A stretch of DNA of 64,000 nucleotides, from positions 411,122,001 to 411,186,000 of the forward strand of contig NW_027362764.1 of assembly GCF_046119375.1 (NCBI RefSeq), written 5' to 3'. A program made the translations under genes and the position numbers. The number at the start of each line of letters is the position of its first letter. Position 1 is the stretch's first letter. This stretch comes from Phyllobates terribilis (Eukaryota). The notes beneath the pieces are model-generated. The model had not been told where the DNA came from. It saw only the letters and a list, made by a program, of their open reading frames with translations, and searched no databases. Shown piece after piece: positions 1-64,000 of this stretch.

Positions 1-295
1 AAAATCGGTTGCCATACTGTGGCTCTGTATGACATCCGATTTTTTTTTATACACCCATAGACTTGAATGGGTGAGTCTGATGTGATTTACAGAAGAAACT
101 AGTGTATGCGGTGATTTTTTGTCACACACAACTTCAGTCAGTGAAAAAAATTGCTCATCTGCACTGCATCATTGAATAACATTGGTATGAGTGCTGTCTG
201 TTTTTAACACGGACAGGACTTGAGTCAAAAAGAAAGAGCTCTTAGGATAAGTTAAACTTTTTAGCAATCAATTAGAACAGAATTTTCAACCTTAA

Positions 296-663
296 AGGAG
301 TATTCCCATCTCCAAGATCTTATTCCAATATGCAGTATGCGCAATAATTACAATATTAGCAAATACCTCGAATTAGAAAAGTAGTATGGTTTTTCTGATT
401 CTCTATGTCTCTTTCCTCATGTGCAGGCATTGCATGACCTTAGGTATCCATGGTTACGACCACTGATATAGTGACAGCTAGTTAGCTAGTTGCTAATGGT
501 CGTAACCATGGATACCTAAGGTCCTGCAATACCTGCACATGAGGAAAGAGACATAGAGAATCAGAAAAACCATACTACATTTCTAATTCGAGATATTTGC
601 TAATATTATAATTATTGCACCTACTACATATTGGAATAGGATCTTGGAGATGGGACTACCCCT
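296..663. mobile_element. Palindromic T2/Kolobok-type MITE
   Basis: TTAA at 292-295 and 664-667; AGG...CCT termini; near-complete internal palindrome (e.g. CCTTAGGTATCCATGGTTACGACCA / TGGTCGTAACCATGGATACCTAAGG). Confidence 0.85.
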
Positions 664-697
664 TTAAATAAGTTTAAGAGTAAAAGGTGGAGATTTA

Positions 698-2301
698 CAG
701 TGGGTGCAGAAAGTATTCAGACCCCTTTAAATGTTTCACTCTTTGTTTCATTGCAGCCATTTGGTAAATTCTAAAAAGTTCATTTTTTTCTCATTAAAGT
801 ACACTCCGCACCCCATCTTGACTGAAAAAAAACAAATGTAGAAATTTTTGCAAATTTATTCAAAAAGAAAAACTGAAATATCATATGGTCATAAGTATTC
901 AGACCCTTTGCACAGACACTCATATTTAAATCACATGCTGTCCATTTCCTTGTGATCCTCCTTGAGATGGTTTTACTCCTTCATAGGAGTCCAGCTGTGT
1001 TTAACTAAACTGATAGGACTTGATTTGGAAAGGCACACACCTGTCTATATAAGACCTCACAGCTCACAGTGCATGTCAGATCAAATGAGAATCATGAGCT
1101 CAAAGGAACTGCCCAAGGAGCTCAGAGACAGAATTGTGGCAAGGCACAGATTTGACCAAGGTTACAAAAGAATTTCTGCATTACTCAAGGTTCCTAAGAG
1201 CATAGTAGCCTCCATAATCCTTAAATGAAAGACATTTGGGACCACCAGAAGTCTTCCTGGACCTGGTCATCCAGCCAAACTGAGCAATCGTGGGAGAAGA
1301 GCCTTGGTGAGAGAGGTAAAGAAGAACCCCAAGATCACTGTAGCTGAGCTCCAGAGAAGCAGTAGGGAGATGGGAGAAAGTTCCACAAAGTCAACGATCA
1401 CTGCAGCCCTCCACCATTCGGGCTTTTATGGCAGAGTGGCCCGATGGAAGCCTCTCCTCAGTGCAAGACATATGAAAACCCGCATAGAGTTTGCTCAAAA
1501 ACACATGAAGGACTCCCAGACTATGAGAAATAAGATTCTCAGGAATGATGAGACTAAGACAGAACATTTTGGTGATAATTCTAAGCGGTATGTGTGGAGA
1601 AAACCTGGCACTGCTCATCACCTGCCCAATACAATCCCAACAGTGAAACATGGTGGTGGCAGCATCATACAATGGAGGTGTTTTTCAGCTGAGGGACAGG
1701 ACGACTGATGCAATTGAAGGAAACATGAATGCGGCCAAGTACAGAGATATCCTGCATGAAAACTTCTTCCAGAGTGCTCTGGACCTCAGACTTGGCCGAA
1801 GGTTCACCTTCCAACAAGGCAATGACCCTAAGCACACAGCTAAAATAGCAAAGGAGTAGCTTCAGAACAACTCTGTGACCATTCTTGACTAGCCCAGTCA
1901 GAGCCCTGACCTAAACCCAATTGAGCATTTCTGGAGAGACCTGAAAATGGCTGTCCACCAACATTCACCATCCAACCTGACGGAACTGGAGAGGATCCCC
2001 AAATCCAGGTGTGAAAAACTTGTTGCATCATTCCCAAGAAGACTCATGGCTGTACTAGCTTAAAAGGGTGCTTCTACTCAATACTGAGCAAAGGGTCTGA
2101 ATACTTAAGACCATGTGATATTTCAGTTTTTCCTTTTTAATACATTTGCAAAATTTTCTACATTTCTGTTTTTTTCAGTCAAGATGGGGTGCAGAGTGTA
2201 CTTTATTGAGAAAAAAATTAACTTTTTAGAATTTACCAAATGGCTGCAATGAAACAAAGAGTAAAAATTTAAGGGAGTCTGAATACTTTCCATATCTACT
2301 C
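698..2301 (+). mobile_element. Tc1-family DNA transposon, full length, transposase inactivated
   Basis: TA|CAGTGGGTGCAGAAAGTATTCAGACCC left end with a degenerate ~200-bp inverted copy at the right end followed by TA; ORF fragments MSSKELPKELRDRIV..., [31 protein letters not shown] broken by stops and frameshifts. Confidence 0.92.
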
Positions 2302-2636
2302 TATTTTCAGGTCATTCATGATGACTTGCAGCAGAAAGTTTTTTGTGGAAATTACCTTAAAATCCTTAAAACCCACTGGAAACCTATGTCAAAATCCATA
2401 TTTGTTACAAGTGGATTTTACTATGGACTTCACAATTTGCATGGCTGTGTGTCGAAACTGCAGAAATATATTCTGCATAATGGTTTACAATTTGTGAGCA
2501 AGATGTATACATTAAATGTATTCATTGTTTCTTCGGCGCCAAGAGAAGGCAATGTATAGCATCTATCAGACTAATACTTTGTTTTTTTAATGCCTGTATA
2601 ACATCTAGTACCGTATGTCTGGTGATGGGTCTAGAG

Positions 2637-2931
2637 CAGGGGTGGAGAATCATTTTTCTGCCAAGGGTCATTTGGATATTTATACCATCCTTCTGGGTAC
2701 AAATAGCGTGCTAACTATGCCCACAAAGTACGTCCTGACGTTGGCACTAGTGTCAGGAAATAATCTTTTATTTCACGCCCTTCAGCATGCAGTTTTGAAC
2801 ACGCAAGAAGAAGGTAATGGGCCAGCAGCCGTCAAAATACAGCTGCCGGGCAAAGCACTGCAGTCCCTAGGAATCTGCCTGGGGGCTGGATAAAAGGTCA
2901 TCGAGGGCTGTAAACAGGTTCCCCACCCCTG
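2637..2931. mobile_element. Short non-autonomous hAT MITE
   Basis: CAGGGGTGG...CCACCCCTG termini; degenerate 8-bp TSD GTCTAGAG/GTTTAGTA; both ends resemble the element at 28603-29858. Confidence 0.75.
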
Positions 2932-3491
2932 GTTTAGTAGGAAGTTAAGGAAGGACACATCCGTATGTTCAACTTTCCCTTTCATCAGCCTAGATTTTAA
3001 ACTTCTGAAAGTTTATTATATTTAAGCAACAAGTGCTACCTACCAACATCAACTGTTCAAATCCCATAACCCTCAATGACATTGGTTTTTATGTAACAAT
3101 ACAAGATCTATAAAATTCATATTTTGAAAAACTACAAAGTTGAAATGTTTACTTAACGCAGGGGGAAATGAAAAGCACAGAAAAGTCAGTGTCATTTTTT
3201 TTTGCAGAGAATTTGCTGTGTGGTGCTAAGTGCAGGCGCTCCAGGTTAGACGGAATTGTTCTTCCATCTTTTAAATAAGCTTAAAATAAAGCGCGACACA
3301 ACTCTCATTGAATTCACACAATGAACATCGTTCTTACAACACAAAGAAATAAGTAGCAACTGGAGAGCCCATTCAAACATCTTCATGAATTACATGGTAG
3401 ACATTGTACTTTCATGTTTTTTTCTCTCATCAAAATAAAGACTTACAAGAAGTACTGAAAATATTAGGAAAAGGTAGTATTAGACTAACAA

Positions 3492-3718
3492 TAGTGATAG
3501 GTGAACGTGCTGCATGATTTGCGGCTGTTTGACAGCCGCTAGATATGCAAGGTTTGCCTGACAAACAGGCAATCCCTGCATGTGTTGTGGCTGTCTAACA
3601 GCCACGAGACATGCAGCCGCAGTGACACGAACATGTTTTCCAAACACACCGAGGATACTCTGTTAGGACTCGAGCGTGCTCGGATAACCCCTTATCCGAG
3701 CACGTTCGCGCATCACTA
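3492..3718. mobile_element. Short hAT-type MITE remnant
   Basis: TAGTGAT...CATCACTA termini with internal GCTCGG/CCGAGC motifs, the same terminal type as the large hATs in this window. Confidence 0.55.
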
Positions 3719-3973
3719 ACTAACAAATGTATAATAATGAGGAATATAACCAAAATCTAGCTCTACAAAAAGTTCCCCCTAATAAAATATAACTTTTATT
3801 TAGCACAATTAAAACAAAATATCACACTAGTTCCTGGAATAAACAAATAATCTTGGCCTGAGTGAATTTGGTTATCCACTATTATATAGCAACCTCAATT
3901 AGATACAGATGGAGACTAATAGAGATTATAACCAAAAAGAAATACTCCTAAAATGTAATTTTTAATTATACGG

Positions 3974-4973
3974 TGAGGTAGATCGGCTCACTCGGCTGAT
4001 GCAGTAGGGCGAATAATTGGGAGCGAGGGGGTTTATCACCTTAATACGCCCAGAGGTGAACCCGTTGTGCTCTGACTGACATAGTCACTCCAGCGCATGC
4101 CAAAATTTCAGTTTTTAATTTGGAATACTCCTGTGTATCCTGTAATGCCAGATCATAATAAGTCTTTTGGAGCTCACCAGTTAAATAGGGTGCCAGCACC
4201 TCTGTCCACAGCTCTGGTGGCAGCTCAACCCGCTCTGCTACCCATTCAAAAACAGTCAAAATGCCTCCACATCATCCCCTGGGGTCATCTTTTGCATGGC
4301 TTGTCTTAACACTTTCCAGACATATGAGTCATCACTTGGACTTGGGGGAGGGGCTGCTGGCCTCCCACAAACTGCCTCTGTGAGCAATTTCATCTGCTGC
4401 TGCTATTGTCTGTGATGTTCTTGTTGCCGCTGCTGCTGTTGTGGATCTGTTGCATAAGCAGCTTACTTGTTTCCTGCTGGGCTAGATGCTTAGTCAGGTC
4501 CTCCATGGTGTTGGTCGTCGTTTCCTGGCTGTCACTTTAAATTTCTTATTGGTTTATTACATGACATCATCAAAATAAACATGGCTTTTCTGGCATAACG
4601 GCAAAGCAAAAGAAAGTGTACAACACAGTCCATACGTCTGGGCGAATTCGGCCACTCATGGTTAGCAAAAACACACTGTTCAGGTTAGCACAAACACATG
4701 CTCATCTCTCTCTGCAGCTAGCCTCTCCAGATACACTGAGCACTGAATGACTCAGCAGGCTGTCTATTTAAACCACAGACCACATCCTGGGTGGAGATAT
4801 GGAGAACAACCTCCCACAGGCTCTATGGTTGTTCTAAAAAACACAGCCCTTAAATGGCTGCTTAACCCCTCTCAATACTTAGTGTGCTGGAGCAAAACGT
4901 CTGAGTCAATGAAGTTAATAGCCTCAGTGAAACATACCTCCCCTCCAGCACTTTGCCAGTGACTTTTTTCACA
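3974..4973 (-). mobile_element. Internally deleted Gypsy-type LTR retrotransposon with SCAN-like gag remnant
   Basis: TG...CA ends; 4-bp TSD ACGG/ATGG; it interrupts one arm of the outer inverted repeat; minus-strand peptides MEDLTKHLAQQ and FEWVAERVELPPELWTEVLAPYLTGELQKTYYDL...KLKTEIL resemble SCAN-related gag. Confidence 0.65.
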
Positions 4974-5647
4974 ATGGTTAATATGCCCATAAATAAATCT
5001 AACAATATATAGGATCAAAACATATCCCCATGAGATTAATGAACATAGATAGGGAAAGAAAAAATCTAGAGGGGTGAGGAAGTGTATTCACCCTCACTTG
5101 CCCTACATTCCCACAAAGATTGGCACCCTAAGTTTGATATGGCGCCCCCGCTCAATGCAGACTATCCCTAAATTACCCTAAAAAGAACTAACTATCCAAA
5201 AACCACCACCATCACTAAACAATAAAGTGCTATAGTGCAGATTTGTAGGATATGTCTGGTCATATGACCCTAAGGTAGTACAAGGTCATAAACTGTAGGA
5301 ATGTGCAGAAAAATAGGATGGTCCCTATTTGAGTGAACCCTCCAAAGATATGGCAGTTTATTTGATAACTCAAATTATTGATTACAAGGCTGTAGCATAA
5401 AATACCAATAAAGCCTAATAAATCTTTGTAGCAAATATGGACACATATAATGTAGTAGCATGTACTTAATTATGATATAATTATCTTTAGAGGTATTCAC
5501 AGGCCCATACCTATGCGCTTCAAGAGATGAGGTGCAGAGTTCATCAGGGGACCTTGTGTACAGTGTCCATTTTAGAACATGATCAGATATCAAAATCAAA
5601 CATCAGAATGATGTCAGTTTGAAGATAAATACCCTGTCTGAGAACTG

Positions 5648-6066
5648 ATTTTGATAAGTGATTCTGACAAGCGATTCTGACAAGTGATTTTGATGAGTGA
5701 TTCTGACAAGTGATTTTGATGAGTGATTCTGACAAGTGATTTTTATAAGTGATTCTGACAAGTGATTTTGATGAGTGATTCTGACAAGTGATTCTGACAA
5801 GAGATTTTGATGAGTGATTCTGACAAGTGATTCTGACGAGTGATTTTGATGAGTGATTCTGACAAGTGATTTTGATGAGTGATTCTGACAAGTGATTCTG
5901 ACAAGTGATTTTGACGAGTTTTTTTTGACGAGTGATTTTGACGAGTGATTTTGACGAGTGATTTTGATTAGTGATTCAGACGAGCGATTCAGAAGAGCGA
6001 TTCTGACGAGCGATTCTGACGAGCGACTCCGACGAGCGATTCTGACGAGCGACTCTGACGAGTGAC
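5648..6066. repeat. 13-bp tandem array in left arm of foldback element
   Basis: Units GTGATTCTGACAA / GTGATTTTGATGA, grading into GCGATTCTGACGA. Confidence 0.9.
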
Positions 6067-6105
6067 TTTTACAACTGTAATAATAATAATAAAAAAAAAG
6101 TAACT

Positions 6106-6177
6106 GTTCGCTGATGGGACTTGAACCCCAAATTCTGTGTCCCAAAGCCAGTGCACTAACCACTGGTCTACAAACTC
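6106..6177 (-). ncRNA. tRNA-like Pol III cassette X (not a functional tRNA)
   Basis: Minus strand reads GTAGACCAGTGGTTAG (box A-like)...GGTTCAAGTCC (box B-like) and then an oligo-T run (A-run 6091-6099); the acceptor stem does not pair. Confidence 0.6.
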
Positions 6178-6422
6178 AGCTGTAAAAGCCTAGGAATTCT
6201 ATTTGGTTATATGATTCTCAGTGCAAACTTGCCTAAAACTCATCGGGACTTATGCACAGACTGCAAGCAAGCCAAATTCAAATGATGTTTGATTTTGATG
6301 TGTGAGTCTGATGTGTGACTTTCTTCAAACATCAGAATCAGAATCACAATGACTTTTAGTCACCCTGAGTATTTTCATGGTTGATCTCATAAGACAAGAA
6401 AGGCTGTCAGTTAGTATCACTT

Positions 6423-6486
6423 GACTGGATAGCGCAATGCTAAGGCATCATCCTCTTAAACTATTGTGTTACAAATACTGATAGGA
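6423..6486 (+). ncRNA. tRNA-like cassette Y, box B deleted
   Basis: GGATAGCGCAATGCTAAGGCATCA...; mirror of 6906-6975 but lacking the AGAGTT segment of box B; followed by a T-run at ~6498-6503. Confidence 0.4.
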
Positions 6487-6905
6487 ATAAAAAATTGTTT
6501 TTTAATTATGACTCTTTAGCACACAAACTACAGGGGTGTTTTACTTTTAATATCTGACACTCTGATTGTCATCCTGATGTGCTAAGAGTTTCAGACACGC
6601 TGTCTATTTGCATGGCCAAAGTAAATTGGGAGGCAATAACTTACTACATATCTATTTCCAAGAGACTTTACATTTGCATAATTTCTTAAAGGGGTCTAAT
6701 GATAAAATGTTTTTATTTCCATCCACCCAAGTACTGGCTGCAAACTCCCAATTTACTTTTGCTATGTAATTTACCATGCAACTAGATAGCGTGTCTGAAA
6801 CTCTTAACACATCAGGATGACAATCAGAGAGTCAGATGTTAAAAGTAAAACACCCCTGTAGTTTGTGTGCTTAATAGCCATAATAATAAAAAAAAAAAAT
6901 CTTAT

Positions 6906-6975
6906 TCCTATCAGGATTTGAACTCTTAACACTATAGTTTCAGAGGCTGATGCCTTAGCATTAAGCTATCCAGTC
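6906..6975 (-). ncRNA. tRNA-like Pol III cassette Y' (degenerate)
   Basis: Minus strand GGATAGCTTAATGCTAAGGCATCAGCCTCTGAAAC...GAGTTCAAATCC with a D-arm-like stem, a CT-CTG-AA loop and box B, followed by a long T-run. Confidence 0.55.
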
Positions 6976-7210
6976 AAGTGATAAACACTGATAGCTTTTC
7001 TTGTTTTATGAGATAAACCATGAAAATACTCAGGGTGACTAAAAGTCATTGTGATTCTGATGTTTGAAGAAAGTCACACATCAGACTCACACATTAAAAT
7101 CAAACATCATTTGAATTTGGCTTGCTTGCAGTCTGTGCATAAGTCCCAATGAGGTTTTGACAAGTTTGCACTGAAATATAACCAAATAGAACTCCTAGGT
7201 TTTCATAACT

Positions 7211-7282
7211 GAGTGTATAGCTTAGTGGTTAGTGCACTGGCTTTAGGACACAGAATTTTGGGATCAAGTCCCATCAGCGAAC
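7211..7282 (+). ncRNA. tRNA-like Pol III cassette X' (not a functional tRNA)
   Basis: TAGCTTAGTGG box A, GGATCAAGTCC imperfect box B, 11 T at 7289-7299. Confidence 0.55.
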
Positions 7283-7321
7283 AATTACTTTTTTTTTTTA
7301 TTATTATTACAGTTGTAAAAG

Positions 7322-7634
7322 TCTCTTGTCAAAGTCACTTGTCAGAATCACGTGTCAGAATCACTCATCAAAATCACTTATCAAAATCACTTGTCAAAAT
7401 CACCTGTCAGAATCACTTGTCAGAATCATTTGTCAAAATCACTTGTCAAAATCACTTGTCAGAATCACTCATCAAAATCACTCATCGAAATCACTTGTCA
7501 AAATCACTCGTCAAAATCACTTGTCAGAATCACTCATCAAAATCACTCGTCAAAATCACTCGTCAAAATCACTTGTCAGAATCACTCATCAAAATCACTC
7601 ATCAAAATCACTTGTCAGAATTACTTATCAAAAT
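7322..7634. repeat. 13-bp tandem array in right arm of foldback element
   Basis: Units TTGTCAGAATCAC / TCATCAAAATCAC, the reverse complement of the left-arm array. Confidence 0.9.
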
Positions 7635-9399
7635 CAGTTCTCAGACAGGGTATTTAGCCTCAAACTGACATCATTCTGATGTTTGATTTTGATATCTGAT
7701 CATGTCCTAAAATGGACACTGTACTTGTGTGCTTGTGTGGGAGTAGTTCCTGCAATGAGAAACCTGTCTTTCTGGCTGCGTGTATGATGGATATCAAAAG
7801 ATCTAAAGATAAGTACATCATCTTATCAATTGTTGATTTTCTGGAATTTGACCAATTTCTGATCCTTATGGATCCTTGCTATGCTAGTATCTGTACTATC
7901 TAGCGAGATGCTGTTCCTTGTGTACACCTATAGTGTATATTGCTGATCATATTTTATTTGTATTTATATTTAGAATTGGCTGGCATATTTCTGCTACTAC
8001 ATTATATGTGTTCATATTTACAACACAGATTTATTAGGCTTTATTGGTATATTATGCTACAGCCTTGTAATTAATAATTTGCGTTATAAAATAAACTGGC
8101 ATTTCATCTGAGGGTTGACTCAAATAGGTAACATTCTATTTTACTGCATATTCCTGCAGTTTATGACCTTGTATACCTTAAGGTCATTTGACCAAACATA
8201 TCCTACAATTTTTCACTTTAGTACTTTATTGTTTGGTGATGGTGGTGGTTTTAGGATAGCCTCCGGTGGTTTTCAGGATAGCCTGCATTGATTTGGGGTG
8301 CCATATCTAACTTAGGGTGCCAACCTCCGCACCAAGATAGAGCAAGTGAGGGTGAATACACTCCCCCCACCCCTCTAGATTGTCTCTTCTCCTATCTACG
8401 ATCTATCGTATGTTTATTAATCTCATGGGAAAATGTTCTTGATCCTATATATTGTTGGATACATATATGGGCATTTTAACCATATAATTAAAAGTTACAT
8501 TTTAGGAGTATTTCTTTTTGGTTATATCCACTATTATACCAGGCAAACTACATCACTGAAGATACAGGATACAGGGCAAAGGAGGACCTGATACTTTCCC
8601 TAAGAAATGCCCTACCTGACCGCGGAGGTTGACACTCTAAATAAAGCAAGCAAGATTTGGCGCCCCCGCTCACTATTGTTTTACCCTAGATGAACATAGG
8701 GAGCCCTAGGCAGAATATCCATAAATAAGGACAAAGTGACAAAGTGAAAAAATAGGTTATATGTAGTGTTGAGCGAGCATGCTCGACACTGCTCGGTACT
8801 CGCCTGAGCATCTCACTACTCGGGATGTTTGGCGAGCACCAAGCATTTCCGGGTTACTTGGGCGGGAGCTCGGGTCTCCGCCCTGCACGTTTGGCGCTCT
8901 TTACAGAGCCAATGAACATGCAGGGATTACCAGCCAGTCACTGTAATGCCACAGCCATGTTGTTTGTGGGCATTACAGTGATTGGCTGGCCGCACAGCGT
9001 CACCTCGAGTATTTAACACCGGGCGCCGCCATCTTGGACACAGTCGCCCGGGATCAGACAGTGTAGGGTCAGTGCTGCTGAGAGATATATAGTGCGAAAT
9101 AGGTAGTGTAGGGTCTCTAAAGCCTGCCAAATCAAACAAACTGTCCTTCTCAGGACTAATATCCATCCCAAATATCAGGCAGGCAGGCAGGCTTTATAGG
9201 AGACGCAGTGGTTATACCAACAAACACTGCATTACAGTCCTGTGTGCTCCTGCTGGTCAGATTGCTAGACTTATCCCCCGGTCTCAGGGGCCAGGAAAAA
9301 TCCTTTTTTTTTTTATCTAAATCCTGTATTTTTTTTTTCCTCAGTCAGAATACGTGTCTTATTAACCTATTGGTATTTCCCCCCCCACAAAAAAAAATG

Positions 9400-10120
9400 A
9401 GTGTGTCTGTTCAGACACCAATATATCTGTTTAAAAGAGTCTGGTGTAGGCTAGATAACTAGAACTGTGGTTTTGCAGTTCCACGGTTCAAATCTCAGTA
9501 TTATGCAGCTTTTGGCCTTTTTTCTGTAAAAAAAAACAGTAATAGTGTCTCGCTGACTGTTCAGACACAAATATATCTGTTTAAAAGATTCAGGTGTAGG
9601 CCAGATAACTAGAACTGTGGTTTTGCAGTTCCACGGTTCAAATCTCTGTATTATCCAGCTTTTGGCCTTTTTTCCGTAAAAAAAAACAGTAATAGTGTCT
9701 CGCTGACTGTTCAGACACAAATATATCTATTTAAAAGATTCTGGTGTAGGCCAGATAACTAGAACTGTGGTTTTGCAGTTCCACGGTTCAAATCTCTGTA
9801 TTATCCTGCTTTTGGCCTTTTTTTCTGTAAAAAAAAACAGTAATAGTGTCTCGCTGACTGTTCAGACACAAATATATCTGTTTAAAAGATTCTGGTGTAG
9901 GCCAGATAACTAGAACTGTGGTTTTGCAGTTCCACGGTTCAAATCTCAGTATTATCCTGCTTTTGGCCTTTTTTCCGTAAAAAAAAGCAGTAATAGTGTC
10001 TCTCTGACTGTTCAGACACAAATATATCTGTTTAAAAGATTCTGGTGTAGGCCAGAGAAATAGAACTGTGGTTTTCCTCTTCCATGGTTCTAATCTCCTT
10101 TTTATTAGCCTTTTTCCATT
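9400..10120. repeat. ~150-bp tandem array (about 5 copies) upstream of the hAT transposase
   Basis: ACTGTTCAGACACAAATATATCTGTTTAAAAGATTC recurs at ~150-bp spacing. Confidence 0.9.
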
Positions 10121-10156
10121 GATCGTGCGAGTGTAAGCTATTTTACTTCCTTTACA

Positions 10157-13100
10157 ATGGGCAAGACGGTCTGGTGATGGTGCGTATAGAAGACGAGGCC
10201 GTGGGTAAGGTGAAAATGTGCCACAACCAACAGCCACATCTTCTCGCTCCCACTTCTTGACTGAATTACTAGGGAAGCACACTACAACACCAGTATTGCG
10301 AACTGATCAGTGTGAACAGGTTATTAATTGGATAGCAGATAATACTTCCAGTTACCTGGGCACCACCACCTCCGGTCCGTCTTCCACACGGTCAAGTTTT
10401 AGTAGCCATGAGTCTCGACCACATACTCCTCCTCACTCTGATGCTCCTTCCTCCCACCATGCCGAGTGTCGTCAGACAGCAACTGATCCCACAGTTGGAC
10501 ACTCTGAAGAGCTGTTCGCTGGTCCATTTCCATATTTGTGCCCCTCACCTGCTCCGCTTGAAGTGGTGGAAGAGGAGATCCCATTTAGCGATGCCCAAAT
10601 ATTTGAACAGACACGGCCACAGGAAGTCGATGCTGGCAATTTGTCACAAGAGGTGGACGATGACAAGACAGGATTGCCAGGAAGTAAGGAGGAGGATCGT
10701 GGTGAGCAAGTGGAAGAGGAGGAGGTGGTGGATGATCTACTAACTGACCCAATGTGGCAGGAGGACACGAAGAGCGAGGCCAGCAGCACTCAGGGGGAGG
10801 GAGGCAGAGTACCCCAACTGGCAGGAAGGAGCAGTGTGGTGGCCGCACACAGAAGGCAAGCAACAGTTCCCCGTAACACCAACACGAGGGACATTGCCAG
10901 TACAACCGGTAGGTCTTCCAGAGTCTGGAATTTTTTTAAAGACTCTGCTGATAACCCCAAAAATGCCATTTGTACCACCTGCCATGTCAGCATCAGCAGG
11001 GGTGACAAAACTACCAGCCTGACCACCACCAGCATGATCAGGCACATGGCAGCAAAGCACCCAACTTTGTGGGGCGAAACCCAGGGTCCACGACTAGTGT
11101 CAGCGGGTGTCACCACTGCTTTTTCTGCTGTTGTGCATGCAATAGAACCCCCTGTTGTGTGTGCAAGGCAATCCCCTGTCCATACTGCATGCAAAGATGC
11201 CCCCTCCTCTCAGTCTTCACTTGTTATGGCAGTTTCTCAAGAAACAGCATCAACGTCCACGTCCACGTCCCACCGCAGCGTTCAATTGTCCATATCCAAG
11301 ACCTTTGAATGAAAGTGCAAATTCGCAGCCAATGCCCCACAGGCCACAGTCCTAAATTCGCACATTTCATGACTGCTTACATTGGAAATGCTGCCTTTTA
11401 GGCTGGTGGAGACAGAATCCTTCTGCAACCTTATGGCGGTGGCCGTCCCTCGGTACTCGGTCTCCAGCCGACACTATTTTGCCCGGTGTGCCATCCCCGC
11501 ACTACACAAGCACGTGTCCCAAACATCTGCCATGCCATCAACAACGCAGTTACTGGGAGAGTAAACCTGACAACGGACACGTGGACAAGTGGTTGTGGCC
11601 AGGGATGGTACATCTCCCTGACGGCACACTGGATAAACATAGTGGAAACCTGGACCCAGTCGGACCTTGGGACGGAACACATCCTCCCCACACCGAGGAT
11701 TGCGGGCCCTATGTCAGTCAGAGTTGCCCCCACAGTGTACAGCTCCTGCGCATTATCCTCCTCCTCCTCCTTATGTTCAGCCTCCATCTCAGATATCACC
11801 ACATCAGTTACAAGCTGGAAGCACTGCAGTACTGCCTCAGCCAAGAGGCAACAGGCTGTGCTGAAACTCATAAGCTTAGGTGATAAGCCTCACACTGCTT
11901 GTGAGTTGTGGACAGCTGTGAAAGAGCAGGCAGATCTGTGGCTGACACCGCTGAACCTACATCCAGGCATGGTCGTGTGTGACAATGGCCGTAACCTGGT
12001 GGCGGCTCTGAGGCGAGGCGAGATCACACACGTACCATGCCTGGCTCATGTGCTTAACCTCGTGGTTCAGCGGTTTCTTAAATCGTACCCCGATTTGCCA
12101 GATCTGCTCGTCAAAGTACACCGCCTGTCAGCTCATTTTCGGAAGTCGGCTACAGCTTCCGCCGCCCTTGCTGTGTTGCAGCAGCGTATGCAGCTTCCGG
12201 CACACCGACTGGTGTGTGATGTCCCCACTCGTTGGAACTCTACCCTCCACATGTTGCAAAGGATTTGTGAGCAGAAGAGAGCAGTTGTGGAGTACCAGCT
12301 GCAACAAGGCCGTCGATATTCAGGTCAGACTCCACACATAAGACCTCAGGAGTGTACCTGGATGTCTGACATATGTACCATCCTGACAAACTTTGAGGAG
12401 TCCACCAAGATGGTGAGTGGCAATGACGCCATCATTAGCATCAGCATCCCACTTGTCAGTCTTTTGCAACGCTCTCTGCAGAGAATTAAAGAGGAGACAT
12501 TGAAGCCAGAGTATGATGAGATGGATCAAGAAGCTGTAACGGGCGATTACACACAGCCCAGCCTCATCTCATCCCAACGTGCATTGGGGGACAATGGGGG
12601 AGAGGAGGAGAAGAAGGAGGAAGAACAGGAACTTGTTACCTGTCTGGCACGCATGGCTGACTTTATGTTACGCTGCCTTAACCGTGACCCTCGCGTTATC
12701 AAAATGTTGGGTGACAGTCAGTACAGGTTGGTGACACTTTTAGACCCCCGCTACAAGGAGAACTTTCACTCTCTTATTCCTGAGGTGGAGAGGTCTACAA
12801 AAATGGGGCAGTACCAGAAGGCCCTTACTGCAGAACTGTTAAAAAAATTCCCATCTGAACACGTTAGCGGCCGAGGTCACAGTTCGTTGCCGAACCAAGG
12901 CGTACAGGCGAGAGAGACGCATCTCCAATCCAGCAGAGGCAGTTCTTGGACAGTTTTCTGAGCCCCCCCCCGCTAACAGGCCCTGAGGCGCGGGGTACTC
13001 TCACAAGGAGTGGAAAGTTTCAAAAGATGGTGAGGGAGCACCTTGCCGACCGTACCAGCATCCTCCGTGATTCCTCTGTGCCTTTTTTTGGAATGAACTA

Positions 13101-13304
13101 GCTCTGTACGCCTTGGAGGTCCTGGCCTGCCCTGCCACTAGCGTGTTATCGGAGCGTGTTTTTAGTGCCGCTGGGGTAATTATAACTGATAAGTGCACTC
13201 GCTTGTCAATTGACAATGCTGACAAGCTGACCCTTATCAAAATGAACAAGGGCTGGACTGGGCCAGACTTCTCATCACCACCAAATGACAGCAGAGTAAC
13301 ATAA
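10157..13304 (+). pseudogene. hAT (BED-finger, ZBED-like) transposase pseudogene
   Basis: BED finger VWNFF...CTTCHVSISRG...MIRHMAAKHP; TTDTW, VCDNG, CLAHVLNL, CDVPTRWNST, DPRYK and ACPATSVLSERVFSAAG motifs split over ORFs 10218-11312, 11382-11564, 11486-12961 and 13113-13304 by stops and frameshifts. Start position approximate. Confidence 0.92.
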
Positions 13305-13629
13305 AGTCAAATCCACTGTGTTATTTCGGGGGGTGTATTCCCATGCACCGCTTCACACCCACACATGGGTATACGCTTCCTAATTTCGGCTGTATTTTGC
13401 TCTTCTCCTTATCCTCAGCCTCCACCACCACTATTCCACCAGGGTGACCATCCTAATTTTTAGCAGCTTTTGCTTGGAAGGCATAGGCAAAGACTATGGG
13501 AGACCCACTCCCCAATAATGGGAATAATGTTTTTAATATGCTGTACTGCATGGCTCTTGTTGCCAGCATTGCAAGTTCCTCCCGAATAATGGGAATAATG
13601 TTTTGATTATGCTGTACTGCATGGCTCTT

Positions 13630-16070
13630 GCAAGGGGCATGAAAACCGTCTTGTTAAGCTACTCTGAACTCCACGTCTCTTCCAAGGGGCATTAAAACCG
13701 TCTTGTTAAGCTACTGTGACCTCCACGTCTCTTCCAAGGGGCATTAAACCGTCTTGTTAAGCTACTGTGACCTCCACCACTCTTCCAAGGGGCATTAAAA
13801 CTGTCTTGTTAAGCTACTGTGACCTCCACGTCTCTTCTAAGGGGCATTAAAACCGTATTGTTAAGCTACTGTGACCTCCACCACTCTTCCAAGGGGCATT
13901 AAAACCGTCTTGTTAAGCTACTGTGACCTCCACCACTCTTCCAAGGGGCATTAAAACCGTCTTGTTAAGCTACTGTGACCTCCACCTCTCTTCCAAGGGG
14001 CATTAAAACTGTCTTGTTAAGCTACTGTGACCTCCACGTCTCTTCTAAGGGGCATTAAAACCATATTGTTAAGCTACTGTGACCTCCACCACTCTTCCAA
14101 GGGGCATTAAAACTGTCTTGTTAAGCTACTGTGACCTCCGCCACTCTTCCAAGGGGCATTAAAACCGTCTTCTTAAACTACTGTGACCTCCACTTCTCTT
14201 CGAAAGGGCTTTAAAATCGTCTTGTTAAGCTACTCTGAACTCCACGTCTCTTCCAAGGGGCATTAAAACCGTCTTGTTAAGCTACTGTGACCTCCACATC
14301 TCTTCCAAGGGGAATTAAAACCGTCTTGTTAAGCTACTGTGACCTCCACCACTCTTCCAAGGAGCATTAAAACCGTCTTGTTAAGCTACTGTGACCTCCA
14401 CCACTCTTCCAAGGGGCATTAAAACTGTCTTGTTAAGCTACTGTGATCTCCACGTCTCTTCTAAGGGGCATTAAAACCGTATTGTTAAGCTACTGTGACC
14501 TCCACCACTCTTCGAAGGGGCATTAAAACCGTCTTGTTAAGCTACTGTGACCTCCACCACTCTTCCAAGGGGCATTAAAACCGTCTTGTTAAACTACTGT
14601 GACCTCCACTTCTCTTCGAAAGGGCATTAAAACCGTCTTGTTAAGCTACTGTGACCTCCACCACTCTTCCAAGGGGCATTAAAACCGTCTTGTTAAGCTA
14701 CTGTGACCTCCACCACTCTTCCAAGGGGCATTAAAACCGTCTTGTTAAGCTACTGTGACCTCCACCTCTCTTCCAAGGGGCATTAAAACTGTCTTGTTAA
14801 GCTACTGTGACCTCCACGTCTCTTCTAAGGGGCATTAAAACCATATTGTTAAGCTACTGTGACCTCCACCACTCTTCCAAGGGGCATTAAAACTGTCTTG
14901 TTAAGCTACTGTGACCTCCGCCACTCTTCCAAGGGGCATTAAAACCGTCTTCTTAAACTACTGTGACCTCCACTTCTCTTCGAAAGGGCTTTAAAATCGT
15001 CTTGTTAAGCTACTCTGAACTCCACGTCTCTTCCAAGGGGCATTAAAACCGTCTTGTTAAGCTACTGTGACCTCCACATCTCTTCCAAGGGGAATTAAAA
15101 CCGTCTTGTTAAGCTACTGTGACCTCCACCACTCTTCCAAGGAGCATTAAAACCGTCTTGTTAAGCTACTGTGACCTCCACCACTCTTCCAAGGGGCATT
15201 AAAACTGTCTTGTTAAGCTACTGTGATCTCCACGTCTCTTCTAAGGGGCATTAAAACCGTATTGTTAAGCTACTGTGACCTCCACCACTCTTCCAAGGGG
15301 CATTAAAACCGTCTTGTTAAGCTACTGTGACCTCCACCACTCTTCCAAGGGGCATTAAAACCGTCTTGTTAAACTACTGTGACCTCCACTTCTCTTCGAA
15401 AGGGCATTAAAACCGTCTTGTTAAGCTACTGTGACCTCCACCACTCTTCCAAGGGGCATTAAAACTGTCTTGTTAAGCTACTGTGACCTCCACCACTCTT
15501 CCAGGGGGCATTAAAACTGTCTTGTTAAGCTACTGTGACCTCCACGTCTCTTCTAAGGGGCATTAAAACCATATTGTTAAGCTACTGTGACCTCCACCAC
15601 TCTTCCAAGGGGCATTAAAACTGTCTTGTTAAGCTACTGTGACCTCCACCACTCTTCCAAGGGGCATTAAAACCGTCTTGTTAAGCTACTGTGACCTCCA
15701 CCACTCTTCCAAGGGGCATTAAAACTGTCTTGTTAAGCCACTGTGACCTCCACAGCTCTTCCAAGGGGCATTAAAACCGTCTTGTTAAGCTACTGTGACC
15801 TCCACCACTCTTCCAAGGGGCATTGATATTGTCTTTTTATTCCACTGCGACCTCCTCCACTCTTCCAAGGGGCATTGAAACTGTCTTGTTAAGCTACTGT
15901 GACCTCCACCACTCTTCCAAGGAGCATTAAAACCGTCTTGTTAAACCACTCTGAACTCCACAGCTCTTCCAAGGGGCATTGAAACCGTCTTGCTAAACCA
16001 CTCTGAACTCCACAGCTCTTCCAAGGGGCATTGAAATGTTGTTTTTAATTACCTCTAACCTCCACGACTC
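13630..16070. repeat. 52-bp minisatellite array (~47 copies) with a 780-bp higher-order duplication
   Basis: Unit TCTTCCAAGGGGCATTAAAACCGTCTTGTTAAGCTACTGTGACCTCCACCAC; variant order at 13981-14640 repeats at +780 bp. Confidence 0.95.
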
Positions 16071-16599
16071 TTATAACGGGCATTGCATTTCCTCCTCGCA
16101 TTTTTTAGTCAGCTTTTGCTTTTGCTTTTCAATGCATAGGTGAGCACTAAGGGAGACCCACTCCCCAATAATGGGTAGAAGGTATTTAGTATGCTGTAAT
16201 CCACGTCTGTTTCAAGGGGCATTGCAGTTCCTCATAATTTTTGGAAAGCCTTGCATTCACTGCATTGGCCAACAGTGTACAGGAGACCCAGTTTCTATAA
16301 ATGGAAAAAACGGTTTAGTTAAGGCCCTCTGACCTCCATGTCACTTCCAAGGGGCATTGGAGTGCCTCAAAATTTTTGGTAGGCATTGCACTCACCGTAT
16401 GCCCTATAATTGTGGAGCCGAACCGCTCCTTTTGGTACAGAAACATATCCTACAAGACATGTGTGGTTGGCCTGATATTGATGTATATGGTCTCTGTTCC
16501 TCCTGCTCTTTCTCCTTTGCCACCACCTCATCCATCATTCATCACCTGAAGCTTTTAACGGGAGTCATAGAACTGGGATAGTAGCAGGAAAGCATCGAG

Positions 16600-16975
16600 C
16601 ATTCCTCGGAGGAGGTAGGATATGTGCCAAAACGCTGACCACCTCAGGCCTAGCTGCTACTACATACATGCACTTGCATTCCAAGGAACAGAAAGCTAAG
16701 GAGATGGATGGCCTCATGATCATGAATAATTTACTCGTTGTGCAGGAGGCCGACCACTGCTGCTGTCTACCTTCTGAACTTTGTGTTGAAGCCTGATTGA
16801 CCCAGGACCTGCAATCCTTTATATCTGGAGGACGTGTTGCATCCCAGTGTCCAACTGTGTCCCGGCTTCCACAATATTAACCCAGTGTGAAGGCGTATGT
16901 CAGATGGACCATCCCTGTCCACATTCACTTATCCATGTGTTTGTGGTTAGGTTATCCTTCAAATAGGGGCGGCTG
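16600..16975 (-). pseudogene. Inverted degenerate fragment of a related hAT transposase inside the element
   Basis: Minus strand reads TTNTWISECGQGWSI*HTPSHWVNIVEAGTQLDTGMQHVLQI*RIAGP versus TTDTWTSGCGQGWYISLTAHWINIVETWTQSDLGTEHILPTPRIAGP in the main ORF. Confidence 0.75.
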
Positions 16976-18069
16976 GGGACCGTTTGTGGACACCCGGCCG
17001 CCGACAGGCAGCCGGGGACCGTGTGTGGGCACCCGGCTGCGGGGGCGGCTGGGGACTGAGTATGGATACCAGGTCGCCGACGCAGCCATGACGTGGTGGC
17101 CAGATTCCGCCTCCACATGCCTAAAAGGCCCAATTTCAAGTGCAAGCAAGCAGTATGGTATTGCAGCCTGGGGGTGGGTGGGTGGCAGGCTGCATACTTG
17201 CGCTTGCATTCATGGAATGGGGGAGGTACAATTGAACACTGCCCTGGGACAAGGACTTGCACGGGAATAGTTGCAAGTCACACTTTTAGGCAGTGACCTG
17301 GGTGTCAGAGATACTTCCAGGGGTCTTCCCAATGCTGTTCCAATGTCTTTTCAGCACTCTATGCATGTGTCACACAGCACATGGCCAGATAAGGTTGTAA
17401 AATGTTAAAATTACATTTCCCGGTGAATGCATTTGTCACGGTTGAAAGCAATACAAAAGTGCAAAAACTAATAAAAAACGCTACTTGTGAACATAGCCCA
17501 AGGTGTGGAGGAGTATTTTTGTTTTTGGTTATTTATTTTACCTCATACACATGTCTTTACCCTGGAAAGGAAGTTCCTTAACATATTTCACAAGAAAACC
17601 ATTTTAGTTTTGTTTTTGAACGTTTTATTGTGAGGCCGGAAAAGTGGCTTAATACCTCTGACCACGTTGTTGACAGCAGTGACCTGGGGGTCAGAAATGC
17701 TTCCTTGGGCGATCACCCATGCTGTCCCCATGTCACTTGAGCACTGTCACTATCGTTTTGGGCACTTTTTAGGCTTTCTACAGACTGCCAGGGGTGCTGC
17801 CGCAAAAATGCTCGGGTCTCCCATAGACTAACTTTGGGCTCGTTGCTCGGGTCGAGCACCCGAGTATCACGGTGAGCTCGGCCCGAGCTTCGAGCACCCG
17901 AGCATTTTAGTGTTCGCTAAACACTAGTTATATGTAATTAAATGTAGATGCGATACATGAATCACACACGTGCATAAACATACACACCAAAAGGGCCACA
18001 GGGAGATAACACATAATAAAGTAGCATTGACAATAATATATATATCACAGATAGCGCTGAAAAGTTTTT

Positions 18070-18450
18070 TAATGGTACTGGTTTTGCGTCCGGATTTTAG
18101 GGACGGCCAATAAAGCTGGGTGGGATGGGTCATTCCCATACCCTCCAGATCTAGGCTTTGGAATGGTCTATTTAAGGCAGGTCAGCTGACTCATTCACTA
18201 TCTGTGTGTGGGAGGAGGGACAGACTCTGATATTGATTAGTCTCTGTCTGAGACTGAGATTTGGACTTGGGTCTAAATGGCTTTACCCGTTTGTGAACTG
18301 TTTTTCTTTTGTTTACCATTTTAACTAAGAAAAGGCTATTTTGTGAGCTGGGACTATTTTACCTGGGCTTTAATAAACTGCTCACTGGTTGATAGAAGAA
18401 CTTTGTGGCTGTGCGTACCGAAGCATCTACCAGAGAACTGATTCCCTACA
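18070..18450 (+). mobile_element. Possible solo LTR remnant
   Basis: TATTTAA, a later AATAAA and an end in CCCTACA; no 5' TG end or TSD found. Confidence 0.3.
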
Positions 18451-20174
18451 GGCTGTATGTCAACAGAATATCCATTTGACATTTCTTTTTTTCAACCAAA
18501 CACGTACCTGACAACATTCTGAAATACATATTTATTGTGGAAAAAAAAGTTCACTATGTGGAACAATACAATGGCATACTGTACAGAGCAAATTATTTCT
18601 ATCCACTATATACCTCGTAAGATTTTCCAAATACATATGCCAGAGGAAAACATGAAATATGGTATAAACAGAGTTACAATCGACATATATATGCATACTT
18701 TACCAATTGTCTCATTATATGAATAGAAATTCATGTTTCGTGGTATCCTTTTATCACGTTCCACTTGAATTAAAAATATGACTATACTCTTCAATAGAGT
18801 TGACAAAAATAGCAACAAATCCTGCCTGAACGTATGCCAAAAATCAGGATCTATAGTATAGATTATATAGGTATAGTATAGATCATATAGTATTAATGTG
18901 TAGTCCATAGAGATGAAACCAGAGGCCTTACCTCTCACTGAAAAAAGGGGCAAAGGGTGTTGATGTTTGCCAACCATATGTATGCCAAAAGGGCACTCTG
19001 ACATACTTTGGATCTTTTTTGTCCTATACAATTGTTCAGTACTTGTTCAGAGCATTTCCAAACATATAAGCTGAACATACACTATATACAGTATAGAGTG
19101 TGCACATACCCTTTCCTTTCCTTTATTTCACAGAACTAAAACATTGCTGCTAGTACACGAAATTGTAGGATATGCAGAAAACATAAAATTAAAATTTACT
19201 TAAAAAAAAATCACCATCATTATTTATGTGCAAGAATAGCAACTTGTTAATGGTGCCAAAAATACAGAATTTTTAGAATCTAATTCTAGATGGATACAGT
19301 ACATGTCACATTGCTACTAATTTACTTAAAATAAATCAAAAGTCAGAAAAAGACATGCAAGTCACATTTAAGATCTGAGTGTATGGAGAAGTCAAGTAGC
19401 TGTGAACACTTTATACTCGGTAGGCGCAGATTGTGCTATACTCCACCATGGCACCAATTATCTATTGCCTTGGGTGGGAAAGAATCCAATAAAATAAACA
19501 GCACTTTATTGTCAGCAAGAATTATAAAATCAATATAATTGGGCATGTAATAATGAGCTTATAACATCTGTATAACAATGACGGTATTCTATTTATAAAA
19601 AATAGAGCAATGGAAAGTAAATTAATTGCCCAAAAATTGCAGTCATTATTTTGGTGTCACTTTCCTAAGGTCTCATTCATGTAGTGGTACTGTGACTTCA
19701 TTCAAGCTCTTCGATTAACAAACCCATATCATGATACACAAGTACTGTAAATCTCTTTTCACATGGAAGCATAGTGTTTTTCAGTGGGATTTATACGAGT
19801 GATGCTAGGGGCACTATCATTTGGACTGTTTTGAATATGCCTTTAATACAATATGGAAAAAAAAATAAGACAAAAAAAAATTTCAATGAACAATATGGAT
19901 TTGGAACAAATAACTGTTTCTGTATGTCTAAATCAGTACAGTCCAAATTTAGATTTTTTTGTAGGATCCAAATTTCCACATCAATGCTATAATGAGATAA
20001 ACTGGAGGAAAACCTAAAAATACTGTTGTTTTAGTATTTTTAGTTATAAATTATCCCTTGAAAATTAGATTTTCATTCCAAAGTTTATTTATCAAGATAT
20101 TTCAATTGGATAACTGTAAATAAAGACTATGGAGCGAGCAAAAGGGAAATTCTTAAAGGGAACCTGTCACCTTG

Positions 20175-21788
20175 TGTAACATACCTGGCGGCGTCCTTGC
20201 ATAGTGGTCCATCTCCCACTGTGCAAGAGCACGCACTTGATCTCCAATCCAGAATGTCTCTCTGGCTTCCCTCCATGCTGTCTGTTTGCTTCTGTTTCTG
20301 CTTAAGGGCGGCGCCCGATCACTTCCTGTTTTTTGTACCTGCTGCAGGCACACCCCTTGTGCGTCCTCAGCCTATTGCTGTCTGTCACCTGGTATTTAAA
20401 CCAGCTGCTCCAATTAACCCATGCCTGAGCATCTTGCCCTGTCAGTTGGCTTTTTGTCTCTGACATGCCAGGTCCTGTGTATGTTACCTGTTTTGCAGTA
20501 TTTGTTCCTGTGTCTGTACTGTGTCCTACCTGTGTACTCTAACCTGCAGTCTGTACACTCTCTCTAGCCTGTTGTCTTCTGCCTATCCTGGAGGCTGTAT
20601 TTCCAGGCCAGTGTGAACACGCTCCTAGCCTGTTCTTTCCGCCTTCTAGGGGCCGCATACCTAAACCCGTTCCTGTATCTGCCTGCTCTTGTTTGTATAC
20701 TCTTCTAGCCTGTTATCTGTTTTTCTCTATGTCCGTGCCTTCCCTTTTCTTGCAGAATCTGATCCCGTACCTATCTCCTACTCGTTGTCTTTGTACTCCC
20801 GTTTGTGAGTTTGGAGTCCACTCTCTACTTCATTGCAAGTATCCTGTGTGTATCTGGTTCTGCCTTTCCCTTCCAGTCTGTTCCGTGTGAACAGAGCCCT
20901 GTCCCCTCCGCGTCTGCGGTTTCGCTTTGCTCAGCCCTGTCCACCACGTCTGTGGTTTCGCTTTGCTCAGCCCTGTCCACCGCGTCTGTGGTTTCGCTTT
21001 GCTCAGCCCTGTCCACCGCATCTGCGGTTTCGCTTTGCTCAGCCCTGTCCACCGCGTCTGCGGTTTCGCTTTGCTCAGCCCTGTCCACCGCGTCTGCGGT
21101 TTCGCTTTGCTCAGCCCTGTCCACCGCGTCTGCGGTTTCGCTTTGCTCAGCCCTGTCCACCGCGTCTGCGGTTTCGCTTTGCTCAGCCCTGTCCACCGCG
21201 TCTGTGGTTTCGCTTTGCTCAGCCCTGTCCACCGCGTCTGCGGTTTCGCTTTGCTTAGCCATGTCCACCGCGTCTGCGGTTTCGCTTTGCTCAGCCCTGT
21301 CCACCGCGTCTACGGTTTCGCTTTGCTCAGCCCTGTCCACCGCATCTGCGGTTTCGCTTTGCTCAGCCCTGTCCTCCGCGTCTGCGGTTTCGCTTTGCTC
21401 AGTCCTGTCCTCCGCGTCTGCGGTTTCGCTTTGCTCAGCCTTGTCCACCGCGTCTGCGGTTTTGCTTTGCTCTGCCCTGTCCACCGCGTCTGCAGTTTCG
21501 AATTTGTCTCTCAGTCTGTACTGGACCCTACCCAGCCTGCGCTCTAGTCTGCCTGTTCCTGTATTCCCCGGTGTGGGTCAACAGCCGTGTCCGAAGTCTG
21601 ACCTGGAGTAGACCCTGGTCCCTCTGCTCGGTTCCTCCCTGGTGCACTGGCTTCATATGCCGTCATGCGACCTTGGTCGGATCGGGCAGATACTTAGTTA
21701 CGCCCCTCCAGGCACTCTCCGGTTCATGGCACAGTGGAATCACTACATACGCACGCACACGCCACTCAGCCCGGGCATGTGCATTACA
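20175..21788 (+). mobile_element. Solo LTR (1.6 kb)
   Basis: TGTAAC...TTACA ends; perfect 5-bp TSD CCTTG (20170-20174, 21789-21793); orientation inferred from TATTTAAA at ~20393. Confidence 0.88.
20900..21495. repeat. 36-bp tandem array (~16 copies) inside the solo LTR
   Basis: Unit CCACCGCGTCTGCGGTTTCGCTTTGCTCAGCCCTGT. Confidence 0.95.
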
Positions 21789-22459
21789 CCTTGTACATGC
21801 AGTTAAATCTGTGGATAGCATTATATAGAGGAGAGGCCAAGCAGAAAGATATATAGGTTTGTTGGAAACAATTTAGTATATCTTCTATTTGTTCATTGAA
21901 ATCTCTGATGTTTGTATACATTCGAGTCGAGTGGGCTGTTCTACTAGTGATTGACAGCTATCTCCACATGCACAGTCATACAGGAAAGACTGTCAATCAC
22001 TGAGTAGGACCGCCTACTGGACTCATTTGTATGTAAACACTATGGATTTCAGTGAATAAAATGCAAGTTTTAATGAAACTTTTCCCACAAAAATGCATAT
22101 GAATCTGATCAGCGCCTCCTACTCTATAACATCCTGCCTGCAGATCAGATACCATGTTTATCATCAGAAGTTCCCTTTAAATTGCACCTGCCAGTAAGAG
22201 TGTGTCTAAGAAACCTGAAATATTGCAGGATAGGGCAGTGAAACACATTTCCAACTAAACCAGTTCTGTCATTATCTGGCACTCTGCTGCACCAAAATTC
22301 ATGTTGTATGAGTAGTAAAAGACAAAGTAGAGTACAAAATGTGGAAAGGGTCACCAAGAAAATAGAAATCTTTATTAAGGAACAGGACACCAAATAAATA
22401 TGCCAAGTAGAAGATAGCCACATAGAAAAATCTCAAATAAAAAATATGTTGATAGGATA

Positions 22460-24400
22460 TGTCAGGGATGTCAGGAACGACACCGGGGAGATCACACAAT
22501 ATCCTACCTCTGCTGTCACTTTCTCCAATTTGTCAGAGATTCGCGCACACATGATCCCGATTACTCACTACGTTGCTATCGGCAAGCGAGCAATGAACGT
22601 TTGGCATACACACCTCGGAATTCCAACATATGGAATATGTGTATACACCTCTGTACGGTCACTGCCAGATTCACCATAGCCCAATTCCGATTATTCGCTG
22701 CCACCACTGATCAGTTTTAAAATATAATACAGGCCTGATCGAACGCCTGATTTCTGGTAGCGTAAGGCTTCGGGGTGGGCGCGATTACAGAACAAAAGAA
22801 ACAGGACTAATTAATTTTATATTTAATCCAAAAGGGAGGCAGTGTTTATGAAAAATATACAAAAGGTTATACAAAAGGAGACAATACAGTACAGAATATA
22901 TAGTTACACAAAATAATTGGGATTAAAGAAGAACTTACTATACAGATCACAGTAACGATTCAGTTTAGCTGGAGGGGAGGCACTCCAATTGATTTGACCT
23001 TTATCGAATGGAACCCCTTGCTTATAGAATATATACCTCCCGGCAATGAGTACAGATCAATCTTCAGCTAGATCTTTTATGCGGAAGGGGGGACCTGCCC
23101 ACACACTCCCCTGCAATGACCTCACGTGCGTGGTCTCTGCCCTTCATGGTTTAATTAAAATATATAACTTCTGCAATAGCTCCTCGCCAGGTGAATGCAG
23201 AAGTTCGCAAGTGATTCTGTGTCACCCAGGCCTGGATGCCACAAGTGTAATTAAAGCTGTGTCTGAGAGCAAGGGGGAGGTTCTCTGGTCAGGGGAACAT
23301 TAGCATGCAATGCCTCCTGTCTCAGGCCAGTAGGGGGAGCAGGCTGCTCCTATAAAAGCTGGTACTGGGGACAGGGTTAGAGAGAACTGGATTGCCTGTC
23401 TCAGCTTTGAGACGTGTTCCAGAGTGGAGCAGGGACAGAAAGTTGATTGCACCTAAGAGGAAGTGTGGCAGTAGGAGAGAGCCACCAGCCAGAGACAAGA
23501 GGCGAAGAGAGCCTGTCTTGGCAGATAAAGACTTATTTTACCAGACTTTGGTGTCTGAGGCTGGAAGGATTCTACATCCCCCAGCAGAGAACCAGTTTGC
23601 AAGGGACTGTACATTCCTTGGCCTAAGAAGCCTGGAGGCTCTGCCACAACCGAAGGGACCAGTAAAGCCGTACAAGGCTGGGAGCAGAAAGGAACCCACG
23701 TCGCAGGCCATACAGGCGAGAATACACGGAAAGCTCGGAAACGTGGGCTGTTATCCTATCAGGAGGAGATAGTCAGAAGGAGCGCAGAAAGCACGGTAGG
23801 CCTACACCCTCACCCTGACCAGGGCCAATTTCCCCGTTGCTCTCAGACATCCAGGTCCCCTCCTAGCTGGGACTGTTTGTGGGTCAGTTTACCTGTTTAG
23901 TAAAGACCCTGGACTGCAATCTGTTGTCTGTGTGCTCCTTGCTCCTCCAGCACTACCATCACTCCCACCATCCACTATACTGCCCTGGGGCCGCACTCTT
24001 CCCGTGGGGAGTCACACTACCATAGCTGCACACCTCATCAGCCCCAGCGGTCTGCATGCAGCGGCGGTTCCTATTAACCGCAATCCACGGGTGGCGTAGT
24101 CGGACATAATCAATATAACGGACTACCACTGGCCTGACCACCCTGAGCCACGGAACAGGGTTGCCACTACTACTCCCATCGTTTCCCCCTATTGCCCGGA
24201 TCCGAGTGCCCCACGGCCCAGGGGGCGAGTCAATTCCATATTTGTATTACGAATTTACCTTTCATTAGAGACTACACATGGCATAGCGGCAGTCCGTTAT
24301 TTTGGTACTTTTGCGCCACAGCTCACCGGAAGGGTTCACAGATCCGGAAAAATATGCGTATTGTTCCTTAGCTGACCCTGTCGCTAAAAATATGTGTCCC
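22460..24400. mobile_element. Unclassified LTR-like repeat hosting a nested solo LTR
   Basis: Starts TGTCAGG and has higher GC than its flanks; right boundary and TSD not resolved. Confidence 0.3.
23218..24232 (+). mobile_element. Solo LTR (Gypsy-type, 4-bp TSD)
   Basis: TG...CA ends; TSD ATTC (23214-23217, 24233-24236); TATAAAAG at ~23351; related to the inverted copy at 52234-53472. Confidence 0.82.
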
Positions 24401-24785
24401 ATTATTATCAGAAGTATAGAACTTCGGATATTCCATATTTAGTGTCGTGCCGGCAAGACTGCAGATTGAACATATGTGCAAATGGGGATTCCCTGTGGGT
24501 GAGAGAGAATTCTTTTGAAGCTAGGAGCAGCATTCCTCCTCACCCAGGTGTATATTTATCACAGGCCAGTGCTACTAGGACTCACATTTGTATGCTAATT
24601 GTAGTGGACAACTGAGCTTGCCACCTCTCCTGTGTATGGCGATTTGCATAGAAGCAGCTGGCCAGAGAGTCAGCTCTTCTCCTTTGACAAATGGTATAGA
24701 GGAGGGGGTAGGTGGTGAGAGAGGCTTCAGGATTAGACAGATATTTTCTTAATATTTTCTATAACAGGACACTATACATAATAAG

Positions 24786-27743
24786 TAGTGTTGAGCGATA
24801 CCTTCCGATATCAGGAAATATCGTATCGGATTGGATCGGACCGATACTCAAAAAGTATCGGATATCGTCAATTCCGATACCGGAAACCAATGCAAGTCAA
24901 TGGGACAGAAATATCGGAATGAAAATAAACCCTTTCTTTCCTTGTAGGTTAATTCTACATGAAGTAAAACAACTAAGAATAATGTAGAATGTATTATGCG
25001 AAAAGCCGGCAATTCATCAGCGCATACACCGGTACCCGACAATTTAGAACAGAAAGAATAGAGCTTCACACATAGATTAGATAGATAGAAACATGTCAGT
25101 CACATATATATGAAGTACAGTGACAGTGTTGCTTAATGTACTTGTCATTTAGTGCAAAGGATTTATTAAAAAAAATATTAGTGTTTTCGTGCACCGTCTC
25201 TTTAAAAAAGCCGGCCGGCAATTCAGCAGCGGTACCCGACAATTTATAACAAACAGAATAGAGCTTCACACATAGATTAGATAGATAGAAACATGTCAGT
25301 CACATATATATGAAGTACAGTGACAGTGTTGCTTACTGTACTTGTCATTTAGTGTAAAGGATTTATTTAAAAAAATAATAGTGTTTTAATGCACCGTCTC
25401 TTTAAGAAAGCTGGCCGGCAATTCAGCATCTGTACCCGACAATTTAGAATAGAAGGAATAGAGAATCATACATAGATTAGATAGATAGAAACATGTCAGT
25501 CACATATATATGAAGTACAGTGACAGTGTTGCTTACTGTACTTGTCATTTAGTGTTAAAATAAAGGATTTATTTAAAAAAAAATTGGCGTGGGGTTCCCC
25601 TTAATTTTAGTCTCTAGCAAAGGCTAAGCAGACGGCTGGGGCAGATGTTTGAAGCCTGGGAAGGGGGTAATACCCACGGAGCTTCCCAGGCTGCTAATAT
25701 CAGCCTCCAGCGGAATACTTAGCCTTTACTAGCTATTAAAATGGGGGACCCCCCCAAAAAAATGACGTGGGGTTCCCCCTAATTTAATAGCTAGCAAAGG
25801 CTAGGCAGACAGCTGGGGGCTGATATTAATAGCCCAGGAAGGGTGCCATGAATATTGGCCCCCTCCCAGGCTAGAAACACCAGCCGTCAGCCGCCCCAGA
25901 AATGGCGCATCCATAGGATGCGCCAATTCTGGCACTTAGCCTCGCTCTTCCACGCTGCCCTGGTGCGGTGGCAGGGGGTAATGGGGCTGGGGTTCATGTC
26001 AGCGCCAGCTGCCATGAAGCCCAGGTTAGTAATGATGGGCGTCTCTAAGACACCCCCATTACTAACCTACAAAGTGTTAAAAAGAAAACACACACTACAC
26101 CCAGAAAAAAATAATTTATTTGAAATAAAACACACCATTTTATTTAATTCTTAGTTTACTAAAAAAAAATAGTTACCTGTCCACGTTCCTGCGCTGATCT
26201 CCCATGCACAGCTGTCACATCTGGAGATGGTGACAGCTGTGCATGGCTGCTGTAAGCTCACACTGCCGGGAACACGTCCGCTCCCGGCAGCGGGAGCCAC
26301 TGACTGAGGTCACCGGAGTGCATTCAGGCAGCGCAGCTCCGGAGACTTCCTTTACGGCACTGCTGTACCGTGGGAATTTTTCACGATACAGCAGGGCCGT
26401 AAAGGAGCTGACCGGAGCAGCGCTGCCTGAACTCCGGCGAACCCGCTTATGCACTGACGGGGCTGCTTTACGGCCCCATCATTCTAGCGGCGGCAGCGGT
26501 TCAGAGCTGTCACATTCTATGTGGCTGCTCTAAACTGGAGATCATCGTGGGACACTCGTGGACTACTACGGAGGGGTAAGGATAAGGTTGTGGTTTATTA
26601 TTTTATATTTTATTACAGGAGATCGATGGCTTCGGGGAATTAGGTGTCTAGGTGAGTATAGGTGTAGTTTTTTATTTTTTACTTTATTTTAGGTGGCGAT
26701 CGGCGGGGACAGGTAATGTATGAACTAATTTATTGTAGGTAACCACTGGCCACCAATGACATGTATTTAAAATTTATTGGGGACACAGTAGGGCAATTTA
26801 AATAGCAGGATCAGGCTGATGGGAACTACTGCTCCCATCGAGCTGATCCTGCTGGCACGAGTGGACGGGGGACAGACATAGGCCGATGGGAGTAGTAGTG
26901 TCACATCGGCCTATGTCTGCCTGCACGCACACACCCCCAGACATCGCGCAGACATCGCACAGACACCGCACACACTCGCAGACATCGCACAGACACCGCA
27001 CACACCCGCAGACACCGCACAGACACCGCACACACCCACAGACACCTCACAGACACCCCACACACCGCGCACACCCGCACAGACACCCACACACACCAAT
27101 CATGACCGGTCTGGGAGGTGTGGCTGACCTGTGCGACCGTGGGAAATTTCATTTCAGTTCATGCAGTCAAGCATGAACTCACATGAACCCTCTCAGGGCA
27201 CCGCGGCGACTTCAAATGAACAGCTGATCGGCATCACCTGATACCTCAGCTGTTCATTTGAAATAACCGGCGGGAAAGCGCAGCACAGAACGGGAAAGCC
27301 GGCGGTGAAGTCTTTTCACTGCCGGCTTCCCCGCCCGGGTTCTTCGCTCCCCGCTCCTTGGTGCTGCGCTCCCCGCCCGGTCCTAACTTACGATCGGGAT
27401 GGGAGGTGGCGAGGGGAGCGGAGGATCGGGGTGGGAGGCTGCGGGGAAGCAGTATGGGGCTGTGTGATTGTTTAAACGCCGGCGGCTTTTTACCGCGCGC
27501 CGGCTTTTAAACAATCAGGAGAATTCTCCCACGCTGGGATGGCATTCTGATGACAGGCTGGATCTCAGCTGAGCGCTGCCATCCAGCTTGTCATCCTTCA
27601 GAGACACTGCAGAGCGCAGGCATTATGGGAACTTCCGATTCCGGTATTCGATATTGTAAAAGTATCGGAATTAAGTATCGGAATTCCGATACCGCGAATA
27701 TCGGCCGATACCCGATATTTCAGTATCGGAATGCTCAACACTA
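24786..27743. mobile_element. Non-autonomous hAT element (2.96 kb)
   Basis: TAGTGTTGAGC TIRs; perfect TSD ATAATAAG; CCGATA/TATCGG subterminal clusters; three ~200-bp tandem units at ~25010-25560; CA-rich repeat at 26930-27095. Confidence 0.92.
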
Positions 27744-27815
27744 ATAATAAGCCAAAATATGTTGAAGCAGAACTCCAGACATGTACATAATGCACCATAG
27801 AGGTTAGTCGCTTAA

Positions 27816-28200
27816 AGCACCACTCCAGTGTTTTTTTCTTATTTCACTGCTGGAGTTCTGCTTTAATTGTAAGTCCCCTTCCCCCTGTCTGACACCCACC
27901 TTTGACCCTGCTCCTGACGGTCTCTGGCAAAAAGTGACCTGATGGCAGCTCCAGTGTTTCATGGAGCTGCTCGGAGGTCACTTTAAAATACAAATCTATG
28001 AGAACATTGTCAGAAGCATAGTTGAACTGGATGCTACGGTCTAGAGTGAAGCAGGCCGTAGTAGATACATGTGACGGGAAGACGAAAAGAAAATGCACAG
28101 AGGACCAAATAACAGACTGCGAGACGAGAGGTGAGGTGAGTATGAATATTTTTTTTTACATCCTACATGTATTATGCTCTGGGTTCTGAGGAGACCCACA
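27816..28200. mobile_element. T2-type MITE fragment
   Basis: TTAA|AGCACCACTCCAG start; right end not resolved. Confidence 0.4.
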
Positions 28201-28602
28201 GCTTAATCAGGAACAGTCAATTCACATTGAATAATTTTGATGAAAATCAAATCTGACTGAAAAATGTGAGAGATTTGCCAAATTTGAATCTTGGCAAATT
28301 TAATTATCTATAGTATAAATTGCATTTTTTTAACTAGCTCACCTGGTTTGCTTTTTTGCAAGGTCAGTTACCTATCCTTCCTATTCTCCCAAATTAAATT
28401 TCAATGCATTTTCAATACTTAGCTAATTTTAGAAATTAAAGGCCTTTGCATCTTATCATTGTACAAAATAAGTTACTCCAATTACCCATCTATATAGGCC
28501 TATCACACTATTTTTACATATTCATATCCTACTGAAGTTAGATAAATGTCTCTTAAAAGGTTATTCCCAATTGGCAAGTTATATCCTATCCACAGGATAG
28601 GT

Positions 28603-29858
28603 CAAGGGTGGGGAACTGTTTTTCTGTCAAGGGCCATTTGGATATTTATACCATCTTTCGGGGGCCATACAGAATTATAAACTTGAAAATTATCCTGCTA
28701 TATTTGGTCAAACATTTAATGAACTCACCCCTAATTTAATGCATGGAGCTATTTCTCTTTGGTGCGGCTGTGATGTTAGGGGGTATGGATGATGTTGCTA
28801 CTACTAACTTTTCCAGATTTGCATCAGTCTGGAGCATAGGAGACTCTATGTAGTGATAAGTTTTGTAAAGAACTTGCAGCAGTAAGTCGTACAAAACACA
28901 GACGTATATTATACTGAATGTCTCCTCACAGTAGGAAATTCATCACTGCTCATGTAATATTTATAAGGCTCAAGCAGTGGGAGATCTGCAGTATATATAA
29001 CATAGGAGACACTGAGACTACTGTATATACATCACATAGGGGACACCAAAACTGCTGTATACACACCACACAGGAGATACAGAGAAAGCTGTATACATTA
29101 CATAGGAGACACCGAGACTGCCGTATACAGCACATGAGCAACTGAGACCGCTGTATATACATCCCATAGAAGACACAGAGACTGCTGTATTCACATTACA
29201 TCGGAAACACCGAGGCTGCTGTACATTCAACACATAGGAGACACCGAAACCACTGTACACACATCACATAGGAAACACCAAGACTACTGTGTATACATCA
29301 CATAGGAAACACTGAGATTGCTGTACACATAACATAGGAGACACATGGGGCTGCGGTATATATATCACATGAGACATGGAGCTGCGGTATATAGATCACA
29401 GGAGACATGGGGCTCGGGTATGTTCATCACAGCAGGAAACATGGGGCTGCAGATTAAACATCACAAAAGGAGATATGGGGCTGCAGATTATACATCACAG
29501 GAGACATGGGGCTGTGGATTATACATCACATGAGGAGTCATGGGGCTGCAGATTATACATCACAGAAGGCAACATGGAGGCTGCCGCTGTGGTCTTCGGT
29601 GGGACAGGAGCACATCGTGCAAACTCTGCCCACAAAGCATGTTTTGATGCTAGCACTGGCCAGGATGTAATCTTTATGTGTATGTGCTGCAGCGTTTAGT
29701 ATTGTGCTCGCACTCGCAGAGCAAGAAGAAATTCAAGGTCCGGCTGCCATAAATATGCAGCTGCCAACCCGAACCCTGCGGTTCCTGGGAATCTGCCCGG
29801 GGGGGCGGCGAAAAGGTCATCGAGGTATGGCCCTCGGGTCTGAGATTCCCCACCACTG
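28603..29858. mobile_element. Non-autonomous hAT element with internal minisatellite, inserted into a probable TTAA MITE
   Basis: CAAGGGTGGGG...CCCCACCACTG ends; perfect TSD GGATAGGT; ~31-32-bp repeats at 28985-29575. Confidence 0.88.
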
Positions 29859-31576
29859 GGATAGGTAATAGATTTTGTTGAACACTGGGGTCCCACCACT
29901 GGTACTTCAGCAATCCTAAGAAGGGGGCTCAGAATTGCAGCATTAATATGGAGCATTAGCCATGCATTTGCTGTACTCAGCTGTCTCCGGCAATCCCATA
30001 GAAAATTAATATAGTGTTGGAGTGCATGCATAGTTATCACTCCTTTCTAAAGGGGAAATTTCAGAGTATTTGATGCAACTTAATGGAAGCTGAAGCAGAT
30101 GGAAAGCTCCAACACCCACATCTATAGGGGAAGTGGTAGACGGGAGAAGAAAATATATTATATTGCTGAACAGAGATGCAATTTCCTGTATAAGCACATC
30201 CAAAATACAACTAAACTTTGCGCACCTAATTTCTTTATAAAAAAACAGTATCAGAAAACAATCTGCTTTGATTAAAGTAATGTCTGCACTTTTATAAAAA
30301 AATTCATGAAAGAATCTAGATTTAAAATGAAAAGAAATTGACATCACATATCTCTAGGGTTTCTTGACCAACAAGCTTTTCAACAACAACACTGGTCAAC
30401 ATGTTGAATATAAAAAAAACCTATCCATTGACAAAAGATTTTATGTACATCGTGAATGAAATCAAATGCATGTCTGTCAAGTAGACATTATTTTCTCATT
30501 CTCCCCCCAAAAAAACAGCTTGAGAGTTATTCTGATAAAATATGCTGTTACCATGGAGGGCTAGGTGTCATCTAGTAACGCCGCTGATGTACTTGAAATG
30601 TGCCTACCGTGCACTAATGATATCACTGAGAACAGATGCACGGCTGGGAAATGAGAGGGAACAGGAGAATTTTTACCATGCATGCAGCATCTGCAATTTC
30701 CTTCTCGTCAAAGCAGTAACAGTTGTGGCTGATGGAGGATTTTCATCTGAAAAGCACAATCATTGTGCCAATCTGGGGTAGGCAGAGGAGGGAAGAAATA
30801 GAACCACCAGGGAAATTTAGAAGATGAAATATGTTATTTTCCTTCTTCTAGATGCATAACGTACCTTTAGCTCCAAAGGCTGGATAAAAATACATCAGAG
30901 GAATTAACATCTAAGCATTGCCTTTTGGTGCCGTTCAATACAGTTGTGCAATTACAAAAATGATTTTCTTTAAGGATTTAACAGAGGACTGAAATAATTT
31001 GATACGAGAGAGACGTAAATAACGCAATCATCTCAGAAAGGAATATAACTTATTGGACCTAATATCTGTATTTTAGAACTTTAATTGGAAATATGTTCAT
31101 GAAAGACATAAAATTCCTATTATAACCCGAGATTCATCCAATACATGCATATTTCTGGTGCCTTGAAAAATAGCTAAATATGGTTTAGCTATTCTCTTTT
31201 GATCAGTCTTTAAGACCGACAATATCCTTTATGTCCACAAGGTGGTGGAAGTCAGTAAAGAAAGGAGCAAGTAGAAGATTTGATTTTGTTTACTAGTTAT
31301 TGGCGTCTCTTGTTCCTTTGTGACACCTCTGCTAATTTACACAAAAGTGTGAAGTATGCTAATTATTTAATAGCTTTTTAAAACTTTAAGCTGAAATAAA
31401 AAAAAATAACTTTTTTTTCCAAAAGGCAGTGCAAGAACAGTTTGTGAATGTTTGATGAGATGAGGAAAGAGAATTGTTAAATCTACACAGCCACTAATGA
31501 CATTTCTTAGATATTTCTCTTTGGGAAGCAGATGTTGCAGTGTCAATCACTTGACGTTCCATACTGTTCCTATTAA

Positions 31577-32038
31577 AGAAGCACTCCAATCAATGTTTTA
31601 TCCTCTTAATATATTGCAGTCATCATATTATATAGCACTTTATTCTTACAATTGCTAATTTTGCCTTTCTACCCAGCTAATTCTTTGTGTTTCCATTAGG
31701 TCTATGACATCACCTGACTAAAAACTGACTAGCTGAATCATTTTAAGCTCTATGTAGAAACAGGAAGTCTTTTTTCCCCCTCTTCAACTCTGCTCCTCCC
31801 CTCCGCCAGGGGCCCTTCCAGTGATGACTCATGCAGGGAAAATCGACCTCCTGTTTTAACATAGAGCTTAGAAGGATTGAGCTGCTCTGTTTTTAATCAT
31901 GTGATGCCATAAACCTAATGGAAAAGAGAAGAATTAGTTGGGCAGAAAGGCAAAATGAACAATTGTAAGTGCACAGTGCTGTATAATATGATGACTGCAA
32001 TATATTAAGAGGATGAAAAATTTGAAAGGAGGGCTTCG
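31577..32038. mobile_element. Palindromic T2/Kolobok-type MITE
   Basis: TTAA|AGAAGCACTCC...GGAGGGCTTCG|TTAA; inverted blocks such as TCCTCTTAATATATTGCAGTCATCATATTATA / TATAATATGATGACTGCAATATATTAAGAGGA. Confidence 0.82.
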
Positions 32039-32894
32039 TTAAACTCAAAAAGCTACTTTAAACATAGCACCAACTGCAGCTCCTATAGTCTTACCATGTC
32101 TTTTCCATGTCAATTGCATAACATAGTAAAAAAATTTAATGCAAAAACCTGATTTACACAATATAATATCTGTTCTTTTACTGGACACATGGACTCAATA
32201 TTGCAGCCCCAAATGCATATTTGAACAGAGCCTAAGCCAACAATTATCCCTTGTTTACAATAGGAACACTAAGAACGGGAACCTAAAAGGGTATGACATC
32301 AAGAACTTCTGGCCAAAAGTTACCGAACTTTACATGAGGGTCATCACATCGCAAATCATCGTCTCACTGCAGTAAATATTATTCAAATTCTAATTTTATT
32401 ACATTGTGTTATGTGAATCCAAAATTCTTTTTTTATTTTGTCTCAGCCACCATAACATTTTTTTAGCTTCACACATGACTGTAATTTATTGTGTGCATAA
32501 GGCAGTCAAACATGCCATGCCCATTCATGCATGCTAGATATGCAGCTGAGCATCAATTCCCCAGATGAATGTGTTTCCATACTAAGTTAATCAAAGTAAA
32601 TGTCGTGCTGGAAATCTATTTAAGCTTTCCAACACAAATTTCTGCACTAAATCATATATCACTTGGTTGCTGTGTTATTATCTGCCAACTAAATTATTAA
32701 TCTTAATAAATAGCTTTCAACAAGTTGATGTCCATTTTGCCAGGAATACAACTTTTAAAAATAATTTATCCATCTAAATCCTTTTAATTATTATAAGCTT
32801 AGTGTAAAATTATTTAACACTTTTCATTATTCCATAATCTTTCAAAATTACCAATAATGATAATAATGACCATGTTTATTAATATTATTATTAA

Positions 32895-33410
32895 CCCTTT
32901 TGTGCAACCACAGATACATGTACTGTATGTCGTGGTGAAGTGTTATTTACTGTAAGGATAGAGCTGGGCCATGCCATTCGCAATGGAAGCTGACTATTCC
33001 ATACAGCTGTTATCCCACTGACAGAGTGTGAATCGCAGCTATTTGTAAGCCTGGCTGTTTAACTCTTTACACTGACTGTGTATTTAATAAGTTTGACTGA
33101 GGGAAAGTACTTTCTCTGTAAGCCCATCTGAACCCTTCAGCACGATCATGGAGTGCCGCTGAATTGCCATGTCAGTCAGAGGCCTAGCTATGACTTCAGG
33201 GTCTGCCATATCTTTCAGCCTCTCAGATCCTGCTGGAGGCAGGGCCTGACAGTTTACCTGTCAATCAAACACTGGAGGTTAGATAATGCACTGTACTACA
33301 TATTAGGTTCCGTGTATTATCAATGTGATGAAAGTAAAGCATGTTCAAGTCCACTTGTGGGGCTAATCAGTATTGTGAAGAAAAAAAAATGTTTTAAATG
33401 CATAAAAACT
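32895..33410. mobile_element. piggyBac-like non-autonomous element fragment
   Basis: TTAA|CCC start followed by ACATGTACTGT, like the element at 63421; no right end found. Confidence 0.4.
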
Positions 33411-33599
33411 TAAAAGAAATCCTCAAACCCCAACTCAAAAAAATGCAGAAAAGGAGAACATGGAGTCCATGCTACTAAATACAGAAATAGTTTATTTAGA
33501 CAAATAGTTCAAAACAAATATCACACATAATATGGGCAACAGTGAAGAATAAATCCAGTATCAGGGCCAGAAACGCCATCAATCACAATAAAAAAAACG

Positions 33600-35775
33600 A
33601 GGCTGTAATCTATAGCATAGTGCAAGTATGTTTCCCCAATCAATCCTTCCGGGGTCAACTAGATTTCCCCCATTGTTGATATGCCCAACAGTGGAGATTT
33701 TTGTCAGGCTGGTATTAGAAGACTTCCGTAAAATTCTAACTAGATGTAGATTTGATAATTTAATATCAGGGCAACGTAGGGCCTTACAGGAACTACAAAC
33801 ATATGATGACATTGTAAATAAGCCGGCCGACAAAAGGAGAAATATAGTACTTTGGCCTAAACACCTGTATGAGAGGGAGGCTTTTAGACACCTCAAAGAT
33901 AAAAAAAATCGTAAATTGGAGCATAGTCCGTTAGCTGCATTCTCAACAGAATTGGAGATAATTTTATTTCAGGCACTAGAGAATGGAATTATCCCCCAAA
34001 GAATATTTGATGGTCTTCTGACAAAGTTCCCAAAAATCCCATCTATGTACTTTATACCAAAAATTCACAAAAATCCCACAGAACCGCCAGGGCATCCAAT
34101 TGTGTCCGGAATTGAGGATTTGTGCGACCCCATTTGTAAATTAATTGATTACTATTTAAAACCTATTGTGGAGGCACTGCCCTCATATGTGCGGGACACA
34201 AAGGACGACCAGGCTAGAGTCAATGATATGGGATTAAAGAGGGATATGCTTCTGGTTACCACAGACATAGAATCATTATACACATGTATTTGCCAACAAG
34301 ATGGCCTGGAAGCATGATATTTCTTCCTTAAAAGTAGTAGTTGGGATGATCATATCAGTGATCTGGTTCAGGAGCATCTGACATACATCCTAACACACAA
34401 TTTTTTTGTGTTTAGAGATGTATTCTATTTACAGCTGTGCGGCACTGCCATGGGTACTGCTTGTGCGCCTTCCTTTGCCAACCTCTTGTTAGATTTATGG
34501 GACAGGGAGGTTTTTGGTGGGGAGGGTGCCCAGGCTGCTGACCATGTGCAGTGTTGGCTACCTCATATTGACAACGAGTTTATAGTGTGGCTGGTTACCC
34601 ATCTGCAGATGCAGGAGTTTATGGGCCAATTAAGTCAGAATAGATTTACTATCAAACTAACCTATGTTTTCAGTGAATCTGAGGTGGACTTTTTGCACAT
34701 TAAAATTGAAGTGGACCCCATCGGCAATTGCAGACGGATGTCTACAGAAAGCCCACCTCAGTGAACTCACTCCTGCACGTCAGCTCGAGTCACCTGTATG
34801 CAACAATTAAGGCTTTCCAGTAGGCCAATACTTAAAGGGGTTGTCCTGTCAAAAGTGATAAGTCTGCAGTCACTCTGTGTGACTGCAGACTTATGAATCC
34901 CTCCAGCACACACACTGTGTGCTGTGGGGATTCGTCGGTTTCAGACCTGGGACCGAAGGGTATGTATAAGTTATACATACTCCCGGCCAGTGGGCTTGGC
35001 TTCGCTCTCCATAAACTTGTATTGAACAAGGCCGCGTCTTCTAATCAGACGCGCCCACTGGCCATCCGCATCGCTAGAAGGGGCATGGCCTAGCTCCATA
35101 CAAGTGTATGGAGTGAGGTGGCGCCGACTGACTGGGGGTATGTATAACTCTTACAAAGCCTCTGATCCCGGGTCTGAAACTGACGAATTCCCAGCAGTCC
35201 ACAATGCATATGCTGTGGGGATTTATAAGTCATCACAGAGTGACTGCAGACTTATTACTTTTGCCCGGAAAACCCCTTTAAGGATGCGGCATATCGGCTC
35301 CTCTGTCTCAAAATTTGAGGCACAATCAACTGATCTGGGGGAAAGATTTCAGGCTAGAGGGTATAGCAACCGGTATATAAAGCAGGAATATAATAGAGGA
35401 AAAAAAAGCAATAGAGATACATTGCTATGCCTGTTACCCAAGGTCTAGCAATACCAAAACAAAATGTGATTCATCTCAACTTACAATGGTGAGTGGAGTA
35501 CAATGAGGGAATGTCTTAAATGATATTGGAATATTTTAAAAACAGAACACAGTTTATCAAAACATCTGCCGGACCAGCAAGGGATGATTGTGAGGAGAAG
35601 CAAAAACTTGGGGGATCTCCTAACTCAAAGTCATTATGTCCCTATATATAAGAACTCTTTTGGTTCTTGAGGTCCCTTACAAGGATGCTTCCTGTGTGGC
35701 AATTGCATATCATGCAAAAATATTTGCCGCACTTCATCGTTTGAGTCAGCCATCAGACATCATATTACGTATACT
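33600..35775 (+). pseudogene. Penelope-like retroelement RT remnant with the start of a GIY-YIG region
   Basis: KPADK..., YFIPKIHKNPTEPPGHPIVSG, LVTTDIESLYT, FYLQLCGTAMGTACAPSFANL and PVGQYLRMRHI motifs; CFLCGNCISCK near 35690; many stops and frameshifts. Confidence 0.88.
34836..35277. mobile_element. T2/Kolobok-type MITE inserted in the Penelope ORF
   Basis: TTAA|AGGGG...CCCCT|TTAA; palindromic; its removal rejoins the codons PVGQYL-RMRHI. Confidence 0.88.
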
Positions 35776-35776
35776 A

Positions 35777-37398
35777 TAGTGGGTACGAAAAGTATTCAGA
35801 CCCCTTTAAATTTTTCACTCTTTGTTTCATTGCAGCCATTTGGTAAATTCTAAAAAGTTAATTTTTTCTCATTAAAGTACACTCTGCACCCCATCTTGAC
35901 TGAAAAAAAACAGAAATGTAGAAATTTTCTCACATTTATTTAAAAAGAAAAACTGAAATATCACATGGTCATAAGTATTCAGACCCTTTGCTCAGTATTG
36001 AGTAGAAGCACGCTTTTGAGCTAGTACAGCCATGAGTCTTCTTGGGAATGATGCAACAAGTTTTTCACACCTGTATTTGGGGATCCTCTGCCATTCTTCC
36101 TTGCAGATCCTCTCCAGTTCCATCAGTTTGAACGGTGAACGTTGGTGGACAGCCATTTTCAGGTCTCTCCAGAGATGCTCAATTGGGTTTCGGTCAGGGC
36201 TCTGGCTGGGTCAGTCAAGAATGGTCAAAGAGTTGTTCTGAAGCCACTCTTTTGCTATTTTAGCTGTGTGCTTAGTGTCATTGTCTTGTTGCCCTTTGGC
36301 CAAGTCTCAGGTCCAGAGCATTCTGGAAAAGGTTTTCATCCAGGATATCTCTGTATTTGGCCGCATTCATGTTTCCTTCAATTGCAACCAGTCGTCCTGT
36401 CCCTGTAGCTGAAAAACACCCCCCTAGCATGATGCTGCCACCACCATGTTTCACTGTTGGGATTGTATTGGGCAGGTGATGAGCAGTACCTGGTTTTCTC
36501 CACACATACTCTAGGAATTATCACCAAAAAGTTCTATCTTCGTCTCTTCAAACCAGAGAATCTTATTTCTCATAGTCGGGGAATCCTTCATGTGTTTTTG
36601 AGCAAACTCTATGTGGGCTTTCATATGTCTTGCACTGAGGAGAGGCTTCCGTCGGGCCACTCTGCCATAAAGGCCTGACTGGTGGAGGGCTGCAGTGGTA
36701 GTTGACTTTGTGGAACTTTCTCCCATCTCCCTACTGCATCTCTGGAGCTCAGCCACAGTGATCTTGGGGTTCTTCTTTACCTCTTTAACCAAGGCTTTTC
36801 TCCCATGATTGCTCAGTTTGGCTGGACGGCCAGGTCTAGGAAGACTTCTGGTAGTCCCAAACTTCTTCCATTTAAGGATTATGGAGGCCATTGTGCTCTT
36901 AGGAACCTTGAGTAATGCAGAAATTCTTTTGTAACCTTGGCCAGATCTGTGCCTTGCCACAATTCTGTCTCTGAGCTCCTTGGGCAGTTCCTTTGAGCTC
37001 ATGATTCTCATTTGGTCTGACAGGCATTGTGAGCTGTGAGGTCTTATATAGACAGGTGTGTGCCTTTCCAAATCAAGTCCTATCAGTTTAATTAAACACA
37101 GTTGGACTCCAATGAAGGAGTAGAACCATCTCAAGGAGGATCACAAGGAAATGGACAGCATGTGACTTAAATATGTCTGAGCAAAGGGTCTGAAAACTTA
37201 TGACCATGTGATATTTCAGTTTTTCTTTTTTAATAAATTTGCAAAAATTTCTACATTTAAGTTTTTTTCAGTCAAGATGGTGTGGTGCAGAGTGTACTTT
37301 AATGAGTAAAAAATTAACTTTTTCGAATTTACCAAATGACTGCAATGAAATAAAGAGTCAAAAATTTAAAGGGGTCTGAATATTTTCCGTACCCACTG
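35777..37398 (-). mobile_element. Tc1-family transposon (same family as 698-2301), transposase broken
   Basis: TA-flanked ~200-bp TIRs (xAGTGGGTACG...CGTACCCACTG); ORF 36511-37134 with paired-like HTH, then [14 protein letters not shown] and QSPDRNPIEH fragments. Confidence 0.92.
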
Positions 37399-37760
37399 TA
37401 TTTTAAAGCATTCCCCAGGGAGGCAATCTGCTCCAGAGGCACAGTCATTAGGCTCCTATTAAAGAGCCTCTTCCAACTCCTTCACTGTGATTGGCCTGTC
37501 ATGCAAAGTCCCTTCAGCACCTGTCAATCTAGGAATACGTATTTTCAATAAAAACCCTGTTTCCTCTTTACCCATATAGAAGTGTATGCATTTTAAAAGA
37601 GTATTCATTACTTGTAGCATATTTTTGTTATGCATAAATAATTCCCACTACCATCCTTAGAACCTATTTTATTGGATAGCCCCTCTTTGGCTTGAATTAT
37701 TGCAGTCAGCAAATGACCTGTCTTTTCTTTCTCCTAATAAATATATCTTTTAAAAACATA

Positions 37761-38747
37761 TCATCTGGATTCTGCAGACACCAATAAGTGATCTTTCAAA
37801 AGGGTTTGTCCTTTCACCCCAGTACTTTTATGAACCTTTGCAAGAGAATCAATAAATCTGTGTTCAGTTTCACAGACCCTCTGTTGCAAAGAAGCAAGGT
37901 CATCTCTTGCTTTGGATTTGTGTTTACTAATGTCTCTAATATAAAAAGGCTTTAGGTTAGTCCAAGACAAATATACAAGATGCAGAATCCCTACTAAATC
38001 TTAGCAATTCAGATAATTTCATCTCTGCTCGATGCAAAGAGTGGAAAATTGCAACCAGAATTGATTGAGTTTACAAGGTTTCAAGGATCTTCTAGTAAGG
38101 GGGCCTAATGTTAATCTGACTACTACAAGTGAAAAATTGCATAGATCCCAGATCTGCTATATGCAACCTGAAAGGGTAAAACAGTGAGTAAGTAACATGC
38201 AAAGATATTAGGCATTGCTTTCAATCTTAATATTGCATTCTCTCCTTCTGCAATTCACCAGAAAAGTCTAGAAATACTAACACAATTGGCCTGACTCACT
38301 AAGACTGCATTGTACAGGCCATGCTTAATGAAGGGGTCTTGTAGAGTAAAATGTGTCTAATTGATTAACAGTTACACATCATTGAAATGAACTAGGCTTA
38401 TCTTACAAGTATTGTGTGCCTCTGCCAGAAATGTACTCCAGTCAGGGACCGGAGAACCTTTCTGGCAAAATTTAGAAAAGTCCCTGCGTCATCTGAGGCC
38501 TCCAACTGTACAGTCCCCTATTGCCTGCATCTAGCGCTTTCTGGGACCATTCTCTCTCCCGATCTCTACTTGTACTGTAAGGGTGAATCCTTACAGTCTT
38601 ACAGCCGCATCTGCAGACATTTTGGTGTCAGCAGAGGGTGAAAGTAGGATGTCTTTGGTATTAAAGATTGGCCAAATGACACCAAGATGCTGGATCATTG
38701 CTATGATGTTCAGTAAAAACAAAACATCCATCTTCTGATATAACCTG

Positions 38748-38800
<53 letters not shown>

Positions 38801-39266
38801 CCAGGAAAGTAGGCACTTGGCCCTGGAGAGGCATGTCTGATAGAGATGGCTGGGAAAAGTCACCTTGTTGTTGCTGATGGGCAAGCAACAATTGGTAAAT
38901 TTGTAAACTAACTTCATTATCTAAATATACTCTATGTAGCAATAATCCAGTTTAAATTTCATATATTTAATGTTTGGATATATGTTAGTGTATACATTGT
39001 ATTGCTGTATTCGGATTTGTAAATAATGCTATCAGAGTAGCTTGCGCCTGTTCACACTTGCTTCATTCTGTTAGGAGGTGCTGGTCATTTTTTTGTAGAT
39101 AGATAGCTTATGTTAAGAAATCTTTTTTTTCTTAATTTTTCCTACAGAAGAAATACCGTTCTTCCAGCTTTTTGAGTCTGAGTATTTGACCTATTTCTTT
39201 GCAAGCAGCATCAATTTTTACGGAACAGCAGTTGATTTTGCATCCTAAGCCTTCTTTTTTATGTCT
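37761..39266 (-). other. Candidate spliced coding exons of an unidentified host gene (39157-39266, 38595-38744, 37761-37935)
   Basis: AG/GT boundaries give phase-compatible joining into one open frame ending at TGA, with AATAAA ~90 nt downstream; no recognised homology; first acceptor and donor weak. Confidence 0.25.
38748..38800. repeat. (GATA)n microsatellite
   Basis: About 13 perfect GATA units. Confidence 0.95.
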
Positions 39267-39497
39267 CTATTCTGAGCAAAATTGCAGTCCCCATGGACCA
39301 AATAGTTCATTTGGTAGTTTGATATGAACTCCAGTATAGAACAGAACAGGTCAGAGTGACAAATCACAAGGTACCTGGTAAAAAGTGTTCTGCAGAACTT
39401 TACAAAATTGGAAAGCAAAATGAGCTGCCATCATTTTAAACAGCTAAGCATCAAGTCTGAAATAGGTGAATGTCACTAAAATAATAAAAGATATATG

Positions 39498-39548
39498 GAT
39501 AGACAGACAGACAGACAGACAGACAGATAGATAGATAGATAGATAGAC
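39498..39548. repeat. Compound (GACA)n(GATA)n microsatellite
   Basis: Direct reading. Confidence 0.9.
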
Positions 39549-39777
39549 AACTAGAAACTAAAAAGGCAAAATCACACTGTATGTGCTAAGATGTATGCAA
39601 ACATTGTATATGTGAAATTTAAACTGCATTACTACTATGTACAGTAGACTGTACTTTCAAAATGAAGGTACTTGGTGCACAAATTTACCAATTTTCATGT
39701 GTCCGCCACCCACGATACACAAAATTACTATTTGTACAGGATCCAATTCCATGTTATCCTCTATTAACCCTAATATA

Positions 39778-41061
39778 CAGTACAGACCAAAAGTTTGGAC
39801 ACACCTTCTCATTTAAAGATTTTTCTGTATTTTCATGACTATGAAAATTGTACATTCACACTGAAGGCATCAAAACTATGAATTAACACATGTGGAATTA
39901 TATACTTCACAAAAAAGTGTGAAACAACTGAAAATATGTCTGATATTTTAGGTTCTTCAAAGTAGCCACCTTTTGCTTTGATGACTGTTTTGCACACTCT
40001 TGGCATTCTCTTGATGAGCTTCAAGAGGTAGTCACCGGAAATGGTTTTCACTTCACAGGTGTGCCCTGTCAGGTTTAATAGGTGGGATTTCTTGTCTTAT
40101 AAATAGGTTTGGGACCATCAGTTGTGTTGTGCAGAAGTCTGGTGGATACACAGCTGATAGTCCTACTGAATAGACTGTTAGAATTTGTATTATGTCAAGA
40201 AAAAAGCAGCTAAGTAAAGAAAAATGAGTGGCCATCATTACTTTAAGAAATGAAGGTCAGTCAGTCCGAAAAATTGGGCAAACTTTGAAAGTGTCCCCAA
40301 GTGCAGTTGCAAAAACCATCAAGCGCTACAAAGAAACTGGCTCACATGAGGACCGCCCCAGGAAAGGAAGACCAAGAGTCACCTCTGCTTCTGAGGATAA
40401 GTTTATCCGAGTCACCAACCTCAAAAATCGCAGGTTAACAGCAGCTCAGGAGGTGTGATGGTGTGGGGGTGCTTTGCTGGTGACACTGTTGGGGATTTAT
40501 TCAAAATTGAAGGCATACTGAACCAGCGGCATGCTATTCCATCCAGTTTGCGTTTAGTTGGACCATCATTTATTTTTCAATAGGACAATGACCCCAAACA
40601 CACTTCCAGGCTGTGTAAGGGCTATTTGACCAAGAAGGAGAGTGATGGGGTGCTACGCTAGATGACCTGGCCTCCACAGTCACCAGACCTGAACCCAATC
40701 GAGATGGTTTGGGGTGAGCTGGACCGCAGAGTGAAAGCAATAGGGCCAACAAGTGCTAAGCATCTCTGGGAACTCCTTCAATATTGTTGGATGACCATTT
40801 CCGGTGACTACCTCTTGAAGCTCATCAAGAGAATGCCAAGAGTGTGCAAACCAGTCATCAAAGCAAAAGGTGGCTACTTTGAAGAACCTAGAATATAAGA
40901 CATATTTTCAGTTGTTTCACACTTTTTTGTGAAGTATATAATTCCACATGTGTTAATTCATAGTTTTGATGCCTTCAGTGTGAATGTACAATTTTCATAG
41001 TCATGAAAATACAGAAAAATCTTTAAATGAGAAGGTGTGTCCAAACTTTTGGTCTGTACTG
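39778..41061 (+). mobile_element. Tc1-family transposon (second family), internally deleted
   Basis: TA|CAGTACAGACCAAAAGTTTGGACAC...GTCCAAACTTTTGGTCTGTACTG|TA; ~270-bp TIRs; N-terminal HTH ORF joined at ~40449 to GVMVWGCF...DNDPKH...WPPQSPDLNPIE. Confidence 0.92.
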
Positions 41062-44000
41062 TACATATTTTGGGATCTGCTAATATTTCAATATGATATA
41101 CTATTTTAATAACAGATAATATCCCTTTCCAGTAGTTTCCCAACTCAGAGTATTCCCAAAGCATATATGATAGACTAGTATCTGTAAATAAAATCTACGT
41201 TTTTTTATTTATAAATCTAAATAGTAATGAACGGATGAATCAGTGGATGATCTAGTTCGAGTTCAATTTCCAAAAATGAGCGGATTAACGCAAATTCAAA
41301 CACTGAGATCAAAACACTGAAGTTCAATTTCCAAAAAAACCCTTGCCTGGCACCATTTCCCCCACTTCTGAAGCATCAGAGAGCGTGCTAATGCCTTTTT
41401 GCTTAGCCGTGTGGGCTTCCCCCTGATGCCTTGCAGCTATGATCTATCATACCTTGTACAGTGGTGGTCAGTACCTGGGTCATCACAGATCAAAGGTTCC
41501 CAGTCACCATGGAGTCATTTTCCATCACCAGTCACTGAGTAAGTCTCTCCGGTAAAGTGACAGCTCTATTGATCAGCGGGGTCCTCTCCCTCTTTCTCTC
41601 GCGCTCTCTCCTGTAGAGTGTAATTTCTTATAGTCAGCGGGATCCTCTCTCTTTTCTGTAGAGCGTAAGCTCTTATAATCAATGTGTTCCCCTCTCTTTG
41701 TCTCCTATACCATGTAAGCGCTTATGCTCAGTGAGGTTCTCTCTCGCCTCTCCCCCCACGTGTATTATTCGACCAATTGCAAGCTGTCCAGTATTGAGAT
41801 TCACGCAAATTTATTCACCATGAATCAAATTATTTGGGAAAATTCTTCAAAATTGGCGAATTCAAACTGCAAAAGATCCACTTCTTTTTCCACTTATGAG
41901 ACACTTCTTCTCTTCCTCCATCCCCTATGAACTGACCATTCACTTTCGAATTACTAATAAAATGTATATTGAGAAACTGATGGATTATCAACGCACTGAG
42001 GGGCCAGGTTACATACTGCCCGTAAAAGTCTTTGAAGAGTAAAATGGAAGGAGAAAAAAAGGAGCAGCAGAGAGAGAATAAGAGATGCAGACACACCCAA
42101 ATGCTGCTACTGATAGCTCTAGTAAGTGTTTTATCTTGACCTTACTAGCCTTACAGTAGCACTGCTCCTTAGCGATACTGCTCTTCCTGAGGGTACGCTA
42201 CAGAGAGAGTGGGAAGTAGGATCGCCTCTCCTCTTTACAATAAGCAGAAGACATCTTTGCAATAGTGTCCACCCCTGAGTTCCTGAGCAACTGACAATTA
42301 GAGATGGATCATGCAGAGTGATAAAGTGGAGAAGATGCAATACATCACTTCATATACACATGACTGCTTATTCTGAAAAGTTACCTAACACAACAAATAG
42401 ACTTAAAATCTTTGCTTCAGCCTGCAGCAAGTACAAGTGTAATTTCCCTAGTCTTTTGCCAGTGATTGACAGCCGTCCTTTCATGAGTATTCTACTTAAT
42501 GAATTATGTATTTCCAAGATTGAGCAAATATACACATGTGCCTCAGAGTGCTACAAATTATGTTTCTGTGTACAGATAATGATATTAGACAGTGACCAAA
42601 TCTACAATGATATAATACAAGCAGAAGGATGTTGCAGCCATTACTGTTTAGGTCAGTTTGGGGCAAGGGCAAAGGGACATAACAAATTGCCTCTAGTGCT
42701 TCATGTACATGGCATGGATTCAGGAATAAATGGCAAGTACTCTTTGGGGACCACCAGCTAGAAGAGGTTAAGGGATTGAAAGCTATATCTTCCTCCAGGG
42801 TTGGATTGCTCAGGAGAGCTGCAGCCTGTCACCTCTAGACCTGTACATGTCATTGTAACAAGATAATATTGCAAATGATGTATTCTTTGTGACAAGAGCT
42901 AAAGACAAAAATAACGCCAATCCCGACTGATATTTTAAGTAACTGTCTGGAAGGAAATTCTGTATTTTAATGCAACATAAATATTCAGAATAGGAATAAT
43001 GCAAATGAATGAGGTTCTATATCTGGTAAATCTTTATACAGTTTATTATACTATCATGTATAATAATCATACAAAACACTCATAGTTATGATGGAATTTA
43101 TATTGAACTGAACTTCATCAGTCTCTCTTAAAATTGTATAGATAGGGAGTATTTTTTGACTTGGCAATTAAAAAAATAGTTCTGTTGACATTGAAGAACT
43201 ATACCAAGGTATTAAGGTAAAATAAAACCAAATCATCTGTCACTATTGTTTTGGATATGATATCTTTCCAAATAGTCCATAATATTACAGTTAACCCCTT
43301 TATATGCCTTAATAAAGGCTTAGCTTCATAGGAGAAGAACACGTGCGACAGGCACGGAATACATCTGTAGGAACTTGGGTGCTATGACCACCCATAGAAA
43401 CCCTGGCATCGTGACACAAGAGAGCTGGACAATGGATGTCGGAAACAATGTTAGGACTTGCAGTCATCTTCTACAGAATTCACACGCAGAAGTTAGCACT
43501 ACCAGTTTTTCTCCAGTAAATGCTGGACCAACATAACAGTCGTGGGTTCCCAGACAGCGAGCCGAACTTATTTAGTCATTGCTAGAGATGAGCGTTGTTC
43601 TACTCGAACTGTTCGCCAATCTCAAATTCGAGCTGTTTTGGGCGGTGTTCGAGCCGGTCGGCGAACACGAACAATTTGAGAAAAATTCGGCTGTTCGAGG
43701 TTATGTTCGATAACTGTTCGTGCACCAAAATCATAACTGGATTTTTTCTCAGTAATGATGAAAATTAATGTTAATACGCAGTTTGAGTGTACAGCGGGGC
43801 GGGGGGAGGGGCAGGGGATGGATCTCTGCAGGAACAATGAAGATCTCCATTTTTTTTTCTCTTTCCCGCATTTGCAGTGGGGAGGTGCAATCTGTCAGCC
43901 TATCAGCAGCGCACACACGGAGCGAAGTGCTTTTTTTCACACAAGCAAGGGCATGTGTGATTGGCAGTGTATGTCACATGTCCTTGCCCTATAAGACCAA

Positions 44001-44499
44001 GCCATTTTCCCCGTCGCCACCATTTTCTCACTGCTGCAGCTGCGTGTTAGACGGCACCGCTGTTGCTGTGTGCGCTATACCTTGTTAATTTCAAGCCAAT
44101 TTTCGCACAAATATACAGATAGCTTGGGAGTAGGGAATAGTTGTGATTGCAGTCCTTTTAAGGACTAGGTTACAGCATTTCCTACGACTTTTATCAGGCA
44201 GGTCTGTGCTCTTAAATAGATAGATTGTGGGAGTAAAGACTAATTGTAATTGGAGTCCTTTTCAGGACTAGGTTACATCAGTTCCTATCAGTTTTTGCCA
44301 GGCAGGTCTGTGCCAGTGCTGTGCAAGTTTTTTTCACAGCATTTGGCTGAATCTAGCAAAGCTAATCCTTTTTGGCCTATTGCAGAGTGTGTTAGTCAGT
44401 GGAGTAGCCTATCTGTGTTGCAAGATATACCACCTGTGTATAGAATACCAATTTTTTTACTGCACCTAGTGAAGTAAAATCTTTTGGGCATAGCATCAT

Positions 44500-46215
44500 T
44501 CTATTAGTCCATCTATACTGACCTCCATCAGGTTGCAAACTGAATATAATTTTTTTCTGCATCTAGCTCTGAAAAAATATTTGGGCTTCTAGCAGTGTGT
44601 GGGACTTGGTCTATTAGTCCATCTATACTGACCTCCATCAGGTTGCAAATTAAAAATAATTTTTTTCTTCATTTAGCTCTGAAAAAATATTTGGGCTTCT
44701 AGCAGTGTGTGGGACTTGTTCTATTAGTCCTTCTATACTGACCTCCAGCAGGTTGCAAATTGAATATAATTTTTTTCTGCATCTAGCTCTGAAAAAATAT
44801 TTGGGCTTCTAGCGGTGTGTGGGACTTGGTCTATTAGTCCATCTATACTGACCTCCATCAGGTTGCAAATTAAAAATATTTTTTTACTGCATCTAGCTCT
44901 GAAAAAATATTTGGGCTTCTAGCAGTGTGTGGGACTTGGTCTATTAGTCCATCTATACTGACCTCCATCAGGTTGCAAATTGAATAAAAAAATTTTCTGC
45001 ATCTAGCTCTGAAAAAATATTTGGGCTTCTAGCGGTGTGTGGGACTTGGTCTATTAGTCCATCTATACTGACCTCCATCAGGTTGCAAATTAAAAATAAT
45101 TTTTTTCTGCATCTAGCTCTGAAAAAATATTTGGGCTTCTAGCAGTGTGTGGGACTTGGTCTATTAGTCCATCTATACTGACCTCCATCAGGTTGCATAT
45201 TAAAAATAATTTTTTTCTTCATTTAGCTCTGAAAAAATATTTGGGCTTCTAGCAGTGTGTGGGACTTGTTCTATTAGTCCTTCTATACTGACGTCCAGCA
45301 GGTTGCAAATTGAATATAATTTTTTTCTGCATCTAGCTCTGAAAAAATATTTGGGCTTCTAGCGGTGTGTGGGACTTGGTCTATTAGTCCATCTATACTG
45401 ACCTCCATCAGGTTGCAAATTAAAAATATTTTTTTTCTGCATCTAGCTCTGAAAAAATATTTGGGCTTCTAGCAGTGTGTGGGACTTGGTCTATTAGTCC
45501 ATCTATACTGACCTCCATCAGGTTGCAAATTAAAAATAATTTTTTTCTGCATCTAGCTCTGAAAAAATATTTGGGCTTCTAGCAGTGTGTGGGACTTGGT
45601 CTATTAGTCCATCTATACTGACCTCCATCAGGTTGCAAATTAAAAATAATTTTTTTCTTCATTTAGCTCTGAAAAAATATTTGGGCTTCTAGCAGTGTGT
45701 GGGACTTGTTCTATTAGTCCTTCTATACTGACCTCCAGCAGGTTGCAAATTGAATATAATTTTTTTCTGCATCTAGCTCTGAAAAAATATTTGGGCTTCT
45801 AGCGGTGTGTGGGACTTGGTCTATTAGTCCATCTATACTGACCTCCATCAGGTTGCAAATTAAAAATAATTTTTTTCTGCATCTAGCTCTGAAAAAATAT
45901 TTGGGCTTCTAGCGGTGTGTGGGACTTGGTCTATTAGTCCATCTATACTGACCTCCATCAGGTTGCAAATTAAAAATAATTTTTTTCTGCATCTAGCTCT
46001 GAAAAAATATTTGGGCTTCTAGCAGTGTGTGGGACTTGGTCTATTAGTCCATCTATACTGAACTCCATCAGGTTGCAAATTGAATAAAAAAAATTTCTGC
46101 ATCTAGCTCTGAAAAAATATTTGGGCTTCTAGCGGTGTGTGGGACTTGGTCTATTAGTCCATCTATACTGACCTCCATCAGGTTGCAAATTAAAAATAAT
46201 TTTTTTCTGCATCTA
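44500..46215. repeat. 110-bp tandem array (~16 copies) directly upstream of the transposase ATG
   Basis: CTATTAGTCCATCTATACTGACCTCCATCAGG recurs every 110 bp from 44501 to 46151; a variant doublet recurs at +550 and +440 bp. Confidence 0.95.
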
Positions 46216-46331
46216 ACCCAGCCAATAGTTTTGGCCTAATACCACAGTTTGGCCACTCAGCTCTGCTCGGTTACCATCCATTGTTTTTTTGTGCAAACAA
46301 CTCCAGAGTTGTGAATTAGTTAACCACCAAA

Positions 46332-49300
46332 ATGAGTGGAAAAAGGCCTGCTGCTGGTGGAAAGGGGAATAGGCGTGTTGGGAAGGGGAAAAAAGGTTGT
46401 GTCCGTGGGGTAGGTGCAGAAGAAAGACCATCTTCCAGCCAAACTAAAATGTCTACTTCTTTTAGCGGACAATGTGATAAGATCCCTTTCTTACGGCCAC
46501 GCCAATCGCTACAAATTCCAGCTGAGGCACAAAAACAGCAGGTGCTTCAACGGATATCAAGTGCTCCTTTAAGTGGGCTCTCCTCCACATCAACTTCAAC
46601 ATCACAAATACTCCAGTCCTCAAAGGTGTCACCCAAATCGCACTTGCTTCCTCACAGCTCCCAAATCTCCAGCTGCCCGTCTGAGTATGAGGTAGAACAG
46701 ATGGTTGAGTCTGCAGAGCTGTTTACTCATACTATAGCCTGGGAATCAGAGGTCGACTCCAGCGCTTCTGTGAATCCAGACGAGGAAATGATCTGCACTG
46801 ATGCCCAGAATCTTTATGAGTCGGATCCAGGACCAGACGCAGAAGGTTCTGACCATAATGTAGACCCTCATTCCCAAACTGTAACTCCTGTTGGTGGAGA
46901 CAATGAGGAAGACGATGATAAGACTCAAATACCTGATTGGAGCGACAACTTTAGTTTTTTGTCAGGGCAGGAACAGGTTGGCTCTGAGGACGACGGGTGT
47001 GATAACGCACAGGGTGATGATGATGAGGTCGGAGATCCCACTTACTGTCAACCCACAGTCAGCCAAGAGATGAGGTCAGCAGAGGAGGTGGAGGAAGATG
47101 CTAGTGACGACGAGGTCAGGTTGCGCCTTCCTGGACAGAGACGTAGTACTGGAAGCACGTCAACAACTGCATCCTCAAACACAACTCTGCCTCTCACCAC
47201 AAGTCGTGGTGGCTCTTCAGGTCGCATGGGTGCTAAGCCTTGCATAGCCTGGGCATTTTTTCAGATCGATAAAGATGACCCAACTCGTGTTATCTGTAAC
47301 ATTTGTCAGCAAAAGCTAAGTAGAGGCCAAAAAATACATAGTTTGAGTACTTCATGCATGAACCGGCACATGGACATGAAGCATAAGTTGCAGTGGGAAG
47401 CTCAGTGTGCTACAATGCGGTCTAGCCGGCCGGGCCAACCACCGTCTGCCATATCTTGTGCATCCGCGGCCTCTTCATCCTCTGTGACTGGGGGGACAGC
47501 AGTCACACCTGTTTTGGGGCGCAGACCTGCCACCTCTTTACCCGCAACAGCCAGCGTGATTGGCAGGTCATCATTTTCTTTGGAGGTGGTAACACCAGCT
47601 GGTCTTGAGCGCTGTCCGACATCGATAGCACCACCTTTGGATCAAGGCAACCTAACATGTCCGCCTGCATCTTCCTCACAGACCGGCAGTTTGCCGGGGA
47701 CACCCTTATCAACCCCGTCTAAGCACAATAGCCAGCCCTCGGTCCCTCAGATGTGGACAAGTAAAAGACCATTTCCTCCTAGCCATGAGAAAGCTAAGAG
47801 GTTGAATTTCACCATCTGCAAGCTCTTGGCTACAGAAATGCTGCCTTTCCGCCTGGTGGACACAGAGGATTTTCGAGACCTTATGTCCGTCGCAGTGCCC
47901 CAGTACCAGATGCCCAGTCGGCACTACTTCTCAAAGAAAGGTGTGCCTGCGCTCCACCAGCATGTCGCACACAACATCACCGCTTCTTTGAGAAACTCTG
48001 TGTGTGACAGGGTGCATTTCACCACAGACACTTGGACGAGTAGGCATGGACAGGGGCGTTACATGTCGCTGACTGGGCACTGGGTAACTATGGTGACAGC
48101 AGGACAAGGGGCTGCTGTCCAAGTCTTGCCGTCCCCACGAGTTGTGCGTCAATCCTCTTTATGTCATTTTTCCTCCACTGCTTCTGCCTCCTCAACCTCC
48201 TCTCGGTCTTCCACCTGCACCCAAAGCCTGTCTGGTCATGCCACAAGCTTTCTAACTGCGCAGAAGGGATCCTGCACACCTCCTTACTATGCTGGCAGTA
48301 GGGCTCAACGTCATCAGGCGGTTTTTACATTGAAATGTCTGGGAAATGTGAGTCACACAGCTGAGGAGTTGTGGTCAGCTCTGGAGAACCAATTTCATGA
48401 ATGGTTGTCTCCACTGGACCTGAAACCAGGGAAGGCCGTGTGCGACAATGCTGCAAACCTGGGTGCGGCCCTTCGCCGGGGCAATGTCACACATGTGCCT
48501 TGTATGGCTCACGTGTTGAACCTGGTTGTCCAGCAATTTTTAGCCCACTATCCCAGACTAGATGGCCTTCTGCAGAGGGCACGGTCGCTGTGTGCTCACT
48601 TCCGCCGTTCGCATCCCGCAGCTCAGCGACTTACATCTCTACAGAAGTCGTTGGGCCTGCCACTTCACCGGCTAAAATGCGATGTGCCTACCCGGTGGAA
48701 TTCAACTCTGCACATGTTGCAGCGACTGTGGCAGCACCGACAAGCCCTGGTGCAATACGTTCTGACGTATAGCCTGGGCCAACGAGATTCAGAGGTGGGG
48801 CAAATCACGCTGGAGGAGTGGTCTCAGATCAGGGACCTATGCACCCTTCTGCACAGTTTTGAAATGGCGACGAAGATGTTTAGTGCTGACGATGCCATTA
48901 TCAGCATGACTATTCCGGTGATTTACATGCTGGAGCACATGTTAAACAGAATTCGGAGTCAGGTGGTGGCACAAGAGGAGGTGGAGGAAGTAGAGGAGGA
49001 GGAGTTGTATGCGGAAGGGCTAACATCTGCAAGGTCCAGACGGTCGGCAGCACCAAGGCGGCAGGCATGTGAGGGTGGGGGAGATGGTTTTACCAGGGCG
49101 CATGGTAGCAGCCAAACTAGTGAGGAAGGTGCAGGAGCCCAGGAAGAAGTGGAGGATGAACTGATGGAAGACTCATCAGATGAGGGAGACCTTGATCACA
49201 TTTATGTTGTGCGAGGTTGGGGGGAGAGGACAGAGGAAGGAAGCATGATTGTTACCTCGCCACCAACACAACAGGGACTTGGTGCTCCTGGATGCGCAAC

Positions 49301-50012
49301 ACACATGAGTGCCTTCTTGCTGCACTACCTGCAACATGACCCTCGAATTGTGAGAATTAGAAATAATCCTGACTACTGGGTTGCCACACTGTTAGATCCC
49401 CGGTACAAAAGTAAATTTGCAGAAATTATTCCTGCCATAGAAAGGGATGCACGCATGCAGGAGTATCAGCAGAGACTGTTGCAGAATCTTACATGTGCTT
49501 TTCCACAAAATACCAGTGGTGCACGTAGTGAATCTCACAGTTCCAACTTGCCAACCGTGGGACCGTCAAGTGTTCAGCACTCAAACCGTAACAGAACCAC
49601 AGTATCTGCTGGTAACATCAATTTTGCGGAATCATTTCACCACTTTTTTAGCCCATCCTTTGCAAGGCCACAGGAGACAAGAAGTCTGACACATAGTCAA
49701 CGCCTAGAGACGATGGTACAGGAGTATCTCCAAGTAAACATTGAAGCCACGACTGTGTCACTGGACCCTTGCTCTTTTTGGGCTTCCAATCTGGATAAAT
49801 GGCCGGAGCTAGCCACTTACGCCTTGGAGATCTTGTCATGCCCCGCAGCCAGCGTTCTGTCTGAACGTGTGTTCAGCGCTGCTGGTGGTGTGCTGACAGA
49901 TAAGCGCACGCGGCTCTCCACTGATAATGTAGACAGACTCACGTTCATAAAGATGAACAAATCATGGATCCGAAACGACTTTTCTACCCCTGTGTCATCC
50001 TGGGGAGAGTAA
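46332..50012 (+). CDS. Intact hAT transposase (BED finger, DDE, hATC dimerisation domain), 1226 aa
   Basis: Uninterrupted ORF: AWAFF...CNICQQKLSRG...MNRHMDMKH; HFTTDTW; VCDNAAN; CMAHVLNL; CDVPTRWNST; DPRYK; WPELATYALEILSCPAASVLSERVFSAAG. Confidence 0.95.
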   Translation: MSGKRPAAGGKGNRRVGKGKKGCVRGVGAEERPSSSQTKMSTSFSGQCDKIPFLRPRQSLQIPAEAQKQQVLQRISSAPLSGLSSTSTSTSQILQSSKVSPKSHLLPHSSQISSCPSEYEVEQMVESAELFTHTIAWESEVDSSASVNPDEEMICTDAQNLYESDPGPDAEGSDHNVDPHSQTVTPVGGDNEEDDDKTQIPDWSDNFSFLSGQEQVGSEDDGCDNAQGDDDEVGDPTYCQPTVSQEMRSAEEVEEDASDDEVRLRLPGQRRSTGSTSTTASSNTTLPLTTSRGGSSGRMGAKPCIAWAFFQIDKDDPTRVICNICQQKLSRGQKIHSLSTSCMNRHMDMKHKLQWEAQCATMRSSRPGQPPSAISCASAASSSSVTGGTAVTPVLGRRPATSLPATASVIGRSSFSLEVVTPAGLERCPTSIAPPLDQGNLTCPPASSSQTGSLPGTPLSTPSKHNSQPSVPQMWTSKRPFPPSHEKAKRLNFTICKLLATEMLPFRLVDTEDFRDLMSVAVPQYQMPSRHYFSKKGVPALHQHVAHNITASLRNSVCDRVHFTTDTWTSRHGQGRYMSLTGHWVTMVTAGQGAAVQVLPSPRVVRQSSLCHFSSTASASSTSSRSSTCTQSLSGHATSFLTAQKGSCTPPYYAGSRAQRHQAVFTLKCLGNVSHTAEELWSALENQFHEWLSPLDLKPGKAVCDNAANLGAALRRGNVTHVPCMAHVLNLVVQQFLAHYPRLDGLLQRARSLCAHFRRSHPAAQRLTSLQKSLGLPLHRLKCDVPTRWNSTLHMLQRLWQHRQALVQYVLTYSLGQRDSEVGQITLEEWSQIRDLCTLLHSFEMATKMFSADDAIISMTIPVIYMLEHMLNRIRSQVVAQEEVEEVEEEELYAEGLTSARSRRSAAPRRQACEGGGDGFTRAHGSSQTSEEGAGAQEEVEDELMEDSSDEGDLDHIYVVRGWGERTEEGSMIVTSPPTQQGLGAPGCATHMSAFLLHYLQHDPRIVRIRNNPDYWVATLLDPRYKSKFAEIIPAIERDARMQEYQQRLLQNLTCAFPQNTSGARSESHSSNLPTVGPSSVQHSNRNRTTVSAGNINFAESFHHFFSPSFARPQETRSLTHSQRLETMVQEYLQVNIEATTVSLDPCSFWASNLDKWPELATYALEILSCPAASVLSERVFSAAGGVLTDKRTRLSTDNVDRLTFIKMNKSWIRNDFSTPVSSWGE

Positions 50013-50339
50013 AAGCTTGATGATTGGTTAAAATCACCCTACCAACCGTTTTAAGCTTTCAAATTACTAATCATGTTTATCTGTATCTTGACTGGAAAAT
50101 AATTTGGGCTTTGTAGCAGTGTGCAGCACTGATCCTATTAGGCCATCTATAATAAGCTTCACCAGATTTAAAATTAAAAATAATTTTTAGCTGCATCTAG
50201 CCCGGAAAATAATTTTGGGGCTCCGAGATGCGCAAGACACATAAGTGCCTTCTTGCTGCACTACCTGCAGCATGACCCTCATATTGTCAGAATTCGAAGT
50301 AATCATGACTACTGGGTTGCCACACTCTTAGATCCCCCA

Positions 50340-51711
50340 AACTTTTCGATCAACCTTTTCATTTTAATAAAGACCAAAAAAATGGTCATTTTTGAAATTA
50401 TAAGCATTAGCAGGTTGTTAGAAACTGAAATCAAACAGTTTTCAACTCAAAACTTTATTCTAGGTGATGTTACATTTTCACATAGGACCCCTTGTTCGAA
50501 AGGAGCTTCTGAACTCTCTCGTCCATTGAATTTGTCAGGTTTTGGATGGTTTCTGCTTCAATTGTTTTGCATGAGGACAGAATACCCTCCCAGAGCTGTT
50601 GCTTAGATGTGAACTGCCTCCCGCCATCATAGACACTCCTTTTAATGATGCTCCAAAGGTTCTGAATGGGGTAGAGGTCAGGGGAGCATGGGGGTCACAC
50701 CATAAGTTTGTCCCCTTTTATGCCCATATCAGCCAGAGATGCAGATGTTTTATGTGCAGCATGAGATGGTGCATTATCATGCAGAAAAATGATCTTGCTG
50801 TGAAATACACGGTTCTTCTTCTTGAACCATGGCAGGAAGTGCTGTTTGAGAAAATCCACATACATTATGGAGTTCATCTTTAGCGCCTTCAGGGATCCTA
50901 AAGGGGCCGACAATCTCTCTCCCCATGATTCCAGCCCAAAACATTACTCCACCTCCTCCTTGTTGGCGCTGTAGCCGTGTTTGCGTGGGGTGTCCATCAA
51001 CCAGCCATCCTCCACTCCATTCATCTGGACCATCGAGCGCTGCACGGCACTCATCCGTGAACAAAACAGTTTTGAAATCAGTCTTCATGTAATGTTTGGC
51101 CCACTGGAGCCGTTTCTGCTTGTGTGAAGTGGATAGAGGAGGTCGACAGGATGGCGTATGCACAGCTGCAAACCTCTGAAGGACCCTGCATCTTGTTGTT
51201 CGGGGGACGTTGGAGGCACAAGCAGCTTCAAAAACTTGTCTGCTGCTATGACAAGGCTTTTTTGCCGCTGCTCTTTCAACCTGACGTAATTGCCTGTAGG
51301 AAAGAGTCCTCAATTTGCCCTTATCAGCACGCACACGTGTGTACTGTGAATCAGCTACATACTTCTTGATTGCCAAGACACTTCATCCTGATCATCGCAC
51401 AATGTTGATTGTAGTCATGCCTTGACCTAAACACTCCACAATTTGTTGCTTCTCAGCAGCCGACACATCCTTTTTCTTTCCCATTTTGGCAGAAAATGTA
51501 GGCTGCTTAATAATGTGAGAGAGCCTTCTTAAGTAGTCTTGCCTTTCATTGGACACACCTGCCAAACTAATTAGCACAGGTGTCTGCAATTGCTTACAGT
51601 GATATAAAGAGCCCTGACACACATCACCATCAATGAGTTTAACTGACAAACAAACAAATTCTTCCCTTATCACTCCTAAACACTTTTTGCATAATAATTT
51701 GGAACGCGGTG
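50340..51711 (-). mobile_element. Decayed Tc1-family transposon, one end lost
   Basis: One TIR end (...GGAACGCGGTG|TA at 51711); minus-strand fragments MGKKKDVSAAEKQQIV, VLFTDEC, GGGVMFWAGI, FLHDNAPSH, PPCSPDLYPIQ. Confidence 0.88.
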
Positions 51712-51782
51712 TACATGTGCTTTTCCACAAAACACCAGTGGTTCACGTAGTGAATCTTACAGTTCTAACTTGCCAACCGTGG

Positions 51783-53605
51783 TCTGTATGGAATTGTTCA
51801 ATAAAGGGCCCAAAGTTAAGATAACATAGATGGGAGAGGTCTCTATGAATAGGAATTCCTAAGTATTTGATACCCTGTGAGGGCCAGGCAAAGGGAAAGT
51901 TGGACTGGATGGAATCCTATATGGATTTAGGGAGGGAGACATCGAGGGCCTCAGACTTCGCTGCATTGATTTTAAAATTTTACCATGTAACAAAGTGATC
52001 TATTTCAGCCATAACAGCAGGGATGGATATATGTGATTGAGTGATATATACTAGGACATCATCAGCAAATAGAGAGCACTTGTACTCGGTGCCTCCCACC
52101 TCAATCCACCTAATATTGGGGTTATGGCGAATTGATGAGAGCAGGTGCTCCGTCACTAGGATGTATAAGAGAGGGGACAGAGGACATCCCTGCCTTGTCC
52201 CATTGGTGATTGTGAAATGTGATGAAAATGTTCTGACGCACCCCCTGGGCCTTGGGACACCCGGAGCCGGACCCTTTTTGGTGGATGCTGGTGGTTGTAG
52301 TCTTCGTGGCGGCGATCCGGTTCCGTGGCTCAGGGCGGTCAAACCAGTGGCGGAACTATTTATGTGGTTTTGATGTTTAAATGTCCGACTACGCCACCCG
52401 TGGATTGCGGTCAGAGTGAACCGCCGCTACAGGGCAGACCGCTAAGGCTGGTGTTGTGGGTGCAGCAGAGCGTAGCATAACTCCCCACGGGAGGAGTATA
52501 GCCTCAGGGCAGTGTATGCGGAGGATGGGGGTGAAGGTGCAGGGCAGCAGCAGTAACGACACGGAGTCAGTGATGCAGTTCAGGGCCTTTACTCACAGTT
52601 CTTATTATCCAGACCACGTCTGCAGGTAACGGCTGCCCACGTCGTACTGTGCTCACCAGGCGAGGGGCTCAGACAACTCCCAGATAACTTTGGAGCGCTT
52701 CACAGGACCCCCTTTGTGTGTCCTTTGTCTGGCCTTTCTTACCAACACTTCTGTCCGGCTGCCTCGGGCCTTCTCTTGGTAAACTTGGCGCCAGTTTCCC
52801 TGACCCTATGTGGTGCCTTCCTAGCGGGTGGAGCAAGGGGCTGCGCCACATAAAATGTCAGAGCCTCTGGTTTCTAGCTGAGGGTCGTTTCCTGCCTCCA
52901 CTAGTTCGGGGACCGGTCTCCCCCTTTGGCCTGACCCCTCCACGCAGGTGGATTCGGGCGTGCGGTGGCGACTCGCCCGTCCGCACCCCTGGGATCCCTT
53001 CATTCCTCGTTCCTGGAGCCTTCTCCGCTCCTCTTCCTTCCTTCTCCCTCTTGCAGGCCTGGGCCTCTGTTACTAGGCCCGCCTCCGGAGCAGAGCTCAT
53101 GCAGAGCCCCTGCTCCCTGCCACTTCTGCTCAGACTTCTCTGCACTGAACTAAGATGGTGCCCACCTTTTATACTCCCTTCTCAATGCACCCAGGAACTG
53201 CTTCCTCCCTGCTCCTGCACTGCAGGGTTCCCCTTCCTCAGTGTTCCCTCCCCCCACTCCAGCCAGGGACAGGGACTGTCGTGCCCATCTCAGGGGCATA
53301 TTGGTCGCCCTGCCCCACGGCAATGTGGTGTAATGCATGCAGGTGTCGGGTCCTGATCCACACTCCATCCTTATCTGAGAGTGAGATATCACACCTCTGG
53401 GTGAGGTGCAATACGTCTGTAGCAACCGAGCCCTCGGTGCTACAGTTCCATTTATCTTCAGCCTAGGTGACGTATTGTGATACAGGGCCGTGATTTTGGC
53501 TATAAAAGGGTCCCCTAGACCCCTACCCCAAGCTTTTTAAGAGAATCATATATGGCGTGCCAGGAGACTCTATGGAATGCTTTCTCAGCATCCAACGAGA
53601 GTATC
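51783..53605 (-). pseudogene. L1-type non-LTR retrotransposon RT fragment interrupted by a solo LTR
   Basis: LSLDAEKAFHRVSW and ITALYHNT at 53475-53605; TNGTRQGCPLSPLL, FADDVLVY and IKYLGI at 51800-52233. Confidence 0.88.
52234..53472 (-). mobile_element. Solo LTR related to 23218-24232, one junction eroded
   Basis: Shares GGCCCAGGGGG..GTCA terminus, the ACCGCAATCCACGGGTGGCGTAGTCGGACA block and TATAAAAG with the 23-kb copy; no TSD recovered. Confidence 0.7.
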
Positions 53606-53759
53606 TACTTACAAATTTTTAACTGCATCTAGCCCAGGAAATACTTTGTGCCTAGTAGCAGTGTCTGCTAGTCAGCGGATTATCCCGGCTGTTAAGCAAG
53701 CTACACCACCTGTAGTTTGGACACTTAATTTTTTCAAAGGAAATGCTTCGGGACCACGG

Positions 53760-54170
53760 GATACTTAGTGAAGAGCATCAGGAGGCACCCCAAGGCATAG
53801 GGGCTGGGACTGGCACTAGGATGCCTTGCGGTGGACAGCCGAGCTCGATCCTTATAAAAGCTTTTTAACTGCAGCAGCTTTAGTGGACGCTACTGGAGCT
53901 GGAATTACGCGGCTGCTGGCATGAGACTTGCCCTCCAATAGATCCTTGTAAATGGATTTAAAGTGTATTCATTCAAATTAGAGGGACAATTTAAATTAAA
54001 AAGCTTAGAGCTGCCTCCACCACAGGGGGGCTCTCTCGACCCACCAGCGGACAGGCACCAGTATTGGGAGAGGGGGGCTGGCCATCAGGGTTCACCGCGG
54101 CTCTGGCACAAACCCGGCGACACGGAGGTGGCACGGGCAGGAGCGGACTGGCCGTCTCGGCTTCTCACTT
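53760..54170 (+). pseudogene. Possible DIRS ORF1-like remnant
   Basis: Weak resemblance only (AAALVDAT...LLA*DLPSNRSL). Confidence 0.25.
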
Positions 54171-55281
54171 TTTAGATTTTAGAAGGGCATGACATGCCTA
54201 TATCTGTGTCTCCCCCTCCTTTTACTCCTCCACCTCTTTTCTTTTCGCATGACTATATGTACTTGTCACTTTTCCATGTGTTAGTTGTGTCTTCTGAGCA
54301 GTTTGTCAGCTTTTGGACACCTTTGAAGGTGTTTTCTATGTGTTTCTATGTGTTTTTGTTTGCCTGCCATTGGTTTTAACGGTGTTCGAAGGTGTTCGAC
54401 GAACAGTTCGACGAACAGTTCGGCGAACACACGGGTGTTCGACGAACCGAACCGAACTCGAACACTACGGGGGTGGCTCAACAATAGTCATTGCCTAGCA
54501 CCCTCCACACTTGTATAGCACGCCCAATAATAAATTAGAAAAAAACTCTAAGCAGTTGCAATGGGAAACTCCAGATTCCCTTTAAACCTTTCAGTTTGCT
54601 TATTGTACTTCTAAAAGATTATGCCGCATACTTTGAAACTGTCTCGCATGCTGTGAAATATCTACAGAATCAGTCTATATTTTGCATGTCATTTTTTCTG
54701 CCTCAAAATAATGCATTTATTTGATATACTGAATATGTTACAACACATACAAATTAATTTATCTACTTAGGGCTCATCTTAAAGAGTGTATTTCATATCT
54801 GTGTCATGTCCATATGCAAAACAGATAGCATATTGGCAACCCATGGACCAATACAAGTCCATAGGGCTGGGGTGTAGAGGAATCGCAGCTTGCACCATTT
54901 TGAGCCATTTTAAGTCAGACTTGCCTCTTTAAACTCAATGGATATATAAATATAATGGATGCCATATGGATACCATCTTTGCAAGATCCATTTTTTACGT
55001 ATAAATTACAATTATTAACATAGAAATCCGTTTTTAGCTTCTTTTTTTAAAATTATTGATGTATAAAATGGATGTCAGACAGATGTAAAAAACAGACATA
55101 TGGATGACATATTGATGACTTATAGATGACAAAAATTCAGAATTTTTTTTATTTTGGATAAAAGCAAACCATTTTACATATACTCGTCTGGACCCTGCCT
55201 AAGAGCTATAGGTGAGCTGTTTCCATCATCTATATTTAAAGATGGATCTTTCTTTCAACTTTATAATGAAAGCGTTACCTG

Positions 55282-58200
55282 TAGTGTTGAGCGATACCTT
55301 CCGATATCAGGAAATATCGGATCGGATTGGATCGGCCGATACCCAAAAATTATTGGATATCGCCGATTCCGATACCAGAAACCAATGCAAGTCAATGGGA
55401 CACAAATATCGGAATGAAAATAAAGCCTTTCTTTCCTTATAGGTTAATTCTACATGAAGGAAAACAACTAACAATAATATAGAATGTATTGGGGGAGGTG
55501 GTTGCCCAAATAGATGGGAACAGTGCTCACAGTGAAACATGAAAAGCCGGCAATTCAGCAGCGGCATATACCGGTACCCGACAATTTAGAACAGAAAGAT
55601 AGAGCATCACACATAGATTAGATAGATAGAAACATGTTAGTCACATATATAATAAGTACAGTGACAGTGCTGGTTACTGTACTTGTCATTTAGTGTTAAA
55701 ATAAAGGATTTATTAAAAAAAAAATTGGCGTGGGGTTCCCCGTAAGTTTAGTCTCCAGCGGAGGTTAAGCAGACGGCTGGGGCAGATGTCTGAAGCCTGG
55801 GAAGGGGGTAATACCCACGGAGCTTCCCAGGCTACTAATATCAGCACCCAGCTGAATACCTAGCCTTTACTAGCTATTAAAATGGGGGACCCCCAAAAGA
55901 AATGACGTGGGGTCCCCCCTTTTCTAATAGCTAGCAAAGGCTAGGCAGACAGCTGGGGGCTGATATTAATAGGCCAGGAAGGGTGCCATGAATATTGGCC
56001 CCCTCCCAAGCTAGAAACACCAGCCGTCAGCCATCCCAGAAATGGTGCATCCATAGGATGCGCCAATTCTGGCACTTAGCCTCACTCTTCCCACTGCCCT
56101 GTAGCGGTGGGAGTGGGGTAATAGGGCTGGGGTTGATGTCAGCTTATAATGCCAGCTGACATCAAGCCCAGGTTAGTAATGGAGAGGCGTCTATAAGACA
56201 CCCCCATTACTAACCCCATAGTGAAAGTTAAAAAAAACACAAACACCCAGAATAAAGTCCTTTAATTGAAATAAACACACAATTCTTTATTGTTCTAAAT
56301 TAAACCATACCTACCATCACGCCCATTCCAGCTGAAGCCAATGATCTCCTGCAATAAAAGAAAAATAATAAACCAACATCATCCTTACCTTTCGATGGTT
56401 TCCAGGACGGCTTCAGCTCTGCTACATCGAGATGACAGGCTGGACCGCAGCAGAAAGCTACCATCCAGCCTGTCATCCCGCAGACACTGAGAAGCGCAGG
56501 CTTGCTTGCGCTCCTCAGTGTCTGGCTGTGACGGCATCCAGATGAGGCAACAATGAACTCAGCTCACCTCATGCACGTCACTGACAGCGTGGGAGAATTC
56601 TCCTGCGCATGCGGTGAGCGTGAGAGACTCGGCTCATCTGGATGCCATCAAAGCCTGACACTGAGGAGCGCAAGCATGCCTGCGCTTCTCAGTGTCTGTC
56701 TGCGGCATGGCAAGCAGGATGGCAGCTTTCTGCTGCGATCCAGCCTGTCATCTCGATGTAGCAGAGCTGGAGCTGTCCTGGGAACCATCAAAAGGTAAGG
56801 ATGATGTTGGTTTATTATTTTTCTTTTATTGCAGGAGATCGTTGGCTTCAGCTGGAATGGGCGTGACGGTAGGTATGGTTTAATTTAGAACAATAAAGAA
56901 TTGTGTGTTTATTTCAATTAAAGGACTTTATTCTGGGTGTTGTGTTTTTTTTAAATACTTTACTAGAAATTCATGGCGGTCATGTCTAATATTGGCGTGA
57001 CCCCATGAATTTCGGGCTTAGGGCCAGCTGATAATACCAAGCTGGCCCTAACCCCTTTATTACCCAGAGAGCCACCGCACCAGGGCCCTGGATGAGTTGG
57101 GTACAGCGCCAGAAGATGGCGCTTCTATGAACGCGCCATTTTCCGGGGTGGCAGCGGACTACAATTTGCAGCGGGGGGGGGGCAGAAAGCTTGGGCCTCC
57201 CTGCGCTGCAGATTCCAGCCCCCAGCTGCCTAGTTGTACCTGGCTGGACGCAAAAATAGGGCAAAGCCCCACGTATTTTTTTTTTTAATTATTTCATGAA
57301 ATTCATGAAATAATTAAGAAAAAAAGGGCTTCCCTATATTGTTGTGTCCAACCAGGTACAAATAGGCAGCTGGTGGTTGGGGGCAGCCTGTTCCTGCCTG
57401 CTGTACCTGGCTGGACACAAATATAGTGCGAAGCTCCACGTCAATTTTTTTTAAATTAATTCTTGAAATAATTTTAAAAAAAGGGCTTCCCTATATTGTT
57501 GTGTCCGGCCAGGTACAAATAGGCAGCTGGTGGTTGGGGGCACCCCGTCCCTGCCTGCTGAACCTGGCTGGACACAAATATAGTGCGAAGCCCCACGTCA
57601 ATTTTTTTTAAATAATTTCATGAAATTCATGAAATAATTAAAAAAAAAAGGTCTTCCCTATATTGTTGTGTCCGGCCAGGTACAAATAGGCAGCTGGAGG
57701 TTGGGGGCATCCCGTTCCTGCATGCTGTACCTGGCTGGACACAAATATAGTGCGAAGCCCCACGTCAATTTTTTTTAAATAATTTCATGAAATTCATGAA
57801 ATAATTAAAAAAAAAAGGTCTTCCCTATATTGTTGTCTCCGACCAGGTACAAATAGGCAGCTGGTGGTTGGGGGCACCCCGTACCTGGCTGGACACAAAT
57901 ATAGGGCGAAGCCCCACATCAATTTTTTTTTAATTATTTCATGAAATTCATGAAATAATTAAAAAAAAAAGGTCTTCCCTATATTGTTGTGTCCGACTAG
58001 GTACAAATAGGCAGCTGGTGGTTGGGGGCACCCCGTACCTGGCTGGACACAAATATAGGGCGAAGCCCCACATCAATTTTTTTTAAATTATTTCATGAAT
58101 TTCCTGAAATAATTTTAAAAAAATTGACGTGGGGCTTCGCACTATATTTCTGTCCAGCCAGGTACAGCAGGCAGGAACGGGCGGCCCCCAACCACCAGCT

Positions 58201-58515
58201 GCCTATTTGTACCTGGTTGGACACAACAATATAGTGAAGCCCTTTTTTTCTTAATTATTTCATGAATTTCATGAAATAATTAAAAAAAAAATACGTGGGG
58301 CTTCGCCCTATTTTTGTGTCCAGCCAGGTACAACTAGGCAGCTGGGGGGGGGAGCTTTCTTGGCCCCCCCGCTTCAAATTGCAGTCCGCAGCCATTATGT
58401 GAACTTCCGATTCCGGTATTCGATATTGTAAAAGTATCGGAACTCAGTATCGGAACTCCGATACTGCGAATATCGGTCGGTACCCGATATTTCAGTATCG
58501 GAATGCTCAACACTA
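55282..58515. mobile_element. Non-autonomous hAT element (3.2 kb), same family ends as 24786-27743
   Basis: TAGTGTTGAGC TIRs; degenerate TSD GTTACCTG/GTTAACTT; first ~1 kb and last ~110 bp closely match the 24.8-kb copy; the interior differs. Confidence 0.9.
57160..58390. repeat. ~150-170-bp tandem array with inverted terminal copies
   Basis: Units contain TTTCATGAAATTCATGAAA and CCAGGTACAAATAGGCAGCTGG; orientation flips near 58090. Confidence 0.85.
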
Positions 58516-58703
58516 GTTAACTTTGCTTATGATGAGATTACTACTGAAAAGAGATCTTTACATAACAGAAATTGTTATCTTACTGTGAGATATTTTTAAC
58601 AATACAGCACGTTTTCTTTAACTTTCACTTTGGCTAAAATAAGATTAGGTCTTCAAGTAGAGACATAACTTTTTCTCATTTGAGACTTTTTGCACCTTCT
58701 TGA

Positions 58704-59138
58704 AGGGAAACTGTCAGTAGGTTTTTGCTACCTCATTTGAGAGCAGCCTGATGATGTAGGCAAATAGACCCTGAATCCATCAATGTATCACGTAGTTTAC
58801 TGGGTGCAATGGTTCTGACACAACCAGAGTTTTTAGCTTTAACAATGCAGCAGAGCTGAGAGCTGAGAGAGCTTCCCTCGCCCACACCAGGCTCTCAGTG
58901 TACAAAGTCCATAGACACTAAGCTGCTTATCACAGAAGGGGGTGGAGTCGGACAAGAATTCACATGCTGCTGGAGCTGCTGTAGTCAGGGCTATGATAAT
59001 AACCAGGTGATAAAACCTTCATTGTAAGTAAACAACAGCACACAGCTTTACATGTGACACATTGTTGAAATCTGTGTTTTAACCCCCTACATCATGCTGC
59101 ATCAGATTACAAAGCAAAAACCTGCTGACAGATTCCCT
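58704..59138. mobile_element. T2/Kolobok-type MITE
   Basis: TTGA|AGGGAAACTGTCAG...CTGACAGATTCCCT|TTAA. Confidence 0.75.
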
Positions 59139-60559
59139 TTAAGAAAGTTTTATTACACTTATGCTTTCAAGTGGTCATGCACCAAGTCACTACAAATTTT
59201 CACAATTTTTTTTTACAAAAAGATGTAAATAAAATAAATATGGATGAATATATGCTACCTGATTTATTCTTTACAGTATGTATTATATGCCCCTATTTCT
59301 TTAGAAATAATTATGCCACTAATATAGCTGAAGCAGCTAAGAGTTATTTTAACTCAATAAATCCATATTCTTGCTATATTGCCAATAATATAGGGTTCTG
59401 TACATTAGATGTGTGCACGGAGGCAGTAAAGTGAAGGGACGTCCATACATGTTCTAAGAGCACAGACATTTCCCTTGCTTGCTGCAGCCCCACAGAATGG
59501 CTACTGAGTCATTCCTTTGAAGTGCAAATGCACCTTAAAAGGGATGTTTAATATTTCAAGTAATAGCAGTGAACTTGAAATATCTCATTAGAGGATTCTG
59601 CAGAATGCAGATAAGAGACTGTGGGCACGGGCACACGGAGATGTTCAGAAATTCATGCGAGAATCTAATTCTTCCTGGACATTATATCTACCTTCTACTC
59701 TTTGTTTTCCATTCTTGTATCCCCTTGTCTAATGCAAAAGCTGCCATAGAATGGGAAATAAGAGTCTTCTACGTGCCTATTAATCTCAAAGCCTCAGAAC
59801 TTCACGTGAAAGCTGACATGATGTGAGATCCCAGCTGTGAGCTTCAGTTATTCCACCTGCATCAAAGGCTTTTACCCATGCCAAGGTTTTACATTTTTAA
59901 TTTTCTAAGTGACATTTAGGCTCTGTTTGTAACCAAAGGATAAATTATGTAGCACAGTAAAGAAATGCCATAAGTACATAAAGATACATCGTTTCATTGG
60001 TTCTCTATGCCAGAACTGCAGCATCATCATACTGTTTAAAGGTGGGCTTTGCTCAATTGCCAAAGGATCAGTCCAACTAATAAATATTTTTATATTTTTA
60101 GATAATAGGACATTTATTTCAATGAATCAAATTTTAGTATCAAATAATTAGATGCCATTTATATAATATAAGCACATATTTTCACGTATTGCTTGGAAGT
60201 TATGTTATGCATGCCCCATATTTATCACTCTCTCTTTCTCTCTGCTTAAAGGAAACCCATTATGTTAAACATGATGTCTAATCTGTGGAAGGATGTTATA
60301 GAGTGGGATGAGATTTCAATTTAATTCCTGCTCACAGGTTGTCTACTGGTCTATTGGGCGGTCTTATCAGTGATCTCCAGCTTTCTATTTAAGTGTACAT
60401 ACAGAGATATGCTATATGGAGATTGGAGAGGAGTATTGGGACATTCCTCTTAATCATTGATTTCAGTTCCATTACAACAGGTACAGCCTCTATCCACAGT
60501 TTGCCTTTGCAAACGCTTGTGAAAGAGTTCACCTTGTGAAATTTCAACTCTGAGTGGTA

Positions 60560-61300
60560 TTATTGAAAAGTGGAAGTGTTTTGGAAGCCAGCCATGAAGT
60601 GGAAGACTATGCAATGTTACAGAGCAGAGTCAATGAGTGCTGAGGCTTGTAGCGTATAAAAGTCTCCAATGCTTTACTAACTCCACCGGCAAAATTTTAG
60701 GATAAAAACTGTGGTCTGAAAGGTTCTTACCATGGGTTTCTTTTGCTGAGCAGCTGTATGCAAGCTTTACATCATCATGTACAATACTAGACTGGACGGA
60801 TTGGTGTAAAACATATCCACCAATGGATTCCAGAGAAGTGGAAATATGTTCTGTTGAGTCATGAATTACACTATCTGGCAGTCTGAGGAATGTGTCTGGG
60901 TTTGCAAATGCCAGGAGAACAAGTGTAAAATTTGGTGGAGGAGGGATAATGCCATTAGGCTGTTTCTCAGGGGTTGGTCTAGGCCCTTAGTTCCAGCAAA
61001 AGGAAATTTCAATGCTTCCACACACCAAGACAGTTTTAACAACTGTATTCTTAAAACTTTGCTGAACGCCCTTTTCTGTTACAGCATTACTGTGACCCAG
61101 TGCCCAAAGCAAGGCCCATAAAGGCATGGCTGGGTGAGTTTCGTTGGAATAACTGGACTGGCCCACACAGACCTCTAACGTCAACCCCACTGAACACCTT
61201 TGAGATGAAATAGAACATAGATTGTGACCTTTCATTGAGAGAAGCAGAAGAGAAAGTAGTGGAAGCGAGGATACAAATCTCATATGAGAAATCACATGAC
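60560..61300 (+). pseudogene. Highly decayed Tc1 transposase remnant
   Basis: Fragments resembling VKFGGGGIM.WGCF, GLGPLVP.KGN.NAS and DWP....NPTEHL; boundaries approximate. Confidence 0.65.
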
Positions 61301-63420
61301 AACTATCAGAACAGGGAAGTGGAATCATAACAGTATGTACATTACACACTGTAAAGATTACCGATGTTATACCCATTCGCAAATTTTAAACTTGGGTCGG
61401 AAAACGTTTCTAATTGATTTATAAAGACCATAAACAGAAAGAAGTCCAGACAATTTCTTAGAAAAAAAGTTATTGGTCATCCTATGTTTTTTTTGGTGCA
61501 TTGTCAGTTGAAATTATAGGCCCGATTTATTAAGTAGTAAGGTGTGTCTATTTCGCTAAAAGGCAGATGCCACTTAATGATTTAGGCGCATCTTATCACT
61601 GGCATGCAACTCCATGCACCTTGCCAGAAATGGTGAAGATTTCTGGTTTAAGTTACACCACTAAAGAGCTAGTTAGGTGGGAGTCACCACATCCAAGTAC
61701 ACTGTGTCCAGTTTGTTGGACCTTGGCGGACAGGCGTGGAAATGCCAAAAGTCACAAATTTTTGTGACTTTTCAAAGTGTTTTACTCCAGAAATCTGCCA
61801 AAAACACTTTGTTGAATCTCTGAGTGTTTAATGTCTTTAAATACAACAGATCATTTTCCACATTACACAAGCATAGACAGTACTTGTGAATATGCTTGGG
61901 CTTAATGTTCAGCCTGGTAAAATATGAATGTTTATCTTCTACAATGCATTTCATACAAGTGTGTAAGAAACCATCATAGGCAAAATGCGGCATTAAATCT
62001 GAATATAAAACATGTCCATAGCACTTACTGCATCATGCTTTACAAGATTGAGATGGACATGCTTATTGGGAAGAGAATGTAACGTCTTTGATTTATTTTA
62101 CCCAGAATCTACAGTTGTTTTATGTCACTGCAATAGGTAATTTGCTATGACTAGCTGTCTGTGCTTTATTTTTTCTTGATAGGCTTTTATAAGAGTTTTT
62201 GCATATTTTGCTAACATTTTATGAGTTTTAAATGTGCACTTAGAGCACAGTTAGCGTTGCTGGAATAGGAGTGATTGGCCTAATCTGCAATGTTCTGCAT
62301 TTTTATTCAGTTAGTATTCTTAAACTGTATCAAACAGTCAAGATGTGAAGGCTGGAGATTACATGTCAGCTATGGAAAAATGTGCTGAGCAGTGTGCAGT
62401 TCAAGCTATATTTCTGGCCATAAAATCCCCTGAATGACACAGGAACAGGATTCTGCATTTTCAGTCATTAAGTTATAACTACAGCAGCATTAAAATCACA
62501 GCTTATGCTCTTAAAATAGTTCACAGGGCCAGAGAAAAGAATACTTACCCAACAACTGATTTGTAACTGGGGCATTTGTAACCCAGAAAAATGGTGATTT
62601 ACAGTAAAAAATAGCATGCTCTAACAAGCTGAGTTTGAAACACTGGAAATTTAGAAAGTTTTGAATGTAGTTTCACCTTATCTGTAACTTTTCATTGCAT
62701 TGGGTTTTTGAACATTTTCATAACTGGTGCCTCGGACAATTTTTACAATTTTGTACAAACAAAACCTAAATTGAAAAACTAAAATAAAAAAATAACTCTT
62801 TAGTTTTTCTATTTTTAAAGGCTCAAAACTAAGAGGACAATTAAGCTGTTTCATGGTCCATTGGGGACTGTTACCACGCTGTTTCATGACAGATTAGAGG
62901 AGAAAACGAGTCAAATGTTGAATTTGCATTTAGTAGCTGCTAATAAAGACTTTCAATATTCAGTCGGTCCAAATAGTTGTCAATTCAAGTGAATGAGACC
63001 ATCATTAGGCTGAAAAAAAAACTATCATAAAGAAATTTTGAGGCTAACTTCAATTGACTATTTGGTGAGGTTTTGATGTAGCAGATTGTCTGCAGATTTT
63101 CTACATCAATTAGCTAAACTTCCATTTTTCATTGTGTTTGTTATTTATATGCGCTTTTAACACAATTTTTCAACTGCAGTTTTTATCTCTTTTTGGTATG
63201 TAATGTGCAGATTTTAAAATTGCATCCCAAGTCAGTTTCTGCAATGTTAAAAAAGCACAGCGGTCATGAGATTTTTATATATCCTATATACTGTTCTTGA
63301 ATTGTAACACGCTGTGTTTTTTTCTGAACAAAAATACACAGAGAAAATGATGCACCAAATACTCATTGTGGCAATTTAGTCTAAGAATGGGCAGATTAAA
63401 AATTCTTTAAACACATTTAA

Positions 63421-64000
63421 CCCCTACCCGACATGTGCTGTACATGTACTGTCCTGCGGGAGTTGCGTTCCCGCAAAAAGCAGTACATGTACAGCGCAGT
63501 GATCGGACGGGCTCACGCTGAGCGCCGCCGCGATCACATTCGGGAGTCAGCTCTGTGTGAGAGCTAACACCCCGCAGCACCGCCCATGATCAGTGCTAGC
63601 ACCGATCATGGGCATTTAACCCCTCTGATGCCGCTGTCAATAGTGAGTGACAGCGACATCGCAGGACATCGCAGAGGGAGTGAGCTCCCTCTGTGATCCC
63701 ATCAACACAACCGGATGTGCTCGCATTGTGTTGATGGTCTCCATGGTGACCCCCGGTCCCAAGATGGGTGCGGGGTCCTTCAGGGTCCTGCAGGAAGGTG
63801 GCCTGTCAGCGCCTGCTCAAAGAGCAGGAGCTGAGACGCCTCCTTCCTGCCTGTCAGATGCTGCTCTGATGCTCTACAGTGCAGAGTGCAGAGCATCAGA
63901 TCAGCGATCTGACAGTTTGATAATGCTGTCCCACCCTGGAACAATGTAAAAAAGTAAAAAAAAAAACAGTTAATAAAAAATATAAAAATATTTTAAAGAA
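63421..64000. mobile_element. piggyBac-like element, left end (runs off the window)
   Basis: TTAA|CCC terminus with a GC-rich subterminal region and an internal TTAACCCC repeat. Confidence 0.6.

What the first reader, a model, noticed from the sequence alone, without database searches (positions are those of the whole stretch)
5561..7721. 2.2-kb Tc1/mariner-type foldback element with ~1-kb mirror arms
Seen: TA TSD, CAGTG termini, arms pairing over ~1.07 kb around a ~110-bp spacer, and a repeated AAAATCAAACATCA motif both near the ends and internally. Known: TA plus CAGTG is the Tc1/mariner signature, and IR/DR elements repeat transposase-binding sites within their TIRs. Inference: a non-autonomous foldback family with compound arms, able to form long dsRNA or cruciform DNA.
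Basis: partly seen in the sequence, partly recalled or inferred. Interest (0 to 1): 0.7.

Follow-up and report, generated by a model that had tools for sequence, protein, structure and literature searches.

The report
High-copy TA-flanked frog foldback transposon
This is one worn copy of a very abundant jumping gene that encodes no protein and is built as a 2.2-kb palindrome; it is real and probably of the Tc1/mariner kind, but it is a fairly ordinary type of element and its family assignment is not proven.

Summary
Window 5561-7721 is a 2,161-bp palindrome. Its arms (5561-6632 and 6745-7721) are 92% complementary around a 112-bp spacer. The ends read CAGTG…CACTG and are flanked by TA, and the 14-nt motif occurs four times against 0.1 expected.

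The "motif" is a variant of that unit. Each arm also holds two weak tRNA-like units, each followed by a T-run.

Public contigs of the same species show single-copy flanks (summed depth about 8-12) against 4,000-175,000 inside the element. Dozens of contigs leave the right end into unrelated DNA, and a second species holds the family. So it is a mobile, non-coding, high-copy family.

Tc1/mariner membership is plausible but unproven:
- No cognate transposase was found.
- The internal motif copies are inverted, which is not the IR/DR layout.
- The target is a tandem 8-mer, so a 6-bp duplication (CTTGTG) with TACAGTG ends fits equally well.

The copy lies inside an older 3.5-kb palindrome. Nothing shows expression. 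Earlier notes of this scan describe what appears to be the same family elsewhere in this genome.

The parts
5559..5560 (.). Left flanking TA. It is either the putative 2-bp target duplication or the first two bases of the element under the 6-bp reading.
5561..5645 (+). Left terminal domain. It starts CAGTG and holds two degenerate 13-bp units, inverted relative to the adjacent array, including the 14-mer motif at 5592-5605.
   Evidence: (D4)
5646..6065 (+). Left 13-bp tandem array of about 32 units. The outer part alternates the TGATTTTGATGAG and TGATTCTGACAAG types. The inner part (5926-6065) is a CpG-bearing GACGAG/GCGATTC type.
6091..6176 (-). Left tRNA-like unit A. The body is 6104-6176 and is followed on the minus strand by T9 (6099-6091). 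It points outward.
   Evidence: ARAGORN calls it only at the 80% threshold. Box A-like and box B-like strings were read.
6283..6338 (.). Left internal motif region. It holds the 14-mer in inverted orientation (6283-6296), three 13-bp units (6283-6322) and a short local hairpin.
6395..6503 (+). Left tRNA-like unit B (approximate limits), followed by T6 at 6498-6503. It points inward.
   Evidence: Read. Similarity of its tail to unit A is family D5. There is no tRNA hit in Rfam.
6633..6744 (.). Central spacer, only weakly self-complementary.
   Evidence: Its summed depth is as high as that of the arms.
6888..6995 (-). Right tRNA-like unit B (approximate limits), followed on the minus strand by T12 (6899-6888). 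It points inward.
   Evidence: D5
7054..7109 (.). Right internal motif region, the mirror of 6283-6338.
7211..7299 (+). Right tRNA-like unit A, followed by T11 (7289-7299). It points outward.
   Evidence: The Rfam tRNA model hits 7218-7274 with 16.3 bits, E = 1.3, below the gathering score of 29. With four family-majority letters it reaches the ARAGORN 80% threshold.
7313..7636 (-). Right 13-bp tandem array of about 25 units.
7637..7721 (-). Right terminal domain, ending CACTG.
7722..7723 (.). Right flanking TA.
4974..5460 (.). Context: left arm of an older outer palindrome that encloses the element.
   Evidence: 86% complementary to 7992-8483. Mostly single copy by depth.
7992..8483 (.). Context: right arm of the outer palindrome.

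Best explanation
Window 5561-7721 is one aged copy of a high-copy, protein-less foldback DNA transposon of a frog genome. Earlier notes of this scan call the species a poison frog; I did not verify that.

The family founder was a nearly perfect palindrome. Each arm runs from a unique 85-bp terminus, through a variable 13-bp tandem array, to a core with two tRNA-derived units. The arms meet at a short spacer.

The element cannot move by itself. It was cut and pasted by a transposase supplied in trans that recognises the shared termini. The flanking TA and the CAGTG ends make a Tc1-like (Tc1/mariner superfamily) enzyme the most likely one. The 13-bp units, whose variants also form the terminal and internal 'motif', are candidate repeated binding sites, as in other internally repetitive foldback elements.

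Shown here: the anatomy, the lack of coding capacity, the high copy number with sharp boundaries, the presence in a second species, and the private decay of this copy.

Inferred: the superfamily, the binding role of the repeats, and any RNA or DNA hairpin formed in vivo.
For: - Anatomy.
- No coding capacity: no Pfam family reaches its curated cut-off. The ORFs of 100-186 aa are array translations. The word-based protein search gave only three weak low-complexity hits.
- Copy number and boundaries: summed contig depth is 7-28 in 5172-5543 and 7776-8271, against 4,082-80,077 (run X5) and 5,074-175,044 (run X6) in the bins between 5544 and 7775. About 7,000-7,500 contigs per run lay on the stretch. 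41 contigs of X6 leave at 7724 into letters with 0.37 agreement, which means unrelated flanks. Other copies skip 250-390 nt of the right array, so array length varies between copies. Run X17, labelled as another organism, holds pieces, 80 of them at 99% identity or more.
- Private decay: at 17 of 21 sites where the family-majority letter differs from this copy, the majority letter restores arm pairing. The 8% arm mismatch is therefore mostly decay after insertion.
- Tc1/mariner context: TA plus CAGTG is the Tc1-type end signature (established knowledge). Tc1/mariner elements are among the most abundant DNA transposons of poison-frog genomes (PMC6278860, PMC11152451). TA-flanked foldback non-autonomous elements tied to Tc1/mariner are known in C. 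elegans (PMC3814204).
Against: - Only one copy with both flanks could be read, and a 2-bp TA match is weak evidence.
- The flanks read CTTGTG-TA on the left and TA-CTTGTG-TG-CTTGTGTG on the right. An element with TACAGTG…CACTGTA ends and a 6-bp duplication fits equally well.
- The best-supported loose end lies at 7724, one base beyond the TA.
- No transposase with these termini was found. The window has no Tc1 ORF, and its Tc1 relic ends at 696 and 37394 share only TACAGTG with this element.
- The internal motif copies are inverted relative to the terminal ones, unlike IR/DR Tc1 elements.
- I did not see full-length palindromic structure in other copies directly. The Logan contigs are short, so only earlier notes that I did not check say other copies are palindromes.
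Confidence: 0.6

Rival explanations
1. It is the same mobile foldback family but belongs to another superfamily. The true ends are TACAGTG…CACTGTA (5559-7723), and insertion duplicated 6 bp, CTTGTG (5553-5558 and 7724-7729).
For: A perfect 6-bp direct repeat abuts the TA on both sides. The most supported loose end is at 7724, not 7721. No Tc1-type partner was found. The internal repeats are not in the IR/DR layout.
Against: The right flank holds two further tandem CTTGTGTG units. The 6-bp match is therefore also what results from an insertion into the TA of a pre-existing CTTGTGTR array. By established knowledge, superfamilies with a 6-bp duplication are rare in vertebrates, whereas TA plus CAGTG elements are extremely common.
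Confidence: 0.22
2. It is two independent or head-to-head copies of a 1-kb non-palindromic repeat (for example a tRNA-derived retroposon with a tandem-repeat tail) that happen to face each other. On this reading it is not a unitary foldback element.
For: Each arm holds tRNA-like units with T-runs. The short contigs cannot show that other copies are palindromes.
Against: The two outer ends are identical 31-mers flanked by TA, and the sharp depth boundaries lie exactly there. The spacer is as deep as the arms. Arm mismatches are private to this copy, which indicates a palindromic founder. Earlier notes of this scan, which I did not check, describe other copies with the same mirrored layout.
Confidence: 0.06
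3. It is a local inverted duplication or an assembly artefact, not a mobile element.
For: The element lies inside a larger local palindrome, 4974-5460 against 7992-8483.
Against: Depth inside the element is hundreds to thousands of times that of the flanks in two individuals. Junction contigs with zero differences reach from both flanks into the element in both individuals (4968-5584, 5116-5586, 7702-8229, 7702-8161). A second species holds the family.
Confidence: 0.02
4. It is a working RNA locus: a domesticated or self-serving element whose tRNA-like units are transcribed by Pol III, or whose read-through hairpin feeds small-RNA pathways.
For: Box A-like and box B-like strings followed by T-runs occur four times. 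The family-majority letters make unit A more tRNA-like, giving TAGCTCAGTGG and GGTTCAAGTCC. The predicted hairpin is very stable.
Against: The tRNA models score below threshold. This copy has lost the canonical box letters. The only RNA-labelled run is a guess and covers just the repeat, as a low-coverage DNA run would.
Confidence: 0.1

Closest known systems
Tc7 and the PALTA / CeleTc foldback elements of C. elegans (Tc1/mariner-dependent, TA-flanked; listed in PMC3814204)
   Same: They are non-coding and consist almost entirely of two long inverted arms. They are TA-flanked with Tc1-type ends, and are multi-copy.
   Different: They are smaller (hundreds of bp to about 1.6 kb). As far as I know they lack long short-unit arrays and tRNA-like units. 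For Tc7 the link to the Tc1 transposase is experimentally established; here no partner is known.
Internally repetitive foldback elements of Drosophila: FB, Galileo (P superfamily; PMC3688188, PMC3573991) and Tetris (PMC4079207)
   Same: They have long terminal inverted repeats built of a unique end followed by tandem repeats of variable number, a short middle, and mostly no coding capacity. In Galileo the repeats carry extra transposase-binding sites.
   Different: Those have 7-10-bp target duplications and other ends (P or Mutator type). Their repeat units are 10-220 bp rather than 13 bp. They are insect elements, not vertebrate ones.
IR/DR Tc1 elements (Sleeping Beauty type)
   Same: TA target, CAGT ends, and more than one copy of an end motif per arm.
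   Different: IR/DR arms are about 200-250 bp with two direct copies of the binding site, and they flank a transposase gene. Here the internal copy is about 690 bp inside and inverted, and there is no gene.
tRNA-derived SINE heads
   Same: Box A-like and box B-like strings and a T-run after each unit.
   Different: Here they are built into a cut-and-paste palindrome, four per element and in mirrored orientation. There is no LINE-type tail and no poly-A.

Membership tests
Tc1/mariner superfamily (non-autonomous member) | TA target-site duplication | tested here: inconclusive
   TA lies on both sides. Only one copy could be read, and a 6-bp CTTGTG duplication with TACAGTG ends fits as well. The loose end of other copies is at 7724.
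Tc1/mariner superfamily (non-autonomous member) | Tc1-type termini (5'-CAGTG / CAGTT) | tested here: met
   CAGTG at 5561 and its complement at 7717-7721. That this is the Tc1 signature rests on established knowledge.
Tc1/mariner superfamily (non-autonomous member) | Shares its terminal binding region with an autonomous element that encodes a DD34E/D transposase | tested here: inconclusive
   The window has no such ORF. Its Tc1 relic ends share only TACAGTG.
IR/DR subgroup of Tc1 elements | Two direct copies of the binding motif within each inverted repeat | tested here: not met
   The internal 14-mers (6283 -, 7096 +) are inverted relative to the terminal ones of the same arm (5592 +, 7677 -).
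Foldback-type elements (structural class) | Arms make up nearly the whole element, and there is no coding capacity | tested here: met
   The arms are 1,072 and 977 nt of 2,161. No Pfam domain is above its cut-off and there are no real homologues.
Foldback-type elements (structural class) | Internally repetitive arms with a variable number of units | tested here: met
   There are 32 and 25 units of 13 bp. Other copies skip 250-390 nt of the array (joints).
Drosophila FB / Mutator-type foldback elements | 8-10-bp target duplication | tested here: not met
   The flanks share at most 6 bp outside the TA.
MITE | Small size (under about 800 bp) | tested here: not met
   2,161 bp.
tRNA gene or tRNA-derived Pol III unit | Cloverleaf scoring above the thresholds of the tRNA models | tested here: not met
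   ARAGORN finds none at default settings and calls unit A only at the 80% threshold. Rfam tRNA scores 16.3 bits against a gathering score of 29.

The most novel reading that the evidence does not exclude
A vertebrate cut-and-paste foldback family that carries four working tRNA-derived Pol III units per copy, two per arm, one facing out and one facing in. The units would serve the element, for example by driving hairpin or small-RNA production, by recruiting TFIIIC to shape chromatin, or by helping mobilisation. On this reading the family combines a TA-targeting Tc1-type end with FB-type repetitive arms.
Probability: 0.1. Interest if true: 0.7.

Novelty: new member of a known kind. Interest (0 to 1): 0.35.

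Why it matters
The genome appears to have been inflated by transposons, and a palindromic family with on the order of a thousand or more copies contributes to that. Such copies are potential sites of cruciform formation, replication trouble, ectopic recombination and hairpin RNA.

If the family proves to be driven by a Tc1-type transposase, it would be a vertebrate counterpart of the nematode Tc7/PALTA elements, with FB-like repetitive arms. If the tRNA-like units prove active, it would link Pol III units to a DNA transposon.

As it stands, this copy is an ordinary decayed insertion with no sign of function.

Tried and rejected
- Other copies in the window: none. A blastn of the element against the window gave no hit outside itself at E 1e-3 or below. 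A short-word search with the 87-bp end found nothing either.
- Pattern scans with two terminal patterns: blank in metagenome contigs and blank in viral contigs.
- Literature: no held paper contains the terminal 15-mer. The poison-frog genome papers do not mention foldback or non-autonomous families.
- Rfam: nothing above a gathering score. The bantam-like hit at 5587-5662 (E = 0.65) and the snoRNA/miRNA-like hits at the internal motif are chance-level.
- A nested palindrome inside each arm (unit A side against unit B side): only 68% identity with many gaps, so rejected.
- Expression: the one run labelled RNA is a guess. It covers only the repeat and not the flanks, as a low-coverage DNA run would, so it says nothing.
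- Repbase and Dfam could not be consulted, so 'already curated' remains open.
Full report
**1. What is there**

The stretch 5561-7721 (2,161 bp) is a palindrome.

- **Ends.** The same 31-mer, beginning CAGTGTCC, lies at 5561-5591 on the plus strand and at 7691-7721 on the minus strand. The two copies differ at one position (A/G), which the pattern left open. No such match occurs in shuffled sequence.
- **Flanks.** TA precedes the element at 5559-5560 and follows it at 7722-7723.
- **Arms.** A global alignment of the element with its own reverse complement pairs 5561-6632 with 7721-6745. 1,834 of 1,992 aligned columns are identical (92%). That leaves 6633-6744 as a 112-bp centre with little pairing.

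**2.

- **Tandem arrays.** More than a third of the left arm and a third of the right arm is a 13-bp tandem array. The left array is 5646-6065 with 32.2 units, and the right array is 7313-7636 with 24.9 units. The outer units alternate between a TGATTTTGATGAG type and a TGATTCTGACAAG type. The inner part of the left array is a CpG-bearing GACGAG/GCGATTC type that the right arm has mostly lost or never had. This fits the CpG counts of 23 in the left arm and 7 in the right arm. The seven extra units explain why the arms differ in length.
- **The motif is a unit variant.** The 14-mer is a variant of the 13-bp unit. Family D4 aligns 5583-5605 with right-arm units at 74-87% identity. Two such units sit at each terminus in the opposite orientation to the adjacent array.
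- **Orientation of the internal copies.** The internal copies (6283-6296 minus, 7096-7109 plus) are inverted relative to the terminal copy of the same arm. This is not the IR/DR arrangement of Sleeping Beauty-type Tc1 elements, where the two sites of one arm are direct.
- **tRNA-like units.** Each arm also carries two tRNA-like units, each followed by a T-run.
  - Unit A points outward. On the left it is 6104-6176 on the minus strand, followed by T9. On the right it is about 7211-7288 on the plus strand, followed by T11.
  - Unit B points inward. On the left it is about 6395-6497, followed by T6. On the right it is about 6995-6901 on the minus strand, followed by T12.
  - Their tRNA character is weak. 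ARAGORN finds nothing at default settings and calls unit A only at 80% of its threshold. The Rfam tRNA model gives 16.3 bits against a gathering score of 29.
  - The family-majority letters seen in public contigs turn the right unit A into TAGCTCAGTGG and GGTTCAAGTCC, which are canonical box A and box B strings. The units are therefore tRNA-derived and have decayed in this copy.

**3. Is it mobile and multi-copy?**

The window holds no second copy. I laid Logan contigs of four public runs on 4800-8500. The tool warns that summed contig depth is not a copy number, so I use it only for contrast.

- **Depth contrast.** In two DNA runs of the window's species, from different samples, the bins 5172-5543 and 7776-8271 have depth 7-28. 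Every bin between 5544 and 7775 has 4,082-80,077 (X5) or 5,074-175,044 (X6).
- **Number of contigs.** About 7,000-7,500 contigs per run lay on the stretch, 1,300-1,450 of them at 99% identity or more.
- **Junctions.** Contigs with no differences run from each flank 20-26 nt into the element in both individuals. The insertion is therefore present in both. I saw no empty allele among the joints shown.
- **Other insertion sites.** 41 contigs of X6 follow the right end to 7724 and then continue into letters that agree only 0.37 with each other. That means other insertion sites.
- **Array length.** Several contigs skip 250-390 nt of the right array, so array length varies widely among copies.
- **Other species.** A run labelled as another organism (X17) holds pieces of all parts of the element, 80 of them at 99% or more.

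Together this shows a mobile family with sharp boundaries at the CAGTG ends and roughly a thousand or more copies, shared by related species.

**4. Age and founder**

Among the best-supported differences, 23 sites inside the element carry a family-majority letter that differs from this copy, and 21 of them have an aligned partner in the other arm. At 17 of those 21 the majority letter restores pairing with the other arm. Most of the 8% arm mismatch is therefore private decay. The founder was close to a perfect palindrome, and this copy is old rather than recently inserted.

**5. Coding capacity**

There is none. The ORFs of 100-186 aa are translations of the arrays. No Pfam family reaches its cut-off. 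The word-based protein search gave three weak low-complexity hits from metagenome sources.

**6. Superfamily**

TA plus CAGTG is the classical Tc1 signature (established knowledge). Tc1/mariner elements are among the most abundant DNA transposons in the poison-frog genomes published so far (PMC6278860, PMC11152451). That the window comes from a poison frog is stated only in earlier notes of this scan; the runs I saw are coded.

TA-flanked foldback non-autonomous elements tied to Tc1/mariner are known in C. elegans: Tc7 and the PALTA and CeleTc families (PMC3814204).

Three things keep membership open.

- **The duplication is ambiguous.** The left flank ends CTTGTG-TA, and the right flank begins TA-CTTGTG-TG-CTTGTGTG. 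The target is a tandem CTTGTGTR repeat. An element with TACAGTG…CACTGTA ends and a 6-bp CTTGTG duplication fits the one copy I can read as well as the TA reading does. The best-supported loose end at 7724, one base past the TA, does not help to decide.
- **No partner was found.** The window has no Tc1 transposase. Its Tc1 relic ends at 696 and 37394 share only TACAGTG with this element.
- **The motif layout is not IR/DR**.

I put Tc1/mariner at about 0.6 and another superfamily at about 0.2.

**7. How it most likely works**

A transposase supplied in trans binds the shared termini and excises and reinserts the whole palindrome. This step is inferred.

The 13-bp units are candidate extra binding sites. 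This is by analogy with Galileo, whose arm repeats bind its THAP domain (PMC3688188), and with Tetris (PMC4079207). It is an inference.

If a host transcript reads through the element, it would fold into a hairpin. The predicted energy is -1,431 kcal/mol against -486 +/- 16 for shuffles. 891 of 944 pairs are arm-to-arm, and the longest uninterrupted helix is 92 bp.

Nothing shows that this happens. The only run guessed to be RNA covers the repeat but not the flanks, exactly as a low-coverage DNA run would.

**8. Context**

The element sits inside an older, larger palindrome. 4974-5460 is 86% complementary to 7992-8483. The element lies 100 bp from the inner end of the left arm and 270 bp from that of the right arm.

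The inner parts of those outer arms are single copy by depth, and the outer ends are moderately repeated. I read this as a younger foldback element that landed in the loop of an older long-armed element or local inverted duplication. I did not follow it further.

**9. Verdict**

This is a real, abundant, non-autonomous foldback transposon family. In structure it resembles both the TA-flanked nematode foldback elements and the internally repetitive Drosophila ones. Its tRNA-derived units are an unusual extra.

Earlier notes of this scan (s1-204965, s1-238374, and s1-201007 on this same stretch) describe what appears to be the same family and the same units. I could not compare sequences with them. 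Whether the family is already in Repbase or Dfam could not be checked.

I file it as a new member of a known kind, with modest interest.

Noticed in passing
window 4974-5460 and 7992-8483: An outer palindrome with arms of about 490 bp, 86% complementary, encloses the foldback element. The element sits off-centre in its roughly 370-bp loop. The inner arms are single copy by contig depth, and the ends (5048-5171, 8272-8395) are moderately repeated. It could be an older long-armed element or a local inverted duplication. It also raises the question of whether foldback elements prefer hairpin loops as targets.
   Followed up: partly
window 4800-4966: A different very high-copy repeat (summed depth up to 60,000) ends sharply at 4966, next to the outer palindrome. 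82-116 contigs leave there into other sequence. Its identity was not determined.
   Followed up: no
window 5117-5172, 8271-8326 and 8620-8640: A short repeated segment beginning AGRTTGRCACYCTAAG occurs in both outer arms and a third time at 8620. In other genomic copies it is preceded by ...GACCGCGG (loose ends at 5117 in runs X9 and X17), as it is at 8612-8619.
   Followed up: no
window 696 (+) and 37394 (-): Two ends of a classical Tc1-type element (TACAGTGGGT.C.GAAA.TATTCAGACCCC) lie about 36.7 kb apart. They are unrelated to the foldback termini beyond TACAGTG.
   Followed up: no
window 25116, 25316, 25516 and 55657: A unit beginning GTACAGTGACAGTG recurs at exact 200-bp spacing three times near 25.1-25.5 kb and once more at 55.7 kb. 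It looks like a 200-bp tandem repeat with a dispersed copy.
   Followed up: no
window 5926-6065 versus 7313-7400: The inner part of the left 13-bp array is CpG-rich (GACGAG/GCGATTC units), while its mirror in the right arm reads TG/CA. The arm totals are 23 CpG on the left and 7 on the right. This suggests asymmetric CpG decay, or an array expansion limited to one arm.
   Followed up: partly
window 4800-8500 (run X9): In the run guessed to be RNA, A>G and T>C places make up 69 of 133 changes, against 50 of 121 in DNA run X5. This is a slight excess in the direction expected for A-to-I editing of a hairpin. It is confounded by copy differences and is not significant.
   Followed up: no

What the first reader, a model, noticed from the sequence alone, without database searches (positions are those of the whole stretch)
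6090..7300. Four tRNA-like Pol III cassettes with terminators built into the arms of a DNA transposon
Seen: each arm has two divergent ~70-nt tRNA-like units. X and X' point outward and Y and Y' converge on the spacer. X, X' and Y' show box A, box B and an immediate oligo-T run followed by ATTATT; Y has lost box B. Acceptor stems do not pair, and there is no SINE body or separate TSD. X and Y look paralogous. Inference: a DNA transposon carrying self-contained Pol III units or TFIIIC sites, which could yield small RNAs or spread insulator-like sites. This is the most unusual architecture in the window.
Basis: partly seen in the sequence, partly recalled or inferred. Interest (0 to 1): 0.82.

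Follow-up and report, generated by a model that had tools for sequence, protein, structure and literature searches.

The report
Foldback transposon carrying tRNA-like promoter units
This is one worn copy of a very abundant frog cut-and-paste transposon, with no gene of its own, whose mirror-image arms each carry two tRNA-derived RNA polymerase III-type units; the layout is real and unusual, but nothing here shows that the units are used.

Summary
Four ~75-nt tRNA-like units lie at 6091-6177(-), 6423-6503(+), 6888-6975(-) and 7211-7299(+). X and X' point outward; Y and Y' point toward the centre. A-box to B-box spacing is 43-44 nt, and a T-run plus ATTATT follows 14-17 nt after box B. A relaxed A-box/B-box/T5 pattern hits three times in the 64 kb, all here (0.05 expected).

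The units sit in a 2,161-bp element (5561-7721) with TA target duplications, CAGTG termini, 13-bp tandem arrays in both arms and no real ORF. That makes it a non-autonomous foldback element of Tc1/mariner type. The family is very abundant: 2,631 contigs of one DNA run align to it, and coded organism B also carries it.

Most copies carry canonical boxes in X-type and Y-type units and a long T-run at Y. This copy has a lesion in every unit, and Y's missing box B is a deletion absent from two other copies.

The units are not tRNA genes and not separate SINE insertions. Between the arms they are no better conserved (89%) than the rest (92-93%). No unit-sized RNA signal was seen, though the data could not have shown one.

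Most likely they are tRNA-gene-derived cargo of the family founder, able to recruit Pol III or TFIIIC in young copies but untested. The scan noted two other copies with the same four units elsewhere in this genome.

The parts
5559..5560 (.). TA target-site duplication, left
   Evidence: TA directly before CAGTG
5561..5645 (+). Left terminal inverted repeat, starting CAGTGTCCATTTTAG
   Evidence: Mirror of 7637-7721; arms 91% complementary
5646..6077 (.). Left array, about 32 copies of a 13-bp unit
   Evidence: Tandem Repeats Finder and the repeat finder
6081..6099 (-). T9 terminator-like run plus ATTATTATTA after X (read on the minus strand)
6100..6177 (-). Unit X, tRNA-like, pointing outward. 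A box 6160-6170 (two changes private to this copy), B box 6117-6127
   Evidence: family-majority letters at 6166 and 6167
6178..6422 (.). Inter-unit segment with a small hairpin (6277-6335) that resembles the terminal motif. This is the best-conserved and most abundant part of the family
6423..6503 (+). Unit Y, pointing to the centre. A box 6430-6440; B box removed by a deletion at about 6473-6477; T6 at 6498-6503
   Evidence: Contigs of two other copies carry GTTC and C there, and the majority letter at 6497 gives T9
6504..6880 (.). Inner inverted repeat with a central loop of about 100 nt (about 6641-6744)
   Evidence: Arm alignment
6881..6975 (-). Unit Y', pointing to the centre. A box 6958-6968, B box 6914-6924, T12 at 6888-6899, ATTATTA at 6881-6887
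6976..7210 (.). Right inter-unit segment, mirror of 6178-6422
7211..7309 (+). Unit X', pointing outward. A box 7218-7228, B box 7261-7271 (T to A, private to this copy), T11 at 7289-7299, ATTATTATTA at 7300-7309
7313..7636 (.). Right array, about 25 copies of the 13-bp unit
7637..7721 (-). Right terminal inverted repeat
7722..7723 (.). TA target-site duplication, right

Best explanation
Positions 5561-7721 are one old copy of a very high-copy, non-autonomous foldback DNA transposon of Tc1/mariner type in a frog genome.

**How it moves (inferred).** A Tc1-like transposase supplied from elsewhere cuts and pastes it, recognising the CAGTG termini and probably the 13-bp subterminal arrays.

**Where the units come from (inferred).** The family founder had acquired two tRNA-gene-derived units, each with its own A box, B box and T-run terminator. 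X is Pro(TGG)-like; Y is more degenerate and possibly a paralogue of X. Formation of the palindrome doubled them to four.

**What the units do.**
- They travel as cargo.
- In family-majority form each has everything a type 2 Pol III promoter needs and would give an RNA of about 80-85 nt ending in the T-run. Young copies are therefore plausible TFIIIC/Pol III sites, as SINE heads and tRNA pseudogenes are.
- In this copy all four are damaged and are decaying at least as fast as the rest of the element. Nothing indicates that they are selected or needed for transposition.

**Shown:** the anatomy, the multicopy status, the family-majority letters and the lack of extra conservation. **Inferred:** the capture, the transposase partner and any Pol III activity.
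For: **Transposon identity**
- TA|CAGTG...CACTG|TA ends, with the 20-mer terminus found only at the two ends.
- Arms 91-92% complementary, with arrays of 32 and 25 x 13 bp.
- The only ORFs are tandem-repeat artefacts.

**Family**
- 2,631 contigs of DNA run X1 align, and contigs of organism B include pieces with no mismatch. A run of organism C holds a tenth of the sampled words.
- Majority letters restore the boxes: TAGCTCAGTGG in X and X' (6166/6167, 7223), GGTTCAAGTCC in X' (7263) and AATGG in Y and Y' (6440, 6958). The majority letter at 6497 gives Y a T9. Contigs of two other copies carry Y's B box (GTTC after 6473).

**Units**
- Box spacing of 43-44 nt, and a T-run 14-17 nt after box B.
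- The composite pattern occurs only here in 64 kb.
- ARAGORN at the 80% threshold calls X a Pro(TGG)-like cloverleaf.

**No sign of selection**
- Units 89% identical between arms against 92-93% elsewhere, with differences inside the boxes.

**Other copies**
- Earlier scan notes report copies of 2,496 and 1,552 nt with the same four modules. I did not check these.
Against: - No autonomous partner was identified. The Tc1 transposase copies in the window share only TACAGTG with these termini.
- No parental tRNA gene could be looked for, so capture is an inference.
- The per-site test across copies could not be done. Only 40 of 201 variable sites were listed, and no other copy could be fetched.
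- A majority sequence with intact boxes is expected for any young family and says nothing about selection either way.
- X and Y both keep their boxes and terminator while the rest diverged to about 55% identity. That could reflect past selection for promoter function.
Confidence: 0.7

Rival explanations
1. The four units are working, selected parts of the transposon or of the host. On this view intact copies recruit TFIIIC and Pol III. That would keep chromatin open for the transposase, create insulator-like sites, or make about 80-nt RNAs or RNA fragments that affect silencing. The family would owe part of its success to them.
For: - Family-majority units have canonical A and B boxes at tRNA spacing and long T-runs placed 6 nt or so after the tRNA-like 3' end.
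- X-type and Y-type units both kept boxes and terminator while acceptor and anticodon stems decayed.
- The four-unit layout recurs in copies of different length, according to unchecked scan notes.
Against: - The units are no better conserved between arms than their surroundings, and the boxes are hit in all four units of this copy.
- The most conserved and abundant segment is the inter-unit piece, not the units.
- RNA-library contigs cover the element diffusely, run through the T-runs and show no pile-up of ends.
- None of the listed RNA runs holds this copy's X' words.
- These libraries would not capture 80-nt RNAs, so this evidence is weak.
Confidence: 0.12
2. The composite is nested. On this view an inner palindromic piece (about 6080-7307), bounded by A-rich and T-rich tails and carrying the units, was inserted at a central TA of an older foldback MITE built only of termini and 13-bp arrays. 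The units would then belong to a different mobile unit from the outer arms.
For: - TA lies on both sides, at 6078-6079 and 7308-7309, next to CAACTG and CAGTTG.
- Contigs of other copies stop matching at 7208 and 7309, so the X' module behaves as a block (tables 7 and 8).
- A motif like the outer terminus recurs at 6277-6338 (families D5 and D7).
Against: - The symmetry of the junctions follows from the palindrome itself.
- The inner ends are not CAGT-type termini.
- Breaks at 7309 are explained by array variation between copies.
- Other noted copies keep the whole layout.
Confidence: 0.12
3. The units are heads of a tRNA-derived SINE that were retroposed independently into the arms.
For: The 5' half of X is a common SINE-head sequence. 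Its 21-mer recurs exactly in SINE-like repeats on four metagenome contigs, probably of invertebrate hosts, followed there by a different body.
Against: - There is no SINE body, no A-rich or LINE-type tail and no flanking direct repeats. A T-run follows instead.
- The units lie at mirror positions in both arms.
- Summed depth is lower over the units than over the neighbouring sequence, so they are not part of a more abundant separate family.
Confidence: 0.04

Closest known systems
Foldback-type DNA transposons with tandem repeats in long arms (Drosophila FB, Galileo, Tetris; PMC3688188, PMC4079207)
   Same: Long mirror arms built largely of short tandem subrepeats, a tiny centre, no coding capacity, and copy length varying with the arrays.
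   Different: The ends and target duplication here are Tc1/mariner type (TA, CAGTG), not P or MULE type. The arms also hold tRNA-like Pol III-type units.
MER6/MER6A, a Tc1/mariner MITE containing a V-SINE piece (PMC6887750)
   Same: A non-autonomous Tc1/mariner element that spread a SINE-related sequence by DNA transposition.
   Different: MER6 carries the SINE body and tail without the tRNA-related head. Here only the promoter-bearing tRNA-like part plus a terminator is carried, four times, in a palindrome.
Pack-TIR elements, including multicopy frog cases and Ssk-FB4 (PMC8277862)
   Same: A TIR or foldback transposon that captured host sequence and amplified it by repeated transposition.
   Different: The Pack-TIRs the paper describes are mostly fragments of protein-coding genes at one to a few copies; a search of its text found no mention of tRNA. 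Here the cargo is a small-RNA-gene-like unit at very high copy, and the parental locus was not identified.
tRNA-derived SINE heads, tRNA pseudogenes and extra TFIIIC sites (established knowledge of Pol III type 2 promoters)
   Same: A and B boxes at tRNA spacing, degenerate cloverleaf, dispersal in thousands of copies, and potential TFIIIC binding.
   Different: Dispersal is by cut-and-paste DNA transposition, not retroposition. An immediate T-run makes each unit self-terminating.
Dada transposons that target tRNA and snRNA genes (PMC3706591, PMC8869645)
   Same: A DNA transposon physically associated with tRNA-type sequences.
   Different: As I recall the family (only the abstracts were read here), Dada copies are flanked by the halves of the small-RNA gene they split. 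Here the units are whole and internal, and the flanks are a TA in TG-rich sequence.

Membership tests
Tc1/mariner-type non-autonomous transposon | TA target-site duplication | tested here: met
   TA at 5559-5560 and 7722-7723
Tc1/mariner-type non-autonomous transposon | Terminal inverted repeats starting CAGT, as in Tc1-like elements | tested here: met
   CAGTGTCCATTTTAG at both ends, with one mismatch in 20. Tc1 copies in the window start TACAGTGGGTGC
Tc1/mariner-type non-autonomous transposon | An autonomous partner with matching ends and a DDE transposase | tested here: inconclusive
   Not in this window. The genome could not be searched
Tc1/mariner-type non-autonomous transposon | Many dispersed copies | tested here: met
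   2,631 contigs of one DNA run align, with many different loose-end contexts
Foldback element | Arms form a long inverted repeat made largely of tandem subrepeats, with a short centre | tested here: met
tRNA gene | Cloverleaf scoring above the curated covariance-model threshold | tested here: not met
   Rfam tRNA model: X' scores 16.3 bits against a gathering score of 29; no tRNA match for X or Y' in separate scans, nor for Y in the 2.6-kb scan. ARAGORN default finds none. Minimum-free-energy folds are not cloverleaves
tRNA-derived SINE | Head plus body plus A-rich or LINE-type tail, flanked by target duplications | tested here: not met
   Only the head-like part is present, followed by a T-run. 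No direct repeats flank it
Pol III type 2 transcription unit | A box and B box 30-60 nt apart, and a run of four or more T downstream | tested here: met
   Met in family-majority form. In this copy every unit has one box lesion or deletion
Pol III type 2 transcription unit | TFIIIC or Pol III occupancy, or a discrete RNA product | not testable with these tools
   Only contigs of ordinary libraries were available. Coverage is diffuse with no end pile-ups, and listed RNA runs hold none of this copy's X' words
Pack-TIR (captured host sequence) | An identifiable parental locus outside the transposon | not testable with these tools
   No access to the rest of the genome
Dada | Insertion inside a small-RNA gene, with the gene halves flanking the element | tested here: not met
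   The flanks are TA in TG-rich sequence, and the units are internal and whole

The most novel reading that the evidence does not exclude
The master copies of this family keep their four tRNA-like genes active. TFIIIC or Pol III loading on the arms, or the ~80-nt RNAs made, would then help the transposon to be mobilised or to escape silencing. On that reading a cut-and-paste transposon, rather than a SINE, has seeded thousands of Pol III/TFIIIC sites across a giant frog genome.
Probability: 0.08. Interest if true: 0.8.

Novelty: new variant of a known kind. Interest (0 to 1): 0.4.

Why it matters
Dispersed Pol III promoters and TFIIIC sites in vertebrates are normally credited to retroposed SINEs. 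If young copies of this family bind TFIIIC or are transcribed, a DNA transposon would be a second route for spreading such sites, up to four per insertion, in a genome already swollen by Tc1/mariner elements (PMC6278860).

As it stands, the finding is a well-defined structural curiosity. It is a useful family to annotate so that its units are not miscalled as tRNA pseudogenes or SINEs.

Tried and rejected
**Fetching other copies for the conservation test. All routes failed.**
- BLAST of the element against the rest of the window found nothing.
- An exact-word scan of metagenome contigs with the X 21-mer gave four unrelated SINE-like repeats.
- Viral and prokaryote-genome scans found nothing.
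- Two protein searches used the pseudo-ORF through X' as bait. One found nothing. The other gave three weak hits; the best of them, the only one looked up, lies in an unrelated 13-bp-array repeat, L005.

**Other tests**
- Rfam on single units gave only noise-level hits.
- An old nested palindrome between X and Y is not significant outside the units (z about 3.3).
- Literature searches found no description of this architecture.

**Left out**
- From memory, Y resembles tRNA-Gln(CTG). No reference tRNA was available to test this, so it is not claimed.

Full report
**1. The observation**

Reading 5700-7700 and aligning the four candidate units confirms the layout.
- X lies on the minus strand at about 6091-6177 and X' on the plus strand at 7211-7299. 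Both read toward the element ends.
- Y lies on the plus strand at 6423-6503 and Y' on the minus strand at 6888-6975. Both read toward the centre.

Exact positions of the motifs:

| Unit | A box | B box | T-run | ATT tail |
|---|---|---|---|---|
| X | TAGACCAGTGG, 6160-6170 | GGTTCAAGTCC, 6117-6127 | T9, 6091-6099 | ATTATTATTA, 6081-6090 |
| X' | TAGCTTAGTGG, 7218-7228 | GGATCAAGTCC, 7261-7271 | T11, 7289-7299 | ATTATTATTA, 7300-7309 |
| Y' | TAGCTTAATGC, 6958-6968 | AGTTCAAATCC, 6914-6924 | T12, 6888-6899 | ATTATTA, 6881-6887 |
| Y | TAGCGCAATGC, 6430-6440 | absent | T6, 6498-6503 | none |

- A-box to B-box start spacing is 43, 43 and 44 nt. In a tRNA gene it is 44 (position 8 to position 52).
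- The T-run starts 14-17 nt after box B.
- A relaxed A-box / 25-45 nt / B-box / 8-30 nt / T5 pattern hits three times in the 64-kb window, all in this element. Random sequence of the same composition gives 0.05 hits.
- X and Y' align with z = 8.7 against shuffles. Part of that score is the shared T-run and ATTATT.

**2. How tRNA-like are the units?**

Less than the boxes suggest.
- ARAGORN at default settings finds no tRNA in the window.
- The Rfam tRNA model gives only 16.3 bits for X', against a gathering score of 29. It gives nothing for X or Y' even when each is scanned alone, and nothing for Y in the 2.6-kb scan.
- Minimum-free-energy folds are not cloverleaves, and their z-scores of -0.5 to -1.35 are unremarkable.
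- With its threshold lowered to 80%, ARAGORN draws X as a Pro(TGG)-like cloverleaf with a six-pair acceptor stem that includes two G-U pairs.

The units are tRNA-derived sequences at the level of SINE heads or old pseudogenes.

**3. What carries them**

- The ends read TA|CAGTGTCCATTTTAG...CTAAAATGGACACTG|TA. The 20-mer terminus occurs only at these two places in the window.
- Each arm consists of about 85 nt of terminal sequence, then a 13-bp tandem array (32 copies on the left, 25 on the right), then X, then a 245-nt inter-unit segment, then Y.
- An inner inverted repeat closes on a loop of about 100 nt.
- The only ORFs are artefacts of the tandem repeats.

This is a non-autonomous foldback element with Tc1/mariner-type ends and TA duplication, 2,161 bp long. 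Another note of this scan said the same for this stretch. Two Tc1 transposase copies in the window (about 696-2303 and 35770-37405) share only TACAGTG with these termini. They are not shown to be the partner.

**4. The family**

Earlier notes place the genome in a poison-frog-like frog and list two other copies, 2,496 and 1,552 nt long, each said to have four tRNA-like modules. I did not check those notes.

I laid Logan contigs of four runs on 6040-7340.
- 2,631 contigs of one DNA run align, with summed word depths in the thousands to tens of thousands.
- Contigs of coded organism B also align, including pieces with no mismatch. A run of organism C holds a tenth of the sampled words.

The letters that most contigs carry differ from this copy exactly where its boxes look imperfect:
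- 6166 G>A and 6167 T>G, and 7223 T>C, give TAGCTCAGTGG in X and X'.
- 7263 A>T gives GGTTCAAGTCC in X'.
- 6440 C>G and 6958 G>C give AATGG in Y and Y'.
- 6497 G>T gives Y a T9.
- Contigs of two other copies have GTTC and C inserted after 6473 and 6477, which restores a B box in Y.

So the family-majority form has canonical boxes and long terminators in X-type and Y-type units. This copy has at least one lesion in each unit, and Y's missing box B is a deletion that those two copies lack.

**5. Are the boxes protected?**

The data available lean to no.
- Between the two arms of this copy, the X-type units are 89.0% identical and the Y-type units 89.2%. The inter-unit segment is 92.0% identical and the inner stem 93.1%. 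Arm differences fall inside the boxes.
- Of the 40 best-supported departures of this copy from the family majority, 19 lie in the roughly 325 nt of the units and 21 in the roughly 870 nt of the rest (my count, table 3).
- The segment with the highest summed depth, which also matches contigs of two runs without any mismatch, is 6245-6396, between X and Y.

A true per-site diversity test across copies could not be run. Only 40 of 201 variable sites were listed, and no other copy could be fetched.

**6. RNA**

- Contigs from RNA-labelled runs cover the whole element thinly. They run through the T-runs and show no pile-up of starts or ends.
- The listed RNA runs hold none of the exact words of this copy's X'.
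- These libraries would not capture 80-nt Pol III products and may contain DNA. This is absence of evidence only.

**7. Rivals**

- **Independent SINE insertions.** These are excluded in practice. There is no body, no A-rich tail and no flanking repeats, and the units lie at mirror positions. The 21-mer of X's 5' half does recur exactly in SINE-like repeats on four metagenome contigs, where a different body follows it. That shows this head type is widespread, not that a SINE landed here.
- **Nested origin.** An inner palindrome carrying the units might have been inserted at a central TA of an array-only foldback element. The TA junctions at 6078-6079 and 7308-7309, and contig breaks at 7208 and 7309, allow this. 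The symmetry is a by-product of the palindrome, so it stays a minor possibility.
- **Selected Pol III or TFIIIC function.** This remains possible for young or master copies. X-type and Y-type units kept boxes and terminators while their stems decayed.

**8. Comparison with known systems**

- The element works like a foldback or MITE-type transposon with cargo.
- Closest precedents are Drosophila FB, Galileo and Tetris for the arms (PMC3688188, PMC4079207). MER6 is the precedent for a Tc1/mariner MITE carrying SINE-derived sequence, but it lacks the tRNA head (PMC6887750). Pack-TIRs, including multicopy frog cases and Ssk-FB4, are the precedent for capture and spread (PMC8277862).
- Dada elements are associated with tRNA genes as targets, which is a different relation (PMC3706591).
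- Seven full-text searches found no description of a Tc1/mariner-type foldback family carrying self-terminating tRNA-like units. The strawberry poison frog genome paper mentions tRNAs only in its list of repeat classes, and does not mention SINEs or MITEs.

**9. Verdict**

The structure is real and the family is huge. The reading as four Pol III-type cassettes built into a DNA transposon is right as anatomy and untested as function. I rate it a new variant of known kinds, of moderate interest. The decisive work is genome-wide copy analysis plus Pol III/TFIIIC occupancy and RNA assays at the right size range.

Noticed in passing
window 696-2303 and 35770-37405: Two Tc1-like elements with about 200-bp structured inverted ends starting TACAGTGGGTGCAGAAAG. 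Their transposase coding sequence happens to contain strict A-box matches at 1429 and 36667.
   Followed up: partly
window 292-667: A 171-nt inverted repeat, 94% complementary, with a 34-nt spacer. It looks like a hairpin or MITE-like element beside the first Tc1 copy.
   Followed up: no
window 6268-6329: In runs X11 (organism A) and X14 (organism B), contigs match only this 62-nt piece and continue on both sides into 219-255 nt of unrelated, near-identical sequence. The piece may lie in a conserved locus or transcript, or the element may have taken it from one.
   Followed up: no
L003:2360-2470 (metagenome contig Ga0056132_1001291): A SINE-like repeat whose tRNA-like head shares 22 nt exactly with X. 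A stretch follows that, from memory, resembles the 3' part of 5S rRNA. It probably comes from an invertebrate host.
   Followed up: no
L005:477-802 (JGI contig Ga0620613_0154165): An unrelated G+C-rich repeat with 13-bp tandem units (CCGAGTCACCTAT) in two opposed blocks. The foldback-with-13-mer-array layout is similar to this element's arms.
   Followed up: no
window 5551-5560 and 7722-7740: The insertion site lies in a TG-rich, CTTGTG-type low-complexity tract. CTTGTG precedes the left TA and follows the right TA.
   Followed up: no
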